Origin: Escherichia coli
Lineage (GTDB): Bacteria; Pseudomonadota; Gammaproteobacteria; Enterobacterales; Enterobacteriaceae
Length of the DNA stretch: 64,000 nucleotides
Strand: one strand, 5' to 3'
Assembly (NCBI RefSeq): GCF_003018235.1
Contig: NZ_CP027437.1
Below the pieces are notes generated by a model. That model was not told the origin of the DNA. It did not search any database and saw only the letters and a program-made list of their open reading frames with translations. A program made the translations under genes and the position numbers. Below, in pieces: positions 1-64,000 of the stretch (positions are counted from its first letter, which is position 1; every line of letters begins with the position of its first letter).

Positions 1-6
1 GATATA

Positions 7-435
7 TTATTGGTGCTTCGATTTAAAAAACTCCCAATACTTTGGAGTATATCCTTTAAATGCTCTATGTTTCCCTTTTTCATAAGCTTTCAGGAAACAT
101 TCGTAAGCCTCATCGTTTTCACCTAATTCTAGACAAACACCCCCTAAGTTAATCAGTTCAGATGTGGAATATAGTGGAATTTCACACTTAAAAATTTCAA
201 CTGCCCAGTATTTTGCCTCATTATATTTTTTAAGGTCAAAATACACACCATAAATGCAACGAATCAACCATGCAGAAACTCCATCACCAAAAGAATATTT
301 CGGCTCAGGTAAACTATCCCACAAAGAAAGATAAAGTTTTAAAGCACCATAGGCATCTCCTTGATCTTCAAGAACGTTACCATCTTCGATTTGCTTTACT
401 ATGCTTTCTTCAAGCACTGGTCTGGTACTACTCAT
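7..435 (-). CDS. Putative immunity protein for the Rhs C-terminal toxin (142 aa)
   Basis: ORF begins 73 bp downstream of the rhs stop on the same strand; AT-rich like the toxin tip; helical, Tyr/Glu/Lys-rich sequence. Position and composition fit a cognate immunity gene; family not identified. Confidence 0.5.
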   Translation of the reverse strand: MSSTRPVLEESIVKQIEDGNVLEDQGDAYGALKLYLSLWDSLPEPKYSFGDGVSAWLIRCIYGVYFDLKKYNEAKYWAVEIFKCEIPLYSTSELINLGGVCLELGENDEAYECFLKAYEKGKHRAFKGYTPKYWEFFKSKHQ

Positions 436-508
436 TGCAAGCTACTCCATATGTATAAAATGAAAATTCACATAGTTCTAACTAGCTAATATATAACAAC
501 CGATTTCT

Positions 509-3500
509 CTATTTTATGATTGGCGGTACAATTGGAGGTGTCACTGGTGGTAAGTATACTTGACCAAGTTTAGCCCCAGCAGAACGGTTAAGAGAATAAT
601 GATCCAAATAATAATTTTTTGAATCCAGCATCCAATCCCTGACAGGTTTAGACTTCGGCCCCAAAAATCTACCAGTATTATTCCACCATGTAACGGCATC
701 TGTCTTATGAGACATATCTGCTTCACTTAATGGATGCCAGACACCTTCAGAATCTTTAAACTCCATCCGGGAACCTGTCCCTCTAATTTTTCCATCATTT
801 CTCATCCGAGCAATAACCTCACGGCCTGTTCGGCTATTCTTCCCTGGGGTTCTTCCTAAGAAATCACAACGTTTTGACAGCCCTAATGGGTCAATCCACC
901 CCAGCGGATTAGGCGCATAAGCATACAGGTTCAGCCCGCCCGCCAGCCCTATCGGGTCCGTTACCATGAACCGCCCGACATCCGGATCATAGTACCTGTG
1001 CAGATTGTAATGCAGCCCCGTTTCCCTGTCGAGGTACTGTCCCTGGTAGCGCAGGTTCTGCTCCACCCCGCCGTGGTCCTTCTCCTGTATCGTGTTACCC
1101 CAGACCTGATACCCCGTCTCCCACACGATTTTCCCGTCGCTGTCCGTCATCTCTTCCGGCGCGCCGTTCACATCCGTGTGAAAATACAGTATCCGGTTCG
1201 GGCCCTCTTTACCCACCTTATCCACCCGCGCCAGCGGTTCATAACTCCCCGGGTCGCTGTAGATATACAGGCTGCTTATTCCCTCCGGCCTGCTCTCCTG
1301 CGCCAGCCGCATTCCGTCCCATAAAAATGTCGTCCGGTTGTACGGTTTACCGTCAGGGCTGATGTGCTGTTTTTCCGTCCGCCTCCCCAGCGCATCGTAC
1401 ACATACCGGTACGTTCCCCGCGCTGTCGTCACTTCCACCATCCGGTGTTCCGCATCATAACGGTAACTCTGCGTGCCGCTCCGGCCCTCCTTTTCCACCG
1501 CACGGCCAAATTCGTCGTAACGGTAGTGCACACCACGGTAAGACATCAGCCGGTTGAACGGCACCACGCTGTTTTCTGCCGTGGCCCTTTCCCCCGCGCG
1601 CCGCGCCAGCAGGTTTCCCGCCGCGTCGTACTCCCAGCTCGCCAGATACCCCTCATCCTCCGAGCGGCACGCCGTGATGCGCCCCGTGGGGTCGTAGAAG
1701 TAATCCGTTTCCCCCCGCCGGCTGTGCCGCGTCTTCAGCAGTTCATCCTCGCCGCTGTAGCTGTACTGCCGGTCCGTGAACGTCTCCGGTACCACCCCGC
1801 GCATCCCGCTGTATGTCTCCCTGCGCTTCAGCCGCCCGGCGGGGTCATAAAGCTGCCGCGTGCTCAGTCGCCCCTGACTTCTGAGCACTTCCCGGTGCAG
1901 GGCGTCACGTGTGAACTCGCTGATGACCTCCCGGTCCAGATTTATCTGCTGGAGATGGCCGCTGCCGTAGTACAGATGACGCTGCGTTCTGCCGTCCGGA
2001 AAGGAGGTGGCTGTCCGGTTGCTGAGTTCATCGTACTGATGGGTCAGGACGCCCTGCGCCGTCTCCTCAGTCAGCATCCGCCCCAGTCTGTCGTAACTGA
2101 AGCGGATAATCTCCGGTGCGTCCATTTCCCCGGCATCCGACCGTCGGCGGCGGATTTCCAGTAGCTGGTCTGCCGCATCATGGACGTATTCCGTACGGCT
2201 ATCGGCTGTCTCCTTTGCCGTGAGCCGGCCCGCCGCATCACGTGCCAGCCGGTGGCGGATTTCACCGCCCCGGTCCCCTGTGAACACCACTTCCGTGACC
2301 GCGTTCAGCACGTTGTAACGGTACGTCTGGCGGCAGCCGTCCGGATTTATCTGCTCCGCCAGACGGTCCAGCACATCATGGCGGAACCGGTAGTTTTCTC
2401 CGTTCTCGTTCGTGAGCGTGACCAGACGCCCGTAAGCATCGTACCCGAACGCCGTCCTGCGCCCCGTCGCGTCTGTCCGGCTGCGCACCCGGCCCTGCCC
2501 GTCCCGCTGCCAGCGCGTTATCCTCCCCATCGGGCTGGTGTACTTCACGAGCCTGCCCGCCGCGTCCGACTGGTAATTCACCGTGCGGCCGTCCGCCAGT
2601 ATCACCTCCGTCAGGTGGCCGCTGTCGTCATACCCGTAGCGCGTGCTGTGGCTCTGCGCGTCTGTCATCCGTATCAGCCGCGTGCGTTCGTCGTAGAACC
2701 AGGCCGTCTGCGAGCCGGAACAGTCCGTGTGCCGCATGAGCTGTCCGTCTTCGTTCCACTGAAGGTATTTATTCCCCCCGCGCGCATCCGTTATCTGCAC
2801 CACCTGACCGTGGCGGTCATACTGATACCGGGTGTTCTGCTGCAGCGGGTCGGTCACCGCAAGAAGATTGCCGCGTTCATCGTACTCACAGCACCAGCTG
2901 TTCCCCGCCGCGTCCACCTCCGTTTCCGGCTGGTGCCACACCGGGTGCCACTGTGTCTGTGCCACCCGCCCCAGCGGGTCGTGCGTCTCCGTGATATGCC
3001 CCTGCCGGTCATACACATAGCGCCATTTGCCGCCCTGCGCATCGGTCATTCCCAGTAACAGCCGTTCTTCGTCGCTCCAGCGGAACGTCGTCACCTGCCC
3101 GGCTTCGTCCTGGTACGCCGTCACCTGGTTCTGCGCGTCCCACTGATGATAACGCGTGCGCCCCAGCCCGTCCGTCACGCACAGCCTGCGTGCCGCGAGG
3201 CTCCACGCCAGCCGGTACTGTTCACCGCTGTCCGTGTGGTGCCCCGTCACCCGCCACGCTGCGTCATCCGGGCCTTCATACCAGCCCCACTGGTAATAAT
3301 ACCCTTCGCCGCCCGGCTGGCGGTGCAGGGTCATGCAGTGGTTTTCGTCGTAAGCAAACTCGCGCAGCAGGTGCCCCGTGCTGTCGTACACGCCGTTCAG
3401 GTCGCCGGCCTCGTCATAGCGGTAACGACGCAGCAGTAAAGGAGCCGTCTCAGGGAAATGCTGATAAATCTGTGTCACCCGCCGGGGATGCGCCGCCAGT

Positions 3501-5188
3501 TCATAATGCAGACGGATGCACGGACGCTGCTGTTCACCGCTGATTTGCGTGATGCGCCCCAGCTCGTCGTAGTACAGATTCAGACAGTTGCTGTTGCGGT
3601 CGCCCAGCATTTTCAGCCGCTGGTGCTGCGGGTGATGCGGGTCGGCTTCAAACAGAAAAAACTGCCCGTCATCGCTGCTGATAAGCCAGTGCCCCTGCTC
3701 ACCCCGCCGTACTGCCAGTCCTTCGCCGGGGCTGTAAAACCCGCTCCCCGGCAGCACAGCCTCCATATCCAGGCGTCGTCCCATGCCCGACACAAAGGTC
3801 ATACAGTTTTCGTCAGCAGTACCCGGCGTGCGCACGAGGCTGACTTCATACATCACGCTCCAGCCCTGCCCGAACATCCCTTCCGTGCGGTCGTCACGAC
3901 TGCTGTACACGCGCTGCCAGTCCAGCGGAAAGTGGCCCGGCAGACTGAAGTCAAAATCATCGTCATCGGCCAGATATTTGGCTCCGGTGGCGGCATTGAC
4001 CGGATGCGGAAGGGCACTGATGGCCTTCTGCGTCATCACCCCCATCCCGACACTGGCAGCAAAACAGGCGATTTTAGAAAGCATTTTGCCCGGGCGAAGA
4101 AACATCAGCGCCACGGTTGCCACCAGGGTTATCTGCGACCTGCCGCTTCTGATATCCCTGACCACCAGTAACGGACCGCCAATGCGGACATCCGGTGACA
4201 CAAACGCCCCGTTCCCCGGCTCATTCACCACCCTGGCCTCGCAGGTGCAGCGTGCCCCGCTGCGTGCCGCCGGCTGGCTGTTGATACGCACATCCCGCGC
4301 GCCTTCCGCGATATATTCCGCTGCGGGCGGTTCATCATCGCCTTTGAACAGATTACTGATGCTGCCAATAACCGCATTCACTCCCTGAAAGGCGGTTTCC
4401 AGCATACCGCCCGGACTCAGCAGGTTAAGGGCCGTTCCCAGGGGGTCATCCAGAAAGGCGGCTTTTTTTTGTGCGAGAAACTGCGTCAGTGAGGAGGGAT
4501 GTTTATGGCAGTCGATTTTATCGTCAGGGGTCGGGGTGGAGCCCGGGGCCGCACTGGCCACGGTGGGCTGCCATAGTTCCGACACAAAATGTGTCACGCC
4601 ATCCACCATTTCAGAACGCCCTTCTTCCGTACTGAGCTGGTCATGCAGCGCCCGGGACATCAGCACAGGCCCTGTCACCGGGTTAACCGCCAGGGCTATG
4701 GCCCCCGCCATTTCCAGATATTCCCCGGCCACATCCAGGAACGTTCTGGCGTCCTCCTGACGCTGCGCTTCTTCCTGTTCCGCCTTCGCCTGCGCCTCCT
4801 GCGCCTCAATGTCCTGCCGCGATGCCGCAGTCGCCGCGGCCCGCGCGGCAGGTTTGCTGTTGATCCATGTGTCGCCAGAGCCGGTGAGGATGTAACCTTC
4901 AATCTGAGGCGGGAAAAGCATATTTGCGAGGTCTGAACAGACTTCGCTGACCTTTTCTGTCACGCCGGTGTACACCATCGCCACACCCGCCACAAAACCG
5001 GTCAGCACGACGGCCGTGCACCCCATAGTGATCCCCGCTGACGTCGCCAGTAACGAGGTTGTGCCGACAATGAGGGCATCAATAACGACATTTGCGGCCA
5101 CCTCCAGCACCGCCCCCAGCACATCTGCCATAAACGACGTATGCAGCAGGGCATCACCCTGCCTTGCCGCCCAGAATGCCTCTTCCAT
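509..5188 (-). CDS. Rhs-family polymorphic toxin (1559 aa): prePAAR/PAAR N-terminus, YD-repeat shell, DPLGL boundary, variable 122-aa C-terminal tip
   Basis: ATG at 5188. N-terminus carries AARQGDALLH (prePAAR consensus AARxxDxxxH), hydrophobic stretches at residues ~23-75, and PAAR tetrapeptides at residues 113-116 and 306-309. Many YD repeats (YRYDEAGDL, YQYDRHGQ, YGYDDSGHL). Core ends PNPLGWIDPLGL; the last 122 aa (nt 512-877) are AT-rich. Confidence 0.9.
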   Translation of the reverse strand: MEEAFWAARQGDALLHTSFMADVLGAVLEVAANVVIDALIVGTTSLLATSAGITMGCTAVVLTGFVAGVAMVYTGVTEKVSEVCSDLANMLFPPQIEGYILTGSGDTWINSKPAARAAATAASRQDIEAQEAQAKAEQEEAQRQEDARTFLDVAGEYLEMAGAIALAVNPVTGPVLMSRALHDQLSTEEGRSEMVDGVTHFVSELWQPTVASAAPGSTPTPDDKIDCHKHPSSLTQFLAQKKAAFLDDPLGTALNLLSPGGMLETAFQGVNAVIGSISNLFKGDDEPPAAEYIAEGARDVRINSQPAARSGARCTCEARVVNEPGNGAFVSPDVRIGGPLLVVRDIRSGRSQITLVATVALMFLRPGKMLSKIACFAASVGMGVMTQKAISALPHPVNAATGAKYLADDDDFDFSLPGHFPLDWQRVYSSRDDRTEGMFGQGWSVMYEVSLVRTPGTADENCMTFVSGMGRRLDMEAVLPGSGFYSPGEGLAVRRGEQGHWLISSDDGQFFLFEADPHHPQHQRLKMLGDRNSNCLNLYYDELGRITQISGEQQRPCIRLHYELAAHPRRVTQIYQHFPETAPLLLRRYRYDEAGDLNGVYDSTGHLLREFAYDENHCMTLHRQPGGEGYYYQWGWYEGPDDAAWRVTGHHTDSGEQYRLAWSLAARRLCVTDGLGRTRYHQWDAQNQVTAYQDEAGQVTTFRWSDEERLLLGMTDAQGGKWRYVYDRQGHITETHDPLGRVAQTQWHPVWHQPETEVDAAGNSWCCEYDERGNLLAVTDPLQQNTRYQYDRHGQVVQITDARGGNKYLQWNEDGQLMRHTDCSGSQTAWFYDERTRLIRMTDAQSHSTRYGYDDSGHLTEVILADGRTVNYQSDAAGRLVKYTSPMGRITRWQRDGQGRVRSRTDATGRRTAFGYDAYGRLVTLTNENGENYRFRHDVLDRLAEQINPDGCRQTYRYNVLNAVTEVVFTGDRGGEIRHRLARDAAGRLTAKETADSRTEYVHDAADQLLEIRRRRSDAGEMDAPEIIRFSYDRLGRMLTEETAQGVLTHQYDELSNRTATSFPDGRTQRHLYYGSGHLQQINLDREVISEFTRDALHREVLRSQGRLSTRQLYDPAGRLKRRETYSGMRGVVPETFTDRQYSYSGEDELLKTRHSRRGETDYFYDPTGRITACRSEDEGYLASWEYDAAGNLLARRAGERATAENSVVPFNRLMSYRGVHYRYDEFGRAVEKEGRSGTQSYRYDAEHRMVEVTTARGTYRYVYDALGRRTEKQHISPDGKPYNRTTFLWDGMRLAQESRPEGISSLYIYSDPGSYEPLARVDKVGKEGPNRILYFHTDVNGAPEEMTDSDGKIVWETGYQVWGNTIQEKDHGGVEQNLRYQGQYLDRETGLHYNLHRYYDPDVGRFMVTDPIGLAGGLNLYAYAPNPLGWIDPLGLSKRCDFLGRTPGKNSRTGREVIARMRNDGKIRGTGSRMEFKDSEGVWHPLSEADMSHKTDAVTWWNNTGRFLGPKSKPVRDWMLDSKNYYLDHYSLNRSAGAKLGQVYLPPVTPPIVPPIIK

Positions 5189-5206
5189 GTCCCGTTCCCT
5201 GTGTGA

Positions 5207-5436
5207 TTAATTCGTCCCGGCTTCCTGCCGCATCCTGAAGCGCAGATTCTTTTTAATTTCAGCCCAGCGCGTCATATCTGCCGGGGTCAGCGGTGTGGTT
5301 CTGGCGTAGGTGAAGGCCATCATGACCCGCTCACCCGGCAATACAAATGCCACCTGACACTGGTACACCTGCTCGTTACCCCGGAGAAACTGGCTCTGTA
5401 TTTGCAAACCGCCTCATTGAGATAATATTCCGTCAT
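5207..5436 (-). pseudogene. Disrupted short ORFs immediately upstream of rhs; possible remnant of an effector-associated chaperone gene
   Basis: A 66-aa ORF (5207-5407, TTG start) ends 19 bp before the rhs start. An ATG at 5436 with an upstream AGGA opens a different frame that stops at 5320. No intact ORF of chaperone size. Assignment is positional inference only. Confidence 0.2.
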
Positions 5437-6190
5437 AATAGAAGTCGTCCTTTTTAATAAATGAATTATTTATTGACAGGTTCTGTTTTTTAATCATGAA
5501 TGTAATGTCTATCACCGCTTTACAGCACTCTTTATCTTTCAAGCGGTAATCACTAATAACATTAAGCAATTACCCATATTTACAATGACCGGAACTGATA
5601 TGCCGTTATGTATTTAACAATCCCAACATATTCACCATACCAATAAAATCACGAGTAACAAACACGCTACCGCCTCCATATAAAAAATGGACAGCTTATA
5701 AAATTGCATCTTGCATAGAAAGGGCTGAGATATCGAGTGTATTTTAATTATCAACTATAAATCTTGAATATTTTCATTAACAGAAACACATCTTATCCCA
5801 TTAGATATGTTAACAATCAATTATTCTTAACATATCACTAAAGTATATATTACTCTCTTTACTATCTGTTTTTATTGCGGTAGCGATATTAATAGCAAAA
5901 TTCGGAATTTATTTAGATGCTGGAATAAGAAAAAATGATGACGGCTTTCTTACCTTACCCTGAAGTTTCAGGAAAGTGTGTAAGGAAGGATGCAACCTAA
6001 CTGGAGATTTCTGAGGATCTAGTTGCTTAGAGCGACAATGAAGGTGAACGCATCCAGAGTAGTCCTATGAAAGGATACTATTGAAAATTGATGCTAAAAC
6101 AGTGATTAAATGAACAACACCATGGAACCCGTTGATTCAAAACGCCTAAACCAGCCCCCTGATACGAGGCTGGCTTAAACGCGCAGGCAA

Positions 6191-6397
6191 TCAGTAAAAA
6201 TCACCAGTTGCCTTTTCTGCCTGATCCATCCACACCGGTTTCTCGCTGGTTTTCGACCAGACGCGGTGCAGGTAGCTGTAAAAGCGGGCGCGGTCTTTCC
6301 AGAAAAGCATGAAAGGCAGCGCCAGAACGCCCGCTGCAACCGCATAAGTACGGCGTAAAAAGATAAGCCATGCAGGATATTCTCTGTAGAGTTCCAT
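6191..6397 (-). CDS. ybfA: YbfA, small DUF2517 protein (68 aa)
   Basis: 68-aa translation [16 protein letters not shown]... matches recalled K-12 YbfA; sits between rhs and kdpF as in K-12. Confidence 0.8.
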
Positions 6398-6606
6398 ACT
6401 TTTCTCCCCCTTTTGTATCTACCCGGTGAATGGCACCGGAAAAATGAATTTGTTTATCTGATGAAAATAGTACCGCCTTTTGTGTAATTTTACTACTCAT
6501 CCGACCACTTATTTTTGCTTATTGATGGTTTATTTACATTCATACCGTAATTAAGTTACACAAAGGTTAAATTAATACTAAACATTAGTTAAATCATGGC
6601 TTTTGC

Positions 6607-6675
6607 CATTTTTATACTTTTTTTACACCCCGCCCGCAGATTTTTGCGAAATCTTTGCAGCCAGAATTCTACCCT
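6607..6675 (+). promoter_or_regulatory. kdpFABC promoter region with KdpE-binding direct repeat
   Basis: T-rich direct repeat TTTTTATACTTTTTTTACACC about 80 bp upstream of kdpF, followed by TTGCGA as a -35 candidate. Matches the recalled KdpE box; exact -10 uncertain. Confidence 0.5.
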
Positions 6676-6709
6676 TCCGGTATCACTTTTAGGCCACTGG
6701 AGGTGCACT

Positions 6710-6799
6710 GTGAGTGCAGGCGTGATAGCCGGCGTGTTGCTGGTGTTTTTATTACTGGGTTATCTGGTTTATGCCCTGATCAATGCGGAGGCGTTCTGA
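6710..6799 (+). CDS. kdpF: KdpF, K+-ATPase small subunit (29 aa)
   Basis: GTG start; translation [29 protein letters not shown]; stop overlaps the kdpA ATG. Below the ORF-track size cut-off. Confidence 0.85.
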
Positions 6800-8472
6800 T
6801 GGCTGCGCAAGGGTTCTTACTGATCGCCACGTTTTTACTGGTGTTAATGGTGCTGGCACGTCCTTTAGGCAGCGGGCTGGCGCGGCTGATTAACGACATA
6901 CCTCTTCCCGGTACAGCGGGCGTTGAACGTATACTCTTTCGTTTACCTGGCGTCTCTGACAGTGAGATGAACTGGAAGCAGTATCTCTGTGCCATTCTCG
7001 GCCTGAACATGCTGGGGCTGGCGGTGCTGTTTTTTATGTTGCTCGGTCAGCACTATCTGCCGCTTAATCCACAGCAGTTGCCAGGGCTGTCGTGGGATCT
7101 GGCGCTGAATACCGCCGTCAGCTTTGTCACCAATACCAACTGGCAATCTTATAGCGGTGAAACCACGTTGAGCTATTTCAGCCAGATGGCGGGCTTAACG
7201 GTACAAAACTTTCTTTCTGCCGCCAGCGGGATTGCGGTGATTTTTGCCCTCATTCGTGCGTTTACCCGCCAGAGCATGAGCACACTCGGGAATGCCTGGG
7301 TCGATCTGTTACGTATCACGTTATGGGTGCTAGTCCCTGTGGCGTTGTTGATCGCACTGTTTTTTATTCAACAAGGTGCACTGCAAAACTTTCTGCCCTA
7401 TCAGGCGGTGAATACCGTTGAAGGAGCGAAACAGCTGTTACCCATGGGTCCGGTGGCTTCTCAGGAAGCGATAAAGATGCTCGGCACTAACGGCGGTGGC
7501 TTCTTTAATGCCAACTCGTCGCATCCGTTTGAAAACCCAACCGCACTGACCAACTTCGTGCAGATGCTGACGATCTTCTTGATCCCAACGGCACTGTGCT
7601 TTGCCTTTGGCGAAGTGGCGGGCGATCGCCGTCAGGGGCGCATGTTGCTGTGGGCGATGTCAGTGATTTTTGTCATCTGCGTAGGCGTGGTGATGTGGGC
7701 AGAAGTTCAGGGTAATCCTCATCTGCTGGCGCTGGGTGCGGACAGCAGCATCAATATGGAAGGTAAAGAGAGCCGTTTCGGCGTGCTGGTCAGTAGCCTG
7801 TTTGCGGTCGTGACTACGGCGGCTTCCTGTGGCGCGGTGATTGCGATGCATGATTCGTTTACCGCTCTCGGTGGCATGGTGCCGATGTGGCTGATGCAAA
7901 TTGGTGAAGTGGTATTCGGCGGTGTCGGTTCTGGTCTTTACGGCATGATGCTGTTTGTTCTGCTGGCGGTGTTTATTGCCGGGCTGATGATTGGTCGTAC
8001 ACCGGAATATCTGGGTAAAAAAATCGACGTACGTGAGATGAAACTGACCGCGCTGGCGATTCTGGTCACCCCGACGCTGGTGCTGATGGGCGCGGCGCTG
8101 GCAATGATGACCGACGCCGGACGTAGCGCCATGCTCAACCCTGGCCCGCATGGTTTTAGCGAAGTGCTGTACGCCGTGTCATCCGCCGCTAACAACAACG
8201 GCAGCGCCTTTGCCGGATTAAGCGCCAACTCTCCGTTCTGGAACTGTTTACTGGCGTTCTGCATGTTTGTCGGTCGCTTCGGGGTGATTATCCCGGTGAT
8301 GGCAATTGCCGGTTCGCTGGTGAGTAAAAAGAGCCAACCCGCCAGCTCCGGCACATTGCCAACGCACGGCCCGCTGTTTGTTGGCCTGTTAATCGGCACC
8401 GTGTTGCTGGTTGGCGCACTGACCTTTATCCCTGCCCTGGCGCTTGGTCCGGTGGCGGAATATCTCTCCTGA
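6799..8472 (+). CDS. kdpA: KdpA, K+-transporting ATPase potassium-binding subunit (557 aa)
   Basis: Translation from [12 protein letters not shown]... matches KdpA; ATG overlaps the kdpF stop (ATGA). The ORF-track N-terminal extension from 6655 is rejected. Confidence 0.95.
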
Positions 8473-8494
8473 TGATATTGAGTGAGCACTGAAT

Positions 8495-10543
8495 ATGAGT
8501 CGTAAACAACTGGCGCTATTCGAACCAACACTTGTCCTTCAGGCGCTGAAAGAAGCGGTGAAAAAATTAAACCCGCAGGCGCAATGGCGCAATCCGGTGA
8601 TGTTTATCGTCTGGATCGGCAGTCTGCTGACCACCTGTATTAGCATCGCGATGGCAAGCGGTGTGATGCCTGGCAATGCGCTGTTTAGCGCGGTAATTAG
8701 CGGCTGGCTGTGGGTCACCGTACTGTTCGCTAATTTCGCCGAGGCGTTGGCAGAAGGCCGCAGTAAAGCGCAGGCCAACAGTCTGAAAGGGGTGAAAAAA
8801 ACTGCCTTTGCCCGCAAGCTGCGTGAGCCGAAATATGGCGCTGCGGCGGACAAAGTTCCCGCCGATCAACTGCGTAAAGGCGATATCGTACTGGTGGAAG
8901 CTGGCGATATTATCCCCTGCGATGGTGAAGTCATTGAAGGGGGCGCATCGGTCGATGAAAGCGCCATCACCGGGGAATCGGCACCGGTGATCCGTGAATC
9001 CGGCGGCGATTTTGCCTCCGTCACTGGCGGCACGCGTATTCTTTCTGACTGGCTGGTGATTGAGTGCAGCGTTAACCCCGGCGAGACATTTCTGGATCGG
9101 ATGATCGCGATGGTGGAAGGCGCGCAGCGACGCAAAACGCCGAACGAGATTGCCCTGACCATCCTGCTGATTGCCCTGACTATCGTCTTTTTACTGGCAA
9201 CCGCCACGCTGTGGCCGTTTTCCGCGTGGGGCGGTAATGCAGTCAGCGTAACGGTACTGGTGGCGCTGCTGGTCTGTCTGATCCCAACGACCATTGGCGG
9301 TCTGTTGTCAGCGATCGGCGTCGCCGGGATGAGTCGGATGCTGGGCGCGAATGTGATTGCCACCAGCGGACGTGCAGTTGAAGCGGCGGGTGACGTTGAC
9401 GTCCTGCTGCTGGATAAAACCGGCACCATCACACTCGGTAACCGTCAGGCGTCGGAGTTTATCCCCGCGCAGGGCGTGGATGAAAAAATGCTGGCTGACG
9501 CCGCACAACTGGCTTCGCTGGCTGATGAAACGCCGGAAGGCCGCAGTATTGTGATCCTCGCCAAGCAGCGTTTTAACCTGCGCGAGCGCGATGTGCAGTC
9601 GCTCCATGCCACCTTTGTACCGTTTACTGCGCAAAGCCGGATGAGCGGGATCAACATCGACAACCGCATGATCCGTAAAGGTTCTGTCGATGCCATTCGC
9701 CGCCATGTTGAGGCTAATGGTGGTCACTTCCCAGCCGATGTTGATCAAAAAGTCGATCAGGTTGCGCGTCAGGGGGCCACGCCGCTGGTGGTGGTGGAAG
9801 GTTCCCGTGTGCTGGGCGTTATTGCGCTGAAAGATATCGTCAAAGGCGGTATTAAAGAGCGCTTCGCCCAGCTGCGCAAAATGGGCATTAAAACGGTGAT
9901 GATTACCGGCGATAACCGTCTGACTGCCGCCGCCATTGCTGCGGAAGCGGGCGTCGATGATTTTCTCGCCGAAGCGACACCGGAGGCCAAGCTGGCATTG
10001 ATTCGTCAGTATCAGGCGGAAGGCCGTTTGGTGGCGATGACCGGCGACGGCACCAATGATGCTCCGGCGCTGGCGCAGGCAGATGTCGCGGTAGCGATGA
10101 ACTCCGGTACTCAGGCGGCGAAAGAAGCGGGCAATATGGTGGATCTCGACTCTAACCCGACCAAGTTGATCGAGGTGGTGCACATTGGCAAACAGATGCT
10201 GATGACCCGTGGCTCGCTGACCACCTTCAGCATTGCCAACGATGTGGCGAAATACTTCGCCATTATTCCGGCGGCGTTCGCGGCAACATATCCACAGTTA
10301 AATGCGCTGAACATCATGCGCCTGCATTCGCCCGACTCCGCAATCCTCAGTGCGGTCATTTTCAACGCCTTGATTATCGTCTTTTTGATTCCCCTGGCGT
10401 TAAAAGGCGTGAGTTATAAACCGCTTACCGCTTCTGCCATGTTGCGCCGTAACTTATGGATTTACGGTCTGGGTGGGCTGCTGGTGCCGTTTATTGGTAT
10501 CAAAGTCATTGATTTACTGCTGACCGTTTGCGGTCTGGTGTGA
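8495..10543 (+). CDS. kdpB: KdpB, P-type ATPase catalytic subunit (682 aa)
   Basis: P-type ATPase motifs DKTGT and GDGTNDAP present; operon context. Confidence 0.95.
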
Positions 10544-10551
10544 GGTTTACC

Positions 10552-11124
10552 ATGCGTGGATTACGTCCGGCATTATCGACATTTATCTTTCTGTTATTGA
10601 TTACTGGCGGCGTTTACCCGCTGCTAACCACCGCGCTGGGGCAATGGTGGTTTCCCTGGCAGGCCAACGGTTCGTTGATCCGTGAAGGTGATACGGTGCG
10701 CGGTTCGGCATTAATCGGGCAGAATTTTACCGGCAACGGCTATTTTCATGGTCGCCCGTCGGCAACGGCAGAAATGCCCTATAATCCACAGGCTTCTGGC
10801 GGGAGCAATCTGGCGGTCAGTAACCCTGAGCTGGATAAACTAATAGCCGCACGCGTTGCTGCATTACGGGCCGCTAACCCTGATGCCAGCGCGAACGTTC
10901 CGGTTGAACTGGTGACGGCATCGGCAAGCGGGCTGGACAATAACATCACCCCGCAAGCGGCAGCCTGGCAGATCCCACGCGTGGCGAAAGCGCGTAATCT
11001 CAGCGTTGAACAGCTCACGCAACTGATCGCAAAATACAGCCAACAACCGCTGGTGAAATATATCGGCCAGCCGGTCGTCAACATTGTCGAACTCAATCTG
11101 GCGCTGGATAAGCTTGATGAATAA
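10552..11124 (+). CDS. kdpC: KdpC (190 aa)
   Basis: ATG at 10552 gives [16 protein letters not shown]..., matching KdpC length; the ORF-track TTG start at 10528 overlaps kdpB and is unlikely. Confidence 0.9.
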
Positions 11125-13801
11125 CGAACCCTTACGTCCCGACCCCGATCGTCTGCTGGAACAAACTGCCGCGCCGCATCGGGGGAAGCTGAAAGTTTTC
11201 TTCGGTGCCTGCGCAGGCGTCGGGAAGACCTGGGCGATGCTGGCAGAAGCCCAGCGACTGCGGGCGCAAGGGCTGGATATTGTGGTTGGCGTGGTAGAAA
11301 CCCACGGGCGGAAAGATACCGCCGCAATGCTGGAAGGGCTGGCTGTTCTGCCGTTAAAACGCCAGGCGTACCGTGGGCGGCACATCAGCGAGTTTGATCT
11401 CGATGCCGCCCTCGCCCGCCGTCCGGCACTGATCTTAATGGACGAACTGGCGCACAGTAATGCGCCAGGTTCTCGTCATCCTAAACGCTGGCAGGACATC
11501 GAAGAGCTGCTGGAAGCTGGCATTGATGTTTTCACAACCGTCAACGTTCAGCATCTGGAAAGTCTGAATGATGTGGTCAGCGGCGTCACCGGAATTCAGG
11601 TACGGGAAACCGTGCCCGATCCTTTTTTCGATGCCGCCGACGACGTGGTGCTGGTGGACTTGCCCCCGGACGATCTGCGTCAACGGCTGAAAGAAGGTAA
11701 AGTCTATATTGCCGGGCAGGCGGAACGCGCCATTGAACATTTTTTTCGCAAAGGCAATCTGATCGCCCTGCGCGAACTGGCACTGCGCCGTACTGCCGAT
11801 CGCGTAGATGAGCAAATGCGCGCCTGGCGGGGGCATCCTGGCGAAGAGAAAGTCTGGCACACGCGCGACGCGATCCTTTTATGCATCGGGCATAACACCG
11901 GCAGCGAAAAACTGGTCCGCGCGGCGGCGCGGCTGGCGTCACGGCTGGGTAGCGTCTGGCACGCGGTGTATGTTGAAACCCCTGCCCTGCATCGCTTACC
12001 GGAGAAAAAACGTCGGGCAATTCTCAGCGCCTTACGTCTGGCGCAGGAGCTGGGCGCAGAGACGGCAACACTTTCTGATCCAGCGGAAGAGAAAGCGGTA
12101 GTGCGTTATGCCCGTGAACATAATCTTGGCAAGATTATTCTCGGTCGCCCGGCCTCGCGCCGCTGGTGGCGTCGGGAAACGTTTGCTGACCGACTGGCGC
12201 GCATCGCCCCCGATCTCGATCAGGTGCTGGTCGCGCTTGATGAACCACCCGCCCGCACGATAAACAACGCGCCGGATAGCCGCTCTTTTAAAGACAAGTG
12301 GCGGGTACAGATTCAGGGATGCGTGGTTGCCGCCGCGTTATGCGCCGTTATCACCTTAATTGCCATGCAGTGGCTGATGGCGTTTGATGCCGCCAACCTG
12401 GTGATGCTGTATCTACTTGGCGTGGTGGTGGTGGCGCTATTTTATGGGCGCTGGCCTTCGGTGGTTGCTACCGTCATTAATGTGGTGAGTTTCGATCTCT
12501 TTTTTATCGCCCCACGCGGCACGCTCGCCGTCTCTGATGTGCAATATCTGCTGACCTTCGCGGTGATGTTAACCGTCGGGCTGGTGATCGGGAACCTTAC
12601 TGCTGGCGTTCGTTATCAGGCGCGGGTAGCCCGTTACCGCGAGCAACGCACACGGCACTTATATGAAATGTCGAAAGCTCTGGCGGTGGGCCGCAGTCCG
12701 CAGGACATCGCCGCCACCAGCGAACAATTTATTGCCTCCACGTTTCATGCCCGCAGTCAGGTGTTGTTGCCCGATGACAACGGTAAATTGCAGCCGTTAA
12801 CACATCCGCAAGGAATGACGCCGTGGGACGATGCCATCGCGCAGTGGAGTTTTGATAAAGGCCTGCCTGCGGGCGCGGGCACCGACACGTTACCCGGTGT
12901 ACCGTACCAGATTTTGCCGCTAAAAAGCGGCGAGAAAACCTACGGGCTGGTGGTGGTGGAACCGGGGAATCTGCGCCAGTTGATGATCCCGGAACAGCAA
13001 CGCCTGCTGGAGACGTTTACGCTGTTAGTCGCCAATGCCCTTGAGCGGCTGACACTGACCGCCAGCGAAGAACAGGCGCGGATGGCAAGCGAACGAGAAC
13101 AGATCCGCAACGCCCTGCTGGCGGCGCTTTCGCATGATTTACGCACGCCGCTTACGGTGCTGTTCGGTCAGGCAGAAATCTTAACGCTCGATCTGGCGAG
13201 CGAAGGATCGCCCCACGCCCGCCAGGCCAGCGAGATTCGTCAGCATGTGCTGAACACGACCCGACTGGTGAATAATCTACTGGATATGGCGCGAATTCAG
13301 TCCGGCGGCTTTAATTTGAAGAAAGAGTGGTTAACGCTGGAAGAAGTGGTCGGCAGCGCGCTGCAAATGCTGGAACCGGGTTTATCGTCGCCCATCAATC
13401 TTTCTCTGCCAGAACCGCTGACCTTAATCCACGTTGACGGGCCACTCTTTGAACGGGTGCTGATTAATCTGCTGGAGAACGCGGTGAAATACGCGGGTGC
13501 GCAGGCCGAAATTGGTATCGATGCCCACGTTGAGGGCGAAAATCTACAACTGGATGTCTGGGATAATGGCCCCGGTCTTCCGCCAGGCCAGGAGCAGACG
13601 ATATTTGATAAGTTTGCTCGCGGGAATAAAGAGTCGGCGGTACCGGGTGTAGGGCTTGGGCTGGCAATTTGTCGGGCGATTGTGGATGTACACGGCGGCA
13701 CCATTACCGCGTTCAACCGACCGGAAGGTGGTGCCTGTTTTCGTGTTACACTTCCCCAGCAAACTGCCCCTGAACTTGAAGAATTTCATGAGGATATGTG
13801 A
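11117..13801 (+). CDS. kdpD: KdpD sensor histidine kinase (894 aa)
   Basis: ATG at 11117 ([16 protein letters not shown]...) overlaps the kdpC stop; Walker-type GVGKT, membrane segments and C-terminal histidine kinase domain. Confidence 0.95.
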
Positions 13802-14475
13802 CAAACGTTCTGATTGTTGAAGATGAACAGGCTATTCGTCGCTTTCTGCGCACGGCGCTGGAGGGCGATAGGATGCGCGTCTTTGAGGCCGAAACGCTGC
13901 AACGCGGCTTGCTGGAAGCGGCTACCCGTAAGCCAGATTTGATTATTCTCGATCTCGGCCTGCCCGATGGTGATGGGATTGAGTTTATCCGCGACCTGCG
14001 CCAGTGGAGCGCAGTGCCGGTGATTGTGCTTTCCGCACGTAGCGAAGAGAGCGACAAAATCGCCGCGCTGGATGCCGGAGCGGATGATTATCTGAGTAAG
14101 CCGTTTGGCATTGGCGAATTGCAGGCCCGTCTGCGCGTCGCATTACGCCGCCACTCTGCCACCACCACGCCCGATCCGCTGGTGAAATTTTCCAATGTTA
14201 CCGTCGATTTAGCGGCTCGAGTGATCCATCGCGGTGAGGAAGAGGTGCATCTCACCCCGATTGAGTTCCGCCTGCTGGCGGTGTTGCTTAATAATGCGGG
14301 AAAAGTGCTCACCCAGCGCCAGCTCCTTAACCAGGTGTGGGGGCCAAACGCGGTCGAACACAGTCATTATTTGCGTATTTATATGGGGCATCTGCGACAA
14401 AAACTGGAACAGGATCCCGCCCGCCCACGCCATTTCATTACTGAAACCGGTATTGGGTATCGGTTTATGCTTTGA
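13798..14475 (+). CDS. kdpE: KdpE response regulator (225 aa)
   Basis: GTG start overlapping the kdpD stop; receiver plus winged-helix translation [17 protein letters not shown]... Confidence 0.95.
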   Translation: MTNVLIVEDEQAIRRFLRTALEGDRMRVFEAETLQRGLLEAATRKPDLIILDLGLPDGDGIEFIRDLRQWSAVPVIVLSARSEESDKIAALDAGADDYLSKPFGIGELQARLRVALRRHSATTTPDPLVKFSNVTVDLAARVIHRGEEEVHLTPIEFRLLAVLLNNAGKVLTQRQLLNQVWGPNAVEHSHYLRIYMGHLRQKLEQDPARPRHFITETGIGYRFML

Positions 14476-14519
14476 ATTGTTATTCAATAAATTCGCTTTA
14501 ATAGTGATTAATTTATTAT

Positions 14520-14554
14520 TAAACCTGCTCCAAATATTATTATTTGGCAGGTTT
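14520..14554 (+). terminator. Hairpin downstream of kdpE (possible terminator)
   Basis: 8-bp inverted repeat AAACCTGC ... GCAGGTTT with an 18-nt AT-rich loop, 45 bp after the kdpE stop; T-tract weak. Confidence 0.3.
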
Positions 14555-14749
14555 AATTTCTTAACGCAAATATAAAACACGAAATTACAACATTTAAGTA
14601 ACAAAACAGCATCTAATATAGCAATATTCATAATTAATGATTTATTATCTGGGGTATGATCGTTTTTTTTTGATCTTCTTCACAGATTATAGCCATTTCA
14701 TGGATAGAATAACTCTACCTTCAACTGACACAGCAAGAGGTAAAGGTAA

Positions 14750-14854
14750 ATGGAAAATAATAACCGCTTAATGCCTCATATAAGGCGGACAACCCATATC
14801 ATGAAGTTTGCCCATCGTAATAGTTTTGACTTTCATTTCTTTAATGCCCGCTAG
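14750..14854 (+). CDS. speFL: SpeFL, ornithine-sensing leader peptide of speF (34 aa)
   Basis: Translated by hand: MENNNRLMPHIRRTTHIMKFAHRNSFDFHFFNAR, stop TAG at 14852-14854; about 300 bp upstream of speF. Matches the recalled arrest peptide in length and HIRRTTH core. Not in the ORF track (under 60 aa). Confidence 0.8.
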   Translation: MENNNRLMPHIRRTTHIMKFAHRNSFDFHFFNAR

Positions 14855-15164
14855 TCTTCTGACTAAAGGGCACCCCAACGTACAGGTCTCCCTGACTTTA
14901 AGCATTACAGGTTAATACCTGTATCCTTCGGTGCTCATATACTGCTAACCCTTTTAAACTCTAAATAATTCGAGTCGCAGCACTTGCAACTTGAGGTATG
15001 ACGAGTATAGCCAGTTACCGGGCTGGTCTGGGTTATTGCATCTACAAAAAGCAAACTACTGATTTATTTATCAGCGGTGGGGTTTTGCTTTTTTTCCGGC
15101 GTGATCGATTTCTCCTTTGAGAAATTGAGGACCTGCTATTACCTGAAATAAAGAGATGAACAAA

Positions 15165-17363
15165 ATGTCAGAATTAAAAATTGCCGTTAGTCGTTCTTGC
15201 CCGGATTGTTTTTCAACTCATCGCACATGCGTGAATATTGACGAAAGTAATTATATTGACGTTGCCGCCATTATTTTATCGGTCAATGATGTGGAACGTG
15301 GAAAACTCGATGAAATAGACGCTACTGGCTATGGCATTCCTGTTTTTATTGCAACGGAAAATGAAGAACGTGTACCCGCAGAATATCTGCCACGTATTTC
15401 TGGTGTCTTCGAACATTGCGAATCACGTAAAGAGTTTTATGGACGTCAGTTAGAAACCGCTGCAAGCCATTATGAAACGCAACTGCGCCCGCCCTTCTTC
15501 CGCGCACTGGTCGATTATGTTAATCAGGGCAATAGTGCTTTTGACTGCCCTGGTCATCAGGGGGGTGAGTTTTTCCGTCGCCATCCGGCAGGCAATCAGT
15601 TCGTGGAATACTTTGGTGAGGCGCTGTTCCGTGCTGACTTGTGCAACGCCGACGTAGCGATGGGCGATCTGCTGATTCACGAAGGCGCGCCATGCATTGC
15701 ACAGCAACATGCGGCTAAAGTCTTTAATGCCGATAAAACCTATTTCGTTTTAAACGGTACTTCATCTTCTAATAAAGTGGTCTTAAACGCATTGCTGACG
15801 CCGGGCGATCTGGTGTTGTTTGACCGCAATAACCATAAATCTAACCACCACGGTGCGTTGCTACAGGCTGGCGCGACACCGGTTTATCTGGAAACCGCAC
15901 GTAACCCGTATGGTTTTATCGGTGGTATTGACGCTCACTGTTTTGAAGAAAGTTACCTGCGTGAGCTGATTATAGAAGTTGCACCGCAGCGGGCAAAAGA
16001 GGCTCGTCCTTTCCGCCTCGCCGTTATTCAGCTAGGCACTTACGACGGTACGATTTATAACGCCCGTCAGGTGGTGGATAAAATTGGTCATCTGTGTGAC
16101 TACATCCTCTTTGACTCCGCATGGGTCGGCTATGAGCAGTTTATCCCGATGATGGCGGACTGTTCACCACTGTTGCTGGATCTTAATGAGAACGATCCGG
16201 GTATTCTGGTTACGCAATCCGTACATAAACAGCAGGCTGGTTTTTCTCAAACTTCACAAATCCATAAAAAAGACAGCCACATCAAAGGGCAACAGCGTTA
16301 TGTACCGCACAAACGCATGAACAACGCCTTTATGATGCACGCCTCCACCAGCCCGTTCTATCCGCTGTTTGCCGCACTGGATATCAACGCCAAAATGCAT
16401 GAAGGTGTCAGCGGTCGTAATATGTGGATGGATTGTGTGGTAAATGGCATTAATGCCCGCAAACTGATCCTCGATAACTGTCAGCATATTCGTCCGTTCG
16501 TACCTGAACTGGTGGATGGTAAACCCTGGCAGTCGTATGAAACAGCGCAAATTGCGGTTGATCTGCGCTTCTTCCAGTTTGTACCAGGGGAACACTGGCA
16601 TTCTTTTGAAGGCTATGCAGAGAATCAATACTTTGTTGATCCGTGCAAACTGTTGCTGACAACCCCAGGTATTGATGCACGTAACGGCGAATATGAAGCG
16701 TTCGGTGTACCCGCGACGATTCTTGCTAATTTCCTGCGCGAAAATGGCGTAGTGCCGGAAAAATGCGATCTTAACTCCATCCTCTTCCTGCTGACTCCAG
16801 CAGAAGATATGGCCAAACTTCAGCAACTTGTTGCCCTGCTGGTACGCTTCGAAAAACTGCTGGAATCTGATGCGCCGCTGGCGGAAGTGCTACCTTCCAT
16901 CTACAAACAGCATGAAGAGCGCTACGCCGGTTATACGCTTCGTCAGTTGTGCCAGGAAATGCATGATTTGTATGCCCGCCACAACGTGAAACAACTGCAA
17001 AAAGAGATGTTCCGTAAGGAACACTTCCCACGCGTCAGCATGAATCCGCAAGAAGCTAACTACGCCTATTTACGCGGTGAAGTGGAGCTGGTTCGTCTGC
17101 CGGATGCAGAAGGCCGTATCGCTGCCGAAGGTGCGCTTCCTTATCCTCCGGGTGTGCTGTGTGTTGTTCCGGGTGAAATCTGGGGTGGTGCTGTTTTGCG
17201 TTACTTCAGCGCTCTGGAAGAAGGGATCAACCTGCTGCCAGGTTTTGCACCGGAGCTGCAGGGTGTCTATATCGAAGAACATGATGGTCGTAAGCAAGTT
17301 TGGTGCTATGTCATCAAGCCTCGTGATGCGCAAAGCACCCTGTTGAAAGGGGAAAAATTATGA
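15165..17363 (+). CDS. speF: SpeF, inducible ornithine decarboxylase (732 aa)
   Basis: Fold-III PLP decarboxylase translation. ATG at 15165 has AAGAG about 10 nt upstream and gives the K-12 length; the ORF-track ATG at 15156 lacks spacing to the same motif. Confidence 0.9.
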   Translation: MSELKIAVSRSCPDCFSTHRTCVNIDESNYIDVAAIILSVNDVERGKLDEIDATGYGIPVFIATENEERVPAEYLPRISGVFEHCESRKEFYGRQLETAASHYETQLRPPFFRALVDYVNQGNSAFDCPGHQGGEFFRRHPAGNQFVEYFGEALFRADLCNADVAMGDLLIHEGAPCIAQQHAAKVFNADKTYFVLNGTSSSNKVVLNALLTPGDLVLFDRNNHKSNHHGALLQAGATPVYLETARNPYGFIGGIDAHCFEESYLRELIIEVAPQRAKEARPFRLAVIQLGTYDGTIYNARQVVDKIGHLCDYILFDSAWVGYEQFIPMMADCSPLLLDLNENDPGILVTQSVHKQQAGFSQTSQIHKKDSHIKGQQRYVPHKRMNNAFMMHASTSPFYPLFAALDINAKMHEGVSGRNMWMDCVVNGINARKLILDNCQHIRPFVPELVDGKPWQSYETAQIAVDLRFFQFVPGEHWHSFEGYAENQYFVDPCKLLLTTPGIDARNGEYEAFGVPATILANFLRENGVVPEKCDLNSILFLLTPAEDMAKLQQLVALLVRFEKLLESDAPLAEVLPSIYKQHEERYAGYTLRQLCQEMHDLYARHNVKQLQKEMFRKEHFPRVSMNPQEANYAYLRGEVELVRLPDAEGRIAAEGALPYPPGVLCVVPGEIWGGAVLRYFSALEEGINLLPGFAPELQGVYIEEHDGRKQVWCYVIKPRDAQSTLLKGEKL

Positions 17364-18679
17364 GTCAGGCTAAATCGAACAAAATGGGCGTCGTTCAGTT
17401 AACCATACTGACGATGGTCAACATGATGGGCTCCGGTATCATCATGCTGCCGACAAAGCTTGCCGAAGTTGGGACAATTTCAATTATCTCCTGGCTGGTG
17501 ACAGCCGTAGGCTCAATGGCACTGGCATGGGCATTCGCAAAATGCGGTATGTTCAGCCGTAAATCAGGCGGTATGGGCGGTTATGCGGAGTATGCTTTCG
17601 GTAAATCCGGGAACTTTATGGCGAACTATACCTACGGCGTCTCACTGCTAATTGCTAACGTCGCGATTGCTATTTCGGCGGTTGGTTACGGCACCGAACT
17701 GCTCGGCGCGAGTTTGTCGCCAGTGCAGATTGGTCTTGCGACCATCGGGGTGCTGTGGATTTGTACCGTGGCTAACTTTGGTGGTGCGCGCATTACCGGG
17801 CAAATCAGTAGCATTACCGTGTGGGGGGTCATTATTCCGGTGGTAGGCCTGTGCGTTATCGGCTGGTTCTGGTTTAGCCCGACGCTTTACGTTGATTCCT
17901 GGAATCCGCATCATGCACCGTTCTTCAGTGCGGTAGGTTCTTCCATCGCTATGACGCTGTGGGCTTTTCTTGGTCTGGAGTCTGCGTGTGCGAATACTGA
18001 TGTAGTGGAAAACCCGGAACGTAATGTGCCAATCGCGGTACTCGGCGGTACGTTAGGTGCGGCGGTGATTTATATCGTCTCCACCAACGTGATTGCAGGG
18101 ATTGTGCCTAATATGGAGCTGGCAAATTCAACGGCACCATTTGGCCTGGCCTTCGCACAGATGTTCACGCCAGAAGTGGGTAAAGTCATTATGGCGCTGA
18201 TGGTGATGTCCTGCTGCGGTTCGCTGCTTGGCTGGCAGTTCACCATTGCCCAGGTGTTTAAATCTTCATCTGATGAAGGCTACTTCCCTAAAATTTTCTC
18301 CCGTGTAACCAAAGTGGATGCACCGGTGCAGGGAATGTTGACCATTGTGATTATCCAGAGCGGGTTGGCGCTGATGACGATTAGCCCGTCGCTAAACAGT
18401 CAGTTCAACGTGCTGGTTAACCTAGCCGTGGTGACCAATATCATTCCGTATATTCTGTCAATGGCGGCATTAGTCATTATTCAGAAGGTCGCTAATGTGC
18501 CCCCCTCAAAAGCGAAAGTTGCAAACTTTGTTGCTTTTGTTGGCGCGATGTACAGCTTTTATGCGCTGTACTCATCCGGGGAAGAAGCCATGCTATACGG
18601 TTCCATCGTGACCTTCCTCGGTTGGACACTGTATGGTCTGGTCTCACCACGCTTTGAACTGAAAAATAAACACGGTTAA
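17360..18679 (+). CDS. potE: PotE, putrescine-ornithine antiporter (439 aa)
   Basis: APC-family transporter; ATG overlaps the speF stop (ATGA). Confidence 0.95.
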   Translation: MSQAKSNKMGVVQLTILTMVNMMGSGIIMLPTKLAEVGTISIISWLVTAVGSMALAWAFAKCGMFSRKSGGMGGYAEYAFGKSGNFMANYTYGVSLLIANVAIAISAVGYGTELLGASLSPVQIGLATIGVLWICTVANFGGARITGQISSITVWGVIIPVVGLCVIGWFWFSPTLYVDSWNPHHAPFFSAVGSSIAMTLWAFLGLESACANTDVVENPERNVPIAVLGGTLGAAVIYIVSTNVIAGIVPNMELANSTAPFGLAFAQMFTPEVGKVIMALMVMSCCGSLLGWQFTIAQVFKSSSDEGYFPKIFSRVTKVDAPVQGMLTIVIIQSGLALMTISPSLNSQFNVLVNLAVVTNIIPYILSMAALVIIQKVANVPPSKAKVANFVAFVGAMYSFYALYSSGEEAMLYGSIVTFLGWTLYGLVSPRFELKNKHG

Positions 18680-18690
18680 TTAAGCAAAGC

Positions 18691-18722
18691 AAAAAAGGGC
18701 GATCTTCCGACCGCCCTTTTTC
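18691..18722. terminator. Bidirectional intrinsic terminator between convergent potE and pgm
   Basis: A6 - GGGCG..CGCCC hairpin - T5, in the 56-bp gap between the potE stop (18679) and pgm stop (18736). Confidence 0.55.
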
Positions 18723-18735
18723 TTATTTAATGTGT

Positions 18736-20376
18736 TTACGCGTTTTTCAGAACTTCGCTAACAATCTCAACCGCTTCTTTCTCGATCTGCTTGCGATGCT
18801 CTTCACCGAGGAAGCTTTCGCAATAAATCTTGTACGCGTCTTCCGTGCCTGACGGACGCGCGGCGAACCAGCCGTTGTCAGTCATCACTTTCAGACCGCC
18901 AATAGAAGCACCGTTGCCCGGAGCAGCAGTCAGGCGTGCGGTGATCGGGTCACCTGCCAGGGTGCTGGCGCTCACCATTTCCGGAGACAGCTTAGACAGC
19001 GCCGCTTTTTGTGCGGAAGTCGCAGCTGCCTGCAAACGGTTGTAGCTCGGCGCACCAAAGCGTTTTGCCAGTTCGTTGTAGTGTTCCTGCGGGTTCTTAC
19101 CGGTGACAGCGGTGATTTCCGCCGCCAGCAGACACATGATGATGCCGTCTTTGTCGGTGGACCACGGCGTGCCGTCGAAACGCAGGAAGGAAGCCCCCGC
19201 ACTCTCTTCGCCGCCAAAGCCGAAGCTGCCGTCAAACAGACCATCAACAAACCATTTGAAACCTACCGGGACTTCTACCAGTTTACGGCCCAAATCGTTG
19301 ACCACACGGTCGATCATCGCAGAAGAAACCAGCGTTTTACCGACAGCAACATCTTTGCCCCACTGCGGACGGTGCTGGAACAGGTAGTTGATCGCCACCG
19401 CCAGGTAGTGGTTCGGATTCATCAAACCTGCCGGAGTGACGATACCGTGACGGTCATAATCCGGGTCGTTAGCAAACGCCAGATCGAACTTATCACGCAG
19501 TGCCAGCAGACCCGCCATCGCACACTCGGAGGAGCAGTCCATACGGATCGCACCGTCTTTATCTAGGTGCATAAAGCGGAAGGTTTGATCGACCTGATCG
19601 TTAACGATGGTCAGGTTGAGGTTGTAATACTCGCCAATGCGCTTCCAGTATTCGATACCGGAACCACCCAGCGGATCAACGCCCAGCGTCAGGCCCGCTT
19701 TCTGAATCGCCGCCATATCAACGATATCGGCCAGCCCTTCCACAAACGGCTGCACCAGATCCTGCTCTTTCACATGACCGGATGCCATCGCTTCGTCGAG
19801 GGAGATACGCTTCACGCCTTTCAGGCCATCGGCCATCAGTGCGTTGGCCCTGTCTTCCACCACTTTGGTGACGTTAGTATCAGCCGGGCCACCATTTGGC
19901 GGATTGTACTTGATACCACCATCTTCCGGCGGGTTATGGGACGGTGTAATCACGATACCGTCTGCCAGCGGGCCACCTTTTTTATTGTGAACCAGAATGG
20001 CATTGGAAATGGCAGGTGTCGGAGTGAAGCCATTGTTTTCCTGCACAATGACATCAACGCCGTTCGCTGCCAGCACTTCCAGAACGGAAATGAACGCAGG
20101 CTCGGACAGGGCGTGAGTATCTTTACCCACATAGCAAGGGCCAGTGATGCCGTTTTTCGCACGTTCTTCAGCAATTGCCTGAGCGATCGCCAGAATGTGC
20201 GGCTCGTTAAAGCTGTGGCGCGCTGCACTGCCACGGTGACCGGAAGTACCGAATTTCACCGCGTGCTCCGCATTCCCTGCTTCTGGTTTCAGTACATAAT
20301 ATTGCGCCGTTAGTTGGGCGACGTTAATCAAATCACTCTGTTGTGCAGGTTGGCCTGCACGATTGTGGATTGCCAT
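18736..20376 (-). CDS. pgm: Phosphoglucomutase (546 aa)
   Basis: ATG at 20376 gives [22 protein letters not shown]...; TSGHRG and SHNP motifs of alpha-D-phosphohexomutases. The 17-aa ORF-track extension is rejected. Confidence 0.95.
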
Positions 20377-20401
20377 TGCTTTGTCCTTTGTCTGCAACGT
20401 T

Positions 20402-20947
20402 TTAGATAGTTCCGCAAACCTTCTCAATCAATTCCGCCGGGAATTGCATCGACTGCATGATGTGTTCGATCATGCTGCATTTACGGCCGGTGTTGGTGTT
20501 GGTGATCACCCAATACGGCGTGCCAGGCACATGTTTCGGCTTGGTCTGATTACCATTTTTCAGCAGCGTTTGTTCATCTGCCGCAAAGTAAACGCGTGTA
20601 CGACCGTGCAACGATTCCGTTGCTTCGGCAAACGCCTGGGCGTCAAGAGAATATAGTGTAGACAACAGCAGCATAAAGCGATTGACCGCTCGCTTTTGCT
20701 CTGCGTATTCATCCGAAAGCAGAAGTTCACGCATTGCGCGAACCTTGTCTTTAATCGTTTTGACCGGCTTCGCTTCGACGATAGCAGGTGACGCAACGCG
20801 AACCTCTTTCGTCACCGGAGCAGCAGGCTGTGATGCGGCGGAAAATTTCAACATACGCCGTAAAATGTCGGATGCGCTCTCGCCGATATGCTTAGTGTGG
20901 CTGGCAATATAGCTGTAGAGTTCATCATCAACTTCAATCGTTTTCAT
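20402..20947 (-). CDS. seqA: SeqA, replication-origin sequestration protein (181 aa)
   Basis: ATG at 20947 gives [33 protein letters not shown]...; the longer ORF-track start is rejected. Confidence 0.95.
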
Positions 20948-21131
20948 CTTAATCCAGTGCAGTGTCTTAGCTGAATACAAGTCGCCAGGAGTATATGAAT
21001 AAATCCCGGCAGCGGATAGCGTCAAGCCTGGCTTGCAGAAAAACTCGGAATAAACCTTATTTGTTGCAGCCCTGTGGCACAATGGTCAACATAATACCCT
21101 AACCCGACAACGCGAAAAAAAGAACTTTGCC

Positions 21132-21896
21132 ATGAAATTGAATATCCGCGCGCAAACTGCACAAAACCAGCACAATAATTCTCCCATCGTTCTTGTCCAT
21201 GGTCTGTTTGGCAGTCTCGACAACCTTGGCGTACTGGCTCGCGATCTGGTAAACGATCACAATATCATCCAGGTTGATATGCGTAACCACGGTCTTTCAC
21301 CGAGAGATCCAGTGATGAATTACCCGGCGATGGCGCAGGATCTTGTTGATACCCTGGATGCACTGCAGATCGACAAAGCAACATTTATCGGTCACTCCAT
21401 GGGCGGTAAAGCGGTAATGGCACTTACTGCACTGACCCCCGATCGGATTGACAAGCTGGTGGCAATTGATATTGCTCCGGTCAATTATCACGTTCGCCGG
21501 CATGATGAGATTTTCGCGGCCATCAACGCAGTCAGTGAATCGGACGCACAAACTCGCCAGCAAGCAGCAGCAATAATGCGCCAGCATCTTAATGAAGAAG
21601 GGGTGATTCAGTTTCTGCTGAAATCTTTTGTTGATGGGGAGTGGCGCTTTAACGTGCCGGTATTGTGGGATCAGTATCCGCATATTGTGGGTTGGGAGAA
21701 AATCCCGGCATGGGATCACCCTGCCCTGTTTATCCCTGGCGGCAATTCTCCGTATGTTAGCGAGCAGTACCGCGATGATTTACTGGCACAATTTCCACAG
21801 GCACGGGCGCATGTGATTGCAGGCGCGGGTCACTGGGTCCATGCTGAAAAACCGGATGCGGTATTACGCGCTATCCGTCGCTATCTCAATGATTAA
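21132..21896 (+). CDS. ybfF: YbfF, alpha/beta-hydrolase esterase (254 aa)
   Basis: HGLFGS ... GHSMGG nucleophile elbow; divergent from seqA as in K-12. Confidence 0.9.
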   Translation: MKLNIRAQTAQNQHNNSPIVLVHGLFGSLDNLGVLARDLVNDHNIIQVDMRNHGLSPRDPVMNYPAMAQDLVDTLDALQIDKATFIGHSMGGKAVMALTALTPDRIDKLVAIDIAPVNYHVRRHDEIFAAINAVSESDAQTRQQAAAIMRQHLNEEGVIQFLLKSFVDGEWRFNVPVLWDQYPHIVGWEKIPAWDHPALFIPGGNSPYVSEQYRDDLLAQFPQARAHVIAGAGHWVHAEKPDAVLRAIRRYLND

Positions 21897-21901
21897 CGCA
21901 A

Positions 21902-21917
21902 CTGATTAAAAACCCAG
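21902..21917 (+). promoter_or_regulatory. LexA (SOS) box candidate upstream of ybfE
   Basis: CTG-N10-CAG (CTGATTAAAAACCCAG) about 120 bp upstream of ybfE; ybfE is recalled as LexA-regulated in K-12. Confidence 0.5.
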
Positions 21918-22035
21918 CGCCCGCGTCGCTTTCCGCGCGCGGGCGTTGGCGTGACTCATCGCGCTGATGTATTATGGCGCGCTATCCATCCGGGCAGAGG
22001 CCTGGCTGATTGTTTCCCCCGAAGTCACCAAAATC

Positions 22036-22329
22036 ATGGCCAAAGAACAAACGGACCGTACGACATTAGATCTGTTCGCGCACGAGCGTCGACCGGGACG
22101 ACCGAAAACTAATCCGCTTTCGCGCGATGAACAGCTGCGTATTAATAAACGCAACCAGCTAAAACGCGACAAAGTACGTGGCCTTAAGCGTGTCGAACTG
22201 AAGCTGAACGCGGAAGCTGTCGAGGCGCTGAACGAGCTGGCGGAATCGCGCAATATGAGCCGTAGCGAACTGATCGAAGAGATGTTAATGCAGCAACTGG
22301 CGGCGCTGCGTAGTCAGGGCATCGTTTAA
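22036..22329 (+). CDS. ybfE: YbfE, small SOS-regulated protein (97 aa)
   Basis: ATG at 22036 gives [33 protein letters not shown]...; upstream ORF-track extension rejected. Confidence 0.8.
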
Positions 22330-22468
22330 ATTTCCACTTTCATGTAGCACAGTGTGCAGTCCTGCTCGTTTGCTGATTCCGCAAGACTGCCTGTTCTGCT
22401 ATGATTGCCTTTATCCGTGGGCAATTTTCCACCCCCATTTCAATAAGTTTCAAGAGGTTATTTCACTC

Positions 22469-22999
22469 ATGGCTATCACTGGCATCTTTTTCGGCAGCGA
22501 CACCGGTAATACCGAAAATATCGCAAAAATGATTCAAAAACAGCTTGGTAAAGACGTTGCCGATGTCCATGACATTGCAAAAAGCAGCAAAGAAGATCTG
22601 GAAGCATATGACATTCTGCTGCTGGGCATCCCAACCTGGTATTACGGCGAAGCGCAGTGTGACTGGGATGACTTCTTCCCGACTCTCGAAGAGATTGATT
22701 TCAATGGCAAACTGGTTGCGCTGTTTGGCTGTGGTGACCAGGAAGATTACGCTGAATACTTCTGTGACGCATTGGGCACCATCCGCGACATCATTGAACC
22801 GCGCGGTGCAACCATTGTTGGTCACTGGCCAACTGCGGGCTACCATTTCGAAGCGTCAAAAGGTCTGGCAGATGACGACCACTTTGTCGGTCTGGCTATC
22901 GACGAAGACCGTCAGCCGGAACTGACCGCTGAACGTGTAGAAAAATGGGTTAAACAGATTTCTGAAGAGTTGCATCTCGACGAAATTCTCAATGCCTGA
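22469..22999 (+). CDS. fldA: Flavodoxin 1 (176 aa)
   Basis: ATG at 22469 gives [23 protein letters not shown]..., the long-chain flavodoxin FMN-binding motif. Confidence 0.95.
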
Positions 23000-23204
23000 T
23001 GTGATGCGGCGTAGACTCATGTCTACGCCGTATTAATAGATAATGCCAATCAAAATAATTGCTACAAATTTGTAACTTTTGCTGTTGTACCTGTACAATG
23101 TCCCGGTGTTCAAGTGGCCTTGCCGTTGTAAATGTAAGCTGTGCCACGTTTTTATTAACAATATTTGCCAGGGACTTGTGGTTTTCATTTAGGCGTGGCA
23201 ACTC

Positions 23205-23223
23205 TATAATGATACGCATTATC
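23205..23223 (+). promoter_or_regulatory. Fur box at the uof-fur promoter
   Basis: TATAATGATACGCATTATC against consensus GATAATGATAATCATTATC; overlaps the uof start codon. Confidence 0.6.
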
Positions 23224-23295
23224 TCAAGAGCAAATTCTGTCACTTCTCCTAATGAAGTGAACCGCTTAGTAACAGGACAGATTCCGCATGACTGA
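23209..23295 (+). CDS. uof: Uof, upstream leader ORF of fur (28 aa)
   Basis: ATG at 23209 gives MIRIISRANSVTSPNEVNRLVTGQIPHD; its stop overlaps the fur start region. Confidence 0.75.
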   Translation: MIRIISRANSVTSPNEVNRLVTGQIPHD

Positions 23296-23734
23296 TAACA
23301 ATACCGCCCTAAAGAAAGCTGGCCTGAAAGTAACGCTTCCTCGTTTAAAAATCCTGGAAGTTCTTCAGGAGCCGGACAACCATCACGTCAGTGCGGAAGA
23401 TTTATACAAACGTCTGATCGATATGGGTGAAGAAATTGGTCTGGCTACGGTATATCGCGTACTGAACCAGTTTGACGATGCTGGTATCGTCACCCGCCAC
23501 AATTTTGAAGGCGGTAAATCCGTATTTGAACTGACACAGCAACATCACCACGATCACCTGATCTGCCTCGACTGCGGCAAGGTTATCGAATTTAGTGATG
23601 ATTCCATCGAAGCGCGTCAGCGTGAAATTGCCGCAAAACATGGCATTCGCCTGACTAACCACAGTCTCTATCTTTACGGTCACTGTGCCGAAGGCGATTG
23701 CCGCGAAGATGAGCACGCGCACGAAGGCAAATAA
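23288..23734 (+). CDS. fur: Fur, ferric uptake regulator (148 aa)
   Basis: Translation MTDNNTALKKAGLKVTLPRLKILEVLQ... with HHHDH and C-terminal Cys pairs. Confidence 0.97.
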   Translation: MTDNNTALKKAGLKVTLPRLKILEVLQEPDNHHVSAEDLYKRLIDMGEEIGLATVYRVLNQFDDAGIVTRHNFEGGKSVFELTQQHHHDHLICLDCGKVIEFSDDSIEARQREIAAKHGIRLTNHSLYLYGHCAEGDCREDEHAHEGK

Positions 23735-23749
23735 GCCAGCCGGAACGAG

Positions 23750-23778
23750 AAAAGCCAACCTGCGGGTTGGCTTTTTTA
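23750..23778 (+). terminator. Intrinsic terminator after fur
   Basis: AGCCAACC-TGCG-GGTTGGCT hairpin followed by TTTTTT, 16 bp after the fur stop. Confidence 0.7.
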
Positions 23779-23817
23779 TACACGGGAAATAAGAAAAGCG
23801 AGAGTTACAGCTCTCAC

Positions 23818-24144
23818 TTATTTGTTATTACTGCGAATTTCCTGCCAGACCTTATCACAATCGGCTTTCACCGCCTGATCATTACCGGTTTGCGTTGCGC
23901 GCAGACACTGCTGATAATCCAGTACGCGTACACTTTCCTGGTCGGCAAACTGCTGATGTTGTTTCTCTTTCTTCAGCACGTTTAACACGCTCTGGCAGGC
24001 TTCAATTTTTTCTGGCGAACCTTGTGCGGTGTTGATACAGGCGCTGTATGCCTCTTTCAGACGACTGTCTTCCTGTGGCGCGGTTGATTGCGCACAAGCT
24101 ACCAGCCCCGATGCCATTATGGCGATGAGAATCAGTTTTTTCAT
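23818..24144 (-). CDS. chiQ: ChiQ (YbfN) lipoprotein (108 aa)
   Basis: Lipoprotein signal MKKLILIAIMASGLVAC (lipobox LVAC); immediately downstream of chiP. Confidence 0.85.
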   Translation of the reverse strand: MKKLILIAIMASGLVACAQSTAPQEDSRLKEAYSACINTAQGSPEKIEACQSVLNVLKKEKQHQQFADQESVRVLDYQQCLRATQTGNDQAVKADCDKVWQEIRSNNK

Positions 24145-24193
24145 AGCAAATTCCTCAAACGTGCGGCAGGCACAAAACCTGCCGCGTCGGGCA

Positions 24194-25600
24194 TCAGAAG
24201 ATGGTGAATGGTGCGATTACCATAAATTTCACGTCACGCTCATCCTGGAAAATGTTGCCGTAACCACCGCCCCAGCTTGGGATGTCGGAGTGGTTGTCGT
24301 ATTCGGTGAAGTGCAGTTTGAACATCGTGCCTTTGGCGCGACCGTCCTGAATGGTGTAGACCGCATCCAGGCTGTAGGCAGACTCTTCAATAGTCCGGTT
24401 TTTGTCGTAGTACGCATCCGGATTGCTCTGCCAGGTAGCGGGTTTAGCATCCCATGCGTAAACGTAGGAAGCGCCGATGGCGAAGCCTGGAAGATTCCAG
24501 TTTTTCAAGTCATACATCGCACCGAAGAAGACCGCTTTTTCGCCGTTGGCGTTGAAGTCAGAACGGTTATCCCACCAGATATCCAGGCGACCGTTGGAGG
24601 AAGCGTAGGTTGGAGTCATACGTTGCAGGAAGTATCCCTGCTGACCGTCGGCTTTAACCCAGGTGCCTTCCAGACGCAAATCCACTACATCAGCCGCCCG
24701 GTAACCAAAGGTCAATGCTTGCAGCCAGGCAGTGCCGTCGTAAAGGTCGTTGACGCTGCGATCGTCAACTTTATCGCGCGTACCGTAGAACTGGTAGCTG
24801 GTGGTTAACGGGCTACCGGCGATATCAAATTTGTAGCTGGCTTTGGCAAAGTATTGATCGATATACCCTTCCGCCTGACCAAATGCTGCTTCCAGTACGA
24901 AGTTATTTTTGAAGTCGTATTTCGCACCGATGGAGTGCAGATAATCAACTTTGGTGGTTTTATCGTTCTGATAAAACTCATCCATTTCCAGATGCCACGG
25001 TGCTTTGTATTCGTTGGTCCACATGTAGGAGAAACTCAACGCACCAGCATCGCCGTAATCAAAATTCGCCCCGGCTTCCGCCCCCTGATAAGTACCCGGC
25101 ATAAAGCTCCAGTGCGGCGCTAACAGCGTTTGACCAGTTGGCTGAATGTAACCTGCCCTCGCCCAAACCGGACCGTATTTAAATTTGGCCGCTGCTTTAT
25201 ACAGGCTTATACCGCTTTTATCGCCGGACCAGTCTTCGTCATAGGCTTTATTACTTTTTGAAAACGCGATTTCGTTCGGGTGAGAGCTGTCACCGTTTTC
25301 CGCCATTTCAATCGCCGTAAACGCGGCAATATCAAGGCCGAACATATCAGCAGCATAACCGGACTGAAAATCGAGGTTGGCGTTCCAGGTGGAGTGAGAA
25401 AGGTTGGTTTTGTATTTGTCGCCGTCGGTAACATCTTTACGGTCGCGTTCACGCTGCCAGTAATAGATACCGCCGGTTAAGGTTGAATCGTCGATGAATC
25501 CTTCGGCGCGAGCCTCCGGCATTGCCATAAAGCCCGACATTGCTGTAACACCGGCGATAGCCAGCGCCAGCGTACTACGTTTGCCACTAAACGTACGCAT
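24194..25600 (-). CDS. chiP: ChiP (YbfM) chitooligosaccharide outer-membrane porin (468 aa)
   Basis: Signal peptide, aromatic-rich beta-barrel sequence ending in terminal Phe (FTIF); downstream of glnS as in K-12. Confidence 0.9.
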
Positions 25601-25953
25601 GGGTTAATCCTCTTTGACGTATAAATTGCTGCACCAAAGGTGAACAGCGAAAAAAATAAAAATTAAAAAAGTAGCGTTGAGAAAAGTCTCGCTGACTACA
25701 GGAACAGACTATTTTTCGCGACGCGAATTATCAATCTCTTTCTGTAACCAGAATGTAAGAACATGAGCAACCGCACATATTTTGATGATTTTTGTTACAA
25801 GGCTTAAGTTTGCAGTTGAAAGGCTTGCAGAAGAATAAAAACGTGAAATTCCAGCAAGATGAAAGCGGTTACATTTTATTTAATTATGTTTTGTGATTTT
25901 AAATTTATTTTATGGATAAATTGCGAAGCGGAATTAATTCGCGAAGAAAAGCA

Positions 25954-25980
25954 GAAAAAAACGCCGCAGAGCGCGGCATT
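25954..25980 (-). terminator. Intrinsic terminator downstream of glnS
   Basis: On the minus strand, GCCGCGC-TCT-GCGGCG hairpin followed by a T-run. Confidence 0.5.
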
Positions 25981-26002
25981 TTGAATTGTTTGCATGTTTC
26001 AT

Positions 26003-26038
26003 GCCGGATGCGGCGTAAACGCCTCACCCGGCCTGGTA
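26003..26038. repeat. REP-like palindromic element
   Basis: GCCGGATGCGGCGTAAACGCCTCACCCGGCCTGGTAG resembles the REP consensus; lies between the glnS stop and chiP promoter. Confidence 0.5.
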
Positions 26039-26048
26039 GAACTTAAAA

Positions 26049-27713
26049 TTACTCGCCTACTTTCGCCCAGGTATCACGCAGCCCAACGGTGCGGTTAAAT
26101 ACCGGTTTTTCCGCCGTAGAATGGCGGCTGTCGAGGCAGAAATAACCTTCACGCTCAAACTGGAATGCTTTACCCGCTACCGCGTCTTTCAGAGACGGTT
26201 CAGCAAAGCCCTGTTTGATCACCAGCGATTCCGGGTTAATCACCGACAGGAAATCATCCGCAGCACCTGGGTTCGGCACGCTGAACAGACGATCGTACAG
26301 GCGGATTTCAACCGGCAGCGCATGTGCCGCGCTCACCCAGTGGATAACACCTTTCACTTTACGACCATCTGCCGGATCTTTGCTTAAGGTGTCGGCGTCA
26401 TAAGTACAGAAGATGGTGGTGATATTGCCTTCGGCATCTTTCTCCACGCGTTCTGCCTTAATGACGTAAGCATTACGCAGACGCACTTCTTTACCCAGCA
26501 CCAGACGCTTGTACTGCTTGTTAGCTTCTTCGCGGAAATCGGCGCGGTCGATCCAAATCTCACCGCTAAACGGCACCTGACGGCTCCCCATTTCCGGTTT
26601 GTTCGGATGGTTCGGCATGGTAACCATTTCGCCTTCGCCCTGGTAGTTTTCGATAACCAGTTTCACCGGATCGATAACCGCCATTGCGCGCGGGGCGTTT
26701 TCGTTGAGATCTTCACGGATGCAGGATTCCAGCGACGCCATTTCAATGGTGTTGTCCTGCTTGGTCACGCCGATGCGTTTGCAGAACTCACGAATAGAAG
26801 CCGCAGTGTAACCACGACGACGCAGACCGGAAATGGTCGGCATACGCGGGTCATCCCAGCCTTCAACGTGCTTGTCGGTCACCAGCAGGTTCAGCTTACG
26901 CTTGGACATCACAGTGTATTCCAGATTCAGGCGCGAGAATTCGTACTGGCGCGGGTGAACAGGAATGGTGATGTTGTCCAGCACCCAGTCGTACAGGCGA
27001 CGGTTGTCCTGGAACTCAAGCGTACACAGAGAGTGCGTAATACCTTCCAGCGCATCGCTGATGCAATGGGTGAAGTCGTACATCGGGTAGATGCACCACT
27101 TGTTGCCAGTCTGGTGGTGTTCAGCAAATTTAATGCGGTACAGCACCGGATCGCGCATTACGATAAATGGCGACGCCATGTCGATTTTCGCACGCAGGCA
27201 GGCTTTACCTTCTTCAAAACCACCGGTACGCATTTTTTCGAACAGCGCCAGGTTCTCTTCAACGCTGCGGTCGCGGTACGGGCTGTTTTTACCCGGCTGC
27301 GTCAGGGTGCCGCGGTATTCGCGGATCTGTTCCGGTGTCAGTTCATCAACGTACGCCAGGCCTTTATTGATCAGTTCGATCGCATAGGCGTGGAGCTGAT
27401 CAAAATAATCGGAGGAGTAACGGACGTTACCAGACCAGTGAAAACCTAACCACTCTACGTCGTTTTTGATCGACTCAACATACTCGATATCTTCTTTTAC
27501 CGGGTTAGTGTCGTCGAAACGCAGGTTGCACTGGCCTTTATAGTCCTGGGCGATCCCGAAGTTCAGGCAGATAGATTTCGCATGGCCAATATGCAGATAG
27601 CCATTCGGCTCCGGCGGGAAACGGGTGTGTACTGTGGTGTGCTTACCACTGGCCAGATCTTCATCGATGATCTGACGAATAAAGTTAGTCGGGCGGGCTT
27701 CTGCCTCACTCAT
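26049..27713 (-). CDS. glnS: Glutaminyl-tRNA synthetase (554 aa)
   Basis: Class I synthetase HIGH motif ([11 protein letters not shown]) and VMSKR (KMSKS-type) motif. Confidence 0.97.
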
Positions 27714-27915
27714 CGTGGATTCCTCAAAGCGTAAACAACGTATAACGGCGTATGATCTTATAAGCGGGACAGGCTGACAACTGTTAGTTAGTGAAAATCG
27801 AAAATCTCACTGAGATTATGGGGATGATTGATGAAAAAAAAAGCGGCAGAGAAGATCTCCACCGCTTGTCATTGTTGGATGCGACGCTGCCGTGTCGCAT
27901 CAGGTATAAAGCAGA

Positions 27916-29862
27916 TTACTTTTTGATTTCATACAGCGGTGTTTGACCCGCCACGACATGGCCCTGAGCTTTAATGATCAAGCCGCTGAAATCGTCGATA
28001 TTGCTGCAAACCACCGGGCTAATCATCGAGCGGGCGTTTTCGTTCAGATAATCCAGATCCATTTCCAGAATCGGTTGCCCTGCGCTTACTTGCGCGCCCT
28101 CTTCCACCAGACGTTTAAAGCCTTTACCTTCCAGCGCTACGGTGTCGATACCCATATGGACGACGATCTCCGCGCCTTTTTCGGTTTCCAGGCAGAACGC
28201 GTGGTTGGTGTTGAAGATTTTCACGATTGTCCCTGCGGCTGGTGATACGACGATTTTATCTGTCGGTTTCACCGCCACACCGTCACCCACCGCTTTGCTG
28301 GCGAATGCTTCGTCAGGAACCTGATCCAGTGCCACAACATCACCGGTAATCGGCGATACCAGCTCCGCGACAGACACCGCGTTTGGTATAGCCTGCGGTT
28401 TTGCTACAGGCGCGGCAGTTGCAGGCGCAGTTTCAGCTGACGCAGCGGCTACCGGACCACGGGCAACAACTTTCTTCATTGCATCGCCAATGGATTCCGC
28501 TTTCGCGCCAACAATCACCTGAATAGTCTGTTTGTTCAGTTTCACTACCCCAGAAGCACCCAGCCGTTTACACATCGCATCGTTGACGCGAGCCGAGTCA
28601 ACCACGGTCAGGCGCAGACGAGTAATACAGGCGTCAATTGCTTTCAGGTTGTCAGTGCCGCCAACCGCAGCAATATAGTTGGTCGCCAGTTGATTGAGGC
28701 CTTCTTCAGTGTTGCTGTTGGCTTCTTCAGTAACGATCTCATCTTCTTTATCTTCACGACCCGGCGTTTTCAGGTTGAACATGCGGATAACCAAACTGAA
28801 CACCACGAAGTAGATAGCGAAGAAGACAACACCCATAACCAGCAGCATCCAGACGTTCTGGCTGGCGGCCGGCAGGTTATACATCAACGCGTAGTCGATA
28901 GCCCCCGCAGAGAAGGAGAAGCCCGCGTGGATACCCAGCAGCGTTGCCACAAACAGGCTGATACCGGTCAGCAGTGCGTGCAGGAGGTACAGCAGCGGCG
29001 CAAGGAACATGAACAGGAATTCCAGCGGCTCAGTCACACCGGTCAGGAACGCAGTAACAGCAACAGAAAGCAGCATACCGCCAACCATCGGACGACGCTC
29101 TTTCGGTGCTGCAAAGTACATCGCCAGCGCCGCACCCGGCAGACCGAACATCATGATCGGGAAGAAGCCGGACATGAACATCCCCGCGGTGCCGTCACCG
29201 GCATAGAAGCGGTTGATGTCACCGTGGAAAACCGTACCCGCCGCGTTGGTGAATTCACCAATCTGGAACCAGGCGATGGTGTTCAGTACCTGATGCAGAC
29301 CGGTTGGGATCAGCAGACGGTTGATGAAACCAAAGATACCGGAACCCAGCGCGCCCGCAGAAACGATCCACTCGCCGCCTGCATGGATAGCGTGCTGTAC
29401 CGGCGGCCAGACGTAACCAAAAATGGCCGCCAGCACCAGGCAGAAGAAGCCGGTGGCGATCGGCACAAAGCGTTTGCCGCCGAAGAAGCTCAGGAAGTCC
29501 GGCAGTTTAATATCGGACCAACGGTTATAGGCTGCACCACCGACCAGACCGGTAATGATACCCGCCAGTACACCCATGTTAATTTCCGGGTTGATGGTCA
29601 CCATCGCTTTGGTTAACACAAAGTAACCTACCGCACCCGCCAGTGCCGCCGCACCTGCGCTGTCTTTCGACCAGCTGGATGCCACGCCGATGGCGAAGAT
29701 TAATGCGAGGTTATCAAAAATCGCACCGCCCGCCTGGGCAATAAACGCAACGTTAAGTAAATCTGGCTGACCGAATCGCAGCAACAGCGCCGCCACCGGC
29801 AGCACCGCGATAGGGAGCTGTAACGCCCTACCGAGTCGCTGGAAAAAACCTAAAATATTCAT
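27916..29862 (-). CDS. nagE: NagE, PTS N-acetylglucosamine transporter EIICBA (648 aa)
   Basis: Membrane EIIC domain followed by EIIB (..CITRLR..) and EIIA domains. Confidence 0.95.
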   Translation of the reverse strand: MNILGFFQRLGRALQLPIAVLPVAALLLRFGQPDLLNVAFIAQAGGAIFDNLALIFAIGVASSWSKDSAGAAALAGAVGYFVLTKAMVTINPEINMGVLAGIITGLVGGAAYNRWSDIKLPDFLSFFGGKRFVPIATGFFCLVLAAIFGYVWPPVQHAIHAGGEWIVSAGALGSGIFGFINRLLIPTGLHQVLNTIAWFQIGEFTNAAGTVFHGDINRFYAGDGTAGMFMSGFFPIMMFGLPGAALAMYFAAPKERRPMVGGMLLSVAVTAFLTGVTEPLEFLFMFLAPLLYLLHALLTGISLFVATLLGIHAGFSFSAGAIDYALMYNLPAASQNVWMLLVMGVVFFAIYFVVFSLVIRMFNLKTPGREDKEDEIVTEEANSNTEEGLNQLATNYIAAVGGTDNLKAIDACITRLRLTVVDSARVNDAMCKRLGASGVVKLNKQTIQVIVGAKAESIGDAMKKVVARGPVAAASAETAPATAAPVAKPQAIPNAVSVAELVSPITGDVVALDQVPDEAFASKAVGDGVAVKPTDKIVVSPAAGTIVKIFNTNHAFCLETEKGAEIVVHMGIDTVALEGKGFKRLVEEGAQVSAGQPILEMDLDYLNENARSMISPVVCSNIDDFSGLIIKAQGHVVAGQTPLYEIKK

Positions 29863-29985
29863 CTTATTCCCCCTACGAGAACCCTATTTGGCTCGTTTAA
29901 AGCCGTATTTTTATTTTGCTGCAAATTGTACTGCCGATGTTCTGTAATCAGATTGTTAGATCATCTGCTACAGAGTGTGTGAAAA

Positions 29986-30007
29986 TTTAATTCGTATCGC
30001 AAATTAA
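29986..30007. promoter_or_regulatory. Dyad-symmetric operator in the nagE-nagB divergent region (NagC-type)
   Basis: Perfect inverted repeat TTTAATT-CGTATCG-CAAATTAAA (arms are exact reverse complements) next to the CRP site. Confidence 0.45.
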
Positions 30008-30015
30008 ACGCGTGT

Positions 30016-30037
30016 CTTTTGTGAGTTTTGTCACCAA
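30016..30037. promoter_or_regulatory. CRP binding site in the nagE-nagB divergent region
   Basis: TGTGA-GTTTTG-TCACC, matching the TGTGA-N6-TCACA consensus. Confidence 0.6.
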
Positions 30038-30194
30038 ATATCGTTATCATCACTCCCTTTTACTGGCTAAACCAGAAAACTTATTTTATCATTCAAAAAA
30101 TCAGGTCGGATTGACGCCTGTCTGCGCAAATCCAGGTTACGCTTAAAGATGCCTAATCCGCCAACGGCTTACATTTTACTTATTGAGGTGAATA

Positions 30195-32203
<2,009 letters not shown>

Positions 32204-32211
32204 GAGAAAGT

Positions 32212-33432
32212 ATGACACCAGGCGGACAAGCTCAGATAGGTAATGTTGATCTCGTAAAACAGCTTAACAGCGCGGCGGTTTATCGCCTGATTGACCAGTA
32301 TGGGCCAATCTCGCGGATTCAGATTGCCGAGCAAAGCCAGCTTGCCCCCGCCAGCGTAACCAAAATTACGCGTCAGCTTATCGAACGCGGGCTGATCAAA
32401 GAAGTTGATCAGCAGGCCTCCACCGGGGGCCGCCGCGCTATCTCTATCGTCACCGAAACCCGCAATTTCCACGCAATCGGCGTACGGCTTGGTCGTCACG
32501 ACGCCACCATCACTCTGTTTGATCTCAGTAGCAAAGTGCTGGCGGAAGAACATTACCCGCTGCCGGAACGTACCCAGCAGACGCTGGAACATGCCCTGCT
32601 GAATGCCATTGCTCAGTTTATTGATAGCTACCAGCGCAAGCTGCGCGAGCTGATCGCCATTTCCGTGATCCTGCCAGGGCTTGTTGACCCGGACAGCGGC
32701 AAAATTCATTACATGCCGCATATTCAGGTAGAAAACTGGGGGCTGGTAGAAGCACTGGAAGAACGTTTTAAAGTGACCTGTTTCGTCGGTCACGATATCC
32801 GTAGTCTGGCGCTGGCGGAGCACTACTTCGGTGCAAGTCAGGATTGCGAAGACTCCATTCTGGTGCGTGTACATCGCGGAACCGGGGCCGGGATTATCTC
32901 TAACGGGCGCATTTTTATTGGCCGCAACGGTAACGTCGGTGAAATTGGCCATATTCAGGTCGAACCGCTGGGTGAACGCTGCCACTGCGGCAACTTTGGC
33001 TGCCTGGAAACTATCGCCGCCAATGCTGCCATTGAACAACGGGTATTGAATCTGTTAAAGCAGGGCTACCAGAGCCGTGTGCCACTGGACGACTGCACCA
33101 TAAAAACTATCTGCAAAGCTGCGAACAAAGGCGATAGCCTGGCGTCGGAAGTGATTGAGTATGTCGGTCGTCATCTGGGCAAAACCATCGCCATTGCCAT
33201 CAACCTGTTTAACCCGCAAAAAATTGTTATTGCCGGAGAAATCACCGAAGCCGATAAAGTGCTGCTCCCTGCTATTGAAAGCTGCATTAATACCCAGGCG
33301 CTGAAGGCGTTTCGCACTAATCTGCCGGTGGTACGTTCTGAGCTGGATCACCGCTCGGCAATCGGCGCTTTTGCGCTGGTAAAACGCGCCATGCTCAACG
33401 GTATTTTGCTCCAGCATTTGCTGGAAAATTAA
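32212..33432 (+). CDS. nagC: NagC, ROK-family transcriptional regulator (406 aa)
   Basis: N-terminal HTH followed by ROK domain with CHCGNFGCLE zinc motif. Confidence 0.97.
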   Translation: MTPGGQAQIGNVDLVKQLNSAAVYRLIDQYGPISRIQIAEQSQLAPASVTKITRQLIERGLIKEVDQQASTGGRRAISIVTETRNFHAIGVRLGRHDATITLFDLSSKVLAEEHYPLPERTQQTLEHALLNAIAQFIDSYQRKLRELIAISVILPGLVDPDSGKIHYMPHIQVENWGLVEALEERFKVTCFVGHDIRSLALAEHYFGASQDCEDSILVRVHRGTGAGIISNGRIFIGRNGNVGEIGHIQVEPLGERCHCGNFGCLETIAANAAIEQRVLNLLKQGYQSRVPLDDCTIKTICKAANKGDSLASEVIEYVGRHLGKTIAIAINLFNPQKIVIAGEITEADKVLLPAIESCINTQALKAFRTNLPVVRSELDHRSAIGAFALVKRAMLNGILLQHLLEN

Positions 33433-33479
33433 TGTGCTTTTATAGTGGCGCTTATTGTTGTCAATATTCTGGGTAGTCC

Positions 33480-34232
33480 ATGACCATTAAAAATGTAATT
33501 TGCGATATCGACGGCGTGCTGATGCACGATAACGTCGCCGTACCGGGTGCAGCGGAATTTTTGCACGGGATTATGGATAAAGGCCTGCCGCTGGTGTTGC
33601 TGACCAACTATCCTTCGCAGACCGGGCAAGATCTGGCGAACCGCTTTGCCACTGCGGGTGTCGATGTGCCGGACAGCGTGTTTTATACCTCCGCGATGGC
33701 AACCGCCGATTTCCTGCGTCGCCAGGAAGGCAAGAAAGCATATGTGGTGGGCGAAGGCGCACTGATTCATGAACTGTACAAAGCCGGTTTCACTATTACC
33801 GATGTGAACCCTGATTTTGTGATTGTTGGCGAAACGCGTTCCTACAACTGGGACATGATGCATAAAGCAGCCTATTTCGTCGCTAACGGTGCACGCTTTA
33901 TCGCCACCAACCCGGACACCCATGGGCGCGGTTTTTATCCGGCCTGTGGCGCGCTATGCGCGGGGATCGAAAAAATCTCCGGACGTAAACCGTTCTATGT
34001 TGGTAAGCCGAGTCCGTGGATCATCCGCGCAGCATTAAACAAAATGCAGGCGCATTCGGAAGAAACGGTGATTGTCGGCGATAACCTGCGTACCGATATT
34101 CTGGCGGGCTTCCAGGCCGGTCTGGAGACGATTCTGGTACTCTCCGGTGTTTCGTCGCTCGACGATATCGACAGTATGCCATTCCGCCCCAGCTGGATTT
34201 ACCCATCGGTCGCCGAAATCGACGTTATCTGA
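33480..34232 (+). CDS. nagD: NagD (UmpH), HAD-family UMP phosphatase (250 aa)
   Basis: HAD motif I DIDGVL near the N-terminus; last gene of the nag cluster. Confidence 0.95.
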   Translation: MTIKNVICDIDGVLMHDNVAVPGAAEFLHGIMDKGLPLVLLTNYPSQTGQDLANRFATAGVDVPDSVFYTSAMATADFLRRQEGKKAYVVGEGALIHELYKAGFTITDVNPDFVIVGETRSYNWDMMHKAAYFVANGARFIATNPDTHGRGFYPACGALCAGIEKISGRKPFYVGKPSPWIIRAALNKMQAHSEETVIVGDNLRTDILAGFQAGLETILVLSGVSSLDDIDSMPFRPSWIYPSVAEIDVI

Positions 34233-34488
34233 ATAGCAACCACGCCTCAGGGCGTGGTTTCTTATTTTTACCCATCACTAAAATTCGCCCATTCAATAAA
34301 ACCCGCCAAAAATTATCGATTCATCAATAAATACACCTCTACACCCTACCCTTTTTCATTAATCAGCAATCATCATTACGTTTTTTATTTACCCCCTGCC
34401 AAATCGCTTGCGCACAGTGCTGCTTTGCGGCATTTTTTTAAACAAGCAAACACAACAAGCAACAAATACCAGGTTAACGGAGAAGGTT

Positions 34489-36153
34489 ATGTGTTCAATT
34501 TTTGGCGTATTCGATATCAAAACAGACGCAGTTGAGCTGCGTAAGAAAGCACTCGAGCTGTCACGCCTGATGCGTCATCGTGGCCCGGACTGGTCCGGTA
34601 TTTATGCCAGCGATAACGCCATTCTCGCCCACGAACGTCTGTCCATTGTTGACGTTAACGCGGGGGCGCAACCTCTCTACAACCAACAAAAAACTCATGT
34701 GCTGGCGGTAAACGGTGAAATCTACAACCACCAGGCACTGCGCGCCGAATATGGCGATCGTTATCAGTTCCAGACCGGGTCTGACTGTGAAGTGATCCTC
34801 GCGCTGTATCAGGAAAAAGGGCCGGAATTTCTTGACGACTTGCAGGGCATGTTTGCCTTTGCCCTGTACGACAGCGAAAAAGATGCCTACCTGATTGGTC
34901 GCGACCATCTGGGGATCATCCCACTGTATATGGGCTATGACGAACATGGTCAGCTGTATGTGGCCTCAGAAATGAAAGCCCTGGTGCCGGTATGCCGCAC
35001 GATTAAAGAGTTCCCGGCGGGGAGCTATTTGTGGAGTCAGGACGGCGAAATCCGTTCTTATTATCACCGCAACTGGTTCGACTTTGATGCAGTGAAAGAT
35101 AACGTGACCGACAAAAACGAGCTGCGTCAGGCACTGGAAGATTCCGTTAAAAGCCATCTGATGTCTGATGTGCCTTACGGTGTGCTGCTTTCTGGTGGTC
35201 TGGATTCCTCAATTATTTCCGCGATCACCAAGAAATACGCCGCCCGTCGCGTGGAAGATCAGGAACGTTCTGAAGCCTGGTGGCCGCAGTTACACTCCTT
35301 TGCTGTAGGTCTGCCGGGTTCACCAGATCTGAAAGCAGCCCAGGAAGTGGCAAACCATCTGGGTACGGTGCATCACGAAATTCACTTCACTGTACAGGAA
35401 GGTCTGGACGCCATCCGCGACGTGATTTACCACATCGAAACCTATGATGTGACCACTATTCGCGCTTCAACACCGATGTATTTAATGTCGCGTAAGATCA
35501 AAGCGATGGGCATTAAAATGGTGCTGTCCGGTGAAGGTTCTGATGAAGTGTTTGGCGGTTATCTTTACTTCCACAAAGCACCGAATGCCAAAGAACTGCA
35601 TGAAGAGACGGTGCGTAAACTGCTGGCCCTGCATATGTATGACTGCGCGCGTGCCAACAAAGCGATGTCAGCCTGGGGCGTGGAAGCACGCGTTCCGTTC
35701 CTCGACAAAAAATTCCTTGATGTGGCGATGCGCATTAACCCACAGGATAAAATGTGCGGTAACGGCAAAATGGAAAAACACATCCTGCGTGAATGTTTTG
35801 AAGCATATCTGCCCGCAAGCGTGGCCTGGCGGCAGAAAGAGCAGTTCTCCGATGGCGTCGGTTACAGTTGGATTGACACCCTGAAAGAAGTAGCGGCGCA
35901 GCAGGTTTCTGATCAACAGCTGGAAACTGCCCGCTTCCGCTTCCCGTACAACACGCCGACGTCCAAAGAAGCGTATCTGTACCGGGAGATCTTTGAAGAA
36001 CTGTTCCCGCTTCCGAGCGCCGCTGAGTGCGTGCCGGGCGGCCCTTCCGTCGCGTGTTCTTCCGCTAAAGCGATCGAGTGGGATGAGGCGTTCAAGAAAA
36101 TGGACGATCCGTCTGGTCGTGCGGTTGGTGTTCACCAGTCGGCGTATAAGTAA
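34489..36153 (+). CDS. asnB: Asparagine synthetase B (554 aa)
   Basis: ATG at 34489 gives MCSIFGV (N-terminal nucleophile Cys2) and SGGLDSS PP-loop; the 27-aa ORF-track extension is rejected. Confidence 0.97.
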   Translation: MCSIFGVFDIKTDAVELRKKALELSRLMRHRGPDWSGIYASDNAILAHERLSIVDVNAGAQPLYNQQKTHVLAVNGEIYNHQALRAEYGDRYQFQTGSDCEVILALYQEKGPEFLDDLQGMFAFALYDSEKDAYLIGRDHLGIIPLYMGYDEHGQLYVASEMKALVPVCRTIKEFPAGSYLWSQDGEIRSYYHRNWFDFDAVKDNVTDKNELRQALEDSVKSHLMSDVPYGVLLSGGLDSSIISAITKKYAARRVEDQERSEAWWPQLHSFAVGLPGSPDLKAAQEVANHLGTVHHEIHFTVQEGLDAIRDVIYHIETYDVTTIRASTPMYLMSRKIKAMGIKMVLSGEGSDEVFGGYLYFHKAPNAKELHEETVRKLLALHMYDCARANKAMSAWGVEARVPFLDKKFLDVAMRINPQDKMCGNGKMEKHILRECFEAYLPASVAWRQKEQFSDGVGYSWIDTLKEVAAQQVSDQQLETARFRFPYNTPTSKEAYLYREIFEELFPLPSAAECVPGGPSVACSSAKAIEWDEAFKKMDDPSGRAVGVHQSAYK

Positions 36154-36166
36154 GAAATGCGGTACT

Positions 36167-36192
36167 GCCCCGGAGAAATCCGGGGCTGTTTC
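36167..36192 (+). terminator. Intrinsic terminator after asnB
   Basis: GCCCCGG-AGAAAT-CCGGGGC hairpin followed by TGTTT. Confidence 0.55.
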
Positions 36193-36464
36193 AGTTATTG
36201 AGCTGCTTGTTGATTCTGATATGCAGTAAGGAAATGTTCCGGTTTTGCCACATCACTGTTTGACAATTCATCACTGTAGGCCAGTACTTCATAGATTAAT
36301 TTCCCACCACTATTGTTGAATTCCGAATTTCATCCTGTATGACAAAAGAATGGCTGTAGGGTGGGGAAAAAACACAAAGTAAACAATAATTGACGAATAT
36401 AGCGCCACGCTGTTCGCAACCTAACCAAACAGTCACTTTCGAGCAATTTTCCTTGAAAAAGAGG

Positions 36465-36500
36465 TTGACGCTGCAAGGCTCTATACGCATAATGCGCCCC
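36465..36500 (+). promoter_or_regulatory. Promoter of the metT tRNA operon (stringent-type)
   Basis: TTGACG, 17-bp spacer, CATAAT, then GC-rich discriminator GCGCCCC, about 35 bp before the first tRNA. Confidence 0.6.
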
Positions 36501-36533
36501 GCAACGCCGATAAGGTATCGCGAAAAAAAAGAT

Positions 36534-36610
36534 GGCTACGTAGCTCAGTTGGTTAGAGCACATCACTCATAATGATGGGGTCACAGGTTCGAATCCCGTC
36601 GTAGCCACCA
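36534..36610 (+). tRNA. metT: tRNA-Met (elongator, anticodon CAU)
   Basis: 77-nt GGCTACGTAGCTCAGTTGGTTAGAGCACATCACTCATAATGATGGGGTCACAGGTTCGAATCCCGTCGTAGCCACCA with encoded CCA. Confidence 0.95.
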
Positions 36611-36620
36611 TCTTTTTTTT

Positions 36621-36705
36621 GCGGGAGTGGCGAAATTGGTAGACGCACCAGATTTAGGTTCTGGCGCCGCAAGGTGTGCGAGTTCAAGTCTCGCCTCCCG
36701 CACCA
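36621..36705 (+). tRNA. leuW: tRNA-Leu (anticodon UAG), class II with long variable arm
   Basis: 85-nt GCGGGAGTGGCGAAATTGGTAGACGCACCAGATTTAGGTTCTGG...CGCACCA. Confidence 0.95.
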
Positions 36706-36728
36706 TTCACCAGAAAGCGTTGTACGGA

Positions 36729-36803
36729 TGGGGTATCGCCAAGCGGTAAGGCACCGGTTTTTGATACCGGCATTCCCTGGTTCGAATCCAGGTACCCCAG
36801 CCA
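36729..36803 (+). tRNA. glnU: tRNA-Gln (anticodon UUG)
   Basis: 75-nt TGGGGTATCGCCAAGCGGTAAGGCACCGGTTTTTGATACCGG...CCAGCCA. Confidence 0.95.
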
Positions 36804-36837
36804 TCTTCTTCGAGTAAGCGGTTCACCGCCCGGTTAT

Positions 36838-36912
36838 TGGGGTATCGCCAAGCGGTAAGGCACCGGTTTTTGATACCGGCATTCCCTGGTTCGAATCCAG
36901 GTACCCCAGCCA
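36838..36912 (+). tRNA. glnW: tRNA-Gln (anticodon UUG), second copy
   Basis: Identical to the glnU sequence. Confidence 0.95.
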
Positions 36913-36927
36913 TCGAAGAAACAATCT

Positions 36928-37004
36928 GGCTACGTAGCTCAGTTGGTTAGAGCACATCACTCATAATGATGGGGTCACAGGTTCGAATCCCGTCGTAGCC
37001 ACCA
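36928..37004 (+). tRNA. metU: tRNA-Met (elongator, anticodon CAU), second copy
   Basis: Identical to the metT sequence. Confidence 0.95.
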
Positions 37005-37052
37005 AATTCTGAATGTGTCGAATATGTTCGGCAAATTCAAAAACCAATTTGT

Positions 37053-37127
37053 TGGGGTATCGCCAAGCGGTAAGGCACCGGATTCTGATTCCGGCATTCC
37101 GAGGTTCGAATCCTCGTACCCCAGCCA
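37053..37127 (+). tRNA. glnV: tRNA-Gln (anticodon CUG)
   Basis: 75-nt TGGGGTATCGCCAAGCGGTAAGGCACCGGATTCTGATTCCGG...CCAGCCA. Confidence 0.95.
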
Positions 37128-37164
37128 ATTTATTCAAGACGCTTACCTTGTAAGTGCACCCAGT

Positions 37165-37239
37165 TGGGGTATCGCCAAGCGGTAAGGCACCGGATTCTGA
37201 TTCCGGCATTCCGAGGTTCGAATCCTCGTACCCCAGCCA
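37165..37239 (+). tRNA. glnX: tRNA-Gln (anticodon CUG), second copy
   Basis: Identical to the glnV sequence. Confidence 0.95.
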
Positions 37240-37243
37240 CATT

Positions 37244-37272
37244 AAAAAAGCTCGCTTCGGCGAGCTTTTTGC
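37244..37272 (+). terminator. Intrinsic terminator of the tRNA operon
   Basis: AGCTCGC-TTCG-GCGAGCT hairpin flanked by an A-run and followed by TTTTT. Confidence 0.8.
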
Positions 37273-37289
37273 TTTTCTGCGTATATTCA

Positions 37290-37385
37290 ATGTCGAATGC
37301 GATGTTGACACGTCTTATCCTTCAAAGTCGGATGCGACGCTGATGCGTCTTATCCGACCTACAGTTGGCATGCATCCGGCAATGT
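37290..37385. repeat. REP-like palindromic units (BIME-like)
   Basis: Repeated (G)ATGCG..CGTCTTATCC units and GTCGGATGCGACGCTGATGCGTCTTATCCGACCTAC between the tRNA terminator and the ubiF 3' end. Confidence 0.5.
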
Positions 37386-37392
37386 TGTAAGG

Positions 37393-38568
37393 CTACAACC
37401 CTAACGCATATTTCAGCGCCTGACGTTTCAACATGCCAGCACGCTCCGCCGCCATCAAACCAAGATTACGCACAAAACGCAGCGGCGGCAGATTATTACT
37501 GAATCCGGCATAAAACAGATCCATACCACTTTGCATAATGAAGTTATCCGCCATGCGCCGCATCTGGTAACGCTTGAGGACAGGATAACTGGCCCACGCT
37601 TCGCCGTAGCTGCGAGCGTTGACCAGAACGTCAATCAGGGTATCGACATCACGATAACCAAGATTCACCCCCTGCCCCGCCAGCGGATGGATGGTGTGCG
37701 CGGCATCACCCACCAGCGCAAGCCCCGGCTGCACATACTGCAACGCATGGCGGCGTGTCAGCGGAAACGCACCAGCGGCAAGCGGTGTCACGTAACCCAG
37801 ACGCGACGGGAAATGCTTCGCGATTTCTGCCTGTAGCTGCGCCATATTCATATTCTGCAACTGGCGAATGCGCGCCGGAGAGTCATACCACACCAGCGAT
37901 GCCCAGTTATCAAACAACGGCAGAAACGCACGCGGTCCGTCCGGGGTAAATTGCTGCCAGGTGCTGTCGCCGGGATCGTTCTCACACTGGACGCTAATCA
38001 ACATACACGACTGTGCATACTGCCAGGCATGAACGCCAATTCCCGCCATCTGCCGCACCTGCGAATTTGCGCCGTCGGCACCAATCACCAGCTTCGCGCG
38101 GATCGTTTCACCGCCCTTCAGTTCCAGCTCCTGAAGATCATTATGGCGATGCAGCGCAATCAGCGAGCCTGGCACACGTAACGTTACTTTCGGATGTGCT
38201 TCCAGCGCCTGCCACAGCGCCTGTTGCAGGACTGTGTTTTCCACCATATAGCCAAGCAGCGGCAGCTTAAGTTCAGCGGCATCAAACACCACATGCGCCG
38301 TTTCCCACTCCCACGTTTCCAGTCTGCGGTAAGGATGGCAACGCATAGCCTGTACTGCATCCCAGACCCCTAACCCTTTAAGCAATGATACCGAAGCAGC
38401 GCTGATCGCCGAGATCCGCACGTCCGGTTGGCTATCAGCGACAAACGGCGCTGGTTCTGCGTGCTCGATCACCGTTACCGCAAATCCATGCTGTGCCAGC
38501 CCCAGCGCCAGTGCGCCGCCGACCATTCCTCCGCCGACAATGGCAATTTCCGTTGGTTGATTTGTCAT
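37393..38568 (-). CDS. ubiF: UbiF, ubiquinone biosynthesis flavin monooxygenase (391 aa)
   Basis: ATG at 38568 gives MTNQPTEIAIVGGGMVGGALALG (FAD-binding GxGxxG); the ORF-track start two codons upstream is a TTG. Confidence 0.93.
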   Translation of the reverse strand: MTNQPTEIAIVGGGMVGGALALGLAQHGFAVTVIEHAEPAPFVADSQPDVRISAISAASVSLLKGLGVWDAVQAMRCHPYRRLETWEWETAHVVFDAAELKLPLLGYMVENTVLQQALWQALEAHPKVTLRVPGSLIALHRHNDLQELELKGGETIRAKLVIGADGANSQVRQMAGIGVHAWQYAQSCMLISVQCENDPGDSTWQQFTPDGPRAFLPLFDNWASLVWYDSPARIRQLQNMNMAQLQAEIAKHFPSRLGYVTPLAAGAFPLTRRHALQYVQPGLALVGDAAHTIHPLAGQGVNLGYRDVDTLIDVLVNARSYGEAWASYPVLKRYQMRRMADNFIMQSGMDLFYAGFSNNLPPLRFVRNLGLMAAERAGMLKRQALKYALGL

Positions 38569-38713
38569 GGTCAATCATCCTGTTAGCAATATGCTTTAAG
38601 TTTACAGGATTTTTACCCCCAAGGGCTGATAACGCTCATACTGGTCACAACGGCAGCAAAGCATTACACTATGCGCCCTGCATTCCTGGCTACTATTTCG
38701 CAAGAGCAAGTCG

Positions 38714-40138
38714 ATGACCAAAAAACTCCATATTAAAACCTGGGGCTGTCAGATGAACGAGTACGATTCATCGAAGATGGCCGATCTGCTGGATGCCACC
38801 CACGGCTATCAACTGACCGACGTGGCGGAAGAAGCGGATGTGCTGCTGCTGAACACCTGCTCAATCCGCGAGAAGGCTCAGGAAAAAGTCTTCCATCAGT
38901 TGGGTCGCTGGAAACTGTTAAAAGAGAAGAATCCAGACCTGATTATCGGCGTCGGCGGCTGCGTGGCATCGCAAGAAGGTGAGCACATTCGCCAGCGCGC
39001 CCACTATGTCGATATTATTTTTGGGCCGCAAACGCTGCACCGTCTGCCGGAGATGATCAACTCCGTGCGCGGCGACCGCAGCCCGGTTGTAGATATCAGC
39101 TTCCCGGAAATCGAGAAGTTTGACCGTCTGCCGGAACCGCGTGCCGAAGGGCCGACCGCGTTTGTCTCCATCATGGAAGGCTGCAATAAATATTGTACCT
39201 ACTGCGTAGTGCCTTACACCCGTGGTGAAGAGGTAAGCCGTCCGTCCGACGATATTCTGTTTGAGATCGCCCAGCTTGCGGCTCAGGGCGTGCGTGAAGT
39301 CAACCTGCTCGGTCAGAACGTGAACGCCTGGCGTGGTGAAAACTACGACGGCACCACCGGATCGTTTGCCGATCTGCTGCGTCTGGTTGCTGCGATCGAC
39401 GGGATCGATCGTATTCGCTTTACCACCAGCCATCCGATCGAATTCACCGACGATATCATCGAAGTGTACCGCGACACGCCGGAGCTGGTGAGCTTCCTGC
39501 ATCTGCCGGTGCAGAGCGGTTCCGATCGCATTCTGAACCTGATGGGACGTACCCATACAGCGCTGGAGTACAAAGCGATCATCCGTAAGCTGCGTGCGGC
39601 GCGTCCGGATATTCAGATCAGTTCTGACTTCATCGTTGGCTTCCCTGGCGAAACCACCGAAGACTTCGAGAAAACGATGAAGCTGATTGCCGACGTCAAT
39701 TTCGACATGAGCTACAGCTTTATCTTCTCCGCTCGTCCAGGTACACCAGCCGCCGACATGGTTGATGATGTTCCGGAAGAAGAGAAGAAGCAGCGTCTGT
39801 ATATTCTGCAAGAACGCATTAATCAGCAAGCGATGGCATGGAGCCGCCGAATGCTCGGCACCACCCAGCGTATTCTGGTAGAAGGTACATCGCGTAAGAG
39901 CATCATGGAGCTTTCCGGTCGCACTGAAAATAACCGCGTGGTTAACTTCGAAGGTACACCGGATATGATCGGTAAATTCGTCGATGTAGAAATTACCGAC
40001 GTCTACCCGAACTCTCTGCGCGGTAAAGTGGTGCGAACTGAAGATGAAATGAGTCTGCGCGTGGCAGAAACACCGGAATCGGTGATTGCCCGTACCCGCA
40101 AAGAAAACGACCTTGGCGTGGGTTATTATCAGCCGTAA
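38714..40138 (+). CDS. miaB: MiaB, tRNA methylthiotransferase (474 aa)
   Basis: Radical-SAM CxxxCxxC (CNKYCTYC) and C-terminal TRAM domain; divergent from ubiF. Confidence 0.97.
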
Positions 40139-40290
40139 TTCTCAGGCCCGCCGTTCCGGTGGGCCTTGTTTTTTCTCTCTTTATCCCCATCTTTATCGCA
40201 ATGCTTGCGCCTTTTTCCTGTGGCGTGAATAATTTCCTTATAGGCCGGTGAATGTTCAGCTTCCGGCGGCATACAGATAAGAGGAACGGT

Positions 40291-41331
40291 TTGAACATAG
40301 ACACTCGCGAAATCACCCTGGAGCCAGCAGACAACGCGCGTCTGTTGAGCCTGTGCGGCCCGTTTGATGACAACATCAAGCAGCTCGAACGCCGTCTCGG
40401 CATCGAGATCAATCGCCGCGATAACCACTTTAAACTGACCGGCCGTCCGATTTGCGTCACCGCTGCGGCAGACATTCTGCGTAGCCTGTATGTCGATACC
40501 GCCCCGATGCGCGGTCAGATTCAGGATATCGAACCGGAACAGATCCACCTTGCGATTAAAGAAGCGCGGGTACTGGAGCAAAGCGCGGAGAGCGTGCCGG
40601 AGTACGGCAAAGCGGTCAATATCAAAACCAAACGCGGCGTAATCAAGCCGCGCACGCCAAACCAGGCGCAGTACATTGCCAATATTCTCGACCATGACAT
40701 CACCTTCGGCGTTGGCCCGGCGGGTACGGGTAAAACCTACCTGGCAGTGGCTGCGGCAGTTGATGCCCTGGAGCGTCAGGAAATTCGCCGTATTCTGCTG
40801 ACTCGTCCGGCGGTCGAAGCCGGTGAGAAACTGGGCTTCCTGCCTGGCGATTTAAGCCAGAAAGTAGACCCGTATCTGCGCCCACTGTACGACGCGCTGT
40901 TTGAAATGCTGGGCTTTGAGAAAGTCGAGAAACTGATTGAGCGCAACGTTATTGAAGTCGCGCCGCTGGCCTATATGCGTGGTCGTACGCTGAACGACGC
41001 GTTTATCATTCTCGATGAGAGCCAGAACACCACCATCGAACAGATGAAGATGTTCCTGACCCGTATCGGTTTTAACTCAAAAGCGGTTATCACCGGCGAC
41101 GTCACACAGATCGACCTGCCGCGTAATACCAAGTCAGGCTTGCGTCACGCCATCGAAGTGCTGGCCGATGTTGAAGAGATCAGCTTTAACTTCTTCCACA
41201 GCGAAGACGTGGTTCGTCACCCGGTGGTGGCGCGTATCGTTAACGCTTATGAAGCCTGGGAAGAAGCAGAACAAAAACGTAAAGCGGCGCTGGCAGCAGA
41301 ACGCAAGCGCGAAGAACAGGAACAAAAATGA
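40291..41331 (+). CDS. ybeZ: YbeZ, PhoH-like ATPase (346 aa from TTG; 359 aa if the ATG at 40252 is used)
   Basis: Walker [12 protein letters not shown] at 40291 has AAGAGGA 5 nt upstream and gives the recalled K-12 length; the ATG at 40252 has a weaker RBS. Confidence 0.85.
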
Positions 41332-41795
41332 GTCAGGTGATCCTCGATTTACAACTGGCATGTGAAGATAATTCCGGGTTACCGGAAGAGAGCCAGTTTC
41401 AAACATGGCTGAATGCGGTGATCCCGCAGTTTCAGGAAGAGTCGGAAGTGACGATTCGCGTGGTCGATACCGCCGAAAGCCACAGTCTGAATCTGACCTA
41501 TCGCGGTAAGGATAAGCCGACCAACGTGCTCTCCTTCCCGTTTGAAGTACCGCCTGGCATGGAAATGTCGCTACTGGGCGATCTGGTTATCTGCCGTCAG
41601 GTGGTTGAGAAGGAAGCACAGGAGCAAGGCAAACCACTGGAGGCGCACTGGGCGCATATGGTGGTGCACGGCAGTCTGCATTTGTTAGGTTACGATCACA
41701 TCGAAGATGACGAAGCAGAAGAAATGGAAGCCCTCGAAACAGAGATTATGCTTGCTCTGGGCTATGAGGATCCGTACATTGCCGAGAAAGAATAA
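41328..41795 (+). CDS. ybeY: YbeY, endoribonuclease for 16S rRNA 3' maturation (155 aa)
   Basis: Zinc motif [11 protein letters not shown]; ATG overlaps the ybeZ stop. Confidence 0.95.
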
Positions 41796-41884
41796 TTTGC
41801 CAGGCATTTGACTGGCAGACGTCCCCGCCGTTGGTGATTAACGACGGCGTTTTGATTAACTAACATGAGAACCCATACGACGCC

Positions 41885-42763
41885 ATGAGCGACGACAATT
41901 CACACAGTAGTGACACGATAAGCAACAAGAAGGGATTTTTCTCCCTGTTACTCAGCCAACTTTTCCACGGTGAACCGAAAAACCGTGACGAACTGCTGGC
42001 GCTGATCCGTGATTCCGGGCAGAACGACCTTATCGACGAAGATACGCGCGATATGCTCGAAGGGGTGATGGACATCGCAGACCAACGCGTCCGCGACATC
42101 ATGATCCCCCGCTCCCAGATGATTACCCTGAAACGCAACCAGACGCTGGACGAATGCCTTGATGTCATCATCGAGTCCGCCCACTCACGTTTCCCGGTGA
42201 TTAGCGAAGACAAAGATCACATTGAAGGGATTCTGATGGCGAAAGACTTGCTGCCGTTTATGCGCAGCGATGCTGAAGCCTTCAGCATGGACAAAGTGTT
42301 ACGTCAGGCAGTTGTCGTTCCTGAAAGTAAGCGCGTAGACCGGATGCTGAAAGAGTTTCGCTCTCAGCGTTACCACATGGCGATCGTCATTGACGAATTC
42401 GGTGGGGTTTCCGGTCTGGTGACCATTGAAGACATCCTGGAACTGATTGTTGGTGAGATTGAAGACGAGTATGACGAAGAAGATGATATCGACTTCCGTC
42501 AGCTGAGTCGTCATACCTGGACCGTGCGCGCACTGGCTTCCATTGAAGACTTCAACGAAGCGTTCGGCACCCACTTTAGCGATGAAGAGGTTGACACTAT
42601 CGGTGGTCTGGTGATGCAGGCATTTGGGCATCTTCCGGCGCGTGGCGAAACCATCGACATCGACGGTTACCAGTTCAAAGTGGCGATGGCCGACAGTCGG
42701 CGTATTATTCAGGTTCATGTCCAAATCCCGGATGACTCACCCCAGCCGAAGCTGGATGAATAA
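41885..42763 (+). CDS. corC: CorC (YbeX), CBS-domain magnesium/cobalt efflux-associated protein (292 aa)
   Basis: CBS pair plus CorC/HlyC C-terminal domain in the translation. Confidence 0.93.
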
Positions 42764-42787
42764 AACCGAAACTGGATAGATAACTAC

Positions 42788-44326
42788 ATGGCTTTTGCCT
42801 CATTAATTGAACGCCAGCGCATTCGCCTGCTGCTGGCGTTATTATTCGGTGCCTGCGGAACGCTGGCCTTCTCTCCTTACGACGTCTGGCCTGCGGCGAT
42901 TATTTCGCTGATGGGGCTTCAGGCGCTGACCTTTAACCGCCGTCCACTCCAGTCTGCCGCTATTGGCTTTTGCTGGGGATTTGGCCTCTTTGGCAGCGGT
43001 ATTAACTGGGTCTATGTCAGCATCGCGACCTTTGGCGGAATGCCTGGCCCGGTTAACATCTTCCTGGTGGTACTGCTGGCGGCGTATTTGTCGCTGTATA
43101 CCGGATTATTTGCTGGCGTGCTGTCGCGTCTGTGGCCGAAAACCACCTGGCTGCGCGTGGCGATTGCCGCCCCTGCTCTCTGGCAAGTGACCGAGTTTCT
43201 GCGCGGTTGGGTGCTGACTGGTTTCCCGTGGTTACAGTTCGGCTATAGCCAGATTGATGGCCCGTTAAAAGGGCTGGCACCGATAATGGGCGTGGAAGCC
43301 ATTAACTTCCTGCTAATGATGGTTAGCGGCCTGCTGGCACTGGCGTTGGTTAAACGCAACTGGCGTCCGATGGTGGTGGCCGTCGTGCTGTTCGCCCTTC
43401 CCTTCCCGCTGCGTTACATCCAGTGGTTTACCCCGCAACCGGAGAAAACCATTCAGGTTTCGATGGTTCAGGGCGATATTCCGCAATCGCTGAAGTGGGA
43501 CGAAAGCCAGCTTCTTAATACGCTGAAAATTTATTACAACGCGACGGCACCGCTGATGGGCAAATCGTCGCTGATTATCTGGCCGGAGTCGGCGATAACC
43601 GATCTGGAAATTAATCAGCAACCGTTCCTCAAAGCACTGGACGGTGAGTTGCGTGATAAAGGTAGCTCGCTGGTAACCGGGATTGTCGACGCGCGTCTCA
43701 ATAAGCAGAACCGCTACGATACCTACAACACCATCATCACGCTGGGTAAAGGTGCACCGTACAGCTACGAATCAGCCGATCGCTATAACAAAAACCATCT
43801 GGTGCCGTTTGGCGAGTTTGTCCCGCTGGAGTCGATTCTGCGTCCGTTAGCGCCGTTCTTTGATCTGCCGATGTCGTCGTTCAGCCGTGGGCCATATATC
43901 CAGCCACCGCTGTCGGTAAACGGTATTGAGCTTACTGCGGCTATTTGCTACGAGATCATTCTTGGCGAGCAAGTGCGTGATAACTTCCGCCCGGATACCG
44001 ATTATCTGCTGACTATCTCCAACGATGCATGGTTTGGTAAGTCTATTGGTCCATGGCAGCACTTCCAGATGGCGCGAATGCGTGCGCTGGAGCTGGCGCG
44101 CCCGCTGCTACGCAGCACCAACAACGGCATTACGGCGGTGATTGGCCCGCAGGGTGAGATTCAGGCGATGATCCCGCAATTCACCCGCGAGGTGTTAACC
44201 ACTAACGTGACACCGACCACCGGACTCACACCGTACGCACGTACCGGCAACTGGCCGCTGTGGGTACTGACGGCACTGTTTGGTTTTGCTGCTGTGCTGA
44301 TGAGCCTGCGTCAACGACGTAAATAA
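42788..44326 (+). CDS. lnt: Lnt, apolipoprotein N-acyltransferase (512 aa)
   Basis: N-terminal membrane segments then nitrilase-fold domain with the catalytic-Cys region (AAICYEI). Confidence 0.95.
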
Positions 44327-44722
44327 TCCCTTCTTATCGTGCCGGAATACATCCCGTATTTCGGCACGCTCACCGGATGCGGCATCAGTGCGTTATCCGG
44401 ATTACAAAATTCCCCTATCCAACTTTGGCACATCTATTGCTTTGTTATACAAGGCAAAGCTTGAACCAGCATCAGTACAACCCGGTTGCACCACAGCAAT
44501 CCACGGGTAGCACCAAAAGAGTGCATTTTAAGAATTTTGCTTCGGAATGGTGCGGCGCATCTCGCAAAAACAAACAATAAAACAGCAATATCTTTACATT
44601 TAGCCAAACTAAATGTTACCTAACAAGCACAACACTGCACAATAAAGTTGCAGATGATAACAACACAAACACTCACAACGGGTATCCATGCGTTCTTAAC
44701 GCAGAAGATAAAGGAGTTGGAT

Positions 44723-45631
44723 ATGCAATTACGTAAACCTGCCACAGCAATCCTGGCCTTGGCGCTTTCCGCAGGACTGGCACAGGCAGATGACGCCGCC
44801 CCGGCAGCGGGCAGTACGCTGGACAAAATCGCCAAAAACGGTGTGATTGTCGTCGGTCACCGTGAATCTTCAGTACCTTTCTCTTATTACGACAATCAGC
44901 AAAAAGTGGTGGGTTACTCGCAGGATTACTCCAACGCCATTGTTGAAGCAGTGAAAAAGAAACTCAACAAACCGGACTTGCAGGTAAAACTGATTCCGAT
45001 CACCTCACAAAACCGTATTCCACTGCTGCAAAACGGCACTTTCGATTTTGAATGTGGTTCTACCACCAACAACGTCGAACGCCAAAAACAGGCGGCTTTC
45101 TCTGACACTATTTTCGTGGTCGGTACGCGCCTTCTGACCAAAAAGGGCGGCGATATCAAAGATTTTGCCGACCTGAAAGGCAAAGCCGTAGTCGTCACTT
45201 CCGGCACTACCTCTGAAGTTTTGCTCAACAAACTGAATGAAGAGCAAAAAATGAATATGCGAATTATCAGCGCCAAAGATCACGGTGACTCTTTCCGTAC
45301 CCTGGAAAGCGGTCGTGCCGTTGCCTTTATGATGGATGATGCTCTGCTGGCTGGTGAACGTGCGAAAGCGAAGAAACCAGACAACTGGGAAATCGTCGGC
45401 AAGCCGCAGTCTCAGGAAGCCTACGGTTGCATGTTGCGTAAAGACGATCCGCAGTTCAAAAAGCTGATGGATGACACCATCGCGCAGGTGCAGACCTCCG
45501 GTGAAGCGGAAAAATGGTTTGATAAATGGTTCAAAAATCCAATTCCGCCGAAAAACCTGAACATGAATTTCGAACTGTCAGACGAAATGAAAGCACTGTT
45601 CAAAGAACCGAATGACAAGGCACTGAACTAA
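44723..45631 (+). CDS. gltI: GltI, glutamate/aspartate periplasmic binding protein (302 aa)
   Basis: ATG at 44723 after AAGGAG; signal peptide MQLRKPATAILALALSAGLAQA. Confidence 0.95.
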   Translation: MQLRKPATAILALALSAGLAQADDAAPAAGSTLDKIAKNGVIVVGHRESSVPFSYYDNQQKVVGYSQDYSNAIVEAVKKKLNKPDLQVKLIPITSQNRIPLLQNGTFDFECGSTTNNVERQKQAAFSDTIFVVGTRLLTKKGGDIKDFADLKGKAVVVTSGTTSEVLLNKLNEEQKMNMRIISAKDHGDSFRTLESGRAVAFMMDDALLAGERAKAKKPDNWEIVGKPQSQEAYGCMLRKDDPQFKKLMDDTIAQVQTSGEAEKWFDKWFKNPIPPKNLNMNFELSDEMKALFKEPNDKALN

Positions 45632-45788
45632 TTACAAGAACCAGGGGCGGAAATTCCAGCCCTCTCGATTGTTACGTAGCACGGACAGACTATACGCCTG
45701 ATGGTCGTTCCCCATCGGGCCTGAAAACCGCAATACGCTGGGTAACAATCTTCGAGGGTAGCAGTTAACGCTGCTACCCTCTTTTTTC
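45632..45788 (+). ncRNA. sroC: SroC sRNA (processed gltI-gltJ spacer, GcvB sponge)
   Basis: Whole gltI-gltJ intergenic spacer, ending in GAGGGTAGCAG-TTAACG-CTGCTACCCTC hairpin plus TTTTTT (45754-45788). Assigned from recalled K-12 location; 5' end approximate. Confidence 0.55.
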
Positions 45789-45800
45789 TGGAGTAGATTT

Positions 45801-46541
45801 ATGTCTATAGACTGGAACTGGGGTATTTTTTTACAACAAGCCCCGTTCGGCAACACCACCTATCTTGGTTGGATCTGGAGTGGTTTTCAGGTGACGATCG
45901 CTTTGTCGATCTGCGCCTGGATTATCGCTTTCCTCGTCGGTTCATTTTTCGGCATTTTACGTACCGTTCCAAACCGTTTTCTCTCCGGTCTGGGTACGTT
46001 GTATGTCGAACTGTTCCGCAACGTGCCGTTGATTGTGCAATTCTTTACCTGGTATCTGGTGATCCCGGAGTTGCTGCCAGAGAAAATCGGCATGTGGTTT
46101 AAGGCCGAGCTGGATCCCAATATTCAGTTTTTCCTTTCATCCATGCTCTGCCTTGGGCTGTTTACCGCCGCCCGTGTTTGCGAACAGGTACGCGCCGCGA
46201 TTCAGTCGCTGCCGCGTGGGCAGAAGAATGCCGCGCTGGCGATGGGTCTGACACTACCGCAGGCTTACCGCTACGTACTGCTGCCTAATGCTTATCGCGT
46301 TATCGTCCCGCCGATGACCTCAGAGATGATGAACCTGGTGAAAAACTCCGCCATCGCCTCGACTATCGGTCTGGTGGATATGGCGGCGCAGGCGGGTAAA
46401 TTGCTCGATTACTCGGCCCACGCCTGGGAGTCGTTTACCGCCATTACGCTGGCGTATGTATTGATTAACGCTTTTATCATGCTGGTGATGACGCTGGTTG
46501 AACGTAAAGTTCGCCTGCCCGGCAACATGGGGGGCAAATAA
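45801..46541 (+). CDS. gltJ: GltJ, glutamate/aspartate ABC permease (246 aa)
   Basis: Polar amino-acid ABC permease; operon context. Confidence 0.95.
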
Positions 46542-47215
46542 TGTACGAGTTTGACTGGAGTTCCATTGTCCCTTCCCTGCCATATCTGCTGGATGGGCTG
46601 GTGATCACCCTGAAAATCACCGTCACGGCAGTGGTGATTGGTATTTTATGGGGCACCATGCTGGCGGTGATGCGCTTATCCAGCTTTGCGCCCGTAGCGT
46701 GGTTTGCCAAAGCCTACGTTAACGTATTCCGCTCGATTCCTTTAGTTATGGTTTTGCTGTGGTTTTACCTGATCGTGCCGGGTTTTCTGCAAAACGTGCT
46801 GGGATTATCGCCAAAAAATGATATCCGTTTAATTTCGGCAATGGTGGCGTTTTCGATGTTTGAAGCGGCCTACTATTCAGAGATTATCCGTGCCGGTATT
46901 CAAAGTATTTCCCGTGGTCAGTCGAGCGCCGCGCTGGCGTTGGGGATGACTCACTGGCAGTCGATGAAACTGATTATTCTGCCGCAGGCGTTCCGCGCGA
47001 TGGTGCCGCTGCTGCTCACTCAGGGCATCGTACTGTTCCAGGATACCTCACTGGTGTATGTGTTATCTCTGGCCGATTTCTTCCGTACCGCTTCAACCAT
47101 TGGTGAGCGTGATGGTACGCAGGTCGAGATGATCCTGTTTGCCGGATTTGTTTATTTCGTTATTAGCCTTAGCGCGTCGTTGTTGGTCAGCTACTTGAAA
47201 AGAAGGACAGCATAA
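46541..47215 (+). CDS. gltK: GltK, glutamate/aspartate ABC permease (224 aa)
   Basis: ABC permease; ATG overlaps the gltJ stop. Confidence 0.95.
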
Positions 47216-47940
47216 TGATTACCCTGAAAAATGTTTCAAAATGGTATGGTCACTTTCAGGTGCTGACCGACTGCTCAACCGAAGTGAAAAAAGGCGAAGT
47301 GGTGGTGGTTTGCGGCCCGTCTGGTTCCGGCAAATCAACGCTGATTAAAACCGTCAACGGCCTCGAACCGGTGCAGCAAGGTGAAATTACCGTCGATGGT
47401 ATCGTGGTTAACGATAAGAAAACCGATCTGGCAAAGCTGCGTTCCCGCGTCGGGATGGTGTTCCAGCATTTCGAGTTGTTCCCCCATTTGTCGATTATCG
47501 AAAACCTGACCCTGGCGCAGGTGAAAGTGCTTAAACGCGATAAAGCGCCCGCTCGTGAAAAAGCATTGAAATTGCTGGAGCGCGTGGGACTTTCCGCACA
47601 TGCCAATAAATTTCCGGCGCAGCTTTCCGGCGGTCAGCAGCAGCGTGTGGCGATCGCTCGCGCATTGTGTATGGATCCTATTGCCATGCTGTTCGACGAA
47701 CCGACATCGGCGCTGGATCCGGAGATGATCAACGAAGTGCTGGACGTGATGGTGGAACTGGCGAACGAAGGAATGACCATGATGGTGGTGACCCACGAAA
47801 TGGGCTTTGCCCGTAAAGTGGCGAATCGGGTGATCTTTATGGATGAGGGTAAAATTGTCGAAGACTCGCCGAAAGATGCGTTCTTCGATGATCCGAAATC
47901 GGACCGCGCAAAAGACTTCCTCGCGAAAATCCTGCATTAA
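47215..47940 (+). CDS. gltL: GltL, glutamate/aspartate ABC ATPase (241 aa)
   Basis: Walker [10 protein letters not shown], signature LSGGQQQR, Walker [11 protein letters not shown]; start overlaps the gltK stop. Confidence 0.95.
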
Positions 47941-48057
47941 TCACTCTGGCGCGCATACCCAAGTGCGCGCCATCTCACGCTTTATCGTTTCGCTCCTCGT
48001 ATCTGTTACATCCTGGCGTTACCCTTGTCGCAAAGAAGCACACAACAAGGAGCAACA

Positions 48058-48993
48058 ATGGCACTGCCAATTCTGTTAGATTGCGACCCAGGTCATGATG
48101 ACGCTATCGCAATAGTTCTCGCCCTCGCCTCACCAGAGCTTGATGTCAAAGCAATTACGTCTTCCGCCGGAAACCAGACACCAGAAAAAACCTTACGCAA
48201 TGTTCTGCGTATGCTGACCTTGCTTAATCGCACCGATATTCCGGTGGCAGGCGGCGCGGTAAAACCGTTAATGCGTGAGTTGATTATCGCGGACAATGTG
48301 CACGGTGAAAGCGGTCTCGACGGCCCGGCATTACCGGAACCGACGTTCGCACCGCAAAACTGTACGGCGGTGGAGCTGATGGCGAAAACGCTGCGTGAAA
48401 GTGAGGAACCTGTCACGATTGTGTCTACCGGACCGCAAACTAACGTTGCCTTGCTGCTCAATAGCCATCCGGAACTGCATAGCAAAATCGCCCGTATCGT
48501 GATTATGGGCGGCGCAATGGGGCTTGGTAACTGGACGCCAGCCGCCGAGTTTAATATTTATGTTGACCCGGAAGCGGCAGAAATTGTTTTCCAGTCAGGG
48601 ATCCCGGTGGTGATGGCCGGTCTGGATGTTACTCATAAAGCGCAAATCCACGTTGAAGACACCGAGCGTTTCCGCGCGATTGGCAACCCTGTTTCAACCA
48701 TTGTTGCCGAACTGCTGGATTTCTTCCTCGAATATCATAAAGACGAAAAATGGGGTTTTGTCGGCGCACCGCTGCATGACCCATGCACCATCGCCTGGCT
48801 GTTGAAACCGGAGTTGTTTACCACTGTTGAGCGCTGGGTTGGCGTGGAAACACAAGGGAAATATACCCAGGGTATGACGGTTGTTGATTATTATTATCTG
48901 ACTGGCAATAAACCGAATGCCACTGTAATGGTCGATGTTGATCGTCAGGGCTTTGTTGATTTACTGGCTGATCGTCTGAAATTTTACGCTTAA
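48058..48993 (+). CDS. rihA: RihA, pyrimidine-specific ribonucleoside hydrolase (311 aa)
   Basis: ATG at 48058 gives [22 protein letters not shown] (nucleoside hydrolase DxDxxxDD motif). Confidence 0.95.
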
Positions 48994-49037
48994 TCACTCG
49001 CCGGATGACATCACGCCATCCGGCACCACTCATTTCA

Positions 49038-49520
49038 TTACGGCTCGAACGGGCGTCTCTGGAACTGGTCATGACCACATTTCGGGCATAGCGTCAGCAC
49101 TTCCGGTGTATAGATCGGGAGATGGAAATGACATTTCTCGCAGACCAGATTACCCAGCCCTACCACTTCTCCGCTGTGATAAACCCCGTGATGATTGAGG
49201 TCCTGGAAAACTTCGCGCCATTCAAGCTGCGTTTTATCGGTGATGTCTGCCAGCTCCTGCCACAAGCTTTCTTTAATCACCCGCATAAAGACGCTGTCAG
49301 ACTCTTCTTTCAGGCTCTCTTCATAGCTCATGGCGAACTCTTCCAGGTCACGTCTGACAGCTCGCGTCAGCTCATCGACTTCGGTTCGCGTTAACTCCCC
49401 TGTTTTTATTACGCGCTCGCGCGCCTGTTCCACCAGTGCGTCGATATCACGTTCGCCATTGCGCAGGCGTTCGCTCAGTGACGCGACCAGTTCACGGTAA
49501 TATTGAGCAACCTTGTTCAT
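49038..49520 (-). CDS. ybeL: YbeL, DUF1451 zinc-ribbon protein (160 aa)
   Basis: C-terminal CxxC...CxxC pair (CEKCHF / CPKCGH); divergent from leuS as in K-12. Confidence 0.8.
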   Translation of the reverse strand: MNKVAQYYRELVASLSERLRNGERDIDALVEQARERVIKTGELTRTEVDELTRAVRRDLEEFAMSYEESLKEESDSVFMRVIKESLWQELADITDKTQLEWREVFQDLNHHGVYHSGEVVGLGNLVCEKCHFHLPIYTPEVLTLCPKCGHDQFQRRPFEP

Positions 49521-49754
49521 CGTTTCATCTCCCGGGTCGTTAACTGACTATAATAATAGACGTTCTTTGTTCCTTGCTTTGCTAATACGCCCACAAACTC
49601 TGTAAATTAATGTATGAATAATCCGGGCATCATTTCAACGTCGAATGCGCGAAAGGCTGTTTTGACGCGGACGTTTGGGCTATGCTATGCGGATCTGAAA
49701 AACCACCTCAACGCTACATTTGTAGCCGTATTGAAAACAGGACCACTGGCTGCC

Positions 49755-52337
49755 ATGCAAGAGCAATACCGCCCGGAAGAGATAGAATCCAAAGTACAGC
49801 TTCATTGGGATGAGAAGCGCACATTTGAAGTAACCGAAGACGAGAGCAAAGAGAAGTATTACTGCCTGTCTATGCTTCCCTATCCTTCTGGTCGACTACA
49901 CATGGGCCACGTACGTAACTACACCATCGGTGACGTGATCGCCCGCTACCAGCGTATGCTGGGCAAAAACGTCCTGCAGCCGATCGGCTGGGACGCGTTT
50001 GGTCTGCCTGCGGAAGGCGCGGCGGTGAAAAACAACACCGCACCGGCACCGTGGACGTACGACAACATCGCGTACATGAAAAACCAGCTCAAAATGCTGG
50101 GCTTTGGTTATGACTGGAGCCGCGAGCTGGCAACCTGTACACCGGAATACTACCGTTGGGAACAGAAATTCTTCACCGAGCTGTATAAAAAAGGCCTGGT
50201 ATATAAGAAGACTTCTGCAGTCAACTGGTGCCCGAACGACCAGACCGTACTGGCGAACGAACAAGTTATCGACGGCTGCTGCTGGCGCTGCGATACCAAA
50301 GTTGAGCGTAAAGAGATCCCGCAATGGTTTATCAAAATCACCGCTTACGCTGACGAGCTGCTCAACGATCTGGATAAACTGGATCACTGGCCAGACACCG
50401 TTAAAACCATGCAGCGTAACTGGATTGGTCGTTCCGAAGGCGTAGAAATCACTTTCAACGTTAACGACTATGACAACACGCTGACCGTTTACACTACCCG
50501 CCCGGACACCTTTATGGGTTGTACCTACCTGGCGGTAGCGGCAGGTCATCCGCTGGCGCAGAAAGCGGCGGAAAATAATCCTGAACTGGCCGCCTTTATT
50601 GACGAATGCCGTAACACCAAAGTTGCCGAAGCTGAAATGGCAACGATGGAGAAAAAAGGCGTCGATACTGGCTTTAAAGCGGTTCACCCATTAACGGGCG
50701 AAGAAATTCCCGTTTGGGCAGCAAACTTCGTATTGATGGAGTACGGCACGGGCGCAGTTATGGCGGTTCCGGGTCACGACCAGCGCGACTACGAGTTTGC
50801 CTCTAAATACGGCCTGAACATCAAACCGGTTATCCTGGCAGCTGACGGCTCTGAGCCAGATCTTTCTCAGCAAGCCCTGACTGAAAAAGGCGTTCTGTTC
50901 AACTCTGGCGAGTTCAACGGTCTTGACCATGAAGCGGCCTTCAACGCTATCGCCGATAAACTGACTGCGATGGGCGTTGGCGAGCGTAAAGTGAACTACC
51001 GCCTGCGCGACTGGGGTGTTTCCCGTCAACGTTACTGGGGCGCGCCGATTCCGATGGTGACGCTGGAAGACGGTACCGTAATGCCGACCCCGGACGACCA
51101 GCTGCCGGTGATCCTGCCGGAAGATGTGGTGATGGACGGTATTACCAGCCCGATTAAAGCAGATCCGGAGTGGGCAAAAACTACGGTTAACGGTATGCCA
51201 GCGCTGCGTGAAACCGACACTTTCGACACCTTTATGGAGTCCTCCTGGTACTATGCGCGCTACACTTGCCCGGAGTACAAAGAAGGTATGCTGGATTCCA
51301 AAGCGGCTAACTACTGGCTGCCGGTGGATATCTACATTGGTGGTATCGAACACGCCATTATGCACCTGCTCTACTTCCGCTTCTTCCACAAACTGATGCG
51401 TGATGCAGGCATGGTGAACTCTGACGAACCAGCGAAACAGTTGCTGTGTCAGGGTATGGTGCTGGCAGATGCCTTCTACTATGTTGGCGAAAACGGCGAA
51501 CGTAACTGGGTTTCCCCGGTTGATGCTATCGTTGAACGTGACGAGAAAGGCCGTATCGTGAAAGCGAAAGATGCGGCAGGCCATGAACTGGTTTATACCG
51601 GCATGAGCAAAATGTCCAAGTCGAAGAACAACGGTATCGACCCGCAGGTGATGGTTGAACGTTACGGCGCGGACACCGTTCGTCTGTTTATGATGTTTGC
51701 TTCTCCGGCTGATATGACTCTCGAATGGCAGGAATCCGGCGTGGAAGGGGCTAACCGCTTCCTGAAACGTGTCTGGAAACTGGTTTACGAGCACACAGCG
51801 AAAGGTGATGTTGCGGCACTGAACGTTGATGCGCTGACTGAAGATCAGAAAGCGCTGCGTCGCGATGTGCATAAAACGATCGCTAAAGTGACCGATGATA
51901 TCGGCCGTCGTCAGACCTTCAACACCGCAATTGCGGCGATTATGGAGCTGATGAACAAACTGGCGAAAGCACCGACCGATGGCGAGCAGGACCGCGCCCT
52001 GATGCAGGAAGCGCTGCTGGCGGTAGTCCGTATGCTTAACCCGTTCACCCCGCACATCTGCTTCACGCTGTGGCAGGAACTGAAAGGCGAAGGCGATATC
52101 GACAACGCACCGTGGCCGGTTGCTGACGAAAAAGCGATGGTGGAAGACTCCACGCTGGTCGTGGTGCAGGTTAACGGTAAAGTCCGTGCAAAAATCACCG
52201 TTCCGGTGGACGCAACGGAAGAACAGGTTCGCGAACGTGCTGGCCAGGAACATCTGGTAGCAAAATATCTTGATGGCGTTACCGTGCGTAAAGTGATTTA
52301 CGTACCCGGTAAACTCCTCAATCTGGTCGTTGGCTAA
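49755..52337 (+). CDS. leuS: Leucyl-tRNA synthetase (860 aa)
   Basis: ATG at 49755 gives [15 protein letters not shown]...; HMGH and KMSKS motifs. The 47-aa ORF-track extension is rejected. Confidence 0.97.
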
Positions 52338-52351
52338 GCGCGGGAGGAAGC

Positions 52352-52933
52352 GTGCGATATCTGGCAACATTGTTGTTATCTCTGGCGGTGTTAATCACCG
52401 CCGGGTGTGGCTGGCATCTGCGTGATACCACGCAGGTTCCTTCCACTATGAAGGTCATGATCCTGGACTCAGGCGATCCGAACGGGCCATTAAGCCGTGC
52501 GGTGCGTAACCAGTTACGTCTGAATGGTGTCGAGTTGCTTGATAAAGAAACCACGCGTAAGGACGTTCCATCCCTGCGTTTGGGTAAAGTGAGCATCGCG
52601 AAAGATACCGCATCGGTATTCCGTAACGGTCAAACAGCAGAGTATCAGATGATCATGACGGTCAATGCGACCGTGTTGATCCCCGGCCGTGACATCTACC
52701 CGATTAGCGCCAAAGTCTTCCGTTCGTTCTTCGATAACCCGCAAATGGCGTTAGCGAAAGATAACGAACAAGACATGATCGTAAAAGAGATGTACGACCG
52801 TGCTGCCGAACAGCTGATTCGTAAGCTGCCAAGCATCCGTGCTGCGGATATTCGTTCCGACGAAGAACAGACGTCGACCACAACGGATACTCCGGCAACG
52901 CCTGCACGCGTCTCTACCACGCTGGGTAACTGA
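52352..52933 (+). CDS. lptE: LptE (RlpB), LPS-assembly lipoprotein (193 aa)
   Basis: GTG start; lipobox LITAGC; stop overlaps the holA ATG. Confidence 0.93.
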
Positions 52934-53964
52934 TGATTCGGTTGTACCCGGAACAACTCCGCGCGCAGCTCAATGAAGGGCTGCGCGCGGCGTATCTTTT
53001 ACTTGGTAACGATCCTCTGTTATTGCAGGAAAGCCAGGACGCTATTCGTCAGGTCGCTGCGGCGCAAGGGTTCGAAGAACACCACACTTTTTCCATTGAT
53101 CCCAACACCGACTGGAATGCGATTTTTTCGTTATGCCAGGCCATGAGCCTGTTTGCCAGTCGACAAACGCTATTGCTGTTGTTACCCGAAAACGGACCGA
53201 ATGCGGCGATCAATGAACAACTTCTCACACTCACCGGACTTCTGCATGACGACCTGCTGTTGATCGTCCGCGGTAATAAATTAAGCAAAGCGCAAGAAAA
53301 TGCCGCCTGGTTTACTGCTCTTGCGAATCGCAGCGTGCAGGTGACCTGTCAGACACCGGAGCAGGCTCAGCTTCCCCGCTGGGTTGCTGCGCGTGCAAAA
53401 CAGCTCAACTTAGAACTGGATGACGCGGCAAACCAAGTGCTCTGCTACTGTTATGAAGGTAACCTGCTGGCGCTGGCTCAGGCACTGGAGCGTTTATCGC
53501 TACTCTGGCCAGACGGCAAACTGACATTACCTCGCGTTGAACAGGCGGTGAATGATGCCGCGCATTTCACCCCTTTTCATTGGGTTGATGCTTTGTTGAT
53601 GGGAAAAAGTAAGCGCGCGTTGCATATTCTTCAGCAACTGCGTCTGGAAGGCAGCGAACCGGTTATTTTGTTGCGCACATTACAACGTGAACTGTTGTTA
53701 CTGGTTAACCTGAAACGCCAGTCTGCCCATACGCCACTGCGTGCGTTGTTTGATAAGCATCGGGTATGGCAGAACCGCCGGGGCATGATGGGCGAGGCGT
53801 TAAATCGCTTAAGCCAGCCGCAGTTACGTCAGGCCGTGCAACTCCTGACACGAACGGAACTCACCCTCAAACAAGATTACGGTCAGTCAGTGTGGGCAGA
53901 GCTGGAAGAGTTATCTCTTCTGTTATGCCATAAACCCCTGGCGGACGTATTTATCGACGGTTGA
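52933..53964 (+). CDS. holA: HolA, DNA polymerase III delta subunit (343 aa)
   Basis: Translation [30 protein letters not shown]... Confidence 0.95.
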
Positions 53965-53965
53965 T

Positions 53966-54607
53966 ATGAAATCTTTACAGGCTCTGTTTGGCGGCACCTT
54001 TGATCCGGTGCACTATGGTCATCTTAAACCCGTGGAAACGCTGGCGAATTTGATTGGTCTGACGCGGGTCACAATCATCCCTAATAATGTTCCTCCGCAT
54101 CGTCCCCAGCCGGAAGCGAACAGCGTGCAGCGTAAACACATGCTTGAACTGGCGATTGCCGACAAGCCATTATTTACTCTTGATGAACGCGAGCTAAAGC
54201 GCAATGCCCCCTCTTACACTGCGCAAACACTGAAAGAGTGGCGGCAGGAACAAGGGCCGGACGTGCCGCTGGCGTTTATTATTGGTCAGGATTCACTGCT
54301 GACCTTTCCGACCTGGTACGAATACGAAACGATACTCGACAATGCACATTTGATCGTCTGTCGGCGTCCAGGTTACCCACTTGAAATGGCGCAACCGCAA
54401 TACCAGCAATGGCTGGAAGATCATTTGACACATAACCCGGAAGATCTTCACCTTCAGCCTGCCGGTAAAATTTATCTGGCTGAAACGCCGTGGTTTAACA
54501 TCTCCGCGACCATCATCCGCGAACGTTTGCAAAACGGTGAATCGTGTGAGGATTTATTGCCGGAACCGGTACTGACTTACATTAACCAACAAGGCTTGTA
54601 TCGCTGA
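53966..54607 (+). CDS. nadD: NadD, nicotinate-nucleotide adenylyltransferase (213 aa)
   Basis: [11 protein letters not shown] nucleotidyltransferase motif; start 2 bp after the holA stop. Confidence 0.95.
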
Positions 54608-54630
54608 TACCTGTCGTTACGGAGGGCATG

Positions 54631-55242
54631 ATGCGACTGTGGTTAATTCGTCATGGTGAAACGCAAGCGAATATCGATGGTCTGTACAGCGGTCATGCTC
54701 CCACACCCCTGACTGCGCGCGGTATTGAGCAAGCGCAAAATCTGCATACGCTGCTACATGGTGTTTCCTTTGACCTGGTTTTATGCAGTGAACTGGAACG
54801 GGCACAGCATACCGCGCGACTGGTTATCAGTGATCGCCAGCTCCCCGTGCAAATCATCCCTGAACTCAACGAAATGTTTTTTGGCGACTGGGAGATGCGA
54901 CATCATCGCGACCTCATGCAAGAAGATGCCGAAAACTATAGCGCGTGGTGCAATGACTGGCAGCATGCTATCCCCACGAACGGTGAAGGATTTCAGGCAT
55001 TTTCACAACGTGTGGAACGGTTTATCGCAAGGCTTAGTGAATTTCAGCACTATCAGAATATTTTAGTCGTCAGCCATCAGGGTGTACTGAGTCTGTTAAT
55101 CGCCCGTTTAATTGGTATGCCTGCCGAAGCTATGTGGCATTTTCGCGTTGACCAGGGGTGTTGGAGCGCCATTGATATCAACCAAAAATTCGCGACGCTA
55201 CGCGTCCTCAATAGCCGTGCCATCGGGGTCGAGAATGCATGA
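54631..55242 (+). CDS. cobC: CobC (PhpB), histidine-phosphatase-family alpha-ribazole phosphatase (203 aa)
   Basis: RHG motif (LIRHGETQAN). Two adjacent ATGs at 54628 and 54631; the second has better spacing from GGAGGG. Confidence 0.9.
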   Translation: MRLWLIRHGETQANIDGLYSGHAPTPLTARGIEQAQNLHTLLHGVSFDLVLCSELERAQHTARLVISDRQLPVQIIPELNEMFFGDWEMRHHRDLMQEDAENYSAWCNDWQHAIPTNGEGFQAFSQRVERFIARLSEFQHYQNILVVSHQGVLSLLIARLIGMPAEAMWHFRVDQGCWSAIDINQKFATLRVLNSRAIGVENA

Positions 55243-55483
55243 CTTTTCTGTTTTTTTACGGGCAAGCCGCAACGACCATTGACAGCCCCGGGCAGGCTGA
55301 TATTCTCCGCAGCCAGACTTTTTTCGCCAGACACGACTTTGTAGAAATTGTTTTACAAAAATGGCGATGCAATCTGCGGCTCGGGGTGGGATGATAGCCC
55401 ACTTTCGAAAGCCGATTCGGCGACAATTGTCCCGAAATCGCCTCTGGTTCAGGTATACTGACAGACCATTTTTATCTATTTGA

Positions 55484-55819
<336 letters not shown>

Positions 55820-55822
55820 TGC

Positions 55823-56290
55823 GTGAAGCTGCAACTTGTCGCCGTGGGAACGAAAATGCCGGACTGGGTACAAACTGGTTTTACCGAGTACCTGCGTCGT
55901 TTTCCGAAAGATATGCCCTTCGAGCTGATTGAAATTCCGGCCGGAAAACGCGGCAAGAATGCGGACATCAAGCGCATACTCGACAAAGAGGGTGAGCAGA
56001 TGTTGGCGGCCGCAGGCAAAAACCGCATTGTCACCCTCGATATTCCAGGCAAGCCCTGGGATACGCCGCAGTTAGCCGCTGAGCTGGAACGCTGGAAGCT
56101 GGATGGTCGCGACGTCAGTCTACTGATTGGCGGGCCTGAAGGGTTGTCGCCTGCCTGTAAAGCGGCGGCGGAGCAGAGCTGGTCGCTGTCGGCGCTTACC
56201 CTTCCCCATCCGCTGGTTCGCGTGCTGGTCGCAGAGAGTCTGTACCGGGCGTGGAGCATCACCACCAACCATCCTTATCACCGTGAGTGA
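55823..56290 (+). CDS. rlmH: RlmH (YbeA), 23S rRNA pseudouridine-1915 methyltransferase (155 aa)
   Basis: GTG start 4 bp after the rsfS stop; SPOUT-fold translation [16 protein letters not shown]... Confidence 0.93.
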
Positions 56291-56320
56291 TAAGGGAGCT
56301 TTGAGTAGAAAACGCAGCGG

Positions 56321-58222
56321 ATGAAACTACAGAACTCTTTTCGCGACTATACGGCAGAGTCCGCGCTGTTTGTGCGCCGGGCGCTGGTCGCCTTTTTGGG
56401 GATTTTGCTGCTGACCGGCGTGCTTATCGCCAACCTGTATAATCTGCAAATTGTTCGCTTTACCGATTACCAGACCCGCTCTAATGAAAACCGCATTAAG
56501 CTGGTGCCTATCGCACCCAGCCGCGGCATTATCTACGACCGTAACGGTATCCCTCTGGCACTTAACCGCACTATCTACCAGATAGAAATGATGCCGGAGA
56601 AAGTCGATAACGTGCAGCAAACGCTGGACGCTTTGCGCAGCGTGGTTGATCTGACCGATGACGATATTGCTGCATTCCGAAAAGAGCGCGCACGTTCACA
56701 CCGTTTCACCTCCATTCCGGTGAAAACTAACCTGACCGAAGTACAAGTGGCGCGCTTTGCCGTCAATCAGTACCGTTTTCCGGGTGTTGAAGTTAAAGGC
56801 TATAAACGTCGTTACTATCCTTACGGTTCGGCGTTGACCCACGTCATCGGCTATGTGTCGAAAATCAACGATAAAGACGTCGAACGCCTGAATAATGACG
56901 GCAAACTGGCCAACTATGCGGCAACGCATGATATAGGTAAGCTGGGCATTGAGCGTTACTATGAAGACGTGCTGCACGGTCAGACTGGTTATGAAGAGGT
57001 TGAAGTTAACAACCGTGGGCGTGTTATCCGCCAGTTAAAAGAAGTACCACCGCAAGCCGGACACGATATTTACCTGACGCTGGATCTCAAACTCCAGCAA
57101 TATATTGAAACGCTGCTGGCGGGTAGCCGCGCAGCTGTGGTAGTCACCGATCCGCGTACAGGTGGGGTGCTGGCGCTGGTTTCCACGCCTAGTTATGACC
57201 CAAACCTATTTGTTGACGGTATCTCCAGCAAAGATTATTCCGCCTTGCTGAACGACCCGAATACACCGCTGGTGAACCGCGCCACACAGGGGGTTTATCC
57301 TCCCGCGTCTACAGTTAAACCCTATGTGGCGGTTTCGGCATTGAGCGCCGGAGTGATCACGCGCAATACGACGCTGTTTGACCCAGGCTGGTGGCAACTG
57401 CCAGGTTCGGAAAAACGTTATCGTGACTGGAAAAAATGGGGCCACGGGCGTCTGAATGTCACAAGATCGCTGGAAGAATCTGCGGATACCTTCTTCTATC
57501 AGGTGGCCTACGATATGGGAATCGATCGCCTCTCCGAATGGATGGGTAAATTCGGTTATGGTCATTACACCGGTATCGACCTGGCGGAAGAACGTTCCGG
57601 CAACATGCCTACCCGCGAATGGAAACAGAAACGCTTTAAAAAACCGTGGTATCAGGGTGACACCATTCCGGTTGGTATCGGTCAGGGTTACTGGACAGCG
57701 ACCCCAATCCAGATGAGTAAGGCACTGATGATCCTGATTAATGACGGTATCGTGAAGGTTCCGCATTTGTTGATGAGCACCGCCGAAGACGGCAAACAGG
57801 TGCCATGGGTACAACCGCATGAACCGCCCGTCGGCGATATTCATTCCGGTTACTGGGAGCTGGCAAAAGACGGTATGTACGGTGTTGCTAACCGCCCTAA
57901 CGGTACGGCGCATAAATACTTTGCCAGCGCACCGTACAAAATTGCGGCGAAATCTGGTACAGCTCAGGTCTTCGGTCTGAAAGCGAACGAAACCTATAAT
58001 GCGCACAAAATTGCCGAGCGTTTACGTGACCACAAACTGATGACTGCCTTTGCGCCATACAACAATCCGCAAGTGGCTGTCGCCATGATTCTGGAGAACG
58101 GTGGCGCGGGTCCAGCGGTTGGTACGCTGATGCGCCAGATCCTCGACCACATTATGCTGGGTGATAACAACACCGATCTGCCTGCGGAAAATCCAGCGGT
58201 TGCCGCAGCGGAGGACCATTAA
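56321..58222 (+). CDS. mrdA: MrdA, penicillin-binding protein 2 (633 aa)
   Basis: Transpeptidase motifs STVK, SAD and KSGT. Confidence 0.97.
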
Positions 58223-58224
58223 TC

Positions 58225-59337
58225 ATGACGGATAATCCGAATAAAAAAACATTCTGGGATAAAGTCCATCTCGATCCCACAATGCTGCTGATCTTACTGG
58301 CATTGCTGGTTTACAGCGCCCTGGTTATCTGGAGCGCCAGCGGTCAGGATATTGGCATGATGGAGCGTAAAATCGGCCAAATCGCGATGGGTCTGGTCAT
58401 CATGGTGGTGATGGCGCAAATTCCTCCACGCGTTTATGAAGGCTGGGCCCCCTATCTCTATATCATCTGTATTATTTTGCTGGTGGCAGTAGATGCTTTT
58501 GGTGCCATCTCTAAAGGCGCTCAACGCTGGCTGGACCTCGGTATCGTTCGTTTTCAGCCGTCGGAAATTGCCAAAATAGCCGTACCACTGATGGTAGCGC
58601 GCTTTATCAACCGCGACGTTTGCCCGCCATCGTTGAAGAACACTGGCATCGCGCTGGTGCTGATATTTATGCCCACGCTGCTGGTGGCTGCACAGCCTGA
58701 CCTGGGAACATCAATCCTCGTTGCGCTTTCCGGTCTGTTTGTACTGTTCCTCTCTGGCCTTAGCTGGCGTCTGATTGGCGTCGCAGTAGTGCTGGTAGCG
58801 GCGTTCATTCCGATTCTGTGGTTCTTCCTGATGCATGATTACCAGCGCCAGCGCGTAATGATGCTCCTGGACCCGGAATCAGACCCACTCGGCGCGGGCT
58901 ATCACATTATTCAGTCTAAAATTGCTATTGGCTCCGGCGGATTACGCGGCAAAGGCTGGCTGCACGGCACTCAGTCACAACTTGAATTTCTCCCCGAACG
59001 CCATACCGACTTTATCTTCGCGGTACTGGCGGAAGAGCTGGGATTAGTGGGCATTTTGATTCTGCTCGCTCTCTACATTCTGCTGATCATGCGCGGGCTG
59101 TGGATAGCCGCCAGAGCGCAAACCACCTTTGGTCGCGTCATGGCTGGCGGCTTAATGCTGATATTATTCGTTTATGTCTTCGTAAATATTGGTATGGTAA
59201 GCGGTATTCTGCCGGTTGTAGGGGTTCCGCTCCCACTGGTCAGTTATGGAGGATCGGCGCTAATTGTGCTGATGGCTGGGTTCGGGATTGTAATGTCAAT
59301 CCACACCCACAGGAAAATGTTGTCGAAAAGCGTGTAA
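58225..59337 (+). CDS. mrdB: MrdB (RodA), SEDS-family elongation glycosyltransferase (370 aa)
   Basis: Polytopic membrane protein immediately after mrdA. Confidence 0.97.
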
Positions 59338-59347
59338 GAGGTGCGCA

Positions 59348-60436
59348 ATGCGTAAGCTGTGGCTCGGGATCTGCATCGCGGCAGGAATGCTCGCGGCATG
59401 TACAAGCGATGATGGTCAGCAACAGACGGTAAGTGTACCGCAGCCTGCGGTATGTAACGGCCCCATAGTTGAAATTAGCGGGGCGGACCCGCGTTTCGAA
59501 CCACTGAACGCGACGGCAAATCAGGATTACCAGCGCGACGGTAAAAGCTACAAAATCGTGCAGGATCCGTCTCGATTTAGCCAGGCGGGACTGGCGGCAA
59601 TCTATGATGCCGAACCCGGCAGTAACCTGACGGCCTCTGGCGAAGCTTTCGATCCGACACAGCTGACGGCGGCCCATCCAACGCTTCCGATCCCCAGCTA
59701 CGCCAGAATCACTAACCTGGCTAACGGGCGAATGATCGTGGTGCGCATTAATGATCGCGGTCCTTACGGCAACGACCGCGTTATTTCGCTTTCTCGCGCG
59801 GCAGCTGACCGTCTTAACACGTCAAACAACACCAAAGTTCGTATCGATCCGATTATTGTCGCCCAGGATGGTTCGCTTTCTGGTCCTGGTATGGCCTGTA
59901 CCACAGTTGCTAAACAGACTTACGCCCTGCCTGCACCTCCCGATTTAAGCGGTGGCGCGGGAACAAGTTCAGTGTCTGGCCCGCAGGGTGACATTCTTCC
60001 GGTCAGTAATTCGACGCTAAAAAGCGAAGATCCGACCGGCGCGCCGGTAACCAGCAGCGGTTTCCTCGGTGCACCAACGACCTTAGCGCCTGGAGTTCTG
60101 GAAGGCAGCGAACCAACACCTGCGCCACAGCCCGTTGTTACAGCTCCGTCGACAACGCCTGCAACCTCGCCTGCAATGGTGACACCGCAAGCCGCCTCGC
60201 AAAGCGCCAGCGGCAACTTTATGGTGCAAGTTGGGGCCGTAAGCGATCAGGCGCGTGCGCAACAGTACCAACAGCAACTGGGACAGAAGTTCGGCGTCCC
60301 CGGTCGCGTAACTCAAAATGGCGCGGTCTGGCGGATCCAGCTTGGCCCATTCGCCAGCAAAGCCGAAGCCAGTACCTTGCAGCAACGTTTGCAAACCGAA
60401 GCCCAATTACAGTCATTTATTACCACCGCGCAGTAG
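59348..60436 (+). CDS. rlpA: RlpA, septal lytic transglycosylase lipoprotein with SPOR domain (362 aa)
   Basis: Lipobox LAAC, DPBB domain, Pro/Ala/Thr-rich linker, C-terminal SPOR domain. Confidence 0.95.
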   Translation: MRKLWLGICIAAGMLAACTSDDGQQQTVSVPQPAVCNGPIVEISGADPRFEPLNATANQDYQRDGKSYKIVQDPSRFSQAGLAAIYDAEPGSNLTASGEAFDPTQLTAAHPTLPIPSYARITNLANGRMIVVRINDRGPYGNDRVISLSRAAADRLNTSNNTKVRIDPIIVAQDGSLSGPGMACTTVAKQTYALPAPPDLSGGAGTSSVSGPQGDILPVSNSTLKSEDPTGAPVTSSGFLGAPTTLAPGVLEGSEPTPAPQPVVTAPSTTPATSPAMVTPQAASQSASGNFMVQVGAVSDQARAQQYQQQLGQKFGVPGRVTQNGAVWRIQLGPFASKAEASTLQQRLQTEAQLQSFITTAQ

Positions 60437-60575
60437 CGTAAAGCAGGCATCTGATGTGTCAATTTCTGTAAATGACGTTAACAAAGTCACGCGGAAAGTC
60501 AGATGCCTGCCGGTAGTGCATTTGCTATAGTAGGGCACTTTTTTTAATTCCATCACGGATGTCGTAGTTCAGACC

Positions 60576-61787
60576 ATGAATACCATTTTTTCCGCTCGTA
60601 TCATGAAGCGCCTGGCGCTCACCACGGCTCTTTGCACAGCCTTTATCTCTGCTGCACATGCCGATGACCTGAATATCAAAACTATGATCCCGGGTGTACC
60701 GCAGATCGATGCGGAGTCCTACATCCTGATTGACTATAACTCCGGCAAAGTGCTCGCCGAACAGAACGCAGATGTCCGCCGCGATCCTGCCAGCCTGACC
60801 AAAATGATGACCAGTTACGTTATCGGCCAGGCAATGAAAGCCGGTAAATTTAAAGAAACTGATTTAGTCACCATCGGCAACGACGCATGGGCCACCGGTA
60901 ACCCGGTATTTAAAGGTTCTTCGCTGATGTTCCTCAAACCGGGCATGCAGGTTCCGGTTTCTCAGCTGATCCGCGGTATTAACCTGCAATCGGGTAACGA
61001 TGCTTGTGTCGCCATGGCCGATTTTGCCGCTGGTAGCCAGGACGCTTTTGTTGGCTTGATGAACAGCTACGTTAACGCACTGGGCCTGAAAAATACCCAC
61101 TTCCAGACGGTACATGGTCTGGATGCTGATGGTCAGTACAGCTCCGCGCGAGATATGGCGCTGATCGGCCAGGCGTTGATCCGTGACGTACCGAATGAAT
61201 ACTCGATCTATAAAGAAAAAGAATTTACGTTTAACGGTATTCGCCAGCTGAACCGTAACGGTCTGTTATGGGATAACAGCCTGAATGTCGACGGCATCAA
61301 AACCGGACACACTGACAAAGCAGGTTACAACCTTGTTGCTTCTGCGACTGAAGGCCAGATGCGCTTGATCTCTGCGGTGATGGGCGGACGTACTTTTAAA
61401 GGCCGTGAAGCCGAAAGTAAAAAACTGCTGACCTGGGGCTTCCGTTTCTTCGAAACCGTTAACCCACTGAAAGTAGGTAAAGAGTTCGCCTCTGAACCGG
61501 TTTGGTTTGGTGATTCTGATCGCGCTTCGTTAGGTGTTGATAAAGACGTGTATCTGACCATTCCGCGTGGCCGCATGAAAGATCTGAAAGCCAGCTATGT
61601 GCTGAACAGCAGTGAATTGCATGCGCCGCTGCAAAAGAATCAGGTCGTCGGTACTATCAACTTCCAGCTTGATGGCAAAACGATCGAACAACGCCCGCTG
61701 GTTGTGCTGCAAGAAATCCCGGAAGGCAACTTCTTCGGCAAAATCATTGATTACATTAAATTAATGTTCCATCACTGGTTTGGTTAA
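60576..61787 (+). CDS. dacA: DacA, D-Ala-D-Ala carboxypeptidase PBP5 (403 aa)
   Basis: Signal peptide plus SLTK, SGN and KTG motifs. Confidence 0.97.
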
Positions 61788-61840
61788 AAATCGAACACTT
61801 GAAAGTGTAATTTCCGTCCCCATATACTAAGCATCAGTAA

Positions 61841-61872
61841 AAAACTCCCGCCTTCTGGCGGGAGTTGCTATT
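61841..61872 (+). terminator. Intrinsic terminator after dacA
   Basis: CTCCCGCC-TTCT-GGCGGGAG hairpin followed by a T-rich tract. Confidence 0.55.
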
Positions 61873-61896
61873 TAATTACGTTACGCCGGAGCTGAC

Positions 61897-62160
61897 ATGA
61901 AAACCAAACTTAACGAACTGCTTGAATTCCCTACTCCTTTTACTTACAAAGTTATGGGGCAGGCGTTACCTGAGCTGGTTGATCAGGTGGTTGAAGTGGT
62001 ACAGCGCCATGCGCCAGGTGACTACACCCCAACGGTAAAACCAAGCAGCAAAGGCAACTACCACTCGGTATCTATCACTATCAACGCTACTCATATCGAG
62101 CAGGTTGAAACACTGTATGAAGAACTGGGCAAAATCGATATTGTCCGCATGGTTCTGTAA
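61897..62160 (+). CDS. ybeD: YbeD, UPF0250 protein (87 aa)
   Basis: Translation [31 protein letters not shown]...; precedes lipB as in K-12. Confidence 0.93.
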
Positions 62161-62259
62161 CTCGCTTCTCCGTTACCCGGCTCCTGGTCGGGTAACTCCC
62201 CTCTCCTCGCTGTGATATACTTTTCCCCACTTTTACTCATTCTCCACGGAGATGCCGTT

Positions 62260-62901
62260 TTGTATCAGGATAAAATTCTTGTCCGCCAGCTCGGTCTTCA
62301 GCCTTACGAGCCAATCTCCCAGGCTATGCATGAATTCACCAATACCCGCGATGATAGTACCCTTGATGAAATCTGGCTGGTCGAGCACTATCCGGTATTC
62401 ACCCAAGGGCAGGCAGGAAAGGCGGAGCACATTTTAATGCCGGGTGATATTCCGGTGATTCAGAGCGATCGCGGTGGGCAGGTGACTTATCACGGGCCGG
62501 GGCAACAGGTGATGTATGTGTTGCTTAACCTGAAACGCCGTAAACTCGGTGTGCGTGAACTGGTGACCTTGCTTGAGCAAACAGTGGTGAATACCCTGGC
62601 TGAACTGGGTATAGAAGCGCATCCTCGGGCTGACGCGCCTGGTGTCTATGTCGGGGAAAAGAAAATTTGCTCACTGGGTTTACGTATTCGACGCGGTTGT
62701 TCATTCCACGGTCTGGCATTAAACGTCAATATGGATCTTTCACCATTTTTACGTATTAATCCTTGTGGGTATGCCGGAATGGAAATGGCTAAAATATCAC
62801 AATGGAAACCCGAAGCGACGACTAATAATATTGCACCACGTTTACTGGAAAATATTTTAGCGCTACTAAACAATCCTGACTTCGAATATATTACCGCTTA
62901 A
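62260..62901 (+). CDS. lipB: LipB, octanoyltransferase (213 aa)
   Basis: TTG at 62260 gives (M)[17 protein letters not shown]...; the ORF-track ATG at 62212 adds 16 residues. Confidence 0.9.
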
Positions 62902-63160
62902 TTCCATACATCAATGGCCCAATTTACACTGGGTCATTACTCATAATACCTGCTAATGCTTTACATCTCCTTCGCGTTTGTATATTTTCTTTATCACTTG
63001 CAGAAATGCGATGCTACGCCTTGCTCCGTAACTCACCCCATTGATTAACTTATTGAAATAGTTGATTATGGTGAGCAAAAGCGTTCCGTTCCAATTAGAC
63101 ATAAGATTATTGTAATTTTTTTAAATATTATTTTTCCATGAATAAAATTGGAGTAAGTGC

Positions 63161-64000
63161 GTGGATAGTAATAATCAAATTGAAACCTGTTTAAGCAGAA
63201 AGTCGTCAGAAGGTAAACCACAAATATTTACAACCTTACGAAATATTGATCTTAACCTTCTGACTATTTTTGAAGCTGTATATGTACATAAAGGGATCGT
63301 TAATGCAGCGAAAGTGCTTAATCTGACACCCTCGGCAATCAGTCAGTCTATTCAGAAACTGCGCGTTATATTCCCTGACCCATTGTTTATTCGCAAAGGC
63401 CAGGGTGTCACTCCTACCGCATTTGCGATGCATCTACATGAGTATATCAGTCAGGGCCTTGAGTCCATTCTTGGCGCGCTGGATATCGAAGGAAGCTATG
63501 ATAAGCAACGAACGATAACTATTGCGACCACCCCCTCAGTCGGAGCCTTGGTCCTTCCTGTCATCTATCGGGCGATTAAAACTCACTATCCGCAGCTTTT
63601 ACTGCGCAACCCGCCCATCAGCGACGCGGAAAACCAACTCAGTCAGTTTCAAACCGATCTCATCATCGATAACATGTTTTGCACCAATCGTACGGTGCAA
63701 CATCATGTTCTGTTCACCGACAATATGGTGTTAATTTGCCGTGAGGGAAATCCACTACTCTCTTTAGAAGATGACAGGGAGACTATCGACAACGCTGCGC
63801 ATATACTCCTGTTACCGGAAGGGCAAAATTTCAGCGGTCTGCGGCAGAGAGTTCAAGAGATGTTTCCGGACCGGCAAATCAGTTTCACCAGCTACAACAT
63901 TTTGACAATCGCTGCACTGGTTGCCAACAGTGACATGTTAGCGATTATTCCCAGCCGTTTTTATAACCTGTTTAGCCGTTGTTGGCCGCTGGAAAAACTG
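63161..64000 (+). CDS. ybeF: YbeF, LysR-family transcriptional regulator (3' end beyond window)
   Basis: GTG at 63161 after GGAGTAAG; hand translation VDSNNQIETCLSRKSSEGKPQIFTTLRNIDLNLLTIFEAVYVHKGIVNAAKVLNLTPSAISQSIQKLR... stays open to the window end. Missing from the ORF track because it has no stop. Confidence 0.85.
   Translation, partial: MDSNNQIETCLSRKSSEGKPQIFTTLRNIDLNLLTIFEAVYVHKGIVNAAKVLNLTPSAISQSIQKLRVIFPDPLFIRKGQGVTPTAFAMHLHEYISQGLESILGALDIEGSYDKQRTITIATTPSVGALVLPVIYRAIKTHYPQLLLRNPPISDAENQLSQFQTDLIIDNMFCTNRTVQHHVLFTDNMVLICREGNPLLSLEDDRETIDNAAHILLLPEGQNFSGLRQRVQEMFPDRQISFTSYNILTIAALVANSDMLAIIPSRFYNLFSRCWPLEKL

Follow-up and report, generated by a model that had tools for sequence, protein, structure and literature searches.

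A compact rihA/ybeL junction in Escherichia coli: an island-free allele with a putative REP remnant in its spacer

The 44 bp that separate the convergent genes rihA and ybeL in the E. coli window (the whole 64-kb stretch of DNA that was analysed) represent the island-free allele of a polymorphic locus, and the core of this spacer would be the remnant of a REP pair (BIME) without GTAG tags. With a probability of about 70%, as judged from the sequences compared below, this compact allele is a retained or recirculated ancestral island-free allele and not the product of a recent deletion of the K-12 type. It would descend from a pre-island configuration that is found across the Enterobacteriaceae. 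The HscC/DjlB/DjlC/Sel1/DUF1266 island of other strains is an alternative, also ancient allele, in which the entire spacer was replaced.

Layout of the junction and states of the locus in E. coli

Genes were taken from the list of open reading frames and confirmed by tblastn with K-12 proteins, and the spacer was read directly from the sequence:

47215-47940, + strand: gltL, upstream flank
48058-48993, + strand: rihA, pyrimidine-specific ribonucleoside hydrolase (311 aa), stop codon TAA at 48991-48993
48994-49037: convergent intergenic spacer of 44 bp, island-free ("compact") allele
49038-49520, - strand: ybeL, DUF1451 zinc-ribbon protein (160 aa), stop codon at 49038-49040 (complement)
49755-52337, + strand: leuS, flank on the far side of ybeL

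RihA of the window is 99.4% identical to K-12 RihA over 311 aa (tblastn, match 48058-48990), YbeL is 100% identical to its K-12 counterpart (match 49520-49041), and both gltK and gltL were found upstream of rihA with the K-12 proteins. The positions of the two stop codons confirm the spacing of 44 bp given in the initial annotation, and the rihA and ybeL calls agree with the RefSeq annotation of NZ_CP062824.1 (O169:H41), a genome that is 100% identical to the window over 1,251 bp of the junction (48400-49650). By comparison, the 24 kb from 30000 to 54000 reach at best 99.1% identity among complete genomes, with O166:H15 strains among these relatives, so that the region around the junction looks mosaic.

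Further features were noted in the upstream part of the window. The lnt/gltI spacer (44327-44722, about 396 bp) is empty; this spacer is variable, holding IS5 in K-12 (locus L001, 16852-17001) and a gene for a 625-aa Rhomboid-domain protein in several other E. coli assemblies (L094, 15253-17130). The seven-tRNA cluster (Met, Leu, Gln, Gln, Met, Gln, Gln; 36534-37239) and the sRNA sroC at the 3' end of gltI (45627-45789) are intact, as expected.

In K-12 MG1655, the ybeL and rihA stops lie 7,976 bp apart, and the genes in NC_000913 (671000-688000) follow the order leuS, ybeL, ybeQ, ybeR, djlB, ybeT, ybeU, djlC, hscC, rihA and gltL. The approximately 8 kb from ybeQ to hscC that the initial annotation had given for K-12 is thus borne out (seven genes in 7,976 bp); a compact junction in K-12, which would have refuted the claim of the initial annotation, is not present. 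A tblastn search with the seven island proteins against the 64-kb window gave no match, in agreement with the proposed absence of the island. The HscC-DjlB-DjlC specialised Hsp70 system encoded by the K-12 ybeQ-hscC island is an alternative occupant of exactly this rihA/ybeL site, without any copy in the window. HscC has previously been described as sporadic in its distribution, and horizontal transfer has been suspected (PMC8215388).

Compared side by side, the sequences of the window and K-12 align as far as each of the two stop codons, and the DNA between the stops is unrelated. The 44-bp spacer has no word of at least 8 nt in common with the 120-bp border zones of the K-12 island, and no trace of the spacer was found at the K-12 island borders. 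Since the 44 bp share nothing with these borders, they do not reflect a fresh deletion of the K-12 island; at the level of sequence, it is firmly shown that the junction did not arise by simple deletion from a K-12-type island.

The states of the locus were counted in 5,426 complete E. coli genomes:

964 genomes: compact junction (1,251-bp junction query, coverage of at least 80%)
962 genomes: compact junction (116-bp junction-only query)
4,449 genomes: any island DNA
3,663 genomes: at least 80% of the K-12 island (subset of the 4,449)
13 genomes: third state, a 1.27-kb insert with genes for a DUF6985 protein and for two small hypothetical proteins

As 4,449, 964 and 13 add up to 5,426, the states are mutually exclusive. 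The compact state accounts for about 18% of complete E. coli genomes (approximately one in six), including UTI89 and APEC O2-211. The initial annotation had proposed a check for hscC and djlBC elsewhere in the genome; no relocated copy was found in compact genomes at megablast sensitivity, and compact genomes among the matches listed, for example UTI89, have one matching place each. The UTI89 junction (NC_007946) has the same 44-bp spacer apart from one substitution, A49025G, which lengthens the stem described below, whereas its gltL-rihA flank is only 96.7% identical to the window, indicating a different strain background.

Less than 80% of the K-12 island remains in about 786 genomes, so that the island is eroding in several lineages. 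Most of them carry reduced islands of approximately 5.1 kb, in at least two forms (E. coli GN04171, L005; F11, L006). One form lacks ybeR-djlB and part of ybeQ; the other has kept ybeQ and ybeR, with ybeT-ybeU-djlB missing and djlC frameshifted. The third state is exemplified by E. coli O169:H41 F6326-C1 (NZ_CP024263.1; L003, 2437-3713), where the DUF6985 protein of the 1.27-kb insert comprises 129 aa. Its sequence suggests that the DUF6985 allele was derived from an island-type allele. The DUF6985 and K-12 island alleles have 16 nt next to the ybeL stop in common (GTGCGAAATCAGACTA), which are missing from the compact allele, and a similar hairpin after the rihA stop, which likewise is not common to the compact allele.

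REP character of the spacer palindrome

A perfect 8-bp inverted repeat with an N8 loop had been reported at 48988-49011, spanning the rihA stop. Such a repeat does exist in the spacer, but its coordinates, its loop length and the overlap with the stop codon had to be revised: the arms occupy 49000-49007 and 49017-49024, enclose 9 nt, and begin 6 nt downstream of rihA. The parts of the element, as obtained by an inverted-repeat search and folding, are as follows:

49000-49007: left arm GCCGGATG, the reverse complement of the REP 3' half in outgroup REP pairs
49008-49016: loop ACATCACGC, 9 nt, cut to 5 nt by two more pairs on the - strand
49017-49024: right arm CATCCGGC, which together with the next A equals the REP 3' end ..CGCCATCCGGCA
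48999-49025, - strand: extended hairpin in the sense of the ybeL mRNA, with an 11-bp stem including G-U pairs, a 5-nt loop and a stability of -19.5 kcal/mol

Counted from the other gene, the extended hairpin starts 12 nt past the ybeL stop. The motif GCCGGATG-N(3-20)-CATCCGGC occurs once in 64 kb, compared with 0.00 occurrences expected from 100 shuffles, and the palindrome is accordingly present in single copy within the window. Folding of the 44-nt spacer yielded z = -5.0 for the + strand and z = -4.3 for the - strand. The hairpin itself reaches -14.8 kcal/mol on the + strand (rihA sense), compared with the -19.5 kcal/mol on the - strand, and each of the three spacer alleles within E. coli preserves it or makes it more stable. 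A search of 48500-49700 against Rfam with a permissive E-value matched no family, and scans for promoters and terminators returned nothing relevant.

REPs, BIMEs and their decay are textbook knowledge. An E. coli REP is defined by a length of 35-40 nt, an imperfect stem and a 5' GTAG that is needed by TnpA-REP, and the published sequence GTAGGACGGATAAGGCGTTTACGCCGCATCCG was used for comparison (PMC3479197). The arms GCCGGATG and CATCCGGC (49000-49024) form the GCC(G/T)GAT..../....ATC(C/A)GGC stem-loop typical of REPs, and the 3' half CGCCATCCGGCA matches both the outgroup REPs at the same site and the published REP. More generally, arms of the type GCCGGATG...CGCCATCCGGCA are those of the REPs and BIMEs of E. 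coli, Salmonella and Citrobacter. The location is also that of a REP: the element is extragenic and 3' untranslated, lies in a convergent pair just past both stops (at the distances of 6 and 12 nt given above), and forms a hairpin on both strands. Unlike REPs, it measures only 25 nt (27 nt with the G-U extension), has a perfect 8-bp stem on the + strand without the characteristic bulge, and lacks the 5' tag, as neither GTAG nor CTAC was found in 48994-49037. With GTAG and bulge missing, the RAYT transposase TnpA-REP should fail to recognise the element. The element also consists of one short palindrome, whereas a BIME is a pair of inverted REPs, which supports a remnant and not a member of this class. 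To judge from these features, the palindrome is a short, decayed REP/BIME remnant without GTAG tag and not a functional mobile REP, and its form is what would be left of a REP pair that had lost everything between its two outer arms.

A related element is located in the convergent hscC/djlC spacer of K-12. The palindrome found there (GCCGGATGCGGCGTAAACGCTGCATCCGGCA) has the same arms, is GTAG-less and lies a few nt past a stop codon, like that of the window; it differs in being placed inside the island that is absent here, in its loop of 14 nt and in its flanks. The spacer that contains it is 59 bp long in K-12 (L001, 10665-10723), whereas the corresponding spacer of strain 980-2 comprises 110 bp and harbours a full REP pair (L087, 3896-4005). 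A change between the full-pair form and the collapsed form of the element, by gain or collapse of a REP pair, is visible within E. coli at hscC/djlC, and the comparison of strain 980-2 with K-12 indicates that REP pairs can collapse to palindromes of this type. The K-12 RefSeq record has no repeat annotated at this spacer.

One other way of relating these elements was considered and rejected. The hscC/djlC palindrome could have been the original rihA/ybeL REP, with cargo added on both sides; the hscC/djlC spacer of the Salmonella island, however, is 21 bp long and has no REP, and strain 980-2, the one genome that was a candidate for an intermediate, has a complete island and an expanded REP pair.

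The spacer in related genera and the age of the two alleles

The locus was surveyed with one genome per species, yielding 80 ybeL loci (a set without E. albertii, E. fergusonii and S. bongori) that were mapped with K-12 proteins. Direct adjacency of ybeL and rihA was found in 32 of the 80 loci, while ybeL adjoins gltL in many others. Approximately 18 of the 32 rihA/ybeL spacers contain two or more REP-core arms, 11 of these with GTAG tags. A tagged inverted REP pair (BIME) is present in Citrobacter portucalensis, C. youngae and Citrobacter sp. wls619, with the layout GCCGGATGGCG...TTATCCGGCCTAC - linker - GTAGGCCGGATAAGACG...CGCCATCCGGCA and CTAC/GTAG tags; the spacer of Salmonella enterica subsp. 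arizonae has the same BIME layout with degenerate tags. Single tagged REPs occur in C. braakii, C. gillenii and Citrobacter sp. Res13, and Citrobacter sp. FP75 has a collapsed, tagless palindrome (GCCGGATGGCGATACCATCCGGCA) whose layout is almost identical to that of the window (GCCGGATGACATCACGCCATCCGGCA). In every REP-bearing spacer described (Citrobacter, S. arizonae), the ...CATCCGGCA end faces ybeL at a distance of a few nt from the stop, and the position and orientation of the REP in island-free Pseudocitrobacter match the window as well. Other genera, many of them island-free, have different palindromic repeats, or none, in the rihA/ybeL spacer.

Within the genus, only three other Escherichia representatives have the island, namely E. 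whittamii, Escherichia sp. E1V33 and Escherichia sp. MOD1-EC7003 (L007, L008 and L010). The divergent Escherichia lineage L009 (approximately 94% identity in the rihA flank) carries the compact allele in a 39-bp version. In MOD1-EC7003, an extra 2.5 kb are found between ybeL and ybeQ (L010, 10578-12916), which include a third, distant djlB/djlC-like gene (27-29% aa identity).

Salmonella enterica subsp. enterica (GCA_017806235.1; L088, 7720-17648) has an orthologous island at the same rihA/ybeL site, which indicates that the island itself is old. Its genes are arranged in the order rihA, an extra 412-aa gene, hscC, djlC, DUF1266, djlB-like, DUF1266, ybeQ-like and ybeL; no Pfam family was recorded for the 412-aa gene. 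The HscC proteins of E. coli and Salmonella are 83% identical, with a recognisably conserved hairpin upstream of hscC, whereas the amino acid identity is 46-54% for DjlB/DjlC, 60-63% for YbeR/YbeU and 50% for YbeQ. Set against HscC and the flanks (91-95%), the values of 46-63% point to fast evolution of the co-chaperone and Sel1 genes.

Retention of an ancestral island-free allele is favoured because island-free outgroups are the rule and carry REPs or REP pairs at a matching position and in matching orientation, because the 44 bp are devoid of island border sequence, and because the compact allele is found in the divergent lineage L009 (39 bp) as well as in the form of three spacer alleles in E. 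coli. A further argument is provided by the G+C content of the K-12 island, which is 42-48% over ybeQ-ybeU and thus below the 51-53% of the flanks. The island may nevertheless predate E. coli, in which case the compact allele could be a secondary loss.

Such a loss, which we regard as rather unlikely, would start from an Escherichia ancestor that had the island; the island would then have been deleted in one E. coli lineage or in a few, the new convergent spacer would have been colonised by a REP or REP pair that later decayed, and homologous recombination would have spread the resulting allele. In favour of this course of events, Salmonella enterica, E. whittamii, Escherichia sp. E1V33 and MOD1-EC7003 all have the island in this position, and partial deletions occur, as seen in the two 5.1-kb forms and in the approximately 786 genomes that retain less than 80% of it. 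The flank haplotypes of E. coli are also unsorted by allele class: no differences that follow the allele class were detected in the last 300 nt of rihA and ybeL, so that there is no signature of a long-separated haplotype. As REPs are all alike, the similarity to the spacers of Citrobacter and Salmonella could stem from separate colonisation events instead of shared ancestry. Secondary loss is, however, at odds with the lack of any island border sequence in the 44 bp, with a REP position and orientation as in island-free Citrobacter, S. arizonae and Pseudocitrobacter, and with the compact allele of L009. It also needs two events, a precise deletion followed by REP insertion and decay, whereas retention of the ancestral allele needs none.

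The spacer downstream of ybeL is an insertion hotspot that has received several unrelated cargoes across genera. Apart from the HscC island in Escherichia and Salmonella and the DUF6985 cassette in 13 E. coli genomes, these comprise a 6.8-kb chaperone-usher fimbrial operon (Usher, PapD) in two Citrobacter (L018, L022) and 4-kb TpsA/TpsB pairs for two-partner secretion (TPS domain plus ShlB/POTRA) in Leclercia, Klebsiella oxytoca, K. grimontii and Silvania (L052, L057, L059, L073, L081). REPs or REP pairs are frequent at the empty site, but it is unlikely that they promote insertion at the hotspot. We also consider it improbable that the spacer is an ancient cross-genus hotspot, REP-marked when empty, at which the island polymorphism has persisted or been re-exchanged since before the split of Escherichia and Salmonella. 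If this were true, the rapid divergence of the co-chaperone and Sel1 genes would be as expected of a system driven by conflict (phage or toxin defence) and not of a housekeeping chaperone. No credible match to a defence system was obtained with PADLOC models for any of the seven island proteins or of the three encoded by the 1.3-kb variant; the sole match was that of YbeQ to PtuA (19 bits, E = 1e-4, no passing domain).

Possible roles of the hairpin and meaning of the locus

To go by REPs that have been characterised, the palindrome would most likely serve as a 3' RNA hairpin that protects both the rihA and ybeL transcripts. The remnant would be transcribed at the 3' ends of both convergent mRNAs and act as a REP-type stem-loop against 3'-to-5' exonucleases. 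REPs stabilise mRNA, and a REP located at most 15 nt from a stop codon stalls terminating ribosomes and lowers expression (Liang, Rudd and Deutscher 2015, as summarised in PMC12306157). Because the distances of 6 nt (rihA) and 12 nt (ybeL) both fall inside the 15-nt limit given in that summary, the remnant may also damp translation termination of both genes.

The initial annotation had offered a bidirectional terminator and the integration point of the island as possible roles. Arguments for a bidirectional intrinsic (Rho-independent) terminator of rihA and ybeL are the GC-rich stem directly after the two stop codons of the convergent pair, its stability in either sense (-14.8 and -19.5 kcal/mol) and its conservation across the compact alleles. 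Such a terminator is nevertheless quite improbable: no U-run is found directly 3' of the stem on either strand when the flanks are read directly (the + strand continues with ACCACUCAUUUCAUUA, the - strand with AGUGAUUAAGCG), a scan of 48800-49250 returned 0 terminator-like sites, and the arms are REP sequence and not that of a locus-specific terminator. The missing T-rich tail is the very trait that separates REPs from intrinsic terminators (PMC12306157).

The diversity of cargoes in the hotspot and the frequent REPs or REP pairs at the empty site might bring to mind an attachment or target site, but it is highly improbable that the palindrome served as such for the integration of the HscC island or other cargo. 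In island-bearing genomes, the whole 44 bp are replaced, with no half-palindrome, direct repeats or integrase: the K-12 island borders contain no direct repeats of at least 10 bp (the longest common direct word in the border zones being 9 nt, within the rihA and ybeQ coding sequences), no inverted terminal repeats and neither GCCGGATG nor CATCCGGC, there is no recombinase, integrase or transposase among the seven annotated K-12 island genes, the palindrome lacks the GTAG needed for recognition by TnpA-REP (PMC3479197), and many island-free genera have other repeats or none in the spacer.

For annotation purposes, the palindrome should be labelled as a REP remnant rather than as a terminator or attachment site, and the junction provides a tidy example of the decay of a REP pair at a convergent spacer. 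The rihA/ybeL polymorphism is an ordinary presence/absence variant of an accessory island. A literature search (hscC, ybeL, rihA, phylogroup) retrieved no explicit description of this polymorphism; the compact junction has been visible in the UTI89 genome since its publication. The locus also exemplifies a multi-genus insertion hotspot, and it is of small import for biology at large. For E. coli, it identifies hscC, djlB and djlC as accessory genes, which are missing in about 18% of complete genomes, including that of the uropathogenic strain UTI89, so that the phenotypes of this Hsp70 system in K-12 should not be assumed for strains such as UTI89.
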